Counted from the first letter of the stretch, positions 1 through 56,618 are shown. The stretch is DNA of 56,618 nt from a bacterium (GCA_037444125.1 JBBINA010000006.1:1-56618); one strand, 5' to 3'. Made by a program: numbers and translations. Notes: generated by a model not told the origin, from the sequence alone.

Positions 1-2
1 GA

Positions 3-1097
3 CTAGATGTTAATGGTGACATCAATCTTCCTTCTACTGGTATTATAAGAATTGCAGGTTCAGCAGGTTCTACAGGTCAAGTCTTAACTCGCACTTCTAC
101 TGGTATGGCTTGGCAGACAGCAGCAGGTAGCCTTCCTTCAGGTACATCAGGTCAAACATTAAGACATGATGGTACTAACTGGTTAGCCAACAGCAATATA
201 TATAACAATGGAACTAATGTAGGTATTGGGACGACTGGGCCAGGCGAAAAATTACATGTGGAAGGTGGCAATATTCGCATTCGTCAATTTCCTGCAAATG
301 ATACAACGCCATCATTAACAAGTCTTCAGTTATGGAACAGAGGAAGTGGTGGAACTAATTTTTATTGGAGTTTATACACTGCTGCGGTAGGTGGGGGTTT
401 TGGTGTTTATCCAAATGCATTTGAAATTTGGGAGTATCCTGCTACGCGAAGAAGATTTCAAATTATATCTGGTGGGAACACGATTTTAGTTCCAAGCGGC
501 GGTAATGTAGGTATTGGGACGACAACGCCCACACAAAAACTTCATGTAACGGGGTATATAAGAGGAGATTCAGGATTATGTATTGGCACAAATTGTATAA
601 CAACATGGTCATCGCTAGGAGATAACCTTGGAAACCATACTGCCACGACAATGCTCAATATGAACAATAATAACATAATAAATGTTAACAAAATAACTCT
701 CAATAACGGCGGCGCCATTGACCCAGTTTATGAATTAAACGGAAAAAAATACTCTACCTATGCGCCTTTTATGTTGGGAGTTAATGAAGAAATAACCGGA
801 AAGGGTATTTTAAAACAAAATGGTGAAAGTTTCGAATATTCGATTGATTTCTCTAAAATAAAAGAAGGTTCTGATCTATGGGTTTGGTATCAAATTGTTA
901 AATTTTCGAAAGACACAGTCGAAGCCATTGCCACTCCCTACGGAACATATGCAAATATTTATTATGTCATAAATGGCAACAAACTAATATTTTACGGCGA
1001 CAAACCAGTAGAATTCTCATACCGTTTAACCGGCAAAAGAAAAGATTATAACAATTGGCCTACCTTAATAATTGATGACAAAAATAACCAAAAGTGA
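3..1097 (+). CDS. 5'-truncated surface/fibre-like protein with NVGIGTT repeats (tail-fibre/adhesin-like)
   Basis: Frame is open from the window edge (LDVNGDINLPSTG...) into ORF 105..1097. Two NVGIGTT..P..KLHV.G repeats, GLCIGTNCITTW and DNLGNHTAT motifs are typical of trimeric fibre-like proteins. Confidence 0.7.
   Translation, partial: LDVNGDINLPSTGIIRIAGSAGSTGQVLTRTSTGMAWQTAAGSLPSGTSGQTLRHDGTNWLANSNIYNNGTNVGIGTTGPGEKLHVEGGNIRIRQFPANDTTPSLTSLQLWNRGSGGTNFYWSLYTAAVGGGFGVYPNAFEIWEYPATRRRFQIISGGNTILVPSGGNVGIGTTTPTQKLHVTGYIRGDSGLCIGTNCITTWSSLGDNLGNHTATTMLNMNNNNIINVNKITLNNGGAIDPVYELNGKKYSTYAPFMLGVNEEITGKGILKQNGESFEYSIDFSKIKEGSDLWVWYQIVKFSKDTVEAIATPYGTYANIYYVINGNKLIFYGDKPVEFSYRLTGKRKDYNNWPTLIIDDKNNQK
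215..523 (+). repeat. 21-bp exact direct repeat TAATGTAGGTATTGGGACGAC at 215-235 and 503-523
   Basis: Read directly. Both copies encode NVGIGTT and lie 288 bp (96 codons) apart. Confidence 0.9.
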
Positions 1098-1683
1098 TAA
1101 CAACCAAAATATCCACCAAAAAACGAGAATCTTTAAAATAACAATTTGGTTAATATTATTACTGATTTTGGCTACAAGTGGATGGTTGCTTTATTTAAAT
1201 AAAATTAAAATAAAATTTCAACAAAGACACATTCAAAATTATATGCAGGCCAATAAAATAATTAGTCCCCCATCTCAAGAAACCATTTCAGTTGAAGAAA
1301 GCTCAATAAAAAGACAAGATAACGAATCAAGTAAATTAACTGACCGTTCCCAAAAATTTACTATCAGCACTAAACAAAAAACTCCTTTTAAAACCGTGAC
1401 ATTGGATCCTTATTTTATAAAAGAAGGGGGAAATATGTTAATTGAAGTTGAAACCAACAAATCAATACCCATTAAAGATTTAGTAGCCGAAATATTTAAT
1501 GACGAGGGTGTGGACATCATCAAACTTTTAAAAATTAAAGATTTGCAAAATAATAATTATGATACATATTTAGCGAGATGGAATTCTCATTCTATTAGCG
1601 AAAACAAAGCTTACAAAATTATTTTTCTGGCACAATCAACTGAAAAAGAATTTAATCTAGAAATGTTTTTTGAAACTCAATAA
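1072..1683 (+). CDS. hypothetical protein with one N-terminal membrane anchor
   Basis: 203-aa ORF with hydrophobic segment ITIWLILLLILATSGWLLYL; overlaps the upstream gene end. Confidence 0.7.
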   Translation: MMTKITKSDNNQNIHQKTRIFKITIWLILLLILATSGWLLYLNKIKIKFQQRHIQNYMQANKIISPPSQETISVEESSIKRQDNESSKLTDRSQKFTISTKQKTPFKTVTLDPYFIKEGGNMLIEVETNKSIPIKDLVAEIFNDEGVDIIKLLKIKDLQNNNYDTYLARWNSHSISENKAYKIIFLAQSTEKEFNLEMFFETQ

Positions 1684-1716
1684 TAAAAATCAAACTTTTA
1701 ATGAATAAACATTAAA

Positions 1717-2748
1717 ATGAACGGAAATTTAACACCTGACAATAATAATCAAAATACATCAATTTCCCAACAAACGCCAAAGCAAAGAATAAAAACAAAA
1801 GCTCTTTTCTATAGAATTATTTTAATTATTATTGGAGTAGCTACAATTACGGCGGGAGGTTTTGTTATATTTAAAGAACTGAAAAATGAAGCAAAATTGC
1901 AAACATCTACAGAAAAAATAACAGAAACTAACTTAAACAGCCTACCTAAAGAAACAGTAATTGCAACTATTGGCACATTAAATATTACAAAAGGCGACCT
2001 TGATTATAAAAAAAAGATTGAAATTGGTTACTCTGGCAAAGAATCAGAAATAGATATTGCCCTATTAGAAACCATCCACGACAAAATATTTGAAAATATT
2101 CTTTCTAGATACAGCTTAACCATAACTAAAGAAGAGATTGAAAAAGAAAATGAACGAATTCATAAAGAAACCCTTGTACCTGAATCGCTTAAAAAATTAG
2201 AAGATTCCTTTAACAATAAAGAAGCTTTCCTTGAATTTTTCGTAAAACCTGTATTAATAAAAAGGACGCTTAAACAATTTTTCGAAGATAACCACGATAA
2301 ATTTGATCCTAAAAAAATAGAAATCGCTAAAACCCTTGAAAAACTAAAACAAGGTGAGCTATCAATAAAAGAATTGAATGCAGATACTATAAAAAGTATC
2401 TTTGTGTCTAAAAATCCACCCAAAGAAAATATAATTAATTTACAAACCCAAGGGAAATTAGAAACTACTATTTTTTACGATCCAAAACTTCTTGAAGCTA
2501 TCAGAAATTTAAAGCAAAATGAATTCTTGGACTATATTTATAATGCTGGTCCACATTTGTATGCATTAATAAAATTGGATTCAGTGAAACAAGATGGATT
2601 TAATATAACCGCAATTCTATTTAGAAAAAAAACTTATGATGACTGGTTGAATGAAGAAATCGCTAAAACAAATATCCAAATTTTAAACACCAAAATTAAG
2701 AAATTTTTACAACAAAGATTTCCGCAAGAAACTATCCTTAAATTTTAA
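1717..2748 (+). CDS. membrane-anchored SurA N-terminal/PrsA-like foldase-type protein
   Basis: TM helix, then VIATIG...ITKGDL and a helical region resembling SurA_N. No clear PPIase catalytic motifs. Confidence 0.5.
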   Translation: MNGNLTPDNNNQNTSISQQTPKQRIKTKALFYRIILIIIGVATITAGGFVIFKELKNEAKLQTSTEKITETNLNSLPKETVIATIGTLNITKGDLDYKKKIEIGYSGKESEIDIALLETIHDKIFENILSRYSLTITKEEIEKENERIHKETLVPESLKKLEDSFNNKEAFLEFFVKPVLIKRTLKQFFEDNHDKFDPKKIEIAKTLEKLKQGELSIKELNADTIKSIFVSKNPPKENIINLQTQGKLETTIFYDPKLLEAIRNLKQNEFLDYIYNAGPHLYALIKLDSVKQDGFNITAILFRKKTYDDWLNEEIAKTNIQILNTKIKKFLQQRFPQETILKF

Positions 2749-2761
2749 AATAGTCAAAACA

Positions 2762-4672
2762 ATGAAATCTATCTTCAAACTTTCATCGTTAATAATTTTT
2801 CTAGTTATAATAAATGTTATTAAAACAGAGTTTTTTATTGCTGATGCGCAGAATTATTGCGACTTGCCTCAGGTCAATAACTATGAAATATCCGCTTCGT
2901 GTATCACAACTAGCACCACGGCTGTTGAAAACGGCAATTTAACTATCCTTGGCTCCACAACTACTTTTCAAATTTCCCCTAATTCAACTTTAATCTATAA
3001 TCCCAATAATTCAATAAACCCTCAAGAAGGATATATTATCTTTCCTTCTAGCTCCTCTCAAATCAAAAAGGGTTACTTGTGCGTCCAAGATCAAGATAGA
3101 GACGGCTGTTTTACTAATCCTAGTTATTCTATCAATCCTATGTGCACGGATCCAAATATAAGATATCTCAATTATACCGCTTCTTATACCCCCAACTATT
3201 TTGGAGATTGCGATGATTCAACTAATAAAAGATGCTATTTAAAAGATGAAATTTGCGGCGACGAAATTGATAATAACTGCAACGGCGTAATTGACGAAGA
3301 GTGCGGAAAATTTAGAACTTTTCATTCTGCTTTTATAAGAAATAATAAAATGTATTTATATGGCGGAGGTTTATCTGTTCCAGAAATGATAGAAAGTTGG
3401 ATAGAGATAGAGCCAGGTTACGGATTTACCACAACTGTTCCTTATATCACTTATAAACCATACCACAAAGATTGGTTAGTATTTGACCTAAACCAAGAAA
3501 GATGGATTTCAAATCAAGAAAACCTTTCTCAGTTTAAAATCATAATATATCAAGGCTCCTCTTATCTTGACAATAAATTTTATATTCTAGGAGGAGTAAC
3601 CAAAGAAGAACTTGATATAACCTCTAACCCTAGTTTTTCACGTCTTTACACTTTCGATTTTGCCAATAACCAATGGTCAACACACCTTATTCCTACTGGA
3701 TACGTATGGTGCAACTATACAAGAGAAGGACCCGGACTATTCCCAACATATCAGGTCACAGCTAGTTATCGCTACACCAGCCCTGCTCCTCTTTATCTTT
3801 TTCGAAACGAACAGCTTTTATCTGTAAATATCCCCCCAGGCTATAATCAACAAGGCGAATATAGCGAAACCCTTTCATCATTTAATCCTGATAATACTTT
3901 TTATTCTTTAAGATTAGGTCCGTCAGTAAGCTCTCCTTTAGTAAGTACGCCACAAAACTGCAATCAAACTTCAGACGTTAGCATATTAGATTACTTGTGG
4001 CTTAGTCATTATTTCAAAGAAGGAATTCTCGCTTATAAATACAATGGTCAAGATATGATTCAAGCAGGCTCTCAATTCAGATTTAACGCCCAACAAGAAA
4101 ATGCTATCCCTACTTCAACTCCACATTGCCAGTACGACTATTGCCCACCAGAGTCTAGTATTAATAATGAAGAAACTAAATCTTTGTTTCAATTAGGCAA
4201 CTCTATATACTCGACAACAAATAGCGGTTATGCGATTGGCACTATAAAATATGATCTACCAAACATCTTTGGTAATAAAAGAACTATTATAAATTATGAT
4301 CCAGCGATAGCCAGAATATTCCCTTTTTCCAACCATGGCATAGTTCTTCATAATAATAAACTTTACACTATTCAGATGTATGGAAATCAATTTTTTGGCA
4401 TGACAGAAGGTTTGGTTTATGACCTATTAACAAATCAAATTGTAGACGAACCAAGTTTTAGACAATTACCATGCTCAGGAAACTCTCAGCCTGCTATTTT
4501 GGATTATTGGCACTATGTACCTCATTTTGGCGCTTCTCTTGTCGCAAGTAATGAAAAAAATAAATTATATGTCTATGGAGGAAACTTTAGCCAAGAAAAA
4601 TGCATTACAATGCTTCGCATTTATGACTTCAATCAAAGAAGATGGTATTTTGGCCCTAACCCTTCAAACTAA
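2762..4672 (+). CDS. secreted Cys-rich protein with metal-binding repeat and Kelch-like blades
   Basis: Signal peptide; DQDRDG, GDCDD and EICGDEIDNNCNGVIDEEC (MopE-like putative metal-binding motif); Kelch-like NNKMYLYGG, DNKFYILGG, NKLYVYGG. Confidence 0.7.
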   Translation: MKSIFKLSSLIIFLVIINVIKTEFFIADAQNYCDLPQVNNYEISASCITTSTTAVENGNLTILGSTTTFQISPNSTLIYNPNNSINPQEGYIIFPSSSSQIKKGYLCVQDQDRDGCFTNPSYSINPMCTDPNIRYLNYTASYTPNYFGDCDDSTNKRCYLKDEICGDEIDNNCNGVIDEECGKFRTFHSAFIRNNKMYLYGGGLSVPEMIESWIEIEPGYGFTTTVPYITYKPYHKDWLVFDLNQERWISNQENLSQFKIIIYQGSSYLDNKFYILGGVTKEELDITSNPSFSRLYTFDFANNQWSTHLIPTGYVWCNYTREGPGLFPTYQVTASYRYTSPAPLYLFRNEQLLSVNIPPGYNQQGEYSETLSSFNPDNTFYSLRLGPSVSSPLVSTPQNCNQTSDVSILDYLWLSHYFKEGILAYKYNGQDMIQAGSQFRFNAQQENAIPTSTPHCQYDYCPPESSINNEETKSLFQLGNSIYSTTNSGYAIGTIKYDLPNIFGNKRTIINYDPAIARIFPFSNHGIVLHNNKLYTIQMYGNQFFGMTEGLVYDLLTNQIVDEPSFRQLPCSGNSQPAILDYWHYVPHFGASLVASNEKNKLYVYGGNFSQEKCITMLRIYDFNQRRWYFGPNPSN

Positions 4673-4682
4673 TTAATTTAAG

Positions 4683-5754
4683 ACAATTTGACGGCTCTTT
4701 TCGCATAAGGATGCGAATAAACGGAATATTACGACTTTATTCAAAAACTGACCGAAGTAAATTCATAAACTATGACGAGCTTGTCCGACGTTTAAAAATT
4801 TTATCCGGTCTTGATATAGCCGAATCACGCCTGCCACAAGATCGACATTTTTGAGTTTAACGACAAGGCAATTAACCAGAAATACAATATAAGAATCTCA
4901 ACAATGCCAATCATTAATAAAGAAGCTATCGCCTTGAGAATTCTTAACAGAAAAGATTTGGTAATGGAAATTGAAAAATTAGGCTTTAATAAATTCCAAC
5001 TTGAAATTATTCGTTCATTAATCAAACGGGGAAGCACCTGTATTATTTCTATGGACCAGTAGGTTCAGGAAAAACAACTTTACTTTATTCTAAAATCAAC
5101 GAGCTCAAAAGCACCGATATTAATTTCTATCTTAGAAGATCCGGTTTAATTTGTTTTTTTCAAATCTTAGACAAACACAAGTCAATAATAAAATCGGCCT
5201 TAATTTTGCTGCAAGCCTACGTCATTTTTTAAGACAGTAGCAGAGATTATATTTAGTAGGCGAAAATAAGAGAAAAATAAACAGCCGAAATCTCTAATCT
5301 CTATAAGAGATTCTCTTACCGGCCGATTTGTCTTAACCACACTTCACTCTTATAAAAATATAAGGATTTGTGCTAGATTACCTAAAATGAAAAATAGGCA
5401 AAGCGTCTTTAGAGCATGCGATAAATGCAATCATCAACAACAGATTAGTACGAAAAAACTGTTTTTTATTTTCTAAAAGAATATAGCCCTACTTAACCAC
5501 TTGCTTAAACATTTTAATATTACAGCTGAACAGATGAATATTTTTAAAAAGTGAAGGATGTGAAAAATGATAAAATGCTGGCTATATAAGCAGAATAGCA
5601 ATTCATGAAATTTTGGTAATAGAAGAAGAAATAAAAACTGTCTCATTGAAAATTTAAAATATACTGAAATTAAATAAAACTCATCAATAACGCTCTAAAA
5701 TTAGTCTTTGAAGAACAAACTACTTTAGAAGAGCTTCAAAGAGTTTTGGGGTGA
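4683..5754 (+). pseudogene. decayed PilB/GspE-type secretion ATPase
   Basis: Fragments across frames: RIRMRINGIL, RLKILSGLDIAESRLPQD, IRISTMP, Walker A GPVGSGKTT (5053-5079), LEDPV, QTQVNNKIGLNFAASLRHFLRQ, LTGRFVLTTLH, TTLEELQRVLG*. Many stops and frameshifts; start approximate. Confidence 0.85.
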
Positions 5755-5756
5755 TT

Positions 5757-6299
5757 TCACAAATAAGAAGGGTTTTTTTCTTTAAGAAATTTTTGCGCCG
5801 CCTCTTTTCGAGCTAATGCATAAAAAAAACTTGATAATCGATTAATATAAGAAAGACAATCAAGGGGCATTGCGTATCTTTTTTTCAATACCAATAATAC
5901 TAACTCTGTGCGGCGAACTACAGCTCTTAAATAATCAAGCCAGGCAGAATTTTTATTGCTGCCCGGTATTACAAATTTTCGCTGAATTTTAATTTCTTTT
6001 TCAATTTTATCAATAATCGCTTCAAGATTTTTAATTTTCTGCGATGAAAATTTGGGCGGCTTAAACTTTGGATACATAAAATAAGCTACATTAGCTTGAA
6101 TAATAAATAAATCCTCTTGTACTTGTAATAAGTGTTTATTTATTTCTTTTGAATTTATGTAATTTCGAGCAAGCCCAATCAAAGAATTAAGTTCATCAAG
6201 AGCGCCTACTGCCTGAATTAAAATTGAGGTTTTATTAATTTTTTTGGAACCTATAACACTCTTACCTTTGTCGCCTTTACCTGTGTAAAAAATAGCCAT
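5757..6299 (-). CDS. pduO: PduO-type ATP:cob(I)alamin adenosyltransferase
   Basis: FYTGKGDKG, GALDELNS.IG, RAVVRRTE and YINRLSS motifs. Confidence 0.9.
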   Translation of the reverse strand: MAIFYTGKGDKGKSVIGSKKINKTSILIQAVGALDELNSLIGLARNYINSKEINKHLLQVQEDLFIIQANVAYFMYPKFKPPKFSSQKIKNLEAIIDKIEKEIKIQRKFVIPGSNKNSAWLDYLRAVVRRTELVLLVLKKRYAMPLDCLSYINRLSSFFYALARKEAAQKFLKEKNPSYL

Positions 6300-6314
6300 A
6301 AAATATTTTATAAC

Positions 6315-7126
6315 TTAGAAAGCTTTGAAAAAACTAAAAAAAACTGGTGGAGAATCAAGTAATGTCTCTTCTGAACCGCTCCAATCATGGGCAGCTTTTA
6401 TGATTACTTCAAAGGGATAAAAATAATTTTTGCCGCGTCTTGTCACAGGATCGTTCGTATAAAAACCCTCATCATCAAAACCCTTTAAAAGCAACATATG
6501 ATATACTAGACCTGGCAGGTGTAATATGGATTATTAAGAAGTTTCCCAGCCATTCCTGCTACGACTAAATTGCCATTGCTTATCTCTTTTTTTAAATCTT
6601 CAATCGTCGGATTTTCAATTATTCGGGCATTTATATTATAAACTTCTTTAGCCATTTTAGCCACCTCAACGGCTTTAGAGCTTTCAGGCGACCCTAAATT
6701 TAATCTACCCCAACTCGCCAGCTTTTTAATTTCTGATTCGGCTAATTCTTGAGTTAGAGAAATATTATTAAACCAAGCGTAAATCATTACTAATATTGCC
6801 TCTTCGCATGCTTCTTCATGAAGCGCGTCCCAAATCGCATAAGGCACCTGGCTGGTAAACTCAATTTCGTGATTAACTGATGTCGGCATTATAGCTATTG
6901 AGGTTTCTTTGACTTCTTCTTTTTTGTTTTCAAGTTCTGTTTCTATAATTATTTCTTCTTCAGCCTTCTGATCTGTTATTTGTCCTATATCTTTTTCTGG
7001 ATTTCCTTCAAATTTAATAATGTCTGCAACAGGTTTGTTAATTCCGATAATAATTATTTTATAACTTACCTGCAATAAACCAACAAATAAAGTAAAAAAA
7101 ATTATTAATAAAAACAAAATTCTCAT
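6315..7126 (-). pseudogene. C39-like (papain-fold) peptidase family protein split by one frameshift
   Basis: ORF 6506..7126 carries FTSQVP and ACEEA (Cys). After a shift near 6515 the other frame continues PGLVYHMLLLKGFD...NDP..RRG..Y (His, Asp) to the stop at 6315. Confidence 0.8.
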
Positions 7127-7134
7127 AAAACTTT

Positions 7135-7903
7135 CAATATATTACAACTGCTTTGTTATTTAAAAGCTTCCACTCTTTTAAGAATTTATCTTTATGAATA
7201 ATTATCCGCCCGTAAATAGGGTCAAGAAACAATAAATTTTTTTTTCAATAGTTCCGCTAAAACCAGCAAGAACTCTAGTATGCTCACCGTAAATAGCCTT
7301 CACAAATTTGCCATCTTTGATGTTCCACGAAATATCTTTACCAGAAGCAAGGGTCCCCCAGATAATAACAGGATTACCACGACTAAGTTCAGTTAAAATG
7401 TCAGTTAGGGTGGCATTATCAATTATCCGTGATGGTCTATAAAGTTTGGCAAGGTCAGTTATTGGCCCTTCATAAACTCCATAACCTTGATCGGGAATTT
7501 TGCCATCAATATTAACAACAAATCCCCTATCTGGATCGCCCCATATGTTATCAGAACCACGAGGCTCTTTTGTATCAAAAGGTAACCTCTTTAAAAGTTC
7601 GTTTTCGCTTATGTTTTTTCCTTTAAACATAAGCGCCCTTTTCAAAGCCGTTATCTCACAGGACAAGGCATGTTCTTGTCTATGAAAAGGTATATTCAAT
7701 TGCACGGTCATTTTCTCTTTTTTAAGAAAAGCTAAACCAAACTGCAGTTTATAAAACAATTGCTTCTGTAAACGTTTAATCCTATCAAGAATGTTAACCT
7801 CTCAGGATATACAAAAAAGACTAGATAATGCGATCTCAAAACTAATCCAATAAATACCAATAAAAATACGGCTAAACTTATTACTGCAATTGCTCTTCTC
7901 ATA
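7135..7903 (-). pseudogene. second C39-like (YvpB-type) peptidase with two frameshifts
   Basis: N-terminal TM segment from ATG ~7903 is out of frame with core ORF 7202..7759 (QEHALSCEIT, DPDRGFV, EHTRVLAG). After the A9 run at ~7237-7245 another frame gives LFLDPIYGRIIIHKDKFLKEWKLLNNKAVVIY*. Ends approximate. Confidence 0.75.
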
Positions 7904-7906
7904 AGC

Positions 7907-8677
7907 TTAAACCTTTAACTTTAAATAACGCCATCTTTTATATTGATCTTGATAAAATTCGCAATGCTTATAATAATTATAAAACTTAGTTAAAAATCTG
8001 CTAATTGATTCTTTTTGCTCAGACGAAAACTCCATATAAATCTCGCCTTTTTTCTTTAAATATTTATACCCTTGACTTAAAAAATCTTTAATAATATCCA
8101 AACCACCATAACCACCCACGAAACTTATACGAGGTTCAAATTTCTTAACTGATTTTTGTAAACTTTCAAACTTCTCTAAAGCCACATAAGGTGGATTAGC
8201 TAAAATATAATTGTATTTTGATTTAATATCGCAAAAAATATTGGATTTAATAATACCAAACCGTTCCTTAGTAATATTATTTAATCTTAAATTGTGCAAA
8301 ATTTGCCTAAGAAATTTTGGCTCTATATCGGCAAAATCAACATAAGAGTGAGGTATCTGTTTTAAAATGGCAATACCAATGCAACCAGAACCAGAAAATA
8401 AATCAAGGCATTTAATCTTCTTTCTTTTATCCTTTTTTAAAGTTTTTTCAATAATCTGACTTACCCAAAATTCGGTTTCTACGCGAGGAATCATAGGTCT
8501 AAAATTTAAATCAATTTTTGCACCGCAAAACTCAATAAAACCAATAATATAATCGATGGGTTCACCATTTTTAAGTCGCATAATATCATTACACAAACCC
8601 AGCGCCTCTTTGTCGCCGTTATATTTTTCCCTAATAATCCAATCAATATATTTATTTTTATTGCTAATTGATGGCAT
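7907..8677 (-). CDS. prmC: release factor glutamine methyltransferase (HemK/PrmC)
   Basis: GEPIDYIIG, IPRVETE, LDLFSGSGCIG and NPPY motifs. Confidence 0.92.
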   Translation of the reverse strand: MPSISNKNKYIDWIIREKYNGDKEALGLCNDIMRLKNGEPIDYIIGFIEFCGAKIDLNFRPMIPRVETEFWVSQIIEKTLKKDKRKKIKCLDLFSGSGCIGIAILKQIPHSYVDFADIEPKFLRQILHNLRLNNITKERFGIIKSNIFCDIKSKYNYILANPPYVALEKFESLQKSVKKFEPRISFVGGYGGLDIIKDFLSQGYKYLKKKGEIYMEFSSEQKESISRFLTKFYNYYKHCEFYQDQYKRWRYLKLKV

Positions 8678-8682
8678 AAAAT

Positions 8683-9540
8683 TTAGCTAAAGCTTTTATG
8701 TAAATACTCAGCCATCGCCTCTTGCCAAGGTCTCATTTTTTTAAACTTAGTGTTAATGAGAATACTTTTACGAGGTCGCGCAGCTGGACGCGCCAAATCT
8801 GCCAACTTAATTTTATTTAATTTAACTTCCTTTTTGAAGTTCTTATTATTTTTCGGCAAATAATCATAAATAAAATTGCCAATCTCATACCAACTAACCG
8901 AAACTTCATTAATAAAATGGTAAATGCCATAATCCGGCTGGCTTTCAAATAATAAGTAAATATGTCTAGCTAAATCATAAACATAGGTTGGCTTTCCAAA
9001 CTGATCGGCTACTAAATTTATTTCTTTTTTTGCTTCAAGCTCTTTCAAAAACCAACTTACAAAATTATTGCCCTCACCCCACAACCACGAAGTTCTTACA
9101 ATATAATGCCTTTCATACACTTCCTTAATCAACTCTTCACCAAGTAGTTTTGTTCTTCCGTAAATATTAAGCGGGTTTGGCTTATCATTTTCAACATAAC
9201 CTTCAGGTTTCTCTCCATCAAACACATAATCAGTCGAAAAATGAATTAAAACCGCATGCAATTTCTTGCAAAGCCGGGCTAAAAAACCAGGCACCTGTCC
9301 ATTTAATCTATAAGCAGTAAGCTTTAAATTGGAATCAGTTTCGCAACCATCAACATCAGTAACCGCAGCACAATTTACAATACACTTTGGCTTTAAATCT
9401 AGTATTTTCTTCTCAACTAGAGGAAAATCCAATAAATTGAGGTCATTAAATCCCCATATTATCGGCTTTAAATTAAACAAAGTTTTTTCTAAAGCTGTAG
9501 CTAGCCTGCCGCCTTTACCTAAAACTAATATTTTATCCAT
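8683..9540 (-). CDS. rfbD: dTDP-4-dehydrorhamnose reductase
   Basis: VNCAA.TDVD, HFSTDYVFDG, P.PLN.YG.TK, DQFGKPT and RPAARP motifs. Confidence 0.93.
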   Translation of the reverse strand: MDKILVLGKGGRLATALEKTLFNLKPIIWGFNDLNLLDFPLVEKKILDLKPKCIVNCAAVTDVDGCETDSNLKLTAYRLNGQVPGFLARLCKKLHAVLIHFSTDYVFDGEKPEGYVENDKPNPLNIYGRTKLLGEELIKEVYERHYIVRTSWLWGEGNNFVSWFLKELEAKKEINLVADQFGKPTYVYDLARHIYLLFESQPDYGIYHFINEVSVSWYEIGNFIYDYLPKNNKNFKKEVKLNKIKLADLARPAARPRKSILINTKFKKMRPWQEAMAEYLHKSFS

Positions 9541-9556
9541 AAAAACTTAAAAACTA

Positions 9557-9585
9557 TTGAAAAAATTAATTGATAGTGGTATTAT
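9557..9585 (+). promoter_or_regulatory. sigma70-type promoter TTGAAA-17-TATTAT with extended TG
   Basis: Consensus match upstream of ORF 9614..9958. Confidence 0.5.
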
Positions 9586-9613
9586 AAAAGGTTGTATCTT
9601 TTTTTAAAAAGGG

Positions 9614-9958
9614 GTGATAAGTTCTCTTATGTGCAACATCAAAAAGGGTTTCGATGTGATTGAGCGTGCCGAGGATGGAGTCGTCTTTTTCTTTAATAAA
9701 CCGCCGCACTTTAAACTTCCGCAACAAACTGCTTTTGGCGAAAAAAAGAAATATAGCCTTCCAGATCTTGCCAAGTCAATACGTGTTTTAAATTTAAACG
9801 GCGAGTCTGTAGAAATTAAGTCGAAAACAGTCTCTATAAAAAACAAAGATGTCGCCAAAGCGTTTTTTGAGCTTTGTAAAAAAGGGGGGGTAAACCCTAC
9901 TACAAGACAAAATAACGATCAGAAACGAAAAACTACAGGAGGACGGATCAAGAAGTAA
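9614..9958 (+). CDS. small basic hypothetical protein (start may be ATG 9629)
   Basis: 114-aa ORF bracketed by a promoter and a terminator; no recognisable family. Confidence 0.6.
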   Translation: MISSLMCNIKKGFDVIERAEDGVVFFFNKPPHFKLPQQTAFGEKKKYSLPDLAKSIRVLNLNGESVEIKSKTVSIKNKDVAKAFFELCKKGGVNPTTRQNNDQKRKTTGGRIKK

Positions 9959-9974
9959 AGTAATAATCTTTCTT

Positions 9975-10002
9975 ACCGGCAGTATCATACTGCCGGTTTT
10001 TT
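9975..10002 (+). terminator. intrinsic terminator ACCGGCAGTA-TCA-TACTGCCGGT + T tract
   Basis: Perfect 10-bp stem between two convergent genes. Confidence 0.8.
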
Positions 10003-10004
10003 AA

Positions 10005-10166
10005 TTACCTTGTTTCTTTATGTACAATATGTTTTCTACAGGACGCACAAAATTTGCTAAAAGCTAGTTTTTTTTGTATGGTTTTACAATTTTTGCGCGT
10101 CCAGTAATTTATATTACCGCATTCAGAACATTTCATCTTAATTAACTTTTTCTTTTTTTTAGCCAT
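10005..10166 (-). CDS. rpmG: 50S ribosomal protein L33, zinc-ribbon type (53 aa; absent from the ORF track)
   Basis: Manual translation MAKKKKKLIKMKCSECGNINYWTRKNCKTIQKKLAFSKFCASCRKHIVHKETR; CxxC..NY...KN...KFCxxCRKH..HKE signature. Confidence 0.95.
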   Translation of the reverse strand: MAKKKKKLIKMKCSECGNINYWTRKNCKTIQKKLAFSKFCASCRKHIVHKETR

Positions 10167-10176
10167 AGATTTTAAA

Positions 10177-10683
10177 TTATTTAATTTCCCAACTCATTTT
10201 ATCTATATTATATTCATAAACTAACTTATCTTTATCAAAAAATAAATCCTCCCCAAAAATTAAATCCCACATATTTCTACCCGGCTTAAAATGAGCAACC
10301 ACCTCATAATTTTCCTTTTTATCAGATTCCCCTTTAAGTCTAATCAGAATTTTTCTTGTTTCAACATTATTAGTATATTCCACATAAAAATTATAACTAT
10401 CAACAAAATAAAACCTTAAAGGATGCCAACGTTTTTCAGATTTACCAGCCTCAGGAATAATATCATTTAACCATAAAACAACATTTCTTATTATACTTTT
10501 AATATTAGCCTCTTGTAAAGTAATTTCCGCAGGTTTTGAATCATTAGACAAATTAAATAACTTCGGATTTAAAACCAAACTATTGTACAATCTTGAGGCA
10601 TAAAAAAGCAGAATAATAAAAGTAAAAACAATCGTTAAGAATAAAACGACTTTAATAGATTTTACCAACTTATCATGCGACAT
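10177..10683 (-). CDS. hypothetical membrane-anchored protein
   Basis: 168-aa ORF with an N-terminal TM helix. Confidence 0.7.
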   Translation of the reverse strand: MSHDKLVKSIKVVLFLTIVFTFIILLFYASRLYNSLVLNPKLFNLSNDSKPAEITLQEANIKSIIRNVVLWLNDIIPEAGKSEKRWHPLRFYFVDSYNFYVEYTNNVETRKILIRLKGESDKKENYEVVAHFKPGRNMWDLIFGEDLFFDKDKLVYEYNIDKMSWEIK

Positions 10684-10807
10684 ATTAAAATTTTCTTAAT
10701 GATGGGCATTATAAAATTTCCTTTAAATGGACCTCTATACTAGCTACGACAAAGGTAAAATAAGAAAAATAAGCAAAGCTGTTTTAGCTTGCCACAATCT
10801 CTTAATG

Positions 10808-10890
10808 TGCTGGGGGAGGGATTCGAACCCCCGTAGCCTTGCGGCGCCAGATTTACAGTCTGGTGCAATTGTCCACTCTGCCACCCCAGC
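10808..10890 (-). tRNA. tRNA-Tyr (GTA)
   Basis: Acceptor GCTGGGG/CCCCAGC, anticodon arm CCAGA-CTGTAAA-TCTGG, long variable arm, GGTTCGAATCC; CCA not encoded. Confidence 0.95.
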
Positions 10891-10938
10891 AAAAAATTTT
10901 AAACAAAACAACCAAAAATCAAAAAGTGTTTTGGATTT

Positions 10939-11613
10939 TTAATGAAATAAATAACTCTGCCAATTACTCTCATTAATTTTATTTAATTTAACTGAATTTT
11001 CAAGTAAATATGGTCCTATGCGGGTACGTCTTAAATTTTCAAGACAAGCCAAACACCCAAGCTTCTCTCCTATGTCATGAGCAAATGAACGAATATATGT
11101 GCCTGAAGAAACACAAAGATTTAATTTTAAACGGGGTTTCTTATAAGAAAAAACCTCAACATCATAAATTTTAACTTTTATAGGTTTTAAACTAAATGTT
11201 TCTCCACGCCTAGCAAGCTCATACGCTTTTTTACCTTTTATTTTTTTAGCTGAAAATGCTGGCGGTACCTGCCAAATGTCGCCCCTAAAGTCAGCCAAAA
11301 CTTTTTTTATAGCTTTTAAGTCTGGCAACTTTCCATAATAATAATTAACAATTCTACCAGTTATATCATAAGTATTCGTTTCGATACCCAAAATTATAGT
11401 AGCTACATATTCTTTGTCAAACTTTAATAACTTGGGCTGCAATTTTGTAAAATCGCGACCAATAAGAATTAATAATAAACCTGTAGCTAAAGGGTCCAGT
11501 GTGCCGGCATGACCTATTTTTTTAATCCCAGTAATTTTTCTAATCTTAGAAACTACATCATGCGAGGTTATATTTTTTACCTTATCAATTAATAAAATTC
11601 CTGAGGCTGGCAT
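10939..11613 (-). CDS. truB: tRNA pseudouridine(55) synthase
   Basis: TSHDVV, KIGHAGTLDPLATG and SSGTYIRS motifs. Confidence 0.95.
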   Translation of the reverse strand: MPASGILLIDKVKNITSHDVVSKIRKITGIKKIGHAGTLDPLATGLLLILIGRDFTKLQPKLLKFDKEYVATIILGIETNTYDITGRIVNYYYGKLPDLKAIKKVLADFRGDIWQVPPAFSAKKIKGKKAYELARRGETFSLKPIKVKIYDVEVFSYKKPRLKLNLCVSSGTYIRSFAHDIGEKLGCLACLENLRRTRIGPYLLENSVKLNKINESNWQSYLFH

Positions 11614-11761
11614 AGTATAATTTCTTGTTAAATTAAAAATGACTCTTTTAATCGTTTTTAAAACAAAAGTCCCAGATATATAAAGATATTACTAAAAAGG
11701 TGGAGACTTGACAATCCCACCCCTGTTTAATGACCTTACTATAACTTTTAATTCTAAAATA

Positions 11762-12019
11762 TCAATATGAATTTTTCTTTATTTTATTTTTGAGATAAGT
11801 CTTAATATAACTGATAATCTCGGTGCGAATCGTCTCGTCAACCATTGAAGCAAAAGCCATCAATATACTTATCAATCCAACAACAAATAAAATATTACCC
11901 CAAAAAACTAAATCCCCTTCGCTATGCGACATTGGCAAAACAAAAAAATAAAGAACTAAAGCAACGACCAGAATAAAAGCAAAACCAACAAAATTATAAA
12001 CTAAAAGATCTTTGCTCAA
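11762..12019 (-). CDS. small two-TM hypothetical protein
   Basis: 85 aa, TTG start preceded by AAGGAGGG; downstream hairpin plus T tract at ~11694-11722. Confidence 0.65.
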   Translation of the reverse strand: MSKDLLVYNFVGFAFILVVALVLYFFVLPMSHSEGDLVFWGNILFVVGLISILMAFASMVDETIRTEIISYIKTYLKNKIKKNSY

Positions 12020-12105
12020 GTTTCCCTCCTTTTGAAAGAAAAAATTTTGATATATTTAGAATATAAAAGATTATAACAAAAATCAATAATTGACGCCTTT
12101 ATATC

Positions 12106-12543
12106 TTGAGTTTTAAAATATTTAAGCTACAATTTAATTTAGATTTTAATAGTTTTTTATTTTTGGTGAATGCGTTCCAACTAACGACTTTATTTTTTAT
12201 TACTATTTTCTCCGGGGTTACTTTCTTCTTATTTATTAGTTGGACAGACCCAACGCGTCTAAATAAATTCAGTTTTTTTATTTTTTATATAAGTCTTTTT
12301 CTTTTCGGATTTGGAGGGCTATCAATTATTGGCTTATTAATACGAAGGTTTTTGGCTAAAACTTATATAAGCCGAAGCGTCTTTGTTACAAGTATTAGGC
12401 AAGGCTTCATTTTATCTTTATTCATTACAATATCATTATTCCTAGAATCAATTAATAAATTTAATCTCATCATCGGCTCAATATTGTTAATAATTTTGCT
12501 CGCCTTTGAAATTTTAACCAATTATTATGGAGGACAAAATTAA
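12106..12543 (+). CDS. hypothetical multi-pass membrane protein (start uncertain)
   Basis: About 4 hydrophobic helices; overlaps the pheS start. Confidence 0.65.
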   Translation: MSFKIFKLQFNLDFNSFLFLVNAFQLTTLFFITIFSGVTFFLFISWTDPTRLNKFSFFIFYISLFLFGFGGLSIIGLLIRRFLAKTYISRSVFVTSIRQGFILSLFITISLFLESINKFNLIIGSILLIILLAFEILTNYYGGQN

Positions 12544-13516
12544 AGAATTAAAACGGGAATTTGAAAAAGATATAAAGGAAATAAATAACTTTAGAACCTA
12601 TTTTAATATTCACAAAAAATACCTTGGTAGAAAAGGTCTTCTCAAGGCACTTTTTCAGCAATTACCTCAAATAGACAACCAAAATCGGAAAAGGTATGGA
12701 ACTTTAATTAATCAACTAAAGGAAGAATTAACCCAAAAACTTAATAATTTAAAAAGCAGTATTGTTGAAACAAAAGAACAAGCTGATTTTATTGATATGA
12801 CCTTACCATCATTAAACATAAAAGGCAACTTTAATCCTCTACAAGAAATGGCGCATAAAGTTCAAGAAATTTTTTTGGAATTAGGGTTTTCAATATACGA
12901 TTCGCCTCATATTGAAACGGACTATAATAATTTCGGCTCGCTTAATATCCCCAAGCTACATCCTTCAAGAGATATGTGGAACACTTTTTATCTAGAAACT
13001 AAAAAAGAAGAGCTTCTTTTAAGAACTCACACCACAGCCTTTCAGGCCCGAGTTATAAAAAAATTTAAACCGCCCTTCCGCTTCATTAATGTGGGGCGAT
13101 GTTTCCGCTATGAACCAATAGACAGCACCCACAATATAGATTTTTGCCAAGTCGATGGTTTTATTGTTGACCAAAATTTGAACTTATCACAATTTCTGGA
13201 AATTCTTGACAAACTTTTTAATAGTATATTTAATACTAAAATTGATATTAAAATATCGCCTTCTTATTTTCCATTTGTAGAACCTGGTTTTGAGGTTGCC
13301 ATCAAAAGACCAAATGACAAAAAATATTTAGAAATTATGGGAGCAGGTTTTACGCATCCCAATGTTTTTAAAATGGCCAATCTTAATTATAAAATATGGC
13401 GCGGTATTGCTTTCGGGGGAGGCATAGAACGTTTAGCTATGATTTATTACAATATTCCAGATATAAGATATTTTTATAATCAAGATTTAAGAATTTTAAA
13501 AAATATCAAGCCATGA
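12527..13516 (+). CDS. pheS: phenylalanine-tRNA ligase alpha subunit
   Basis: HPSRDMWNTFY, LLRTHTT, GRCFRYE..D.TH, YFPFVEPG and FGGGIERLAM motifs. Confidence 0.97.
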   Translation: MEDKIKELKREFEKDIKEINNFRTYFNIHKKYLGRKGLLKALFQQLPQIDNQNRKRYGTLINQLKEELTQKLNNLKSSIVETKEQADFIDMTLPSLNIKGNFNPLQEMAHKVQEIFLELGFSIYDSPHIETDYNNFGSLNIPKLHPSRDMWNTFYLETKKEELLLRTHTTAFQARVIKKFKPPFRFINVGRCFRYEPIDSTHNIDFCQVDGFIVDQNLNLSQFLEILDKLFNSIFNTKIDIKISPSYFPFVEPGFEVAIKRPNDKKYLEIMGAGFTHPNVFKMANLNYKIWRGIAFGGGIERLAMIYYNIPDIRYFYNQDLRILKNIKP

Positions 13517-15540
13517 AATTTTCTCTAAATCTTATCAACCAAAATTTAAAACCAGCTTTAACTTTCAAGTTAGCCGAAAAACTTCTCAATAATCACCTTT
13601 TTGAAACTGAATTAATTGGCAAAACCAGCTATGACTATATATTAAATGTGGATATTCTCCCTAATCGTGCTTTTGACCTTTTTTCCCACTATGGCTTAGC
13701 CAGAGAACTAGCCTGCTTATTTAAAATAAAAACTGGCAAACCCATAAAATTTATTGAATATAAACCAAAGAAACTAGCTTTAACTCCTAAACCTACTATC
13801 CGCTTTATAGACCAATCAGACAATAATTTACTCCGTTATTCAATGCTTTATATTAAAAATATTAAAGTAACTGATTCGCCAGCTAAAATAAAAAATTTGC
13901 TCCTTTCGCTTGGCATCAAACCAATTAACCTTCTGGTTGACTTAACTAATCTTATTATGGTTGAAACTGGTCAACCATTACACGCTTTTGACGCGGATAC
14001 ATTAAAAAACAAAACTATCATTGTTGGTTTTCCTCTAAAGCCAGAAAAATTGGAGACCTTTGACGGAAAAGTATATAATCTCGATCCATCAATTTTAACT
14101 ATAAGAGATGCCGCTAAACCACTTGCTATAGCCGGCGTCAAGGGCGGCCTTGAAACAGGCATCAAAGCTTCAACAAAAAATGTGATTATTGAATCGGCTA
14201 ATTTTTCTCCATTGGCTATAAGGCACACAGCCGCTTGTCTAAAAATCGGCTCAGATGCTGAAAAACGATTCAAAAACGGCCTTAACCCACAACTAACCAG
14301 CCTAGCCCTGGCAAGATTTCTGGAATTATATTTTAAATACGCTCCTAAAATAAATTTTGAATATTATGACTACCAAAATACTTCATTAATCAATCAAAAA
14401 AAACCTAAACCAATAAACATATCATTATCAAGTATTAATTCTTTGTTAAATACAAGTTTCAAAAATCAAAAAATCAAGCAAATCCTTAAATTACTTGGCT
14501 TTAAAATTATCAAAACAAATAAAAAAAATCTAACGGTCCTACAGCCATCATTTAGAAATGACTTACAAAACGAAGAAGATATTATTGACGAAATCTTTCG
14601 TCTAATGGACTTAAAAAATATCAAACGCGCCCCCTACTTTTCTGAAATTAAAAAACCAATGGATTTGGCTGGATTTAAAATAATTAGCCAGATGAGAAAT
14701 TTATTACTGGATAATGGTTTTTCAGAAATCGTTTCTTACAGCATGGTTTCCAAAAAATGCCTGCTTGACTTCTATAACGAAAACCAATTTGCTGACTTTT
14801 TAAAACTAAAAAATCCAATCTCATTAGAATTCGAATACCTAAGACCAAATATTGTTATTTCTTTATTACAAGCTGTGTCAAAAAATATCCGTTTCTACGA
14901 TGAGTTTAAATTATTTGAAATTGGCAAAATCTATTATAACAACAAAAATTCAATACCTGTTGAAGAAAATTGTCTTGGAATAACCATTTACCATAAATCC
15001 GAAGATAAACTTAAGCAAATGAGCACGATTCGAACCTTAAAGGGACTAATAAACGCTATGGTAAAATCTTGGGGAAAGCCACAATTTATTTTTGACCAAA
15101 ACAAAGAATTAAGAATCTTCTTGGACTCTATTTTGTGCGGGAGGATAACTTACTTACCTCAAAACATTAACCAAAAATATAAAATTTTAGGTAAAACCTT
15201 GATGGCTGAATTGTTTTTGGATAAAATTATAAGATTAAAACCAAAGGAAAAACGCTTCCACGCTTTTAATAAATATCCATCAGTTAAACGAGATATATCT
15301 TTAATCGCTGACTCGTTAAGATACGATGAAATTATACAAATCCTTGATAATCTTGAGCTAGAATATCTTCAAAATATAGAATTATTTGATATTTATACTG
15401 ATATGGCAAAAGGTTTTACCAGTTACACTATCCATTTATATTTTGGAGCAAAAAATCGCAGCATTACCCAACAAGAAGCTGATAACGAATTTCAAAACAT
15501 AATAAATATTCTTAAAACCAAAGGCATAAAAATTCGTTAA
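13513..15540 (+). CDS. pheT: phenylalanine-tRNA ligase beta subunit (short form)
   Basis: LPNR, INLLVDLTN, GQPLHAFD, B5 PSFRNDL..EEDII.EI.R and FDX-ACB KYPSVKRDIS motifs; coupled to pheS by ATGA overlap. Confidence 0.95.
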   Translation: MKFSLNLINQNLKPALTFKLAEKLLNNHLFETELIGKTSYDYILNVDILPNRAFDLFSHYGLARELACLFKIKTGKPIKFIEYKPKKLALTPKPTIRFIDQSDNNLLRYSMLYIKNIKVTDSPAKIKNLLLSLGIKPINLLVDLTNLIMVETGQPLHAFDADTLKNKTIIVGFPLKPEKLETFDGKVYNLDPSILTIRDAAKPLAIAGVKGGLETGIKASTKNVIIESANFSPLAIRHTAACLKIGSDAEKRFKNGLNPQLTSLALARFLELYFKYAPKINFEYYDYQNTSLINQKKPKPINISLSSINSLLNTSFKNQKIKQILKLLGFKIIKTNKKNLTVLQPSFRNDLQNEEDIIDEIFRLMDLKNIKRAPYFSEIKKPMDLAGFKIISQMRNLLLDNGFSEIVSYSMVSKKCLLDFYNENQFADFLKLKNPISLEFEYLRPNIVISLLQAVSKNIRFYDEFKLFEIGKIYYNNKNSIPVEENCLGITIYHKSEDKLKQMSTIRTLKGLINAMVKSWGKPQFIFDQNKELRIFLDSILCGRITYLPQNINQKYKILGKTLMAELFLDKIIRLKPKEKRFHAFNKYPSVKRDISLIADSLRYDEIIQILDNLELEYLQNIELFDIYTDMAKGFTSYTIHLYFGAKNRSITQQEADNEFQNIINILKTKGIKIR

Positions 15541-15580
15541 AACAAATCAACCCCGTTATTTAAATCAATAAGAAACATCG

Positions 15581-17617
15581 ATGTCCAATAACAACCCAAA
15601 AAATAATAATCCGTCAAGCTATACAGAACAAGATATTTTTGTGCTAGAAGGTCTTGAACCAGTGCGTAAAAGACCAGCTATGTACATTGGCTCAACCGGT
15701 AAAGAAGGCTTACACCATTTAATCTGGGAAGTTTTAGATAATGCTATTGACGAAGTTATTGCCGGTTTTGCTGATGAAATTTATGTTATTTTGCATCCCA
15801 AAAATTTTGTCAGCATTATTGATAATGGACGCGGCATACCAGTTGGTATCCACCAACAAACCAAAAAATCTGCCCTAGAAACAGTTATGACTCATTTGCA
15901 TGCCGGAGGAAAATTTGGTGGCAAAGTCTATAAAGCTTCAGGAGGACTTCATGGCGTTGGCGTTTCGGTAGTCTGCGCTTTATCTAAATTTATGTTTGTC
16001 TCGACTATACGTGACGGCAAAATTTACTCACAAAAATACTCGCAAGGCAAAACTATCGGACCTGTATATAAACTAGGCAATGCCAAAGTCACTACTTATG
16101 ACAAGATTTTTTTCGACGAAGAAAGTTTTATGGCTGCCCCACTTTTGGAAAAACTTTCTAAGTATCTGCCGGCATTTGCGCAAGGAACATGCGTTACTTT
16201 TTCTCCCGACAGTGAAATATTCAGAAATATCGAGCTTGAAAATAAACGAATACTTGAACGAATCCAAGAAGAAGCTTATCTTACAAAAAAACTCAAAATT
16301 TCTTTCATTTCTTATAGCGAGGACGGTTTGTTTGATTTAAATTCTTATTATTTTGAAAATGGAGTAAAAACCTTCTTGCAAAGCTTTACTAAAAATAAAA
16401 CCCCTATTCACTCAAACCCATTTTATCTGCACAAAACAACGGAAAACGCAGAAATCGAAACCGCGTTTTTCTATACTGATGATATTAATTCAAAAGAGCT
16501 AAGTTTTGTTAACAATATTCAAACTATCGATGGCGGAACACATTTAACCGGCTTTCGCAAGGCTATAACCAAAGTTTTTAACGAATATGCCCGCGATAAT
16601 AATCTTATTAAAAAAAATGAGGACAATTTTAACGGCGATGACATAAGAGAAGGACTATATGCCATCATATCGATTAGAATTTCTAATCCTGAATTTGAGG
16701 GCCAAACTAAAACAAAATTAGGTAATCCTGAGGCACGCGGTATTATTGAAAGACTAGTTACCGAAGGATTGCAAGAATATCTTGAAATTCACAAAGACGA
16801 CGCCAAACGCATTATCGCGAAAATTGCCCTTAATCAGAAAAGTCGACTTATCGCCATAAAAGCTAAAGAATCAGTTTTACGGAAAGGGTACCTTGAAGGC
16901 TTATCACTGCCGGGCAAATTGGCTGATTGTCAAACCAAAAATCCCGACGAAGCCGAACTTTTCATTGTTGAAGGCGAATCAGCTGGCGGAAGCGGAAAGC
17001 AGGGACGAAATCGCTATAACCAAGCAATTTTAGGCATTAAAGGTAAAATCTTAAATGTAGAGAAAGCACGACTTAATAAAGTCCTTGAATCTGAAGAAAT
17101 AAAATCCTTAATCTTGGCTATTGGCACTTCCATTCTTGATAGCTTTAACATAAACTCTATTCGCTATAAGAAAATAATTATAATGTGCGATGCCGACTCC
17201 GACGGACATCATATTAGGACTTTACTTTTAACTCTTTTCTTTAAATATTTTAGACCAGTTATCGAACAAGGATATCTCTATATCGCTAATCCACCTCTTT
17301 ATCGCATTACTAAAAACAAGATAACTGAATATGCTTTTGATGATGAAGAAAAATTTCGCATTATCCAAAAACTAGAACAGGACACTTCAAGCAATGCTAA
17401 AATTGAAGTCCAAAGATTCAAAGGTTTAGGCGAAATGAATCCGGAAGAACTTTATGAAACCACAATGAATCCTGAAAAAAGAATTTTAAAAAAGGTCAGC
17501 ATAGAAGATGCTAAAGAAGCAGAAAGATTATTCGATATTTTAATGGGCAAAGAAGTTTTCTCTCGCAAAAAATTTATTCAAACTCACGCTTTACAAGTCA
17601 ATGAATTAGATGTATAA
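15581..17617 (+). CDS. gyrB: DNA gyrase subunit B
   Basis: LEGLEPVRKRPAMYIG, EVLDNAIDE, DNGRGIP, LHAGGKF, VEGESAGG, DADSDG and QRFKGLGEMN motifs. Confidence 0.95.
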   Translation: MSNNNPKNNNPSSYTEQDIFVLEGLEPVRKRPAMYIGSTGKEGLHHLIWEVLDNAIDEVIAGFADEIYVILHPKNFVSIIDNGRGIPVGIHQQTKKSALETVMTHLHAGGKFGGKVYKASGGLHGVGVSVVCALSKFMFVSTIRDGKIYSQKYSQGKTIGPVYKLGNAKVTTYDKIFFDEESFMAAPLLEKLSKYLPAFAQGTCVTFSPDSEIFRNIELENKRILERIQEEAYLTKKLKISFISYSEDGLFDLNSYYFENGVKTFLQSFTKNKTPIHSNPFYLHKTTENAEIETAFFYTDDINSKELSFVNNIQTIDGGTHLTGFRKAITKVFNEYARDNNLIKKNEDNFNGDDIREGLYAIISIRISNPEFEGQTKTKLGNPEARGIIERLVTEGLQEYLEIHKDDAKRIIAKIALNQKSRLIAIKAKESVLRKGYLEGLSLPGKLADCQTKNPDEAELFIVEGESAGGSGKQGRNRYNQAILGIKGKILNVEKARLNKVLESEEIKSLILAIGTSILDSFNINSIRYKKIIIMCDADSDGHHIRTLLLTLFFKYFRPVIEQGYLYIANPPLYRITKNKITEYAFDDEEKFRIIQKLEQDTSSNAKIEVQRFKGLGEMNPEELYETTMNPEKRILKKVSIEDAKEAERLFDILMGKEVFSRKKFIQTHALQVNELDV

Positions 17618-17632
17618 TCTATAATATCCACT

Positions 17633-17704
17633 GCCAGGGTAGCTCAGTGGCAGAGCAGGCGTTTCATAAGCGCAAGGTCGAGAGTTCGATCCTCTCCCCT
17701 GGCA
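17633..17704 (+). tRNA. tRNA with CAT anticodon, probably elongator Met
   Basis: Acceptor GCCAGGG/CCCTGGC has a paired 1:72, so not initiator. Loop TTCATAA, T-loop GTTCGATC. Ile2 not fully excluded. Confidence 0.88.
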
Positions 17705-17726
17705 CAAAAAAAACAATTTACTGAAA

Positions 17727-17800
17727 GCCCCCATAGTTCAATTGGATAGAACGCAGGCCTCCGGAGCCTGAGCTTGGAGGTTCAAATCCTCCTGGGGGTA
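17727..17800 (+). tRNA. tRNA-Arg (CCG)
   Basis: Acceptor GCCCCCA/TGGGGGT, anticodon arm CAGGC-CTCCGGA-GCCTG, GGTTCAAATCC. Confidence 0.95.
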
Positions 17801-18146
17801 CCTTTTAGAAAATTTCAAGATTCAACGCGTCATCTCAATAAATTTGTTTATCGTTTATATTAAATTTTGTACTTAAAAACAAATTAGCAATTACAGCTGA
17901 AAACAAAAAAATCTTTAATAAAGAAAGGTTTTAAAGATGCCTCAAAACCTTGGTTTTTTGATATTTATATTAACTCGGTTAAATAAGGAAATATAATACG
18001 CGAAAGTATAGACAGCTCACGCTATTTGATTTTAAAGAAAAGGTACTTTTTATTTTTAGAAGCTTGAATATAAAATAAAGCGTCATTAATATTTACCAAA
18101 TTAATTATTGAAATAAGATTTCAAATCGCTAAAATTATATCTCTTT

Positions 18147-19091
18147 ATGATAACAGTTAAAAAATTAGAAAATAATAAAATAAAAAACAGGAAGTCTGGA
18201 AGATATAAAAAATAATTTGCCTGTTTGGGTTGATTTTGAAGAACCAAATGAAACAGAACTTAAAGCGCTAGCTGAAATCGTCAAAATGTCCTTAAATGAA
18301 CTTAAGTACCAACTTGATCCTCAAAAAAGACCAATGATTTTTGACCGAAATGGTTATTCTATTATCATCTTTCAAACGCCACGGATTGCCGACAATTACA
18401 GCACTACCAAAAACCGTGATTTTTTTATTTCGCACTAAAAAAACGATTTTATTAGCGTTCATACTCTGCCATCCGGCGCCATCCGCCGAGTAAAAAATTA
18501 CGACCCTCAACAACTAGCTTCAATATTACAAACAAGAAGACACAAGTAAACTTATCTATACAATTCTTAACGAAGCTGTTTCCTTTTTTTTATCATATTT
18601 TAGATGCTATAAGCTACAATATAGATAAGCTTGAAAGAAAACTTTTAACTGCCACGCCGGATAAAGAAGTATTAATCAATATTCAAGTAAACCCTTATTT
18701 ACTTCCACAGAGCCTTAGTGGCTAATAGCGATGTAGTAGCTCCCATAAGCAAAGAATATCTTAAACACATAAACATGCGACTAGATTTCATTCTCTACAC
18801 ATCGACATACTGCAAATGATTGAAATCGAAGCCACTTACCGAGAAATATTAACTTCGGCTTTAGAAATACACCTTACTCAGATTTTCAATCACCTTAATA
18901 CCATTATGAAAAAAATTACTAGCTGGGGTGCTTTGATACTTGTAACTTCGCTCATCGCTGGCATTTTTGGTATGAATTTTAAATACATTCCCGAAGTCAA
19001 TGAACCATTTGGCTTTTTCTTTGCCATAATCTTAATGCTTGTTTCGGTACTATCGCTTTATTTCTATTTTAAAAAGCGCGACTGGATTTAA
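18147..19091 (+). pseudogene. corA: fragmented CorA Mg2+ transporter
   Basis: 5' fragment VWVDFEEPNETEL...LDPQKRP; 3' fragment LNTIMKKIT...IAGIFGMNFKYIPE...YFKKRDWI (GMN signature). Several frameshifts and stops in between. Confidence 0.88.
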
Positions 19092-19148
19092 AAATAAAAA
19101 CTCTTGCTGGGTCTTTTTTGTTTTTCCTTTTATGATAAAATTTAGCTT

Positions 19149-21137
19149 ATGCCTATAGAAAAAATTTACAAACTCAAAGAAAGCCAACAACATTTTAAGA
19201 TTAACTATCATCAAGATTTAAATCCGGTCCAACTTGAAATTGTAAAAAATGCCGATGGTCCCTGCTTAGTTATTGCCGGTCCTGGTTCAGGCAAAACAAG
19301 AATATTAATCTATCGAGTCGCCTACCTTATTCAAAAAGGCGTCGACCCCACTCATATAATGCTCGTCACCTTCACTAATAAAGCGGCTCGCGAAATGCTA
19401 TTCAGGCTGGAAACCCTTCTAGGCTATTTTCCAAAAGGTATCATCGGCGGCACTTTTCATCATATTGCCAATTTAATCTTAAGAAAACATGCGGTTGAAC
19501 TTAATTTTAAATCTAACTTTACTATTATTGACGAAGACGATTCAAAAGAGTTGTTAAAAGAGTGTATCAGCTCTTTAAACATTGATACAAAAACGCAATT
19601 TTTCCCTAAACCAGAAATAATCCAAGATATCATCAGTTTTGCCCGCAACTCATCAAAAACTCTTAGAGAAACTATCGAAGACAAATATGAACAATTTAGC
19701 CACATTATTGATAATTTAATTGCTATTTCCAATTTATACAAAAAGAAGAAACAAAAACTCAATATAATGGACTTTGATGATCTTTTAATAAATCTTCTCA
19801 AATTATTAAAGGAAAATGAACAGCTCAAAAAAAATATTTCGCAAAATCTCCATTATATATTAGTTGACGAATTCCAAGATACCAATATTATACAATCCGA
19901 GTTAATTTACACTTTAGCCCAAGAGCACCAAAATATTACTGTAGTAGGCGATGACTGCCAAAGTATTTATTCATTTCGCGGCGCCACAGTCCAAAACATT
20001 CTTGAATTCCCTAAACGCTATCCCAACCATAAGATATTTAAATTAGAAGAAAATTATCGCTCCACAAAACCAATTTTAAGAATCACTAATCTAGTTTTAA
20101 AAAACATAATCAATAAATTTGAAAAGAAATTAATCACACGCAAGTCATCGCCATTTTTACCTAAAATAGTCCGCACTCATGATGTCAATGACCAAGCAAA
20201 ATTTGTAGCCCAAAGAATTCTTGAAATAAGAGAAGAAAATAATGTATCGCTAAACGATATTGCTGTTTTGTTCCGATCCAGCTACCAATCTATGGAACTA
20301 GAATTATTCCTTAACCGCTTCGGCATACCTTATATTAAAAGGGGCGGGTTAAAATTTTTCGAACAAGCACATATTAAAGATATTTTAGCTTTTCTAAAAA
20401 TACTGCTTAATAACCAAGACCAAATTTCCTGGCTAAGAATTTTTAATTTATTTGCCGGCATCGGCCGCCAAACTGCCCTCAAAATCTGGACACAATTACT
20501 TAAAGAAGGCAAAGAAAATATCAAAAATTTCATCGCTATTGACTTAAACAAAACAAACTTTTCATTATTGGCTAAAGCTAGCTTAAATAATTTATTTAAC
20601 ATCTTAAAAGATTTATTGTTAATTAAAGAACCGGCACCAGCTATTAAAACTATCTTTGATTCTTTTTATAAAGACTATGTAACTTTTAATTTTAAGGACG
20701 CCGAAGAACGATTAAGTGACATAAAGGAACTTATCAGTTTTACTTCCGGCAGAAAATCGATAAAAAAATTCGTTGAAGAAGCCACACTTGATGAAAATTT
20801 TAAAGGCGAAACCTTGCTTAGTGAAAATTCAGAGACTAATGATGAAAAAATTATACTTACCACTATTCACCAAGCCAAAGGCCTTGAATGGAAAATAGTC
20901 TTCATAATTCATTTAAATGAAGAGCATTTTCCTCATGCTAAATGCATTAAAAATCCCGATCTACTTGATGAAGAAAGACGACTTTTTTATGTGGCTACCT
21001 CGAGAGCGCAAGATGATCTATATATATCACGATTTGAAACCTATAAAGATTACAAAGGTTATCGTGTTTTTGCCAAACCGTCGCGCTTTATAGAAGAACT
21101 TGATCAAGACGCATACGAAGTCTGGAATGTAAACTAA
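19149..21137 (+). CDS. UvrD/PcrA-family SF1 DNA helicase
   Basis: AGPGSGKT, TFTNKAA, LVDEFQDTN, VGDDCQSIYSFRGA, ENYRST, TIHQAKGLEW and EERRLFYVA motifs. Confidence 0.95.
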   Translation: MPIEKIYKLKESQQHFKINYHQDLNPVQLEIVKNADGPCLVIAGPGSGKTRILIYRVAYLIQKGVDPTHIMLVTFTNKAAREMLFRLETLLGYFPKGIIGGTFHHIANLILRKHAVELNFKSNFTIIDEDDSKELLKECISSLNIDTKTQFFPKPEIIQDIISFARNSSKTLRETIEDKYEQFSHIIDNLIAISNLYKKKKQKLNIMDFDDLLINLLKLLKENEQLKKNISQNLHYILVDEFQDTNIIQSELIYTLAQEHQNITVVGDDCQSIYSFRGATVQNILEFPKRYPNHKIFKLEENYRSTKPILRITNLVLKNIINKFEKKLITRKSSPFLPKIVRTHDVNDQAKFVAQRILEIREENNVSLNDIAVLFRSSYQSMELELFLNRFGIPYIKRGGLKFFEQAHIKDILAFLKILLNNQDQISWLRIFNLFAGIGRQTALKIWTQLLKEGKENIKNFIAIDLNKTNFSLLAKASLNNLFNILKDLLLIKEPAPAIKTIFDSFYKDYVTFNFKDAEERLSDIKELISFTSGRKSIKKFVEEATLDENFKGETLLSENSETNDEKIILTTIHQAKGLEWKIVFIIHLNEEHFPHAKCIKNPDLLDEERRLFYVATSRAQDDLYISRFETYKDYKGYRVFAKPSRFIEELDQDAYEVWNVN

Positions 21138-21317
21138 AAAATGTTTATCATTGTTAAATTGAATTTAATCGACTAACAAAGTATTTTTTTAAACCATTAC
21201 AACCAGTCATCTCAAGGATAAACTTTTCATATTCTGAAGATAAAAATTACTTGCTTTTATTTTAAATTCAGATGACTAAAATTATTTAAAGGAGGGTTAA
21301 TTGTTAAGTTTTAAAAT

Positions 21318-21932
21318 ATGCGTAGCCACGATTTAATCGATATAAGAATTCCAGAAAAACATTTTTTGAAATATAAAATTTGTGTTTCTGGAGCAGCTGA
21401 AACAACCCACTGCGCTGAAGGCGCTCTAGAAAAAGCTAAACAACTAGGCCGTGAAATAGTTAAACATAATGGCATATTAGTTACTGGAGCGACTACTGGC
21501 ATCCCATACTGGGCAGCCATAGGCGCCAAGGAGGCCGGAGGTATATCAATTGGCTTAAGTCCTGCAGCCTCCGAAATTGAACATATAAAAAAATATCGTT
21601 TACCAATAGATTATTTTGATTTAATTATCTATACTGGTTTTGAATATTCAGGCCGCAACCTGTTATTAACCAGATCTTCAGACGCTGTCATTATAGTCTG
21701 CGGTCGAATCGGAACTCTCAACGAATTCACTATAGCTTTTGAAGATAAAAAACCTATTGGTGTATTAATTAAATCGGGCGGCCAAGCAGATATAATTGAA
21801 AAAATTGTTCAAATAGCCCATAAAGGTCAAGGAAAAATTGTTTATGACGAAGATCCACATCAATTAATACTTAAAGTACTTGAATTAGTTGACAAAGAAA
21901 AAATTGTTAAAATTGAAAGGCCTAAAAAATAA
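21318..21932 (+). CDS. LOG/SLOG family (TIGR00725-like) nucleotide-binding protein
   Basis: VTGATTG.P..AA.GA..AGG..IG.SP, RNLLL and GRIGTLNE motifs. Confidence 0.85.
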   Translation: MRSHDLIDIRIPEKHFLKYKICVSGAAETTHCAEGALEKAKQLGREIVKHNGILVTGATTGIPYWAAIGAKEAGGISIGLSPAASEIEHIKKYRLPIDYFDLIIYTGFEYSGRNLLLTRSSDAVIIVCGRIGTLNEFTIAFEDKKPIGVLIKSGGQADIIEKIVQIAHKGQGKIVYDEDPHQLILKVLELVDKEKIVKIERPKK

Positions 21933-21952
21933 AATAATTCGTAATTTTAACA

Positions 21953-22402
21953 ATGGAGGCATTAACATTTGCGCAGGAACTGCGCTATGTTTTAGATCTA
22001 ATTTTAGCCACGATTTTAGGGGCATTAGTCGGTCTTGAACGTACACATCTTCACAAAATTGCCGGCTTGCGGACTTACGCTTTAGTCACTTTAGGAGCCT
22101 GTTTCTTTACAATCATATCCTCAGCGGTGTTTAAAGGACCACAGCTAGCTTCTACTATAGTAACAGGCATTGGTTTTTTGGGCGCAGGTTTAATCATTCA
22201 TCATGGAGCAAAAGTCGAAGGCATAACCACAGCCGCCGCTCTCTGGACAACAGCTTCAATTGGCGTTGGGGTAGGTAATCGGTTATATATATTATCTCTT
22301 GTTGGAACTATATTATTAATTAGTATAATGGGGTTATTAAGAACCTTAGGTGTTGAAGAAAAGCTTGATGAACTCTTTTTTAAAAAAAATAAACAATCCT
22401 GA
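21953..22402 (+). CDS. MgtC/SapB family membrane protein
   Basis: GLER, AGLRTYALV, IVTGIGFLGAG and GITTAA.LW motifs. Confidence 0.92.
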   Translation: MEALTFAQELRYVLDLILATILGALVGLERTHLHKIAGLRTYALVTLGACFFTIISSAVFKGPQLASTIVTGIGFLGAGLIIHHGAKVEGITTAAALWTTASIGVGVGNRLYILSLVGTILLISIMGLLRTLGVEEKLDELFFKKNKQS

Positions 22403-23537
22403 ACTGCACGCGATTGCTGTCCTGTCAGGCACTATTATTGGCGTTGGAATTTTCGGTTTACCTTATGTTTTTCAAAAAACGGGGCCATTACTTGCTTTTA
22501 TAATTTTTACCGCCTCGGCTATTTTAGTTTGTATTACTCATATCCTTTATGGAATTATCGCTGTAGAAGGCGGCAAACACAGGTTAGTGGCTTATGTCGA
22601 CTTCTTTTTAGATAAAAAGTTCAGAATACTGCCGCTTGCAAGTTCTGTAATTGGCATTTATGGCTCGCTCATCGCCTATGTTTTGCTTGGCGGCAAGTTT
22701 TTGGCAAATATTTTTCAGTCTAATGATATTCTCGTCTTTCAAATCCTTTACGCTGGAATTGGAACAATCATAATCTACTTAGGCTTAAAAACGATATCAT
22801 GGATAGAGTTAGGATTCATCGCTTCTATATTCATAACCTTAGCCGCCATCTTCTTTATGAATCTAAAATTCTTTGATATTTCAAACTTGAATATTACTCA
22901 TTTTGACTGGAAATCTCTTTTTTTAATTTATGGCGTGTCTGTTTACGCTTTAACGGGTATTACGGCAGTACCCGAAGCAGTAGAAATTCTTGCACGACGC
23001 AACAGAATTCATAAACTAAAACCTGTTATACTCTGGGGCAGCTTTCTACCCTACCTTTTTTATTTGTGCTTCATAATATTCGTTATTGGTTTATCAGCAA
23101 AAGGAGTTTCTATAGATTCTATTAGCGGTCTTAATGGCAATTTTGGAAAATACTTAGTCTTAGGTGGTTCAATATTCGGCTTCTTTACCACTTTTACTTC
23201 ATTTCTTACCATAGGCTCTTATATGCATAAACTTCTCAATTACGACTTGATGATTAATAGAATTATTTCTATCATCTCCATATTTTTCGTACCGCTGATA
23301 GCAATAACAATTGGCTTATTTTCCACTTATTTAACTATCATTGGCATTGTTGGAGGAATTTTCATAAGTCTAGAGCTAATTCTGATTCTTCTTATTTATT
23401 ATAAAAACAAAGAGATTTTTGCCAGAAACAATAAAATCAATATGAACATACCCACACCTTTAATTCAAATATTGCTGCTCATGTTTGTTATAATTATTAT
23501 GTATGAGATATATTCATTTATGGCTAGAAAATCTTGA
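22368..23537 (+). CDS. aromatic amino acid/APC-type permease
   Basis: GTIIGVGIFGLPY motif and about 11 TM helices; ATG 22368 chosen over TTG 22350. Confidence 0.85.
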   Translation: MNSFLKKINNPELHAIAVLSGTIIGVGIFGLPYVFQKTGPLLAFIIFTASAILVCITHILYGIIAVEGGKHRLVAYVDFFLDKKFRILPLASSVIGIYGSLIAYVLLGGKFLANIFQSNDILVFQILYAGIGTIIIYLGLKTISWIELGFIASIFITLAAIFFMNLKFFDISNLNITHFDWKSLFLIYGVSVYALTGITAVPEAVEILARRNRIHKLKPVILWGSFLPYLFYLCFIIFVIGLSAKGVSIDSISGLNGNFGKYLVLGGSIFGFFTTFTSFLTIGSYMHKLLNYDLMINRIISIISIFFVPLIAITIGLFSTYLTIIGIVGGIFISLELILILLIYYKNKEIFARNNKINMNIPTPLIQILLLMFVIIIMYEIYSFMARKS

Positions 23538-24771
23538 ACTTATACTTTTTTACGCCTTCATTTTCTTCCTGCCATTCAATATCAAGAAATATCTAGGGGA
23601 ATTGGCGCCAAACAATTTCAATTTTGAATCAGCTTTTTTGTATTTATCTGATATCCTCATAATAGTAATGTTCCTGATTATTTTATTGAAATATAAAGAA
23701 GTTTTAAAAAAATTATTTTTAAAAAAAGAAAGTCTTTTTTTTATAAGCTTTATTTTAAGCGGTTTTTTAGTATTTATTAAAGAAACCGAAATTAATGTTG
23801 GATTATTTTTATATTATTTTGCGCACTTTGTCATCATTTACCTTGTCTTTTTAATAGTTCAGGTATTCCTTCTGATGAATATCGTTAACCTAAATAAAAT
23901 AGCCGGAATTTTCATTTTATCTATGTTTCTTCAAGCCCTACTGATAATCGGACAATTCTCAATGCAGAAAAACATAACAGTAAAAGCCATTGGAGAATCA
24001 ATAATTTCTCCATTAATAAATAATGTTGCCAAAATTGAGATAAATCCAATCAAATATATACGCGGCTACGGCACTTTCCCTCATCCAAATATGGCTGCCG
24101 TCTATTTTCTAACGGCTATCATATGGTTACTTTCTCTAAAACAAAATTTTCTCGGTTATCGTCGGTATTTTTATTACCTTAATCTTGGAATACTTTTTAT
24201 TGGCCTTTTTTTTACATTTTCAAGATTAACAATTATTTTGACAATCATTGCTAGTACTATTTATCTAATTTTTTTAAAAAAAACCGAAACTCTCCTATTT
24301 TTATTAATTATCTTTAGCATAATAAGTTATTTTTTATTACCTTTTTTCCTGGCTAGAATATCTTACGAGCGCCAAAATAATTTTGACTTGCGACAATTTC
24401 TTAATAAAACTGCCCTCACTATCATCAAAAACAATTTTTCTACGGGTATAGGTTTGGGACAATTTATTGAAAATATAAAAAAATATGGTCTCTCCTCTGA
24501 GATAAAGCCATTTATGCTTGAACCAGTACACAATATTTATCTTTTAATTTTTGCCGAAACTGGATTAACGGGCTTAACGCTTTTTTTACTCTTCATTTAT
24601 ATGATGCTAAAAAAATGCAAAACCTTATTAAAAAAGGCACCTATATTTAACTTGCCCCTAATTTTCCTGTCGTTTTTAACTATTGGCTTATTCGACCATC
24701 ACTTCGTCACCCTACCGCAAGGACAGCTCATTTTCATACTCATTAGCGGCATAATTTCGTCAAGAAACTAA
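23503..24771 (+). CDS. O-antigen ligase/Wzy_C family membrane protein
   Basis: RGYGTFPHPN, TFSR, GIGLGQF and PVHNIYLLIFAETG motifs. Confidence 0.88.
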   Translation: MRYIHLWLENLELILFYAFIFFLPFNIKKYLGELAPNNFNFESAFLYLSDILIIVMFLIILLKYKEVLKKLFLKKESLFFISFILSGFLVFIKETEINVGLFLYYFAHFVIIYLVFLIVQVFLLMNIVNLNKIAGIFILSMFLQALLIIGQFSMQKNITVKAIGESIISPLINNVAKIEINPIKYIRGYGTFPHPNMAAVYFLTAIIWLLSLKQNFLGYRRYFYYLNLGILFIGLFFTFSRLTIILTIIASTIYLIFLKKTETLLFLLIIFSIISYFLLPFFLARISYERQNNFDLRQFLNKTALTIIKNNFSTGIGLGQFIENIKKYGLSSEIKPFMLEPVHNIYLLIFAETGLTGLTLFLLFIYMMLKKCKTLLKKAPIFNLPLIFLSFLTIGLFDHHFVTLPQGQLIFILISGIISSRN

Positions 24772-24790
24772 AATATATACCCAATATATA

Positions 24791-25453
24791 TTATCTATTA
24801 TCACCACTACCTTGTATTTTACCTCTATTAAGCCGTGAATATAATTTTTCAATATTGCCTAGAGCCACCTTTTCTAAAGACAATCCAAATTCTGTGGCTA
24901 GTTGCGCTAAATACCATAATACATCGCCTAATTCTTTTTCTATTTCAATTTTTTTTGTTTCAGTTAACTGAAAATTGTCATCGCGAATAATTTTTTTTAT
25001 TTTTTCTATTACTTCGCCAGATTCGCCAGCCAAGCCCAAAGCCGGATAAATAAAATTCTTACCCACATCAGGATAATGAGCTGTTACTCTAGATTTTTTT
25101 TGATACTCAGCAAAAGTCATCTGTTTATAACTACTATCGTCTTTCTCATAATTTTCTAATTTGGCTTGCAAATACCCGGTCTTCATCAGTAATTCCTCAT
25201 ATTTTTGCCAAAGAAAGTCTATCGTAATTAACTCAGATGGCTTTGAATCTCTAAATTTAGATTTTAATTTTTTTTGAAATTCATCTATATCATCTTGATT
25301 AAACATTAATGCCATACGGCTACCATGTTTAATATTCTTAGCTGGCAACTTGCCCTGCTTGACATAACGATAAACTGTTCTCTCGCTTTTGCCTATTTTA
25401 CTAGCAACTGATGCAATTGAAAGGTTGTAAATTTTGTTTTTGTCACCAGACAT
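24791..25453 (-). CDS. HTH (excisionase/MerR-like) fused to MazG-like nucleotide pyrophosphohydrolase
   Basis: N-terminus LSIASVASKIGKSERTVYRYVKQGKLPA; C-terminus LGLAGESGEV.EK.KK..RD, KELGDVLWY, N..KL.SR..RG...GSGDNR. ATG 25453 chosen as start. Confidence 0.85.
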   Translation of the reverse strand: MSGDKNKIYNLSIASVASKIGKSERTVYRYVKQGKLPAKNIKHGSRMALMFNQDDIDEFQKKLKSKFRDSKPSELITIDFLWQKYEELLMKTGYLQAKLENYEKDDSSYKQMTFAEYQKKSRVTAHYPDVGKNFIYPALGLAGESGEVIEKIKKIIRDDNFQLTETKKIEIEKELGDVLWYLAQLATEFGLSLEKVALGNIEKLYSRLNRGKIQGSGDNR

Positions 25454-25536
25454 AATTACTAAAATAAATGTCAAAATGTCAAAATTAATTAAATCATAAT
25501 AAAATATAATTTATAATCAAGATATATTTTTCTCTA

Positions 25537-25565
25537 TTGATAAAATAAAAAAATATTATTATAAT
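25537..25565 (+). promoter_or_regulatory. sigma70-type promoter TTGATA-17-TATAAT
   Basis: Near-consensus match upstream of the 25608 ORF, though in AT-rich DNA. Confidence 0.5.
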
Positions 25566-25607
25566 AATTTAATCACTACAACAAAATCAAAACAGAAAGG
25601 AGAAAAT

Positions 25608-25859
25608 ATGAAAAGAGTAAAAAGAGTAGTAGTGGTCTTGTTGGTGTTATCTGTTCTCTATGTGTCCGGCTCAAATAGTTCAGCAGTAAGCCAAAATTTC
25701 GATGATAGTTTACCACTATCTTTAACTATTAAAGATTTACTTACGCCGGATTTGCCACTTTCTCTACGTGTCAGCTTTTTGCTTCAGCAACTTCCAGAAT
25801 ATCTGCAATTACCATTTAGTTCGCTATCTGTTTCTAAACTTTCGGCGAAACTAAAGTAG
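25608..25859 (+). CDS. small secreted hypothetical protein
   Basis: AAAGGAG SD and signal-peptide-like N-terminus; 83 aa. Confidence 0.6.
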   Translation: MKRVKRVVVVLLVLSVLYVSGSNSSAVSQNFDDSLPLSLTIKDLLTPDLPLSLRVSFLLQQLPEYLQLPFSSLSVSKLSAKLK

Positions 25860-26675
25860 CTTCGCGCAAACATCTCCAGGGCCGGAGTCTTTCAAACCGG
25901 CCTTTTTAAATTTAAGCTTAAACTGACTAACCCATTTTTTGACTATTTGTCTATACTGACAAAAGTCGCAATTTTCTGAAGACGGAGGAATTTTGTCTTC
26001 TAATAAATACTTCTTAATTTTTAACAAGATTCCTTCAACCCAACTATCATCACCCTCATAAGGGATAATTTGTATATCGAATTCAAGTTTGGCGTCAAAA
26101 ACTTCTTTATCTGTCCTGGCATTACAATAAACAAAATAGCCAATTCTAGAGACCTTAAAACCGTTTTGCCGAAATAACCATTGATAAACCTCTATCTGCC
26201 TTTTATAAATTTTTTGCCAATCAGCATCAATAGAAAGAACGCTATTCTTTGATGTCGCTTTATAATCAACAATAATAAGTTCATTGCGAGGATTTATCCA
26301 AACATCATCTACTCCACCATAAATAATAAAATTCGTTAGTTGATGATGAAAACGGATACCTACTTTAGGATTACGCCATTCATTAATTTTTGGGTGCTGA
26401 AAAGGCACCGCCCCAATCTTGAAACGCTTCATTGCCGGATGTGACAATCCCCTAGCTCGATAAATATCAAATTCTTTTTTAAGCAACTTATCAACGGCTA
26501 CATTGAGAGTCAATGGAAAAAGAGGTGGAACCGCAATACCAAAACGAATATCCAAATAAAAACAAAAAGGGCAACTGATAAATTGTTCAATTTTATAACG
26601 ACTCAATTTATACGGTGCCTTGGATTGAGGATCGTATAAATCATAAGATCGTTCAGGATTATAAAACTTGCTCAT
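25851..26675 (-). CDS. PD-(D/E)XK nuclease superfamily protein (RecB/Cas4-like)
   Basis: CPFCFY, GGVDD, IVDYKAT, YKRQIEVY and C..C near the C-terminus; ATG 26675 chosen. Confidence 0.85.
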   Translation of the reverse strand: MSKFYNPERSYDLYDPQSKAPYKLSRYKIEQFISCPFCFYLDIRFGIAVPPLFPLTLNVAVDKLLKKEFDIYRARGLSHPAMKRFKIGAVPFQHPKINEWRNPKVGIRFHHQLTNFIIYGGVDDVWINPRNELIIVDYKATSKNSVLSIDADWQKIYKRQIEVYQWLFRQNGFKVSRIGYFVYCNARTDKEVFDAKLEFDIQIIPYEGDDSWVEGILLKIKKYLLEDKIPPSSENCDFCQYRQIVKKWVSQFKLKFKKAGLKDSGPGDVCAKLL

Positions 26676-26760
26676 AGAGTAAAACAATAATTATAATTAT
26701 TTAGGTAGAGAATAATCACCATATTTACTTTATTCACTAAAAACGCTTGCGACGAAAATC

Positions 26761-27345
26761 TTATAACCTTTGCCACAGACTAATTAAGCCTTTGGACGAT
26801 AAATCAATCAATAGCTTCTTGATAAGTTTTTTTTGATCAACAAAGGCGATTCTATCAAACTGTATTTGATTAAGATCAAAATATCTAAATTCTGCCACAT
26901 CATCAGAAATTTTAATTTTACCCGGTTTAAGTTTAACTAAAAAAGTAATAGGTAAAAATGAGTATTCTTCAAAACGTTGTTCGTCAAGATAATTTTGATA
27001 TTTATCTTCACCCACACTATATAAAAGCATTCTTTCAATATCCATATTAAGTTCTTCTCTTATTTCTCTACGCAAAGCCTCTTCAGGTCGTTCCCCATAT
27101 TCCATAAAACCGCCGGGCAATTGCCACAACCCTTTAAATGGGTGCCAATTCCGTTTTACCAACAGCAACTTCCTATTCTTCAGAATAATAGCGCCAACTG
27201 TCGGTTTGGAATTCAGATATAAAACATACCGACAATTATGATTACTGCAAATATATTTTTTGTTAGTGTAAGTATCCTTTATTGCCTCCTTTTTATAAGC
27301 AACGCCGCAAACTGGACAATATTGATAAAAAATTTGATAAGACAT
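26761..27345 (-). CDS. zinc-ribbon NUDIX hydrolase
   Basis: YCPVCG...C....C; Nudix box PGGFMEYGERPEEALRREIREEL. Confidence 0.9.
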   Translation of the reverse strand: MSYQIFYQYCPVCGVAYKKEAIKDTYTNKKYICSNHNCRYVLYLNSKPTVGAIILKNRKLLLVKRNWHPFKGLWQLPGGFMEYGERPEEALRREIREELNMDIERMLLYSVGEDKYQNYLDEQRFEEYSFLPITFLVKLKPGKIKISDDVAEFRYFDLNQIQFDRIAFVDQKKLIKKLLIDLSSKGLISLWQRL

Positions 27346-27533
27346 AATAAAAGATTTTAAAACAAAATAAAAAGAATTGGAATATAAAAAACCTTCCTAA
27401 AAACAAACAACTTTAAGGAAATGACATCTTAAACATCTAAAATCACAACAAAAAATAAACATAATCTTTTATTTAATAAAAAATTTTTGGCTAAAAATTG
27501 TCTTAGCTTATTCTGTTGAAAATTTCTAAATGA

Positions 27534-29291
27534 ATGCTACAATCAAAGACTATGACGAACCAAGAAATTGTTAAAATACTTAAAGAAATTGCCGCTTATT
27601 TGGAAATGGAAGGTATTCAATTCAAACCTCGCGCCTATGAAAAAGCGGCTTATGCTGTAGAAGGATTACAAAAAAGTCTAATAAATATCTATAAGAAGGA
27701 TGGAATTAATGGCTTAATGCGAATACCAGGCATAGGACCTTCAATAGCCGAAAAAATCGAGGAAGCTCTCACAAAAAATAAGGTTGCTTATTTAGAAAAG
27801 TGGCGAAAGAAGTATCCTATTGACCTATACGAACTCATCTCAATAGAGGGTGTGGGGCCGAAAATGGCTAAAAAACTATATCAGGAATTTAAAATAAAAA
27901 ATCTAAACGAACTTAAAAAACTAGCTAAATCGGGAAAAATTCGCCGTCATAAAGGCTTCGGTGAAAAAATAGAAGAACGTATTCTTAAAGGAATAGAATT
28001 CTATCGACAATCAAAAGGCAGATTTATTCTGGGTTATACAATGAATCTTATTGAAAACATCCGCGATAAGCTTAAAAACTTACCTCAAGTACAAAAAATA
28101 GAAATTTGCGGTTCCTACCGTAGGCGTGAAGAAACCATCGGCGATATTGATATTTTAGTGGTTTCAAATAAACCTAAGGAAGTTATGAATTATTTTATTA
28201 ATATGCCGGAAGTAAGTTATATCTACGCACAAGGCGAAACAAAAACAAATGTACGACTTTCTAACGGCATAGATACAGACTTGCGTATTGTATCCGCTAA
28301 ATCTTGGGGAGCAGCTCTACAATATTTCACCGGCAATAAAGATCACAATATAGCTTTAAGAATAATCGCTGAAAATAAAGGTTACAAACTAAATGAATAT
28401 GGCCTGTTTAAATTGAAAAACAACCTTCCCGTTGCTGGCCAAGACGAAAAAAAAATCTATACAAAACTCGGACTACAATATATTGAACCAGAACTACGCA
28501 CCAACTGGGGCGAACTTGAAGCAGCCAAAAAACATCTCCTACCAAATTTAATTCCCTATGGCTCACTAAAAGGCGACCTCCAGACACAAACAACTTGGTC
28601 AGACGGACAGGAATCAATCGAACAAATGGTTAAAGCTGCTATAAAAATAGGACTTGAATATATTGCCATTACTGACCATTCTAAAAGTTTAGGTGTAGCT
28701 CATGGATTAAATGAAAAAAAACTTTTTCAACAATTTAACGAAATTGACAAAATCAACCAAAGTTTAAAAAAGAAAAAAATAAAATTTAAAATCCTAAAAT
28801 CATCAGAAGTAAATATCCTTAAAGACGGAAGTCTAGATTGGTCAGATGAAATATTAAAGCAAATGGATATTGTTATTGCGGCTGTTCACGATAATTTTGG
28901 CCTTTCGGAAACAGAGCAAACCGAAAGAATTATTCAAGCTATGCGTAATAGTTATGTTGATATCATTGCCCATCCTACTGGAAGAATTATAAAAAAACGT
29001 CCAGCTTATAAGCTTGATATAGAAAAAATTCTTAAAGCGGCTAAAGAAACCAAAACCATAATGGAAATTAATGCTTTTCCAGAAAGGCTTGATCTTGATA
29101 CTCAAAATAGCCGCCTAGCCAAAAAAATGGGAGTAAAATTAGTCATAAATTCAGATGCGCATCATTCAAATCATTTTAATTTTCTTGACTTGGGCATTGC
29201 GGTCGCAAGACGAGCTGGCCTAGAAAAAAAAGATATTTTAAACACACTTGAGCTCGAAGCCTTTCTTAAAAATCTACCTAAAAGAAATTAA
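27534..29291 (+). CDS. polX: DNA polymerase X / PHP 3'-5' exonuclease
   Basis: GSYRR...IGDIDIL, YFTG.K.HN, LNEYG, ITDHS, AHPTGR and NSDAH motifs. Confidence 0.95.
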
Positions 29292-29296
29292 ACATT

Positions 29297-29794
29297 ATGA
29301 AAAAAAATCTTTTAAAAAGTGCAAAAATTATACAAGAAAAAAGCGCAGGTTTGGTAATTTTTTACAATGACGGAACGCAACCTCTCTTCTTACTACTCTG
29401 TCAACCTAAAATGCAAAAATCCCAAAAGGCCGAAATGCTTAAAAACGACCAGCCTTGCTTTTATGGATTAGCCAAGGGACATATAGAAAAAGGCGAAAGT
29501 GAAATTGAAGCAGCCCTACGCGAAGCCAGAGAAGAAACCGGGCTTAAAAATTTAACTATAATTGACGGTTTTAAAGAATCAATGCAATATTTTTTTAAAT
29601 TTAAAGGAAAACTTTATTACAAAAGAGTAGTATTCTTTCTAGCCGAATCAAATACTTTGGAAATAAAACTCTCTCAAGAACATATCGATTATAGATGGTT
29701 ACCTATTAAAGAAGCGTTAAAAACAGCAACATTCAGCAATACAAAACAACTGCTCAAAAAATCTTTTGCTTTTATAAAAAAAAATGTCCAATAA
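29297..29794 (+). CDS. NUDIX hydrolase (asymmetric Ap4A hydrolase-like)
   Basis: EKSAG, KGHIEKGE...AALREAREETG and LSQEH..YRW motifs. Confidence 0.85.
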   Translation: MKKNLLKSAKIIQEKSAGLVIFYNDGTQPLFLLLCQPKMQKSQKAEMLKNDQPCFYGLAKGHIEKGESEIEAALREAREETGLKNLTIIDGFKESMQYFFKFKGKLYYKRVVFFLAESNTLEIKLSQEHIDYRWLPIKEALKTATFSNTKQLLKKSFAFIKKNVQ

Positions 29795-30188
29795 AATTAT
29801 TGGTTTTCTTGAATATTACCTACCATTTATTAATTGGTTAATAATTATTTTCGTTTTTTCTCATATACCCCAACTTCAATCACCATTACCTGGCACATAT
29901 GGTTATTTGTTTCGGAAAACAGCTCATTTTATTGAATATTTTATCTTATCCTATCTTAACTATAGACTTTTAACTAAATACCATAAACTAAACTTAAATT
30001 TATCGCTAATCATAACATTTATATTCTGCTCAGCTTACGCTGTCGCCGATGAATATCACCAAACCTTCATCTATGGCAGGAACAGTAGCCTATGGGATGT
30101 TTTAATAGACACGCTAGGTATTTCAACATTCATCTTCGGCATATTTTTATACAAGAGTTTGAAAAGAAATAAAAAAAGTCGGGTATAA
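29784..30188 (+). CDS. VanZ-like membrane protein
   Basis: RKTAHFIEY, DEYHQTFI.GR and DVLID motifs. Confidence 0.9.
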   Translation: MSNKIIGFLEYYLPFINWLIIIFVFSHIPQLQSPLPGTYGYLFRKTAHFIEYFILSYLNYRLLTKYHKLNLNLSLIITFIFCSAYAVADEYHQTFIYGRNSSLWDVLIDTLGISTFIFGIFLYKSLKRNKKSRV

Positions 30189-30273
30189 TGAGTAAAATTA
30201 CCCAATGGCTTTTAAAACTTAAGGTAAAAAGTTATTGCTAAATTATTAAAATCGCAAGGGAACTTAATTAAAT

Positions 30274-31341
30274 ATGTTTTTAAAACAAATAAAATTAGTT
30301 GCCGAAAAATTAAAAACCGTTTTAGAAGAAAGGAATTCTTTTATTGTTATAGACTTAGGTACAGCCAACACTCTTATTTATGTCAAAAACAAAGGTCTAG
30401 TCGTTAACGAACCTACTATCATTGCCATTAACAAAAAAGTAAACAAAGTAGTAGCCATAGGTCATGAAGCGAGAAAAATGAGCGGCAAAACCCCTCCTCA
30501 TATTGAAGTAATCAAACCTGTCGCCTATGGTGTCATATATGATTTTGAGGCCACCAAACGATATCTAAATATGCTTATAGAGAATTCCTTTGACAGGCAA
30601 TTCTCAATTTTTAAAAAAATAACAATCCTAACAAGCTGCCCGCCATCCACAGATGATGTCCAACTTAAAGCCTTAGAAGATGTTTTCCATGAGCTTGAAT
30701 TTGAAAAAGTCATCATCATCAAAGAAACTTTCCTAGCGGCTATAGGCGTTGGCTTAAAAATAATGGAACCAAAACCAAATTTTATTATTGATATGGGTGG
30801 CGGCACAACCAATATGGCACTTATAAGCTTAGGCGAAACAATAGTGGAGAAATCCCTTAAAGTCGGCGGCACTAAGTTTGACCAAAACATTCAAGAATAC
30901 ATTAGAGAAAAATTTGACCTGATCATCGGTGAAGAAACAGCCCAAAGAATAAAACTAGCCATTGGCTCAACCGTAGAACTAGAAAAAAGGTTTGAAATAA
31001 AAGTCGCTGGCAAACTCCAAGATACGCTTTTGCCCGGCGAAGTTAATATCAATGATATTCATATTCGTTCGGCACTCTCTGAATCAATTGATTATATTAT
31101 TGAAGAAGCGCGAGATTGTATTAAAAAAATTCCGCCTGAACTATTAAGCGATCTTATAAAACAAGGCATCTATTTAACCGGCGGTTCATCTCTCTTAAAA
31201 GGCATCAAAGAACTATTTGCCAGAAAGCTTGGATTTAAATTTCACCAACCTCAAAACCCTTTTGTCTCTATTATTAACGGAGGAATTGAGGTGCTTAAAA
31301 ATCCAACTTATTGGCAGTCACTTTTTCTCAATAAAAAATGA
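30274..31341 (+). CDS. mreB: rod shape-determining actin homologue MreB
   Basis: IDLGTANT, IDMGGGTT, IGEETA..IK and LTGGSSLL motifs. Confidence 0.93.
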   Translation: MFLKQIKLVAEKLKTVLEERNSFIVIDLGTANTLIYVKNKGLVVNEPTIIAINKKVNKVVAIGHEARKMSGKTPPHIEVIKPVAYGVIYDFEATKRYLNMLIENSFDRQFSIFKKITILTSCPPSTDDVQLKALEDVFHELEFEKVIIIKETFLAAIGVGLKIMEPKPNFIIDMGGGTTNMALISLGETIVEKSLKVGGTKFDQNIQEYIREKFDLIIGEETAQRIKLAIGSTVELEKRFEIKVAGKLQDTLLPGEVNINDIHIRSALSESIDYIIEEARDCIKKIPPELLSDLIKQGIYLTGGSSLLKGIKELFARKLGFKFHQPQNPFVSIINGGIEVLKNPTYWQSLFLNKK

Positions 31342-32042
31342 GTTTTAAAAAAAGAACTGACAAACTTAAAAAATTATCAATTTTTCTTATTCTAATTACA
31401 CTTATTTATGTATTTTTGTTAAAAGGTTTAAAACTGTCTAATAGTCTGAAGCAAATACAAATAACACCAATAAAAACTTTCCTTTTAGCCAAGAAGTTAA
31501 TAATAGAAAATCAAAAATTAGCTGAAGAAAATCTGCGGCTCTCTATTGAAAATTCTAAATTAAAAAATGACAAAGCCTTCATTTTAAACGACCAGCTAAA
31601 TAGCCAACAAGCCTTTATAATTTTGCGTTTATCAACCCACCAAGGGCAATATTTTATTATTAACGCAAGGTGCAACAATATCCAAAGCAATAAAACAGTA
31701 GTTACTTATGATAAATTCCTAATCGGCAGAGTTGTTAAGTGCAATCAAGATATTTCTAAAGTTGAGCTAGTCACTAATAACAATTTTAAAGCCAGTGTAA
31801 AATCCTTAACATCAAATATAAATGGTTTATTTGAAACTGTTAAAAATGAATATCGCATCACAATTAAGGATTCTAATAAGGAAATAGAAAATGACGAACT
31901 AATTGTTACTTCTGGCCAAGACGGCCTTTATCCTGCTGGTCTTATTATCGGCAAATATAAAAAAAATCGTAATGCTGTTGAATTGCTTGTTGACTTAAAT
32001 AGTATCAGTAAAGTCTCTCTAATTAATATTAATGTTGAATAA
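31338..32042 (+). CDS. mreC: rod shape-determining protein MreC
   Basis: TM + coiled coil, LIGRV, VTSG.DG.YP.GL.IG; follows mreB. Confidence 0.88.
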   Translation: MSFKKRTDKLKKLSIFLILITLIYVFLLKGLKLSNSLKQIQITPIKTFLLAKKLIIENQKLAEENLRLSIENSKLKNDKAFILNDQLNSQQAFIILRLSTHQGQYFIINARCNNIQSNKTVVTYDKFLIGRVVKCNQDISKVELVTNNNFKASVKSLTSNINGLFETVKNEYRITIKDSNKEIENDELIVTSGQDGLYPAGLIIGKYKKNRNAVELLVDLNSISKVSLININVE

Positions 32043-32532
32043 ATATATAATTATAACTCTAAGTGGCGCAATATATTACTCGTTTATCGTCCAATTTCAA
32101 ACAAGTCAACTTATGCCTAATTTAATGTTGTTGGTTTTATTTTTTCTTGCCATATTTTCTCTTAATAATAATCTATTTGAACTTACGCTTATCTCTATAT
32201 ATACCCTCTTCTTTATTAGTCAAATCCAGATTTTACAACCATTAACTACAATTTTGGGCGGATTAGCTGCCCCATACACTATTTTCTATCTTCAAAAAAA
32301 AATCTTCAGAAAAATACATAGTATTTATATTATCCTAGCGGCGCTACTTTTCTTCTTAATTATTAATCTCAACTTCTTTCTAGCCGAAAAAGTGAATTTT
32401 ACTTTTGAAAAAATTATTAAGACAACTCTGACGGATTCAGCTATTGCATTTGCAATTTTCCTTATTTATATATTTGTTAATCGGTATGCCAAAACCCAAA
32501 GAAAAATACATCGAAATAAGCCAGATTATTGA
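32032..32532 (+). CDS. MreD-like membrane protein
   Basis: About 5 TM helices with PNLML; lies between mreC and pbp2. Confidence 0.6.
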   Translation: MLNKYIIITLSGAIYYSFIVQFQTSQLMPNLMLLVLFFLAIFSLNNNLFELTLISIYTLFFISQIQILQPLTTILGGLAAPYTIFYLQKKIFRKIHSIYIILAALLFFLIINLNFFLAEKVNFTFEKIIKTTLTDSAIAFAIFLIYIFVNRYAKTQRKIHRNKPDY

Positions 32533-34288
32533 AACAAAACTCTTTCAAAACAACAGAACTCTTTTGTATTTTGAACCTAATCTTGATAGTCAAAATGTTC
32601 AACGTCTTTTATATATCATAGCCTTAATTTTGCTTTTTTTTATATCGTATATCGGTTATCTAACTATTTTCGCTAAGGATTTAAAAAATCTGTATTTACG
32701 CAATCTGCACTATTATGAAACAATACCAGCTCAACGAGGTTTAATATATACCCGAGACAAACAATTAATAGCTTTTAATGAGCCTATTTTTATACTCTAC
32801 ATCGAAAAGGCTGATTTTGACAAAATTCAAAATAAAGACATATTTAAAACAAATCTCCTTTCCCTTCTAAACACGGAACCTCAAATTCTAGAAGAAAAGT
32901 TATCAAACCTCCAATCGCAATCCCGTATAACTTTAGCCGAAATTCCTCAAACCCGGGCTATCAAACTAATGCCAAATCTAAAAATAAACTCAGAATTTCC
33001 ATTAAAAACACTAATGGCTTTTAAACGCCGCTACGCCTATGATTATGAATTTTCTCATGTTCTAGGCTATGTCAAGCGCAACGAACTCCACTACACGGGC
33101 GTTGCCGGTATCGAGAAAACCTATGATACTATTTTAAACGGCCAGGCAGGAGAAATTACTTATTTAAAAGACGCCAAAGGAAATAATCTAAGGGTTTTAA
33201 AAACAAAGGAACCAATTAACGGACAAGATATTATTTTAACAATTGACTCAGAATATCAAATCTCGTCATACAAAATAATAAAAAATTTGTTAGCTAAAAA
33301 TAAATTAGCTAATGCCGCCTTGGTGATTTCAAACCCTAAAACTGGCGAAATTTTAGCCCTCCACAGCTTTCCATCTTTCAATCAGAATAAACTAAATAGC
33401 TTTATAGATAAAAAAAGTTTGGAAGAACTGCTAAAAACCGAATCTCTCTTTAATCGTGCAATATCCGGCCTGTATGCGCCTGGCTCTATATTTAAATTAT
33501 TAGTAGCCTTGGGAATTTTAAATGAGAAAATTATTGATCCTTACAAAAAAATTAGAACACCTGCCTCGGTCAAATTATCATCAAAATATGATAAAAACAT
33601 ACAATTTACTTTCAAAGATTGGAAGGACCACGGCTGGCTTAATCTAATTGAAGCCATCGCTCAATCATCTAATAGTTATTTTTATAAAGTTGGTTCTGGC
33701 TTTTTTGACGACGTGAAAGGCTTGGGCATTGATAAAATAATTAATTATGCCAAAAAAACAGTTTTTGGACAAAAACTGAATATCGACTTGCCGCAGGAAA
33801 AAGAAGGTTCGCTACCTAATCCAAACACAACTCGCGCGGGAGATGTTTTAAATATCTCGATAGGGCAGGGCGAAATACTTACTACCATTCTACAACTAAA
33901 CACCTTAACCAACCTAATTGCAAACGGCGGTTATTATTATCAACCTAAAATACTAAAAACAGACCAAAATAAAAAAATTGAAACCAATATTGACAAAAAC
34001 ATTTTTAGTATTGTTAAACAAGGAATGTGTGACTCAGTCGAATATGGAACATCTCGAAGAATCAAAGAAATAGCGCCAAATACCTGCGCTAAAACAGGAA
34101 CTGCTCAAGTTTCAAATAAAAAAACTAACTCTCTTTTTACAATATTCTATCCCAAAGGCGATCCAGAAATCTCAATCACTGCTATAGTTGAAGAAGGCGG
34201 CGAAGGTTCAGACTCAGCTCTTTCTATCGCTAAAGATTTTTTAAGTCGCTATATAACTAAAAATAATGGAAATAGAGTGGAAAATTAA
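32486..34288 (+). CDS. mrdA: class B penicillin-binding protein 2
   Basis: PAQRG.IY.R, SHVLGYV, SxxK (PGSIFK), SxN (SSN) and KTG motifs; ATG 32486 chosen. Confidence 0.9.
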   Translation: MPKPKEKYIEISQIIETKLFQNNRTLLYFEPNLDSQNVQRLLYIIALILLFFISYIGYLTIFAKDLKNLYLRNLHYYETIPAQRGLIYTRDKQLIAFNEPIFILYIEKADFDKIQNKDIFKTNLLSLLNTEPQILEEKLSNLQSQSRITLAEIPQTRAIKLMPNLKINSEFPLKTLMAFKRRYAYDYEFSHVLGYVKRNELHYTGVAGIEKTYDTILNGQAGEITYLKDAKGNNLRVLKTKEPINGQDIILTIDSEYQISSYKIIKNLLAKNKLANAALVISNPKTGEILALHSFPSFNQNKLNSFIDKKSLEELLKTESLFNRAISGLYAPGSIFKLLVALGILNEKIIDPYKKIRTPASVKLSSKYDKNIQFTFKDWKDHGWLNLIEAIAQSSNSYFYKVGSGFFDDVKGLGIDKIINYAKKTVFGQKLNIDLPQEKEGSLPNPNTTRAGDVLNISIGQGEILTTILQLNTLTNLIANGGYYYQPKILKTDQNKKIETNIDKNIFSIVKQGMCDSVEYGTSRRIKEIAPNTCAKTGTAQVSNKKTNSLFTIFYPKGDPEISITAIVEEGGEGSDSALSIAKDFLSRYITKNNGNRVEN

Positions 34289-36032
34289 AAAAGGTCCCCC
34301 AAAAAATTTTTTTGCCAAGTTTAAAAACTACCATCCTCTTCTTTTAACATTGTTATGGCATAAAAATATTGTCCAAAAAAAAGATATAGACAATTTTCTT
34401 TTTCCCAAATTTGAAAATTTCAAAAAAAACGACCCCTTTCTTTTTTCTGACTTTACAAAAGCGGTTAACTTACTAAAAGAAGCGCTTTCAAAAAAGCACA
34501 AAATTTGCATTTATGGTGATTTTGATTTTGACGGCATAAGCAGCGCTATAATTCTAAAAGCCTATCTTGATAAAATCGGCTTAAGTTCTTTTGTTTATAT
34601 TCCAGACAGAGAAAAAGAAGGTTACGGCCTAAATATGAAGGCAGTTAAATTTCTTAAAAGTATTGGTATAAAGTTGCTTATAACAGTTGACTGCGGTATT
34701 TCCAATAATAAAGAAATACTTTATGCTAAAAAATTAAATTTAAAAACAATAATTATCGACCACCATCTAATCAACCTAATGCCAAAAGCTGATGCAATTA
34801 TTAATCCGCATCGAAAAGATGACAAATATCCCTTTAAAAAACTTTCATGTGCAGGATTAGTACTTAAAGTTTGTATGGGGCTGGCAAAAACTTCCGAATT
34901 TAACAAACTTATCCCCAAAAATTATTACCGTGAATTTCTCGACCTTGCAGCCCTAGCAACTATAGCCGACTATATGGACTTAATAGACGAAAATAGAGAA
35001 TTAGTTTTGCTCGGCTTAAAGCAAATCGTTACCAATACACGGCCATCAATTAAAGAAATATTAAAAAGAGCGCATTTAAATATGCCATCAATAAAATTCG
35101 ACAGGACACGCCAGAGATTCTTTATCGAAGATCTAACTAGCGAAACGGTAAAATTTTTTATCGCTCCCAGAATTAACGTTGCTAGCCGCATTGACCATTC
35201 TGCCGTCAGTTATAAGTTTTTAACTGCTACCTCTTTGAAAGAATTAAAAAAATACGGCGATATTATAGAAAATTTTTTAAAACAAAGGCAATCCCTTGAA
35301 AATAAATTTTTAAATCAAATTTACCAGTATATCTTTAGACACAAATTAGACCAAAAATCGATAATAACCATACCAATCGAAAACTTTCCAATAGGCCTCC
35401 TCGGTATGATTGCTTCAAAGATTGTAGATATATACCAAAAACCTACGATTCTAATATCTATCAAACATTCTATATGCCGAGGGTCAGGACGCAGTACAGA
35501 AAATTTCAGTATTATAAATTTGTTAAAGAAATCCAAAAAATTTTTGTTTAAATATGGAGGTCATAGACGAGCATGCGGATTTGAACTTAAAGACGCAAAT
35601 TTAAAACCATTCATAAAACATATTGATATCCTATCAAAAAAACTTTTTTCCTCAAACAACCAAAAGCGTGTCTTGGAAATAGATTATAAATTAAAACCTG
35701 AAGAAATTAACGAAAACCTATTAGAGGTTTTAAAATATATTGAACCCACAGGAGACGGCAACTCGGAACCTATATTTTTAGTACAAAACGCGGTTATTTT
35801 AAAAAAAACGGCTCTAAAAAATTACACACGCATATTACTGCAAATCACTGACTCAAAACAAAAAGTAAAATACCTTGATGCCATAATACCTCGACAAAAA
35901 ATTATTAATCCTATTAGTCATAGGCATATATTGAAAAACAAGGCTTATAATTTAGCAGTCAAAATAAAAGAACAATCTCATCAAAATTTAAAAAATATTT
36001 TGCTTTATGTAATTGGTTTAAAACCATTATGA
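34266..36032 (+). CDS. recJ: single-stranded DNA exonuclease RecJ
   Basis: YGDFDFDG, TVDCG, IIDHH, ATIAD, RGSGRS and YGGH..ACG motifs. Confidence 0.93.
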   Translation: MEIEWKIKKGPPKNFFAKFKNYHPLLLTLLWHKNIVQKKDIDNFLFPKFENFKKNDPFLFSDFTKAVNLLKEALSKKHKICIYGDFDFDGISSAIILKAYLDKIGLSSFVYIPDREKEGYGLNMKAVKFLKSIGIKLLITVDCGISNNKEILYAKKLNLKTIIIDHHLINLMPKADAIINPHRKDDKYPFKKLSCAGLVLKVCMGLAKTSEFNKLIPKNYYREFLDLAALATIADYMDLIDENRELVLLGLKQIVTNTRPSIKEILKRAHLNMPSIKFDRTRQRFFIEDLTSETVKFFIAPRINVASRIDHSAVSYKFLTATSLKELKKYGDIIENFLKQRQSLENKFLNQIYQYIFRHKLDQKSIITIPIENFPIGLLGMIASKIVDIYQKPTILISIKHSICRGSGRSTENFSIINLLKKSKKFLFKYGGHRRACGFELKDANLKPFIKHIDILSKKLFSSNNQKRVLEIDYKLKPEEINENLLEVLKYIEPTGDGNSEPIFLVQNAVILKKTALKNYTRILLQITDSKQKVKYLDAIIPRQKIINPISHRHILKNKAYNLAVKIKEQSHQNLKNILLYVIGLKPL

Positions 36033-36490
36033 AAAAAATATTAATAAATCCGCATCCTATTCTAACCACAGCTTGTACTGAGGTCACAAACTTTAATTCA
36101 GCGGAAACCAAAAAAATCATCGCCCATTTGAAAGAAACCCTAAAAAACACTAAAAACGGCATAGGCCTAGCTGCTAACCAAATCGGCTATACAAAAAGAA
36201 TATTTTATGTCAAGCTTACAGATTTTGAAAAAATCTTTATTAATCCTGAAATCACTTCACAATCTAAAAATAAGGCTCTTTTAGAAGAAGGTTGTCTTTC
36301 TGTTCCCAATAAAATCGGTCAAGTTGAACGCTTTAAAAAATTAATCGTTAAAGCGCGTGACGAATCAGGTAAAAAATTTAAATTAAAAGCCAAAGGTTTA
36401 CTAGCACATGTTATCCAACATGAAATCGATCATCTAAATGGCATAATCTATGTAACCAAAGCCAAAAACCTCAAAGAGGAAATAAGATAA
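36029..36490 (+). CDS. def: peptide deformylase
   Basis: GIGLAANQIG, EGCLS and QHEIDHLNG motifs. Confidence 0.96.
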   Translation: MKKILINPHPILTTACTEVTNFNSAETKKIIAHLKETLKNTKNGIGLAANQIGYTKRIFYVKLTDFEKIFINPEITSQSKNKALLEEGCLSVPNKIGQVERFKKLIVKARDESGKKFKLKAKGLLAHVIQHEIDHLNGIIYVTKAKNLKEEIR

Positions 36491-36492
36491 AC

Positions 36493-36759
36493 TTATTTTA
36501 ACTTAAGAAGTTTATTGATAATTGGCTTCGCTATTTTTTCCGTAGGCTCAAGTTCGCCCTCCTTAATCAATTTTGATTTAAGACTTTTAATCTTATTGCG
36601 ATTAATAGCAAAAACCTTACGCTCGCCACGCGTTTTTTGTTCAAAATTAAAGAGATTCGCTTTAAACTTCTCAAGAATCTTGCTTTCTTTAACGGTTTCG
36701 GAGAATCTCCTTAAAAGCATATTGATTGATTCATTTTTTTTCCTTCTAACATAAACCAT
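36493..36759 (-). CDS. rpsU: 30S ribosomal protein S21 with C-terminal extension
   Basis: V.VRRKKNES...LLRRF...V..S.IL; basic 88-aa protein; downstream of HIT, a common context. Confidence 0.8.
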   Translation of the reverse strand: MVYVRRKKNESINMLLRRFSETVKESKILEKFKANLFNFEQKTRGERKVFAINRNKIKSLKSKLIKEGELEPTEKIAKPIINKLLKLK

Positions 36760-36770
36760 TTAACTACTCG

Positions 36771-36820
36771 CCTCCTTTCATTAAGACTGTGCTTGATTTT
36801 ACAAACTTGCATAGTCTTAA
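36771..36820 (-). promoter_or_regulatory. rpsU leader: 12-bp hairpin (36781-36820) abutting extended SD GAAAGGAGG (36771-36779)
   Basis: TTAAGACTATGC...GCACAGTCTTAA (11/12 pairs), followed by TGAAAGGAGGCGAGTAGTTAAATG. Confidence 0.55.
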
Positions 36821-36919
36821 GCCTATACAACTAGCATTTATGGTAAAAACATAGCATAGACAGACCTTTTTATATTTTTAAAATTTCCTTAGACAATTAT
36901 ATTATTTAATCTTATCTAA

Positions 36920-37258
36920 CTACATTCTCATTTTTTTACCGGCTAAAAAATGAATATGAAAATGCTCTATAACTTGACCGGCATCCCTCCCGTTATTCTG
37001 CACCAAACGCCACCCATTTTCTTCTACATCTAAAATTTTAGCGATTTTTTTTGCTATAGAAAATACTTTACCCAACACTACTATAGTTTTATGGTCTACT
37101 TGATCTTTTAAAGGTTGGGTTATGTGTTCTGACGGGACTATCAAATAATGTATTGGCGCATGAGGATTAATATCCTTAAACACTGCAAAATCAGTATCAC
37201 GATAAAGAATATCAGCTGGCATTTTGTTTTGAACTATTTTGCAAAATATACATTCCAT
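36920..37258 (-). CDS. HIT family (Hint) protein
   Basis: CIFCKI, DINP.AP.H.LIVP and GQVIEHFHIH motifs. Confidence 0.93.
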   Translation of the reverse strand: MECIFCKIVQNKMPADILYRDTDFAVFKDINPHAPIHYLIVPSEHITQPLKDQVDHKTIVVLGKVFSIAKKIAKILDVEENGWRLVQNNGRDAGQVIEHFHIHFLAGKKMRM

Positions 37259-37274
37259 ATAATATTAATACAAC

Positions 37275-38522
37275 TTATTTGCGAATAAATGACAACAACT
37301 CTGTGGTTTTTATCTCAGATTGAACTCCATTCTTAATGTCACGAACTATTACCTTATCTTCCAACAACTCTTTCTGCGAACATATCACTAGATAACTAAT
37401 TTTGTATTTCTTTGCTGCTTTCAATTGAGATTTGAGCGTTGGTTTACCAAATTGTTGAATCACGGGCACATTTTTCTGGCGTAGTTGTTCAACTACCTTT
37501 AAGGCATATTTTCGACCTAAATCGCCCAAATGCGCCACAAAAACTTTACCTTCTGGTTTAGGAATATTTACTTTTTTACGGGACAATATTTCAAGCAACC
37601 TTTCAACTCCTAACGCCGCTCCGGTAGCAGAATGATCTGGCCCTCCTAAACTTTTTACCAAAAAATCATACCTGCCGCCACCACCGAAAGCTAAAGTCGG
37701 TTCTGTTTTATCATAAAACTCATAAACCGTTTTAGTATAATAGTCAAGTCCCCTTACTAATCGAGAGTCTAACTCATAATCAAATCCGAAATAATCTAAA
37801 TAGTCCAAAATTTCCTCCAAGTTATTCTTACACTCATCGCACAAAAAATCAATAATTTGAGGTGCATCCTTTAAAATCATCTTAACCTTATCATCTTTCA
37901 AATCAAAAACCTTGAGAATATTTTTCTTAACCTTATCTTTCGCTTCTTTGGGTAACTTATGATAAAAAGGTTTAACATATTCAATTAGGTTTGAAAGATA
38001 ATTCTGCCTACAATCAGTACAACCAACTGAATTTATATGCAGAACTGTATCAACTATACCTATATCTTTCAAAAAATTATAAATAAGATAAATCACCTCA
38101 ATATCCGACATAGAAGATTCAGAACCAATAATTTCGAAGCCAAATTGCCTGAACTCCCTATAGCGAAGTCTTTGAGGTTTTTCGTGGCGAAAAAATGAAC
38201 CAACATAATAAAGTTTAATCGGATGAGAAAGTGTCTTTAATCCATTTTCAATATATGCTCTAATCGTAGGCGCTGTTCCTTCGGGTCTAAGAGTCAATTT
38301 GTCGCCACCCTTAGTCGCAAAACTATACATTTCCTTTTCTACAATTTCTGACGCCTCGCCAATACTTTTCTGAAATAACTCAGTTTTCTCTATAATTGGC
38401 GTTTCGATATAATAAAAACCGTAAAACTGGGCTATTTTATCAAGCTTTTCAACAATATACTTATAACGATATGAATCTGGTGGAACAATATCATAGGTTC
38501 CTTTTGGTCTTTGAAATTTCAT
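37275..38522 (-). CDS. hisS: histidine-tRNA ligase
   Basis: KEMYSF, LRPEGTA, FRHEKPQ..RYREFRQ, LVRGLDYY and GGGRYD motifs. Confidence 0.97.
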   Translation of the reverse strand: MKFQRPKGTYDIVPPDSYRYKYIVEKLDKIAQFYGFYYIETPIIEKTELFQKSIGEASEIVEKEMYSFATKGGDKLTLRPEGTAPTIRAYIENGLKTLSHPIKLYYVGSFFRHEKPQRLRYREFRQFGFEIIGSESSMSDIEVIYLIYNFLKDIGIVDTVLHINSVGCTDCRQNYLSNLIEYVKPFYHKLPKEAKDKVKKNILKVFDLKDDKVKMILKDAPQIIDFLCDECKNNLEEILDYLDYFGFDYELDSRLVRGLDYYTKTVYEFYDKTEPTLAFGGGGRYDFLVKSLGGPDHSATGAALGVERLLEILSRKKVNIPKPEGKVFVAHLGDLGRKYALKVVEQLRQKNVPVIQQFGKPTLKSQLKAAKKYKISYLVICSQKELLEDKVIVRDIKNGVQSEIKTTELLSFIRK

Positions 38523-38529
38523 AAAATAA

Positions 38530-39090
38530 TTAATATTTATTAAAATAAGCCTGGGCCTGCGTCACAGGCCAAATCCGCAAAACTACCCTCCCCACTAAAT
38601 ATTTAGACTTTAGCGCGCCCCAAAAACGCGAATCAAAGCTCTGGAGACGATTATCTCCCATTACAAAATATTCATCTTTGTCCATAGCTAAATCAACATT
38701 ATCAACAGCAGCATTTTTAATGGATAAATACTTGTCCTCATCTAATAGAAATCCTTCAGGAAAAATGGTATTATAAATATAAATTTTGCCATTTTTTATC
38801 ACTATTCGTTCACCTGGCAAACCGATAATACGTTTAACATAATACTGAGATGGATTATTAGGATATCTGAAAACAACAATATCATGTCGTCTTGGCTCTC
38901 TAAAACGGTAAGTAATCTGATCAATTATCAAATAATCATTTTGGTGCAAAGTAGGCTCCATAGACTGTCCCTTAACAATAAACGGCTGAAAAATAAAAGC
39001 TCTAATAGGAATTACAATGACCAGAGCTAAAACTATTATCTTAACCCATTCTAAAAAACCAACAAAAAATCTTTTAAAAAGATTAAACAT
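38530..39090 (-). CDS. lepB: signal peptidase I
   Basis: GQSMEPT, YVKRIIGLPG and MGDNR..S.DSR motifs. Confidence 0.95.
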   Translation of the reverse strand: MFNLFKRFFVGFLEWVKIIVLALVIVIPIRAFIFQPFIVKGQSMEPTLHQNDYLIIDQITYRFREPRRHDIVVFRYPNNPSQYYVKRIIGLPGERIVIKNGKIYIYNTIFPEGFLLDEDKYLSIKNAAVDNVDLAMDKDEYFVMGDNRLQSFDSRFWGALKSKYLVGRVVLRIWPVTQAQAYFNKY

Positions 39091-39185
39091 TTTATAATTA
39101 ATTAAAATTCTAATCTATTTTTATTTTAATCCAAAAATGGTCAAAAGTAAATTAACTTAAATATGGCTTCAAACATAACCTTATT

Positions 39186-40202
39186 ATGAGATTTATAAAA
39201 TTTATAATGGTTGTTATTTTTTCTATCTTTAGTCTTTTATTTTTTGCCACCAAATTTAAAAATACTACCACATTTAATAATGCTTCAAACAACAACCTTG
39301 ATAATAAACTAAGTCTCGGTTCACAAATAAAACAAGTTTTAAAAGACACATTCAACTTGTCTAATGTACAGCTTAGGGGAGAAGATGAAAATCTTATTAA
39401 AATATTGTTTTTAGGCATTCCTGGCGAACCAAACCCTGCTCCACGCATGACCGATAGTATTATTTTAGTATTCATCAAAAAAACTAATGAAAGTTATAGC
39501 TCCAAAATTATTTCTATTCCAAGAGATCTAGCTGTCTATAATGAGCAATTAAAAGATTATGTTAAAATTAATTCTTTTTACTCGCTTTACGGCAACGCCG
39601 GCATTGATTTATTAAAAGAAAAATTAAAAGTTATAACAGGATATACCATTGATTATTTCGTTTTAATCGATCTATCCGTAGTAAAAGAAGTGGTTGATTA
39701 TCTTGACGGCATCAATTTATGGGTAGAAGAACCAATAGATGATCCTTCTTTTCCTTTAGACGAAACGCGCACCGAACATTTTAGACTACCACGCGGCTGG
39801 CGCTATATCGACGGCGATACGGCCCTAAAATTTATCAGAACGCGTCACTCGAAAGAAGGAGACTTTGGCCGTATCAAACGGCAACAAGCATTGATTATGG
39901 CTATTTACAATAAAATGCGCAATAAAAAAATTCTTAATTCAAAAACCGCCAGCGATCTTTTGATTAAAATCAATCCCAAAATAAAAACTGATATTAACAT
40001 CTTTGAAGGTATAAAACTTTATTTTATCTTCAATGCTTTAACTAAAGAAGACATAAACAAAACTTATCTCAGTTTTGATAATGTTCTTGCCGAAGGTAAG
40101 AAAAATATTTATGGCAATAATCAATTCATTCTATATCCACGCCAAGGTTTAGATAATTACGATGAAATTCGCAATCTAATCAATAAATTGATTAATAATT
40201 AA
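39186..40202 (+). CDS. LytR-CpsA-Psr (LCP) family protein
   Basis: TDSIIL, SIPRDL, KINS.Y and AL.F.RTRH...GDFGR..RQQ motifs. Confidence 0.92.
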   Translation: MRFIKFIMVVIFSIFSLLFFATKFKNTTTFNNASNNNLDNKLSLGSQIKQVLKDTFNLSNVQLRGEDENLIKILFLGIPGEPNPAPRMTDSIILVFIKKTNESYSSKIISIPRDLAVYNEQLKDYVKINSFYSLYGNAGIDLLKEKLKVITGYTIDYFVLIDLSVVKEVVDYLDGINLWVEEPIDDPSFPLDETRTEHFRLPRGWRYIDGDTALKFIRTRHSKEGDFGRIKRQQALIMAIYNKMRNKKILNSKTASDLLIKINPKIKTDINIFEGIKLYFIFNALTKEDINKTYLSFDNVLAEGKKNIYGNNQFILYPRQGLDNYDEIRNLINKLINN

Positions 40203-40210
40203 CCATCACA

Positions 40211-40783
40211 ATGGTATCAAATAACTCAACCTGGCTTATCTTTGGTTTAGGCAACCCCAGTGCAATTTACAACAACACTCGGCACAACATTGGTTACAAA
40301 TTTATTGACAATTTTTATTTCTCAATTAAGCGAAATGAATTTAATGAAAAGGCAATCTTAAAAACAAATCTTTTTTCCTCAATTGCCAAAATAACATATC
40401 AAGACAATATTTTATATCTTGCCAAAAACACTACTTTTATGAATGAATCAGGCATCAGCGTTGACAAAACTTTACACTACCTTAAAATAACTTTAAACAA
40501 GCTTATTGTAATTCATGACGATATTGACCTCAAATTTGGCAAAATTAAAATATCTTTTGACTCCGGGTCTGCCGGACACAGAGGCGTGGCTTCAATAATT
40601 GAAAAACTCGCTTCCAAAAAATTTTACCGCGCTAGAATAGGCATCTGGAATCTTAAGATCAAAAAAACAAAGCAAATCACTCAAGATTATGTTATGCAAC
40701 CGTTTAAGAAAACAGAAGAAAAAATTATTTTGTCTGATATTTTTCCTCATTTAATCAAAAACTTAAACAACTTGATAAAGTAA
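40211..40783 (+). CDS. pth: peptidyl-tRNA hydrolase
   Basis: GLGNP, TRHNIG, FMNESG, HDDID and GHRG motifs. Confidence 0.95.
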   Translation: MVSNNSTWLIFGLGNPSAIYNNTRHNIGYKFIDNFYFSIKRNEFNEKAILKTNLFSSIAKITYQDNILYLAKNTTFMNESGISVDKTLHYLKITLNKLIVIHDDIDLKFGKIKISFDSGSAGHRGVASIIEKLASKKFYRARIGIWNLKIKKTKQITQDYVMQPFKKTEEKIILSDIFPHLIKNLNNLIK

Positions 40784-40801
40784 CAGACTTAAAGATTAGC
40801 T

Positions 40802-42796
40802 TTGAAAACATTTACAGAAATAATTATCTTAAAACCCCATCCTCAAATTTTAAAAGAGGCTGGATTTTCTATTTCGAAAAAAATTAAATTTGACATCAAT
40901 GCTAGAGAAAAATTACAATTTTGGACTCAAAATAACTGTGTGATGATTAAACAAACACAAAACAACAATACTTTTTGGCAAGAACATACCTTTATCTTAG
41001 AACTTAATCAAAACATCGGTTTCAATGCTTTGCTGAAAAAACTAAACGAACTTGGATATAGAAAAACCTTTTTTGTTAAAACACCATTAGAATATGCGAT
41101 AAGAGGGTCAATAATTGATATCTTCGCCATCAATTATGTTAATCCTATAAGAATAGACTTTTTTGGCAATAAAGTCAACCAAATCAACTTCATAGAAAAA
41201 TCTATCACCGCTAATTTTGACAATTTTGAAGAATATATATCATTTGACCAAAACTTTCTTAAAAGTTTAAAACCGGGCGACTATATTGTACATCTTGATC
41301 ATGGAATTGGCGTATTTCAAGGTTTTGAAACCATAAAAGCAAATAAATATTACGTGATTGGCTACGCCCATAATGATAGACTACTTGTACCATTAGACAA
41401 AATTGACAAACTCACTCCTTATATTGGCTTCACCAAGCCCAAGATATCCCGTTTAGGCGGCTCACTATGGCTAAAATCAAGAAAAAAAGCTAAAGAGAAT
41501 ATCTTAAAGTTTGCCGCCGAGCTTCTAAAACTATACGCTAATAGATCTATAAGCCGCAGGTCTCTTTATCTACCAGATGACAGTCTCTTTAACGATTTTG
41601 AGGCTCAATTTGAATATCCCCTCACTCCAAGCCAACAGAAAACCTTAAACCAAATTAAATATGAACTCGAAAATAATAGTCAACCTATTGAACATATTAT
41701 TTGCGGCGATGTAGGATTTGGTAAAACCGAAATTGCTTTTAGAATTGCCTTTAAAGCCATAGTCAACAATTTCCAAGTTTGTTTAATTGCTCCCACTACA
41801 ATTCTAGCTGACCAACACTTTAATCTAGCTAAAGAAAGATTTAAAAAAATGCCGGTAAATATTGGACTTCTTTCTCGCGCCATATCCAAAAAAAATCAAA
41901 CTCAAACCCTTCAGTTATTAAAAGAAGGAAAAATAGACTTTATTATTGGAACACATCGTCTGCTTTCTAACGATGTTTTCTTTAAAAATCTAGGTCTTTT
42001 AATCATCGATGAAGAGCAAAAATTTGGAGTCAGGCAAAAAGAAAAACTAAAAAAAATGAAAAGCTCTTTAGATGTCCTAGCGCTCTCAGCCACTCCTATA
42101 CCTCGTACTTTGAACTTATGTTTAGCTGGCATAAAAAATATCAGTATTATAAACGACCCGCCACAAGGTCGCCAGCCTATTCAAACTATAATTCAACCTT
42201 TTTCTTGGAAAATAGTCAAAACAGCCATCAACAATGAACTTCGCCGCCAAGGACAAATCTTTTTCTTACATAACCGCATTATCAGTATTATTAAACCCTA
42301 CGCAAAACTCAAACAACTATTTCCAAAAGCTAGAATTGATATTATACATTCAAAACTTCCAGAAAAAGTGTTGCTTAATAAAATCCACCGCTTTAGAAAC
42401 GGAAAAATTGATATTATGCTTGCCACCACTATCATTCAAAATGGTCTTGATCTAAAAAACGCCAATACCTTAATTGTAGAAAATTCTCTGAAGCTTGGCC
42501 TCGCCGATCTTCACCAGTTAAGAGGTCGGATTGGACGTTCTGACAAGAAAGCCTTTGCTTACTTTCTTTACCCAACTAAACAACTAAAAGACAACGCAGT
42601 TTTACGTTTGAATTATCTTAAAGAATACTCCCAACTTGGCGACGGCTATAAATTGGCTCTTAAAGATTTGGAAATAAGAGGCGCCGGTAATATTTTAGGC
42701 AAAGAACAGTCTGGCGTCATTAACCGTATTGGCTTTAATTTATATTACGAAATGCTTAGTCGAGCTATAGAACATTTGAAGAGCACAAATCTTTAA
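40802..42796 (+). CDS. mfd: short transcription-repair coupling factor (Mfd-like)
   Basis: RGSIIDIF, CarD/RID PGDYIVHLDHGIG, GDVGFGKTE, DEEQKFG, SATPIPRT, QLRGRIGR and DLEIRGAGN motifs; 664 aa. Confidence 0.9.
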   Translation: MKTFTEIIILKPHPQILKEAGFSISKKIKFDINAREKLQFWTQNNCVMIKQTQNNNTFWQEHTFILELNQNIGFNALLKKLNELGYRKTFFVKTPLEYAIRGSIIDIFAINYVNPIRIDFFGNKVNQINFIEKSITANFDNFEEYISFDQNFLKSLKPGDYIVHLDHGIGVFQGFETIKANKYYVIGYAHNDRLLVPLDKIDKLTPYIGFTKPKISRLGGSLWLKSRKKAKENILKFAAELLKLYANRSISRRSLYLPDDSLFNDFEAQFEYPLTPSQQKTLNQIKYELENNSQPIEHIICGDVGFGKTEIAFRIAFKAIVNNFQVCLIAPTTILADQHFNLAKERFKKMPVNIGLLSRAISKKNQTQTLQLLKEGKIDFIIGTHRLLSNDVFFKNLGLLIIDEEQKFGVRQKEKLKKMKSSLDVLALSATPIPRTLNLCLAGIKNISIINDPPQGRQPIQTIIQPFSWKIVKTAINNELRRQGQIFFLHNRIISIIKPYAKLKQLFPKARIDIIHSKLPEKVLLNKIHRFRNGKIDIMLATTIIQNGLDLKNANTLIVENSLKLGLADLHQLRGRIGRSDKKAFAYFLYPTKQLKDNAVLRLNYLKEYSQLGDGYKLALKDLEIRGAGNILGKEQSGVINRIGFNLYYEMLSRAIEHLKSTNL

Positions 42797-42815
42797 AAAT
42801 TTAAAATTAAATCCC

Positions 42816-42844
42816 TTGACTACATAATTAATTTTTTTTAAACT
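42816..42844 (+). promoter_or_regulatory. sigma70-type promoter TTGACT-17-TAAACT
   Basis: Consensus match about 140 nt upstream of the phnD-like gene. Confidence 0.55.
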
Positions 42845-42882
42845 GGAACCAAGGTAAAGAAGTTCTCAAGTTTCCTACCAAC

Positions 42883-42911
42883 AAAACCATACTTAAGGAG
42901 GTGGTTTTTTT
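42883..42911 (+). terminator. terminator-like hairpin in the phn leader
   Basis: AAAACCAT...GTGGTTTT followed by a T tract. Confidence 0.45.
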
Positions 42912-42982
42912 AGTAAAAACAAAGGTTCTCAACAATTCAGATAATCTCCCGAAATCGGGATAAACTTAAAGGAGGAACAGCA

Positions 42983-43990
42983 ATGAAAAGATATCAACGG
43001 CTCAGTCTCTCAATCGTCTGTATACTCATAGCTGGCTTATTTTTGACAGTCAGAGCGCAACAGCAGGCAGGCACCCTTATCCCGGAGAAATTGGTTATCG
43101 GGATGGTTCCATCTCGGCCGGCAGATATCCTAAAACCAAATGTCGAAGGTTTAGGACGGCTCATTCTTGACTATGTTCAAAAAAATGGCTTTCCACAAAT
43201 AAAATCTGTGGAAGCAATTATTCCTGCCTCATACACAGCAACAGTTGAAGCGTTAGGCTCGGGCCAAATTCATATTGGACTAATGGGACCAACTTCAGGA
43301 GATCAAGCAAGGCAAAGATATGGAGCAATTGCTATCGTTGCTACCAAACGAAGCGAATCTTTACGCTACCGCGGCCAATTTATGGCACATCTATTTGGAG
43401 ATTTTTCCAACCTTTTTGATGTAGTTGAAGCTGTAAAATCCGGAAAAACAGTCAAATTTGCTTATGGCGGCAGCTCAACATCTACAAGCGGATTTCTATT
43501 CCCGTGTAAAACCCTTAAAGATCTTGGTATACTTCCAGGCGAAAATAGGAACTTTAAAACTTTCCGTCCTGCTGGCGGACATCTTGGAGCAGCTAAAGCA
43601 GTTTACAGAGGCGATGTTGAGATCGGAGTCGGTTTTGAAGATGTAAGGCTAAGTCTCAACACAGAAGAAGTTAAAAAAGAGCTTGGCTGGAAGCCGGGCG
43701 ACCCCGAACCAAGCACGCGAGTTATTGTTATTGGCTACACTGACTGGGTACCCAACGATTTTACTGTTGCCATAAAGGAATTGAAACCAGAGCTGAGGCA
43801 GGTAATTAAAGAAGCTTTCGTGGCAATCATGAAGACTGACGAAGGTAAAAAATTCGCCAAAGGCGCAATCGACGCAACTGATTTTGTAAAAGTTCCAGAA
43901 GATTTTGACCTTGATAAATTACTAGACACTAAAGTCAGACCGGTGGTTAATGAAATTGAACCAAATATCGCAAAATGCGAAAATCAATAA
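42983..43990 (+). CDS. phnD: phosphate/phosphite/phosphonate ABC transporter substrate-binding protein (PhnD/PtxB family)
   Basis: Signal peptide; Y.A.VEAL, STSGFLFP, GGH..A..AV..G.V and PND motifs; AGGAGG SD. Confidence 0.88.
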   Translation: MKRYQRLSLSIVCILIAGLFLTVRAQQQAGTLIPEKLVIGMVPSRPADILKPNVEGLGRLILDYVQKNGFPQIKSVEAIIPASYTATVEALGSGQIHIGLMGPTSGDQARQRYGAIAIVATKRSESLRYRGQFMAHLFGDFSNLFDVVEAVKSGKTVKFAYGGSSTSTSGFLFPCKTLKDLGILPGENRNFKTFRPAGGHLGAAKAVYRGDVEIGVGFEDVRLSLNTEEVKKELGWKPGDPEPSTRVIVIGYTDWVPNDFTVAIKELKPELRQVIKEAFVAIMKTDEGKKFAKGAIDATDFVKVPEDFDLDKLLDTKVRPVVNEIEPNIAKCENQ

Positions 43991-44000
43991 CAAAGTAGCC

Positions 44001-44038
44001 AAAAGGGGAGTACGAATATTTCGTATCTCCCCTTTTTT
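44001..44038 (+). terminator. intercistronic stem-loop + T tract between phnD and phnC
   Basis: AAAAGGGGAG-TACGAA-TAT-TTCGTA-T-CTCCCCTTTTTT. Confidence 0.7.
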
Positions 44039-44051
44039 AAAAGGAGGTAGT

Positions 44052-44816
44052 ATGCTTAAAATAAGAGGACTTAATGTTGTCTATCCAGGCAATATTAAAG
44101 CGCTTGAAAATATTAACCTAGATGTTGACGAGGGAGAATTTATAGTCATAGCTGGCGTTTCAGGTTCAGGCAAATCAACTTTACTTCGCTGCATCAATCG
44201 CTTGGCTGAAAACGACAGAGCCCAAATTTCAGGCGAGATATTATTCAACGGCATAGATGTCCTTAAAGTCTCAAAGAAACAACTAAGAGAAATCAGAACC
44301 CAAATAGGATTTGTCTTTCAAGAATACAACCTTGTCGATCGTATGCCTATCATCACTAATGTTCTTGTAGGAAAAATAGCACATCTAAACACTATAGCGG
44401 CAATTTTCAGACGCTTTGGACGAGATAATATAAACCTTGCTCATCAAGCCCTCATAAAAGTTGGCTTAGGCCCACAACGCCATAACGATCGCGCTAGCAA
44501 CCTTTCAGGAGGCCAAAAACAACGTGTCGGTATCGCTAGAGTGCTCCTGCAAAAGCCAAAACTTATCCTAGCCGACGAACCAGTCGCATCTCTTGACCCA
44601 ATCACTGCCAACCATGTAATGAATCTCTTCAAAAGCATTAACGAAGAACAGAAAATAACAACTATTATTAACCTTCACGACCCTGTCCTTACTTTTAAAT
44701 ATGGTAAACGTATAATTGGCCTTAGACAAGGAAAGATAATTTATGACAAACCGGTTGAAATGATTAATCGCGAAACCTTTGAGGAGGAGATATATGGCAA
44801 GATCAACAATATTTAA
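44052..44816 (+). CDS. phnC: phosphonate-type ABC transporter ATP-binding protein
   Basis: GVSGSGKSTLLRCINRL, LSGGQKQRV.IAR and ILADEPVASLDP motifs; ATG 44052 follows AGGAGG. Confidence 0.92.
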   Translation: MLKIRGLNVVYPGNIKALENINLDVDEGEFIVIAGVSGSGKSTLLRCINRLAENDRAQISGEILFNGIDVLKVSKKQLREIRTQIGFVFQEYNLVDRMPIITNVLVGKIAHLNTIAAIFRRFGRDNINLAHQALIKVGLGPQRHNDRASNLSGGQKQRVGIARVLLQKPKLILADEPVASLDPITANHVMNLFKSINEEQKITTIINLHDPVLTFKYGKRIIGLRQGKIIYDKPVEMINRETFEEEIYGKINNI

Positions 44817-46335
44817 GTGGTTGGGTATTTCTATCATAAGCGCGTTATTCATCTATGCCTCTTACCGGGTAAGAATATGGGATATACCCTACATAGTTAA
44901 AGAAAGTCACCGCTTCTTTAGACTATTAAATGAAATGTGGCCGCCTGACTTTACTAAATTCGGCCTCTTTATAAAACCGCTTTTCGAAACCTTTCAAATG
45001 GCTATTCTCGGAACATTCCTGGGCGCTATAATGTCAATACCCCTAGTCTGTTTTGGGTCCCCTCTTGTTGTGAAATCGCCTCTGATTTATACCCCCACAA
45101 GAGTATTAATGAATCTTATCCGAACGATTCCAGACCTACTCTATGCTATACTTTTTGTCGCAGCTATGGGTTTAGGTCCTATTGCCGGTATCCCAGCTTT
45201 GGCTTTTTTTTCCTGTGCCATTATATCAAAACTTACATCAGAATCTGCCGATAATATTAATAGAAAACAAATTGAAGCCGTAGAATCAAGCGGTGCCAAT
45301 ACTATCAAAATAATATCTTATGGCGTAATTCCGCAAATCTGGTCAGCATTCTTAGATCATACTATCTATGTCTTCGAACTTAATATCAGAGTTTCTACGG
45401 TTATAGCTTATGTAGGCGCTGGCGGAATAGGATCAGTACTTGTCACTGCTCTTGAGTGGTTCCATTACTCTCAAGCATTAGCAGTAATAATCACTATTTT
45501 TAGCCTAGTAGTTATCATTGACTTTGTAGGTAACAAAATTAGAGATGCCGTCCTTCAAGGATATCGATTTCCAAGGAGCTTCAAATATTTGACGATAATT
45601 TTTATTCTAACGCTTGTTATTTGGTCAGGAAGCGCTCTAGAATTCGATTTTCAACGATTTATTAAGGGTATCGGCTATTTTAAGAATCTAGTCTGGGTAA
45701 TGATTTCAGAACCAGAACTACAAATACTTTCGCTGGCATTCGGACAAATGCTTGAATCAATCCAAATTGCGCTTGTAGGTACGGCTATCAGTTTTGTCAT
45801 CTCATTTCCTCTAGGATTACTCGCTTCCCGCAAATTTACCGGAATTCCAGAAAAATTAGCCATCCTTTTTAAGCAAATACCTAATATTATCCGCGCTTTC
45901 CCCGAATTGATTCTAGCTATATTTTTTATCGCTAGCTTCGGTCCAGGAGCCTTGGCTGGAGTATTAGCCGTTGGGTTCCACTCAATAGGTATGTTGGGCA
46001 AACTTAATGCCGAAAGTGTCGAAAAAATTAGAAAGGAACAAATAGAAGCTCTCCAATCAACTGGTGCAAGTGGCCTTAAAATATTCCTCTATGGCATATT
46101 ACCTCAAGCTCTCCCAGAATTTATAGCCAATGCTATTTACAGATTCGAAATCAATGTTCGCGCAGCATCTGTACTAGGCATAGTCGGCGCAGGAGGCATC
46201 GGTATGCTTATTAATGAAGCTATCGGATTATCTAAATGGCGAACGGTCGGCACCTGCTTGTATTTAATTGTTATCACTGTTATGGTAATTGATTATTTAA
46301 GTATGCGCATCCGTAAAAAACTTATTGAAGGGTAA
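44794..46335 (+). CDS. phnE: phosphonate-type ABC permease, two PhnE domains fused
   Basis: Two copies of ET/ES.Q.A..GT, R..P.L, KL..ES and FE.N.R....G.VGAGGIG. Confidence 0.9.
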   Translation: MARSTIFKWLGISIISALFIYASYRVRIWDIPYIVKESHRFFRLLNEMWPPDFTKFGLFIKPLFETFQMAILGTFLGAIMSIPLVCFGSPLVVKSPLIYTPTRVLMNLIRTIPDLLYAILFVAAMGLGPIAGIPALAFFSCAIISKLTSESADNINRKQIEAVESSGANTIKIISYGVIPQIWSAFLDHTIYVFELNIRVSTVIAYVGAGGIGSVLVTALEWFHYSQALAVIITIFSLVVIIDFVGNKIRDAVLQGYRFPRSFKYLTIIFILTLVIWSGSALEFDFQRFIKGIGYFKNLVWVMISEPELQILSLAFGQMLESIQIALVGTAISFVISFPLGLLASRKFTGIPEKLAILFKQIPNIIRAFPELILAIFFIASFGPGALAGVLAVGFHSIGMLGKLNAESVEKIRKEQIEALQSTGASGLKIFLYGILPQALPEFIANAIYRFEINVRAASVLGIVGAGGIGMLINEAIGLSKWRTVGTCLYLIVITVMVIDYLSMRIRKKLIEG

Positions 46336-46339
46336 ATTA

Positions 46340-46370
46340 GCCCCGTCTCTATATATGACGGGGCCCTTTT
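46340..46370 (+). terminator. intrinsic terminator after phnE
   Basis: GCCCCGTC-loop-GACGGGGC then CCTTTT. Confidence 0.7.
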
Positions 46371-46393
46371 ATTTTAAATATCAATTAATAAAA

Positions 46394-46417
46394 TAAGCCC
46401 TAATAATTTAGGGCTTA
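46394..46417 (-). terminator. hairpin at the end of the convergent kinase gene
   Basis: TAAGCCCTAA-TAAT-TTAGGGCTTA; T-rich downstream on the minus strand. Confidence 0.6.
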
Positions 46418-46999
46418 TAAATTTTCATTGTATCTTCTAACGAAAAGGATTTTCGGCTCTTTTTTGTCAAAACTATTATCCAATATCATTAAATTCACAT
46501 TAAGCTCTTTATCGAGAACCCCATAGTCATCGCTATTTAGCAACTTCTTTTTCTTGTCAAGATAAATTAAAAAATCTGCATCTGAACAATTTCTTTGCCA
46601 GCTTAATGCATTAACAAGTCTTTTTTTCACCACCTCTTCTCTACACTTTACATAAATTATCCATACTTCTTTAGAAAATCTTCTTGCTAAATCAATAAAT
46701 TTTTGTCTTATTTTCGTTTCAAGAAAAGTACCATCTATGACTAGATTATTTTTAGAGCGAAGAGTATCTTGGGCTAACATATGCATATGTTCGTAAAGCT
46801 TCTGGTAATATCTTTCATCGTATTTCCTATTCTCGCCAAACAATATATATCCTTCATTATCTGTACTTAACCACAAAGCAAATATTTTAAGCACAATTTT
46901 CCGCGCAATAGTTGATTTGCCAACCCCAGGTAAACCGCAAACAATAATCGTCACGGGCTTTTTTGTTTTTACAAAAAAATCAAACCATTGGGAACTCAT
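46415..46999 (-). CDS. P-loop kinase (AAA_33-like)
   Basis: GLPGVGKST, LSTD, VIDGTF and R...R....SDAD motifs; ATGA-coupled to the HAD gene. Confidence 0.85.
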   Translation of the reverse strand: MSSQWFDFFVKTKKPVTIIVCGLPGVGKSTIARKIVLKIFALWLSTDNEGYILFGENRKYDERYYQKLYEHMHMLAQDTLRSKNNLVIDGTFLETKIRQKFIDLARRFSKEVWIIYVKCREEVVKKRLVNALSWQRNCSDADFLIYLDKKKKLLNSDDYGVLDKELNVNLMILDNSFDKKEPKILFVRRYNENL

Positions 47000-47691
47000 A
47001 ATCCTTTCATCCTTATTTTCTCCAAATCAATATCGCAAAAAGACTCTATAATCCAATCGGCTTTCGCAAGATTTTCTAGTGCAGCAAAGTTATTAGGAAT
47101 CATTATACACCTCATACCAGCTTTTTTGGCTGCCTCAAGCCCATTAATTGCATCTTCAAATACAAGACACCTTGAAGGTTCAACTCCTAAAAGTTCAGCC
47201 GTTTTTAGATATATATTCGGCGCAGGTTTGCCTTTTCCAGCCATTTCGGCAACCACTACGGCTTTAAAAAAATTGCCCAATCTAAACCGCTCAAATACAA
47301 TATCAACCAGTTCCATTGGCGAAGAAGTCGCTAGCCCTAATAAATAACCTTTTTTAAATAAACATTCTATAAGCTCATAAACTCCACTCATAAGAGGAAC
47401 TTCCTGAAATAAATCTTTCACAATTTCTATTCTTTCTTGACGCAAATGCATTATGTCATCTTTTAAATCAAAAAATTTTTTGTAAATTTCGGCGGCTTCC
47501 TGCTGGCTCCTGCCAATCAAAAATGGAACTTGAGTTTGCCTAAAATTAGTCTCTCTAATATTAATACCCCGACGGCGGATTAATTCCTCCTCGCTTGCCC
47601 GCCAAGCAGGTTCGCTTCTAACAATAACCCCATCCATATCAAAAATAACAGCCTCGCTACTCTTGAATAAGTCATATAGAGAGCTCTTCAA
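46996..47691 (-). CDS. HAD superfamily IA phosphatase (beta-PGM/CbbY-like)
   Basis: FDMDGV, ATSS, KPAP.IY and FEDA.NG..AA..AGM motifs; TTG start after AAGGAGG. Confidence 0.9.
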   Translation of the reverse strand: MKSSLYDLFKSSEAVIFDMDGVIVRSEPAWRASEEELIRRRGINIRETNFRQTQVPFLIGRSQQEAAEIYKKFFDLKDDIMHLRQERIEIVKDLFQEVPLMSGVYELIECLFKKGYLLGLATSSPMELVDIVFERFRLGNFFKAVVVAEMAGKGKPAPNIYLKTAELLGVEPSRCLVFEDAINGLEAAKKAGMRCIMIPNNFAALENLAKADWIIESFCDIDLEKIRMKGL

Positions 47692-47819
47692 GATTACCTA
47701 CCTCCTTGAACTTATTTGTGGCATAATAAGAAACCGATAGTATTTTAGCATTATTTTTTATCGAGTCAACAATCAAGACAATAATTATTTTTAGAGCAAT
47801 TTAAAACCCGCCGAATCTT

Positions 47820-48809
47820 TCAGCGGGTAATTTTTTTGTAAATTTTCTCAAGTTCAATCATAAACAAACTCTCAGGAAAAAATTCTTTTTCAACAAAGAA
47901 TCTATCGGTTATTGCTCTTACGCCAAACCATTGTTCAAGTCTATTAACCACCTTATCAACTGTTGCTGGAATAGTAGAGGCGCCGGCAGTAATGCCTATA
48001 ACCTGAAACGCCTCAAGGTCATCTTTACGTAACTCCGATTCATTTAAAACAGGCATTACCCTTATCCCATCATACTGAGCGATTTCAAAAAGTCTCTGAG
48101 TATTAGAAGATCTTCGGATATCACCAACCAAAACTACAACATCAACATTGTGTCCCCGAATCATTTTAATCAAAGCGTTCTGTCGATTTATAGTCGCATA
48201 ACATCTCCCTTGATAATCAGATATTCTCAAATTACTGAATCTCTTCTTAATTGCTTTACTTATCGGAGCCACATCTCTTTGGCTTAAAGTAGTCTGTAAA
48301 ATAATAATAATTTCTTGTGTTCCCGGAAAGAGTTTTATATTAGCAACCTCCTCCTCTATCTCAACGCAAAATACACGCGGATTTTTTAAAGGACCAAGGT
48401 AACCTTTAACTTCTTGGTGATTACGATGACCAATAATCACAATGCTGGCATCTTCTTTATCAAGAGAGTGATGAATTAATTTATGATTCCGCGCCACCAG
48501 AGGACAAGTCAAATCAGCAACAATAACACCTCTTTTCTCTGCTTTTTGCCGCTCTTCTTTGGAACAACCGTGGGCGCTTATAAGATATATTCCCCCTGCA
48601 GGAACTTCATTAATATTATTTACCAAACCAATACGTAGACTTTTCATTAAATCAACAATTTCTTCATTATGCCCAATTGGATAAGCAAAAATTTGCGCTT
48701 TGGGCGACTGATGACGAATATTAGTGACTAAGTATTCCATTCCTTTAAGCGCCCATAAAATACCAGCACATTGACCTTCAATACCAGCCCTTATAATTTT
48801 TCTAACCAT
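47820..48809 (-). CDS. ispH: 4-hydroxy-3-methylbut-2-enyl diphosphate reductase
   Basis: Three Fe-S Cys (GQCAG, DLTCPLV, RCYAT.NRQ), HN, SAHG, GH..H.EV.G, QTTLS, SSNT and GITAGAST. Confidence 0.92.
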   Translation of the reverse strand: MVRKIIRAGIEGQCAGILWALKGMEYLVTNIRHQSPKAQIFAYPIGHNEEIVDLMKSLRIGLVNNINEVPAGGIYLISAHGCSKEERQKAEKRGVIVADLTCPLVARNHKLIHHSLDKEDASIVIIGHRNHQEVKGYLGPLKNPRVFCVEIEEEVANIKLFPGTQEIIIILQTTLSQRDVAPISKAIKKRFSNLRISDYQGRCYATINRQNALIKMIRGHNVDVVVLVGDIRRSSNTQRLFEIAQYDGIRVMPVLNESELRKDDLEAFQVIGITAGASTIPATVDKVVNRLEQWFGVRAITDRFFVEKEFFPESLFMIELEKIYKKITR

Positions 48810-49043
48810 AAGCTAAACCTCCTTTTTTTAGGGTACTCTAAATAACATAATAACATAAAATTTATTTTCGTTGGCTAACTATGAAGCTTAGAAAATTTGA
48901 CTAGCTTGATTTTACGATCGGCAAATCCCAAGATTAAATAATAAATAAAATGGAAGAAAAACGAGAATCACATAATTTACCTTAAAACAAACGGCTATAA
49001 TTTTCAATTCTCGAAGTTTTAGTCAAAGAAAATTAATCTTATA

Positions 49044-49610
49044 CTATTTAACCTTTGATAGGGCAGTATATTTTTTATAAAGTTGTTGAAATTTATGATT
49101 CTGGGATAAAAATTGCGCCTCCTCAATACACCATTCTGAATACTTGCCTGGATTATCTTTAATATCTTGCAAAAAATCTTGCCAACCACGCCACTCAATT
49201 GCTTCAACCTCCTGCGGGTTTGGACTGGCTAATTCTTTTGTAAATCCAACCAACACCGGGCACATTTCATTTTCTACCACACCGTCTCTTTCAAATCTAT
49301 AACGATAGTTAGGTAAAATCACAAAAAGTTTAACTTTCTTGAAACCAAGCTCAAAAGTTAACCTTCGTTTAGCCGCAGAAATTGTTTTTTCTCCAGGCGC
49401 CGGATGACCACAACAACTATTAGACCAAGCTAGCGGCCAGGTTTTTTTAAAACGACTACGTTGTTGCAACAACAAATCGCCCTTTTGATTAAATAAAAAA
49501 ACAGAAAACCCTCGGTGAAGCGGAGTATTGGAATAATGAACCTCGCTTTTTAAAGCTCGGCCAATAGGTTTGTTTCTTTTATTAACCAAAACTACAAATT
49601 CTTCAGCCAT
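49044..49610 (-). CDS. idi: type 1 isopentenyl-diphosphate delta-isomerase
   Basis: LHRGFSVFLFN, LLLQQRS, WSNSCCGHP, ENEMCPV and EV....W motifs. Confidence 0.93.
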   Translation of the reverse strand: MAEEFVVLVNKRNKPIGRALKSEVHYSNTPLHRGFSVFLFNQKGDLLLQQRSRFKKTWPLAWSNSCCGHPAPGEKTISAAKRRLTFELGFKKVKLFVILPNYRYRFERDGVVENEMCPVLVGFTKELASPNPQEVEAIEWRGWQDFLQDIKDNPGKYSEWCIEEAQFLSQNHKFQQLYKKYTALSKVK

Positions 49611-49735
49611 AATTTTTATTGATACTTATAAATTTAAAATTTTATAACAAATTATACTAAACGCAAAAAATTAAATACAACAGACTTTAATAATCTGTTG
49701 CTCAAACCTAGGCTAACAACAAAATACAAATTTCA

Positions 49736-50608
49736 TCAAAACAAACTTACTTTATTATCAGCACCGAAAATTTTAATTTTTGTAATTAAAAAATTTTTAA
49801 GCTGTTCAACTATCTTTTCTCCAATAGTATAAGGGATACTTTCTTTAGAGTTTTTCAGTAAAAGTGTCTCTAACCCCTGTCTCCACGCTTGCCTTAATTC
49901 AGTGTTAATATGGATATTAGTTATACCCGCATCAATAGCTTTTTTAAAATCTTCGTCAGAAATTCCTGATCCGCCATGTAATACTAGATAGGTATTTGAA
50001 ATTATCTTATTAACGGACTCGATTAAATCAAATCTTAATTTTGGATTGCCAAAAACCGAAACCCCATGGATATTACCCACCGAAATTGCCAAACGATCAA
50101 CTCCTGTCGCTTCAATAAATTTTTTAACCTCCTCAGGTTTAGTTAAATACTCATCTTTCAATTCTATTTTTTCTTCTAAAATTTTGGAAACGCCCATAAT
50201 ATGCCCAAGTTCACCTTCAATCATAATATGAGAACCAATTTTGTTTCGATATTCAACAACTCGTTTGGTGATCTCAATATTTTTTTCAAAAGGCAATTCT
50301 GAGCCGTCAAAATGCACTGAATCAAACCCAAGATCAATGCATTTCTTACAAGCCTCAAAACTTTTATGATGGTCTGCATTAATAAAAACCTCAGCGCCGA
50401 TTTCTTTTTTTAAACTTCGTACTAAATTAAAAGCGGTATACGCAGTCAGATATTTTTCTTCGCTCTCTGATACTCCTATTATAACTGGAGCTTTTGTTTC
50501 TTTTGCGGCTAAAACAATGGCCTTAACAATCTCAAAATTAGAAAAATTAAAATGCGGTATGGCAAATTTTTCAATCTTGGCTTTTTTAAAATAATCTTGA
50601 AGCGTCAT
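49736..50608 (-). CDS. fba: class II fructose-bisphosphate aldolase
   Basis: NADH, DGS.LP...NI, EGELG, GNIHG, VLHGGSG and INTE motifs. Confidence 0.92.
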   Translation of the reverse strand: MTLQDYFKKAKIEKFAIPHFNFSNFEIVKAIVLAAKETKAPVIIGVSESEEKYLTAYTAFNLVRSLKKEIGAEVFINADHHKSFEACKKCIDLGFDSVHFDGSELPFEKNIEITKRVVEYRNKIGSHIMIEGELGHIMGVSKILEEKIELKDEYLTKPEEVKKFIEATGVDRLAISVGNIHGVSVFGNPKLRFDLIESVNKIISNTYLVLHGGSGISDEDFKKAIDAGITNIHINTELRQAWRQGLETLLLKNSKESIPYTIGEKIVEQLKNFLITKIKIFGADNKVSLF

Positions 50609-50858
50609 AAAAATTAATTATAAAATTAAAAATGCCGAAAACAAGATAAAAATAACAAAAATGGCTAGCCCGCTTTATCATATCAGAAAAAACTATTCTC
50701 AATGGTTTAAAATAACATATTAAAAATATCAATTAATGATTTCAAAAGCTTAAACTCAAAAATTAATATTTTGGTCTTATCTTATTTTATAAAGTTAAAT
50801 ATCTTAATTTTAATATAAAAAAGGACTGTGTTGCCGTCCCTTATTCTCGCGCAAAACA

Positions 50859-51296
50859 TCACCTCCACTCAGCGCTTTTACGCTTGAAATAACGAAAATC
50901 TCTTACTCGCTGACGATTAAGCTCTAATCGCCAATAAATAATATAAATGATGCCTGAAAAAACTACACTCCCATACAATATCCAAATGCCAAAATCATTA
51001 AGTTTAGTATCAGTAAATTTACCAGCAATAATTAGAAAAGTTGTGGCCGCTTCGCCTATACGCTCACCAATTGCAGCAAATAATCCCTTCTCTAACGCGC
51101 TTTTAACCAATACGGTCGCCTGAATAGGAAACCAAAATACGGACTTTATTGCGCCCCAAACCGCCGTAAGATAAGGATTAGGTAAAGCCATATCCTGCAA
51201 TGCACCAAATGGCATCCCTAAAGCCGCTGTCAAAATAAACTTATTTAGCAACCATAAACCAAAATTTGAAAAACTGTCTTTGACATACTGCATCAT
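50859..51296 (-). CDS. hypothetical membrane protein
   Basis: 145 aa, hydrophobic segments, AAGGAGGT SD. Confidence 0.65.
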   Translation of the reverse strand: MMQYVKDSFSNFGLWLLNKFILTAALGMPFGALQDMALPNPYLTAVWGAIKSVFWFPIQATVLVKSALEKGLFAAIGERIGEAATTFLIIAGKFTDTKLNDFGIWILYGSVVFSGIIYIIYWRLELNRQRVRDFRYFKRKSAEWR

Positions 51297-51397
51297 ATCT
51301 ACCTCCTTTAAAGAACTTTAATCACCAGTATTATTTTAAAAAGTATTTTATAAAAAAAGTCAAGTAAATTACTTTGTATAAAATATGCCTTTTCAAC

Positions 51398-51431
51398 AAA
51401 AAATCCAGCTTCTAAAAGCTGGATTTTTTTT
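51398..51431. terminator. intrinsic terminator AAAAAATCCAGCT-loop-AGCTGGATTTTTT
   Basis: Perfect stem with A/T tracts, just downstream of the ECF operon's last gene. Confidence 0.8.
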
Positions 51432-51448
51432 ACAAATCTAACCGACTA

Positions 51449-52210
51449 TTATTTTTGCTCCTGGTTACCAAGCGCAGCCTTTAGAGCGTCCCGGGCCTTT
51501 TCTATAGCGACTTTAAATGCATCTTGCGCAGCCTGAATAGAATTCTTTTTGGTTGCCTTCAAAGCCTCAAGTTCTGCTTTATTTTTATCAAGAAGTGCCT
51601 GACGACCGGTTTTAAAATTATCACGTGCTTGCTTAATTGAATTTCTGAAGGTTTCGCGAACTGCTTTAGCATCAACTGAATTGGCGCAATCAACTTTTGC
51701 TTTATCAGAAGCGGCCTTGATTGAATTCTTATACTCCGTAATCAAAGCTTCAAGAGATGTTTTTCTAGAGTTTATCAAGTCATCAACTGCTTTTCTAAAA
51801 GCAGAAATCGCCTCGTCTATAGCTTTACGGCGTATTTCAAGAGCTGAATCAACAGCGCTCTTGAAGGTTTCAACAGCCTGTTTTTGAGTATCGGTCTTGG
51901 CTAAACCCTTAAGCCGATTATACCTTTCTCCAAAACTTTCATCCCGCAGGTCGCGCCTAGTTGAGCGTTTAGCATCATGCTCTGAACGCCTTTGCAAAAG
52001 CCGCATTTCCCGTTCTTGACGTCTATTATTAATTTTAGCCTGCTGTTCAATAAGTTTTTGGTCAATCTTCTCCAAGTTTCGAATAATAACCGTACAGAAT
52101 CTCTCGGTCATCTGAGTAGTCGAAGTTTGCCCTATAACGCTAAAAGGTGTAGCTAAATAACCAAGAACGCCAATTATTATTATTCTCGCTATTAAATTTT
52201 TAGTAGTCAT
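51449..52210 (-). CDS. secreted all-helical/coiled-coil protein
   Basis: Signal peptide from ATG 52210 (MTTKNLIARIIIIGVL...); Ala/Lys/Arg-rich amphipathic helices; two Cys. Confidence 0.75.
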   Translation of the reverse strand: MTTKNLIARIIIIGVLGYLATPFSVIGQTSTTQMTERFCTVIIRNLEKIDQKLIEQQAKINNRRQEREMRLLQRRSEHDAKRSTRRDLRDESFGERYNRLKGLAKTDTQKQAVETFKSAVDSALEIRRKAIDEAISAFRKAVDDLINSRKTSLEALITEYKNSIKAASDKAKVDCANSVDAKAVRETFRNSIKQARDNFKTGRQALLDKNKAELEALKATKKNSIQAAQDAFKVAIEKARDALKAALGNQEQK

Positions 52211-52868
52211 TTTCGTTAATTGATTGACCAAAATCATCCACTTCTTTGCTGTCATACTTAACAAAATCAACTTCATTATCTACCTCTTCAAGCTTTAAAA
52301 CATCGCTTTGTGTATCTTCTAGTATAGAACTCGTAATAACATCTACCTCATTTGCTTGTTCAGCTTGACTCGATGTTTGTACTGACCCAACAATACTTTT
52401 CTCTGTCTCAGGCGCAGAAACAGTAGTTTCCTCGCTCACGGCAGTCTGCTGATTTTCTAAGACTACCTTATCCTGCACCTTCTTGTCGCTAAACCTTGTC
52501 ACACCAAACATTACACCAATAAACAAAACCAGCAATACCGGTATAATTACTTTAAACGGTAACCCCATAAGTGTCTGAATTTGGTTATTTAAGAAGTTAA
52601 ATAGCGACGCTCGACCTAACGTCGCTTTTTTGTCTTGATTTGCTTTTAATCTAATTTGGTTTAAAATACGGGCTGCAATTCCAACTGGAGGTTCTAATAT
52701 TTTATTTTGCCTAACCAAAAAATCAATGGTTTTCAAAATACTAGCTATTTCCTTTTTTTCTTTCGCAAATAAAACTTCAATTTCGCTAATAGTTTTGCCT
52801 TTTTCTAATAAAATCAGCACCCTCTCAATTATGGCGTCTAAATTTTTTAAATCTTTCTTCATATTCAT
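52200..52868 (-). CDS. putative single-pass anti-sigma factor
   Basis: ATGA-coupled to the ECF sigma gene; cytoplasmic N-terminus, one TM, acidic extracellular tail. Confidence 0.6.
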   Translation of the reverse strand: MNMKKDLKNLDAIIERVLILLEKGKTISEIEVLFAKEKKEIASILKTIDFLVRQNKILEPPVGIAARILNQIRLKANQDKKATLGRASLFNFLNNQIQTLMGLPFKVIIPVLLVLFIGVMFGVTRFSDKKVQDKVVLENQQTAVSEETTVSAPETEKSIVGSVQTSSQAEQANEVDVITSSILEDTQSDVLKLEEVDNEVDFVKYDSKEVDDFGQSINENDY

Positions 52869-53377
52869 ATATATCTTTCTTTGATAAGAATATCGCGCAA
52901 AGCCTTAATGGCTCTACACTGAATTTGTCTAATATTTTCTTCTGTCTTATTTAATATTTTAGCGATTTCATTGTTAGATAAATCGTTTATGAACTTCATT
53001 ATTATCACCTCGCGCTGATCGTAAGATAATTTCTTCAAAGCTGAAACAATTAATTTTAATAGCCAATCTTTATCTAAATTTTCAAAAATCTTGCTGTCCA
53101 AAGACTCACGCTCAACAACCTGACCAATTGTATTAATTGATAATTCTTTGTGTTTTTTAAAATAATCAATCAAAACATGACGAACAATCATAAAAAGATA
53201 TGCCGCTGTAAGCTTTGTTGTAGCATCACCTCTAACAAGCCGACGATAAATTTTAAAAAATACTGTCTGAACAATATCCTCGGTTTCATGCCGTAAACCT
53301 ACCCTAACTAAAACATACCGATAGACAACGGCAAAATATTTCTTGTAAAAATCACTATATAATTCAGGTTTCTTCAT
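52865..53377 (-). CDS. ECF RNA polymerase sigma factor
   Basis: Region 2 VYRYV...EDIVQTVF...YLF.I.R..LID; region 4 LS.DQREVI......LS..EIA.IL......Q.RA...LR. Confidence 0.92.
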   Translation of the reverse strand: MKKPELYSDFYKKYFAVVYRYVLVRVGLRHETEDIVQTVFFKIYRRLVRGDATTKLTAAYLFMIVRHVLIDYFKKHKELSINTIGQVVERESLDSKIFENLDKDWLLKLIVSALKKLSYDQREVIIMKFINDLSNNEIAKILNKTEENIRQIQCRAIKALRDILIKERYI

Positions 53378-53379
53378 AT

Positions 53380-53407
53380 ATAACGATATAAAATCGATTT
53401 CGTGACA
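53380..53407 (-). promoter_or_regulatory. putative autoregulatory ECF promoter TGTCAC-16-CGTTAT directly before the ATG
   Basis: Minus-strand TGTCACGAAATCGATTTTATATCGTTATATATG; no SD. Confidence 0.55.
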
Positions 53408-53421
53408 AAATTAAAATGGCG

Positions 53422-54591
53422 CTATATTCCCAGCCCTCCATCAGACCGATAAAATTTCTTGTAAAACGAATTAGCCAAAGCGCCAAATGAACTTAAAGAG
53501 AAAACCAAACCAATAAACCAGCCAACAAAAGGTATAGAAACAACTAGTTCAAACACAATAACGCCTAAAATAACAACCGGCCAAGTTAATTCAAAATCTC
53601 TTTTTTTAAAAAATATCTTTGAAACAGCTCCAATAAATAGCATTCCGCTAAATACTTTTGAAATAATCATTATTAAAACATAAACCAAAATCAGTACAAT
53701 TGCAGGTATAATACCTATTAATGTCGCTATAAGAATTACACTTGCAACCGGTATAACAACAAAAGCCACAAAACCTTTCAATAAATTTTGACCAAAATTA
53801 TTAACCGTGGAATCAACTAGCAATTTTACGCCGGCTCGGAAAGCTAAATAAAACACTAAAGCGCCAGTTATCACAATTAAGGTTTTTATAAGCCAAAAAG
53901 TTGATAAAACGCCAACAAATCTTAACCTAAAACCTTCTTGTTTGACGTTTTTGGGTTCAAGTTTATGGAAATTTATTTTTCCGGAAACTATGACACTAGG
54001 TGAAATTTCAGCTTCTTCGGTTGAATAATAGTCTAAGTCTCCTTTTATCCGGGCATTTGGTCCGACTTTAATTTTGGAAGCTCTTATAATCAAATTATTG
54101 CCTGCAAATCCATCAAAAAAGACTTCCTGACCGCTTAGCTTTACTAAACCATTTATATTAGCTGCTATATGGATATTCCCGCCCAATAACGCCACATCCT
54201 TACCAATTTGTGTTCCTTCTAATAACATTATCTGGCCACCTACACCGATGAAATCGCCTCCGATGTTGCCTGAAAGATTTAAATTGCCGCCGACTATTCT
54301 TACATCACCGCTCACATTACTATTAATATTTACTGAACCGCCTGCCGCAATTATATCTTCTTTAACAGAGGCACCAATCATAAGATTGCCAGCAACAACA
54401 GCCAAATCACCCTGAACCTCGCCTAAAATATTCACATTGCCACTTAGAACATATAAATTTTCAGAAATTACTTCATCTTCCTTAAGAAAAAAACTCGAAC
54501 CGGTCTTAAAACTTGCGGCCACAGTCAAAAAAGGGAACATAAATAACGCAAAAATAAGCGACGCCGATATTTTTTTAAACATAAATGCCAC
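53422..54591 (-). CDS. beta-helix (bactofilin/polymer-forming-like) repeat membrane protein
   Basis: Signal peptide, repeated V.GD....GG.V.I units, 5-6 C-terminal TM helices (IPFVGW). Confidence 0.8.
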   Translation of the reverse strand: MAFMFKKISASLIFALFMFPFLTVAASFKTGSSFFLKEDEVISENLYVLSGNVNILGEVQGDLAVVAGNLMIGASVKEDIIAAGGSVNINSNVSGDVRIVGGNLNLSGNIGGDFIGVGGQIMLLEGTQIGKDVALLGGNIHIAANINGLVKLSGQEVFFDGFAGNNLIIRASKIKVGPNARIKGDLDYYSTEEAEISPSVIVSGKINFHKLEPKNVKQEGFRLRFVGVLSTFWLIKTLIVITGALVFYLAFRAGVKLLVDSTVNNFGQNLLKGFVAFVVIPVASVILIATLIGIIPAIVLILVYVLIMIISKVFSGMLFIGAVSKIFFKKRDFELTWPVVILGVIVFELVVSIPFVGWFIGLVFSLSSFGALANSFYKKFYRSDGGLGI

Positions 54592-54636
54592 TAGAAGTTA
54601 AATTTCCTGCCAATAAATTATCTTACCTATTACTCA

Positions 54637-55089
54637 TTATTCAAAGCTTTCGGGATTAAATTTTCGACGTTGTTTTTTCTTCTCAGACTTTATTTTTTTT
54701 AATATGAGTCGCTTCTCTTTTTCCGCTTCAGGAACTTGAGTTTGCTTTCGTTCAGGCGGAATTTTGGCGGCCTCATTAATCAATCTATGAAGTTTTTCAA
54801 TTACCGTTGCTTTATTTCTTGACTGCGAACGCTCCCGCTAGGACGGAACCGTAAGCCTTCCTTGTCTATTAAGTCTGTTTTTTAGAGATTGAGCAACTCT
54901 TGCCTTATCCACATCGTTCAAAACAGATGATTTTTGGAAATTCCAAATACAAATAACTGTTACCTTCGTTTCAACTTTATTGACATTTTGACCGCCTGAC
55001 CCGCCAGCTCGGCTAAAAACAAACTCCAGCTCATCTTCTGGAATAATAATTTCTTTAGCCTCGAATTTCTTTTCAACTGATTCCAACAT
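54637..55089 (-). pseudogene. arfB: alternative ribosome rescue factor ArfB with one in-frame TAG (54838-54840)
   Basis: FSRAGGSGGQNVNKVETKV, then VPS*RERSQSRNK...P.ERK.T....EKEKRL..KK.KSEKK.QRR in the same frame to TAA at 54637. Confidence 0.88.
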
Positions 55090-55154
55090 AAAAGGGGAAA
55101 ATCATTTAAAAAGTAACACTATTATTATACTCTACAAACATAATTTTGAAAACA

Positions 55155-55203
55155 AACCAAAAGACCGCTTTTGTTGCAGATACTGTTTAGCGGTCTTTTG
55201 GTT
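55155..55203. terminator. 15-bp perfect inverted repeat with 19-nt loop
   Basis: AACCAAAAGACCGCT / AGCGGTCTTTTGGTT, just downstream of the 55226 gene. Confidence 0.7.
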
Positions 55204-55225
55204 AAAAGATTCGCAAATTCACTGA

Positions 55226-56617
55226 CTAATAATCATAACTAAAATGTGGTATTGTTGCATTAAATGATTGACAGACACTATTATAGATACTATCCCTAGC
55301 ACAAATAAGAACTCTATATGTTCCAGGCGGTTTATCTGCTGGATAAGTAATACTAAAATCTGCAGTACAGAATGTTCTCCCTGGATTGCAAGACTTTGTT
55401 TTAAAGTTAATTACAGCTGGTATTGGTTGCAATGGGATGTCGTAAAAATAAACGGGCATCGGGAGACCCGAAACATAATCCACCCTTATTATACCTGACG
55501 CATACCACTGATCGCCCACCTTAGTCATAACTTTATCGCCGGGATTTGATACCTTGAAGATAAGGGGTGGGAACCCAACTTCCAAGGATATTGAACGGTA
55601 GATTGTCTTATTATAATCTATCGCATATGCCGTAATTTTAACTTCATATACTCCCTCCGGTGTTTCTGCCGGTACAAAAAACTTAAGGGTATTAGAGCAC
55701 CATGATGTTCCTCTGCAGGAGGGGTTAGAATATGATATAAATTTTATTCCTTTCGGGAAATTCGAAGTAGGCGGCAAGAAGACAATAGCCGGATATTCAT
55801 TTATAGGAGCAGTAATAGGCCTCGCTACTATGCGGACATCTATCATCCAGCCATTCTCAGTCTTAGACGTCCTCTCCACATCTGCATGCACAAATTCAAA
55901 ATCGAAATCAGGACGTTTGGCATAAAGAGTAAAATATCCTTTTCTCGTTTTCTCACCGGTTGATCCAGACACTTCAATAAGGTAGTCTCCCTCAGTAATA
56001 TTACTAGTTATTGTTAATGTAACTGTGCAGTCATTGCCGGGTTGAGGTCTGCAGCTTTTTGGAGAGAATGAGAAATATGCGTTTGGTACCACCGTATTGA
56101 CGCTAAAATAAATATCAGTGGGCGTTCCGCTCATATGTCTTGCAATAATGATAACTCTAGCAGAGCCGTCTTTTAAATATACATCATCAGCAGTTAGTGA
56201 AAAATCAAGTGGAGATCTCTTTATAACAGTCAAAGTAAATTTTGTTATTCTAGTAATACCCCCACTACTTCCTACAACTGTTATGGTGTAATTACCGACT
56301 TTGATATCTAAAGCTTCAAAAGATAGTTGAGTGTTACATAGGCCACCGTATGAAGGCTTACAAGAGAGTGGATTAAAGTTATATTCCAATCCGATTGGTT
56401 TATATGTCAATCTGAAGTTGACAGTCTCAGGATAACCCGACTTATGGATTACCTGAATATTACTTATTACCTTCTCTCCTTGATAAACAGTCTTATTACC
56501 ATCATTAGTTAAGGAAAAATCAAATTCTCCTCCGGGAATTACAGTAAGATAAAAAGAGGTAGTCTTTTTAATTTTCCAAGCCCTTGCCTCAACAGTTATA
56601 AGATACCTTCCTTCTTT
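55226..56617 (-). CDS. 5'-truncated surface protein with tandem ~100-aa Ig-like repeats
   Basis: Frame is open to the window edge (KEGRYLITVEARAWKIKKTTSFYLTV...). Each unit has (F)DFSL..., SG.P..V.F, SC.P....C and G.Y.I.V. Confidence 0.8.
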   Translation of the reverse strand, partial: KEGRYLITVEARAWKIKKTTSFYLTVIPGGEFDFSLTNDGNKTVYQGEKVISNIQVIHKSGYPETVNFRLTYKPIGLEYNFNPLSCKPSYGGLCNTQLSFEALDIKVGNYTITVVGSSGGITRITKFTLTVIKRSPLDFSLTADDVYLKDGSARVIIIARHMSGTPTDIYFSVNTVVPNAYFSFSPKSCRPQPGNDCTVTLTITSNITEGDYLIEVSGSTGEKTRKGYFTLYAKRPDFDFEFVHADVERTSKTENGWMIDVRIVARPITAPINEYPAIVFLPPTSNFPKGIKFISYSNPSCRGTSWCSNTLKFFVPAETPEGVYEVKITAYAIDYNKTIYRSISLEVGFPPLIFKVSNPGDKVMTKVGDQWYASGIIRVDYVSGLPMPVYFYDIPLQPIPAVINFKTKSCNPGRTFCTADFSITYPADKPPGTYRVLICARDSIYNSVCQSFNATIPHFSYDY

Positions 56618-56618
56618 T

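Follow-up and report, generated by a model that had tools for sequence, protein, structure and literature searches.

The 6.6-kb stretch between positions 42,983 and 49,610 of the window (the whole piece of DNA analysed, GCA_037444125.1 JBBINA010000006.1:1-56618, 56,618 nt) is best read, with somewhat better than even confidence on our part, as a juxtaposition of separately transcribed units and not as one module, its phn genes serving phosphorus acquisition and its ispH and idi genes being the remnant of a pathway. The genome holding the window (G000, from a class sample of 201 genomes) belongs to an ultra-small bacterium with 0.80 Mb of DNA in 19 contigs, a completeness of 98.39% and a mean GC content of 33.7%. 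The initial annotation had named phnD, phnC, phnE, HAD, kinase, ispH and idi genes in this stretch, and profile searches recovered all of them where it had placed them. It had also suspected a reduced, CPR-like cell, which agrees with a 0.80-Mb genome that encodes neither an upstream MEP nor a mevalonate pathway, and had allowed that the clustering could be incidental, which is now the most likely explanation. The gene families of the cluster are ordinary, and the interesting part is the truncated pathway itself. Judged by its gene content, the bacterium probably depends on a late isoprenoid intermediate made by other cells.

The ispH gene (47820..48809, minus strand) encodes an HMBPP reductase of a divergent lineage, which exceeds the TIGR00216 cut-off by a narrow margin (193.8 bits; cut-off 187.85) and also matches PF02401 (197.6 bits). 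Alignment to E. coli IspH confirmed that its motifs are intact, as had been claimed: the three [4Fe-4S] cysteines, the catalytic Glu, and the diphosphate-binding His, Ser and Asn residues are all kept. The conserved positions are those which we take to be, in E. coli numbering, H41, H74, H124, E126, T167, S225-S226-N227 and S269. In the IspH tree, the sequence forms a clade with that of G171 and two relatives (support 100/99). The idi gene (49044..49610, minus strand) encodes a type-1 isopentenyl-diphosphate isomerase (NF002995, 204 bits; cut-off 127) in which the Cys/His and Glu motifs are conserved on alignment to a solved Idi, and it shares 54% identity with the idi of G171, which adjoins ispH there. 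Beyond these two, the window holds no further MEP or mevalonate gene, in agreement with the earlier account. Elsewhere in the genome, ispG is located on contig C1 (399.5 bits), with all catalytic residues kept in the alignment, and uppS on contig C2, adjoining mraZ and rsmH. IspG, IspH and Idi thus look catalytically competent. Crude motif scans of the genome revealed no Fe-S scaffold, ferredoxin or flavodoxin, and a search of it for the trans-prenyl synthase that would provide the usual UppS primer also gave none.

Genome-wide searches for Dxr, IspF, the GHMP kinases (IspE, MVK, PMK and MDD) and HMG-CoA reductase gave no candidates, while every family sought was recovered in control reference genomes. 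The Dxs-like matches correspond to a split transketolase and the IspD-like matches to sugar-1-phosphate nucleotidyltransferases, and the lone AA_kinase, considered as a candidate IPK, is PyrH-like. Compared with the canonical MEP pathway, the genome shares IspG, IspH and Idi, whereas Dxs, Dxr, IspD, IspE and IspF were not found. The earlier supposition that no upstream pathway exists holds for Dxs to IspF and for the mevalonate genes, but not for IspG. Likewise, the suggestion that HMBPP is scavenged stands in part: intact terminal enzymes without upstream or mevalonate genes imply that a late precursor is needed from outside, but the presence of IspG means that entry could come as early as MEcPP and not only at HMBPP. 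MEcPP is exported, and accumulates under stress.

The truncation is not confined to this genome. IspH was detected in 17 of the 201 class genomes, leaving 184 without it; IspG was above cut-off in 10/201 and Dxr in 3/201. Among the 17 genomes with IspH, IspF was found in three and GHMP kinases in four, all of one family. Five genomes, G000, G002, G014, G166 and G171 (92-100% complete), have both IspG and IspH but gave no hit for Dxr, IspF or the GHMP kinases; the four other than G000 belong to three other families. Seven genomes possess IspH without IspG or anything upstream. Counted by family, the full pathway occurs in one, IspG with IspH in four, and IspH alone in three. In G014 and G166, polyprenyl synthase and uppS genes flank ispG. 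In one of the IspH-only families the enzyme branches with non-CPR sequences in the tree, a placement that speaks for acquisition and not for decay.

[quoted passage not shown] Like G000, these organisms have no de novo IPP synthesis and depend on other cells, but the partial pathways described in that section retain early steps (either everything up to the final enzymes or just IspD), whereas G000 keeps the terminal ones; the same section mentions neither a terminal-steps-only pattern nor CPR bacteria. A type-1 Idi is the norm in CPR bacteria, and adjacency of IPK and idi has been reported (Hoshino and Gaucher 2018, PMC6107057). This adjacency recurs in G171, there beside ispH, but the reported pair serves a mevalonate pathway, whereas both G000 and G171 are without a GHMP kinase and G000 is also without an IPK. 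In the literature searched, we found no description of the genotype in which intact IspG, IspH, Idi and UppS occur without any earlier enzyme, a clean genotype that recurs in several high-quality ultra-small genomes. Should MEcPP or HMBPP from other cells indeed feed these enzymes, the metabolic dependency would be of a new kind; it would bear on how ultra-small cells build their cell-wall lipid carrier, and the hypothesis singles out two defined metabolites, MEcPP and HMBPP, for CPR-host co-cultures.

The remaining part of the stretch begins with an ABC importer of the PhnT family (TC 3.A.1.9), whose phnD-type, phnC and phnE genes are encoded together and match the respective profiles. The phnD-type substrate-binding protein (42983..43990, plus strand) has an N-terminal membrane-anchor helix and matches PF12974 (111 bits), and its TIGR01098 score is slightly below the cut-off (104.7 bits; cut-off 112). 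The phnC ATPase gene (44052..44816, plus strand; TIGR02315, 292 bits, cut-off 266) lies in an ORF that opens at 43950; the TIGR02315 match begins at ORF residue 35, and the ATG at 44052, downstream of AAGGAGG, is the likely true start. The gap between phnD and phnC contains an imperfect GC-rich hairpin with a T-run (44005..44038, plus strand), read from the sequence and absent from the terminator-scan list, which is a possible intra-operon attenuator or stabiliser. The permease (44779..46335, plus strand) is a fused double phnE in a single gene, matched by TIGR01097 in two stretches (496 bits; cut-off 217). A tblastn search of the genome gave no PhnE paralogue, and besides PhnCDE we found no binding-protein-dependent importer with a permease of this type there.

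The AF2 model of the binding protein (pLDDT 86) matched PtxB, PhnD, HtxB, ArrX and GpxB in Foldseek, and the best PDB match of its profile is E. coli PhnD (55.6 bits). In the profile alignment with the latter, the posterior is high for the matches to the STS motif, His157, Tyr47, Tyr93 and Asp205 and moderate for the match to Glu177. The residues of the P-oxyanion head (Ser-Thr-Ser, His and two Tyr) are therefore conserved, their roles being in part those which we presume them to have. For the other part, the roles follow PMC12718374, in which the Glu177/Asp205 pair of E. coli PhnD is also described as binding the NH3+ of 2-aminoethylphosphonate. The window protein keeps the Asp, and probably also the Glu, that contacts this amine, so the tail pocket would be a poor fit for a second phosphate of the ligand. 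In comparison with the E. coli PhnCDE system (TC 3.A.1.9.1; PDB 3P7I, PhnD with 2-aminoethylphosphonate), the three-component architecture and the families are the same, but the similarity is distant, two PhnE copies are fused in the permease, and the operon stands in a 0.8-Mb CPR genome after an apparent transfer, without adjacent C-P lyase or catabolic genes: neither C-P lyase, PhnW/PhnX, PtxD nor HtxA is encoded among the neighbouring genes in the window. The PhnT family can import organophosphate esters, as exemplified by the glycerol-1/3-phosphate importer GpxB, in which an Arg223/Thr247 pair is said to hold the glycerol hydroxyls (PMC12718374). GpxB (PDB 9LF9) is a PhnT-family protein like that of the window but not its closest relative, ranking 34th among the fold neighbours of the model, and the window protein keeps the PhnD-type acidic pair instead. 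Larger phosphorylated ligands may nevertheless be accommodated, since GpxB (G1P/G3P) and 5ub7, a fold neighbour solved with ATP, are among its kin.

The 12 phn loci closest to this operon are from Bipolaricaulota, Fraserbacteria and Thermotogae MAGs (PhnD 59-68%, PhnC 64-69% and PhnE 55-62% identity), whereas the phn genes of a class-mate are merely 41-53% identical. The GC content of the phn block is 40.3% against the genome mean of 33.7%, a value that only 14 of 1486 equally long stretches reach. The operon looks horizontally acquired, and apparently recently. A search for PstS in the genome gave none, and its Pit gene is broken, extending over three frames with in-frame stops; Pit is above cut-off in nine class genomes and only this copy is broken. 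PhnCDE is thus the sole intact recognised phosphorus-uptake system of the cell, and for that reason most likely supplies its phosphorus, the Phn operon having come in while Pit decayed. Recognised phosphate transporters are missing from most of this class.

Between the importer and ispH, two genes on the minus strand encode a HAD-IA (beta-PGM/HxpB-like) phosphatase (46996..47691; PF13419, 105.8 bits), with all catalytic motifs present (DMDG, ATSS, GKGKP and FEDA), and an AAA_33/KTI12-like P-loop kinase (46415..46999; PF13671, 74.7 bits) with the Walker A motif GLPGVGKST. The kinase start and the HAD stop share 4 nt, making this a translationally coupled pair. By its profile matches the phosphatase is a beta-PGM-family hydrolase; assignment as the hexitol phosphatase HxpB was rejected (138.3 bits; cut-off 191), and it scores 40 bits against a phosphonatase cut-off of 220. 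A polynucleotide kinase-phosphatase was rejected as well, the kinase scoring 26.6 bits against a Pnkp cut-off of 750 and its partner matching capped HAD-IA families only. The kinase fold is generic (TM ~0.6 to the PFKFB kinase domain, gluconokinase, PSTK and Pnkp). A beta-PGM/HxpB-like HAD is encoded downstream of phnE in 12/75 PhnD-related loci and, in a class-mate, convergently with phnE; none of the 12 most similar phn loci has such a neighbour. Phosphatases of this type recur beside PhnT transporters in other phyla, and the HAD of the window may act on the imported compound; an ester ligand would fit this recurrence.

A bidirectional terminator-like hairpin (46393..46418, both strands) separates the convergent phnE and kinase genes, and the highest-scoring promoter-like sequence, TTGACT-16-TAAAAT with a TG (10/12 matches), lies 5' of the HAD gene (47742..47769, minus strand). 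The terminator scan that gave this hairpin gave two more on the minus strand, one of 10 pairs (6 GC) at the 3' end of ispH (47806..47828) and one in the fba/idi gap (49677..49701). The phn, HAD-kinase and ispH/idi genes seem to form distinct transcription units. Shuffled versions of the region contain at least as many promoter-like and terminator-like sites.

In the proposed explanation, phnD-phnC-phnE~E would be a horizontally acquired PhnT importer for a small phosphorus compound, either phosphate or a phosphonate or organophosphate whose tail is polar or cationic, and the HAD-IA phosphatase may free phosphate from the imported compound. The ispH and idi genes, together with ispG and uppS, would be the surviving end of an MEP pathway whose first five enzymes are gone. 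These terminal enzymes could act only on MEcPP, HMBPP or IPP/DMAPP from other cells, and UppS would use the C5 units in making the lipid carrier of the cell wall. We see no sign that the intermediate enters through the Phn system.

A bolder extension, to which we give roughly one chance in a handful, is that some CPR bacteria take up MEcPP, HMBPP or C5 monophosphates that neighbours or hosts release and finish them with terminal enzymes only, and that the kinase beside ispH-idi is a non-homologous isoprenyl-monophosphate kinase, a place filled by IPK in G171 and in G000 by the AAA_33 kinase together with the HAD. The terminal enzymes (IspG, IspH and Idi; in G171 also IPK) would have been retained or newly acquired, and the stepwise pattern across the class would reflect a top-down erosion of the pathway, sustained by uptake. 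Somewhat less credible to us is that the terminal enzymes are relics, or have non-isoprenogenic roles such as the sensing or removal of MEcPP or HMBPP from a neighbour, with the lipid carrier taken up ready-made. The 184 class genomes that must manage without IspH, the missing synthase for the UppS primer, and the crude motif scans, which revealed no Fe-S scaffold or low-potential electron carrier, are consistent with such roles, which section 16 of the 2026 review argues for partial MEP pathways (PMC13001223); yet IspH, Idi and IspG have lost none of their catalytic residues, UppS is encoded, ispG lies between polyprenyl synthase and uppS in G014 and G166, and one IspH-only family seems to have acquired its IspH.

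It is doubtful that the kinase, with or without the HAD, is a non-homologous stand-in for an IPK, acting on IP, DMAP or HMBP that enter otherwise than through Phn. The idea draws on G171, the closest relative of this idi-ispH pair and a member of the same divergent IspH clade, in which a genuine IPK (153 bits; cut-off 120) converges on ispH-idi; G000 is without an IPK, yet has its kinase at the equivalent place. A transporter fragment in G171 converges on ispH as well, so that the layout echoes that of the window. Moreover, a kinase homologue (52% identity) and an IspH homologue (61%) each have 49,110 bp as the longest contig, so that the two genes may be linked in a relative too, a linkage deduced from equal contig sizes and nothing else. 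Against this reading, the kinase fold is generic, the HAD is recurrently linked to phn operons, and a terminator-like hairpin and a promoter-like site stand between ispH and the HAD-kinase pair. In addition, no phnD, phnE, HAD or kinase homologue was found around the 16 other ispH loci of the class (up to 20 kb covered). The proposal of the initial annotation that the pair adjusts phosphorylation was not supported. Two phnC matches near ispH (L013 and L022; 22-37% identity) are generic ABC ATPases.

We think it improbable that an upstream pathway escaped detection because its genes lie in DNA missing from the assembly or encode enzymes of unrelated families. The assembly is in 19 contigs, and G010 (80% complete) has IspD and IspF without a Dxr or IspE match, as can happen in an incomplete genome; but at 98.39% completeness five dispersed genes would all need to be missing, the same pattern is seen in four genomes (92-100% complete) of three other families, and the controls recovered each family in the reference genomes.

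Recurrence of the phn-HAD-kinase-ispH synteny had been set beforehand as a test of the claim that PhnCDE imports isoprenoid precursors. A PhnD-family match was found in 0/16 other IspH-bearing class genomes and IspH in 0/15 other PhnD-bearing ones, the two sets meeting in G000 alone, and ispH, idi, ispG or the kinase lay within 10 kb of 0/75 PhnD-related loci; the claim fails on a phn operon that is foreign-looking and unlinked to ispH, and on units that are apparently separate. That PhnDCE imports host HMBPP, MEcPP or prenyl phosphates, that the HAD and kinase reset their phosphorylation, and that IspH and Idi finish IPP/DMAPP is accordingly the least probable explanation of all, for although the terminal enzymes are intact and the upstream pathway absent, the genome has no other importer of this kind, PhnT-family proteins bind organophosphates bigger than phosphite, and the G171 layout (transporter fragment, IPK, ispH, idi) is analogous, the acidic tail pocket suits a second phosphate poorly, and the operon is 55-69% identical to Bipolaricaulota-type ones located beside genes for an amidase, a Zn transporter and a PhoU-domain protein.

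The genome from which the stretch derives (G000, a JBBINA01 bacterium of the Minisyncoccia; 801,662 bp, 19 contigs, 98.39% complete) was searched in all six frames with HMMs for the enzymes of isoprenoid biosynthesis, with positive controls in reference genomes for each. No match was obtained in G000 to Dxr, IspF, HMG-CoA reductase, the trans-polyprenyl synthases (PF00348) or GHMP kinases of any kind, the last of which rules out both IspE and the mevalonate kinases. The candidates for Dxs, located on contig C3, were sub-threshold; they are the halves of a split transketolase, each scoring about 300 bits on the transketolase model versus 195 and 51 bits on Dxs. These two separate subunits are encoded at G000:C3:53283-55154 (L001:1486-3356), adjoining the gene of a ribokinase-family sugar kinase. 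The weak matches to IspD are sugar-1-phosphate nucleotidyltransferases, while the only gene with an amino-acid-kinase fold encodes a relative of the archaeal-type UMP kinase and not isopentenyl phosphate kinase. IspG is present on contig C1 (6472-7563; 399.5 bits) with the motifs CPTCG and GCVVNGPGE, and the whole-genome check for uppS suggested in the initial annotation located this gene on contig C2 (17878-18618), adjoining mraZ and rsmH. By these searches, G000 has IspG, IspH, Idi and UppS, and nothing able to make MEcPP.

The premise of a biosynthetically reduced cell without the upstream pathway was thus borne out by these searches, and at the level of the whole genome the predicted absence is both supported and sharpened. 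The related proposal that a late intermediate enters from outside agrees with the presence of terminal enzymes only, but HMBPP is not the earliest possible point of entry: because IspG exists in G000, the earliest usable precursor would be MEcPP. With UppS present and no trans-polyprenyl synthase found, the allylic primer of UppS may be DMAPP, or FPP supplied from outside. Crude regular-expression scans of G000 for Fe-S and electron-carrier motifs gave no match; one class-V aminotransferase resembling cysteine desulfurase is encoded at C5:2590-3792, with no scaffold gene adjacent. Upstream of ispG on contig C1 (3854-8269, L030), and on the same strand, are genes for a DrrA-type ABC ATPase and an ABC_tran_2 membrane protein of 557 aa, and a PlsC-like acyltransferase gene follows ispG. 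This transporter was considered and rejected, the DrrA-type ATPase and ABC_tran_2 protein being probably an exporter; none of the other genomes examined has this arrangement at its ispG.

The order is represented by G000 alone; the comparison drew on 200 further genomes sampled evenly from the class (201 in all), in which counts are those of a sample, related genomes are not independent, and absence means not found in those searched. IspH is present in 17 of the 201 genomes (15 over cut-off) and IspG over cut-off in 10, while Dxr was found in only three, all belonging to one family (f60). Among the 17 genomes bearing IspH, three have IspF and four have GHMP kinases, all four in the same family f60. 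In five genomes from four families (G000, G002, G014, G166 and G171; 92-100% complete) IspG and IspH occur together, while Dxr, IspF and GHMP kinases gave no match, and seven others from three families (G007, G051, G052, G084, G055, G116 and G188) have IspH alone. Genome G010 (80% complete), in which IspD, IspF, IspG and IspH were found, was left out of both groups. A polyprenyl synthase gene and uppS flank ispG in G014 and G166, where it therefore clearly serves isoprenoid synthesis. The conserved neighbours of ispG and ispH in the terminal-only genomes are central-carbon genes, tRNA synthetases and response regulators, and no transporter, kinase or phosphatase common to these surroundings was found. 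In G002 (L008:3084-13941) ispG and ispH are surrounded by central-carbon genes, with glpX FBPase, fba and a small ORF on one side and pieces of an ADP-forming acetyl-CoA synthetase and a PEP-utilising enzyme on the other. An fba gene adjoins isoprenoid genes in G000 too, and does so more loosely in G156.

Literature searches on isoprenoid synthesis in CPR bacteria, with Patescibacteria, Parcubacteria and Saccharibacteria named, returned no description of terminal-only MEP gene sets in this group; the supplements of PMC6107057, on the distribution of the MEP pathway in CPR, and of PMC13001223 may list such sets. The latter, a 2026 review, describes in its section 16 partial pathways retaining upstream steps as well as the host-dependent Rickettsia and Orientia; the pattern of G000 is not among the cases of that section.

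A tree of IspH (32 rows, midpoint root, limited sampling) places the G000 sequence in a long-branched clade with that of G171 and two relatives sharing 65% and 61% identity (support 100/99). A second clade comprises 11 class-mates, the full-pathway family among them. The three IspH-only genomes of family f51 (G055, G116 and G188; L013, L017 and L022) are nested in non-CPR sequences, Planctomycetota-like ones among them (96/94); this tree therefore suggests that they acquired a lone ispH horizontally. An archaeal-type pyrH is located immediately upstream of ispH there; the AA_kinase beside ispH in this family is an archaeal-type UMP kinase and not an isopentenyl phosphate kinase. The related-locus search found no IspH relatives in metagenome contigs.

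In the stretch itself, at 42983-49610 of the 56.6-kb contig C6, all of which is the window, ORFs and family matches agree with the gene set of the initial annotation. From 42983 onward the plus strand encodes a PhnD-type binding protein, PhnC and one fused double PhnE. On the opposite strand are an AAA_33 P-loop kinase and a HAD-IA phosphatase, the kinase start overlapping the HAD stop by 4 nt, and ispH and a type-1 idi, which extend up to 49610; the class II fructose-bisphosphate aldolase gene (fba) lies upstream of idi. Aligned with that of E. coli, the IspH keeps all three cysteines of the cluster, together with the positions for catalysis and for diphosphate binding. Idi retains its Cys/His and Glu motifs, and all four HAD motifs are present in the phosphatase.

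These genes had been proposed to form a module in which the Phn importer and the HAD/kinase pair feed IspH with HMBPP or prenyl phosphates. Such a module is unsupported, as its synteny does not recur among either the 16 other IspH genomes or 75 PhnD-related loci. PF12974 is found in 16 of the 201 class genomes (12 over cut-off), and PhnD and IspH coincide in G000 only (0/16 other IspH genomes; 0/15 other PhnD genomes). When the window proteins were compared by tblastn with the surroundings of ispH (up to 20 kb) in each of the other 16 genomes, PhnD, PhnE, the HAD protein and the kinase gave no match. PhnC matched in L013 and L022 only (22-37% identity), where the proteins are generic ABC ATPases; idi was found in G171 only, and ispG adjoins ispH in 4/16. 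The one true counterpart of the phn operon in the class belongs to G121 (L040; PhnD 41%, PhnC 53% and fused PhnE 47% identity), in which no IspH was found. An alignment scan of species-representative genomes for PhnD yielded the 75 loci, none of which has ispH, idi, ispG, fba or the kinase gene within 10 kb, although many are on short contigs and n=75 overstates what was visible. The possibility, already raised in the initial annotation, that the clustering is incidental is now its best reading: an acquired phosphorus-uptake operon and the remnant of an MEP pathway would be neighbours by chance.

The phn operon is read as horizontally acquired on grounds of both similarity and composition. The 12 closest of the 75 loci come from MAGs of Bipolaricaulota, Fraserbacteria and Thermotogae, with identities (PhnD 59-68%, PhnC 64-69%, PhnE 55-62%) far above those to the class-mate G121, and the top database match, 88% identical, lies on a 2.6-kb contig of an unrelated MAG. 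The GC content of the block is 40.3% versus a genome mean of 33.7%, a value reached by only 14 of 1486 windows of the same length. Flanking the closest loci are a divergent amidase (12/14), a Zur-ZnuABC set, a PhoU-domain protein and a LiaX-like protein.

The importer is more likely an imported phosphorus-uptake system, to judge from gene content and predicted structure. PstS gave no match in G000, and the Pit/PHO4 gene (G000:C1:78601-79466; L024-L026) is broken, being spread over three frames and having in-frame TAG and TAA codons, while the frames are intact in the other eight class genomes with Pit over cut-off. No PhnE paralogue was found in G000, and its only other ABC ATPases, about five, look like MacB/FtsX-type and DrrA-type systems when judged by their neighbours. 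In the class sample, PstS is found in three genomes and Pit over cut-off in nine; at least 174 of the 201 have none of PstS, Pit and PhnD-family proteins. For the binding protein, the AF2 model (pLDDT 86) matches the folds of PtxB, PhnD, HtxB, ArrX and AioX, as well as those of XAC2383 and GpxB, whose solved structures contain ATP and glycerol-1-phosphate, respectively. A profile built from 15 family members has its best match in E. coli PhnD (55.6 bits), with the head-binding Ser-Thr-Ser, His157, Tyr47 and Tyr93 matched, Asp205 at high and Glu177 at moderate posterior. According to PMC12718374, the Glu177/Asp205 pair binds the ammonium group of 2-aminoethylphosphonate, phosphite binders have a tyrosine cap, and GpxB demonstrates that the PhnT family can import phosphate esters. 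A ligand with a cationic or polar tail would suit the predicted acidic pocket, and a second phosphate would fit it poorly. As a candidate partner, the HAD protein fits the importer better than ispH because it recurs beside phnE: in 12 of the 75 loci, from Cloacimonadota and Armatimonadota, phnE is followed by a beta-PGM/HxpB-like HAD gene of the same orientation, and one converges on phnE in G121. It is missing from the 12 closest phn operons.

Within the class sample G171 has the IspH and the Idi (54% identity) most similar to those of G000, and its layout keeps a weaker form of the importer or salvage idea alive. There (L020:7469-12630) an MFS fragment, an unassigned ORF and a genuine isopentenyl phosphate kinase (153 bits versus a cut-off of 120) converge on ispH-idi, and on the far side of idi are a divergent IMPase-family (inositol-monophosphatase family) phosphatase and a Nudix gene. 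GHMP kinases, Dxr and IspF were all unmatched in G171, which combines this kinase with terminal MEP genes and thus keeps the last steps of both routes. Its idi ORF is 312 aa long; if the GTG codon is the true start, about 125 of these residues are an N-terminal addition. By a thin analogy, a kinase beside ispH-idi in two unrelated folds would have the look of a C5-monophosphate salvage step. Only four homologues of the window kinase were found; it falls into generic AAA_33/KTI12 clusters of the protein atlas, and its fold search returned generic P-loop kinases. The longest contig is 49,110 bp for both a 52%-identical kinase homologue and a 61%-identical IspH homologue, and for no PhnD homologue; these equal values are the one hint that the kinase travels with ispH while phn does not.

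The arrangement of putative signals agrees with separate transcription units, although the counts of promoter- and terminator-like sites are not above those in shuffled sequences and are supportive only. The 3' end of ispH has a hairpin of 10 pairs (47828-47806), and the best promoter-like site in the region is at 47769-47742, immediately 5' of the HAD gene. Between phnE and the kinase gene there is a bidirectional hairpin (46393-46418), and between fba and idi one more hairpin. Within the phn operon, an imperfect GC-rich hairpin followed by TTTTTT (44005-44038) is located between phnD and phnC, just 5' of the phnC ribosome-binding site; the probable phnC start is the ATG at 44052, preceded by AAGGAGG. 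This hairpin may be an intra-operon attenuator or an mRNA stabiliser favouring the binding protein. Upstream of phnD is a short mfd (40802-42796; 664 aa), which scores 740 bits on TIGR00580 versus a cut-off of 800 and covers positions 307-821 of the 907 in the model; its predicted product is a shortened transcription-repair coupling factor.
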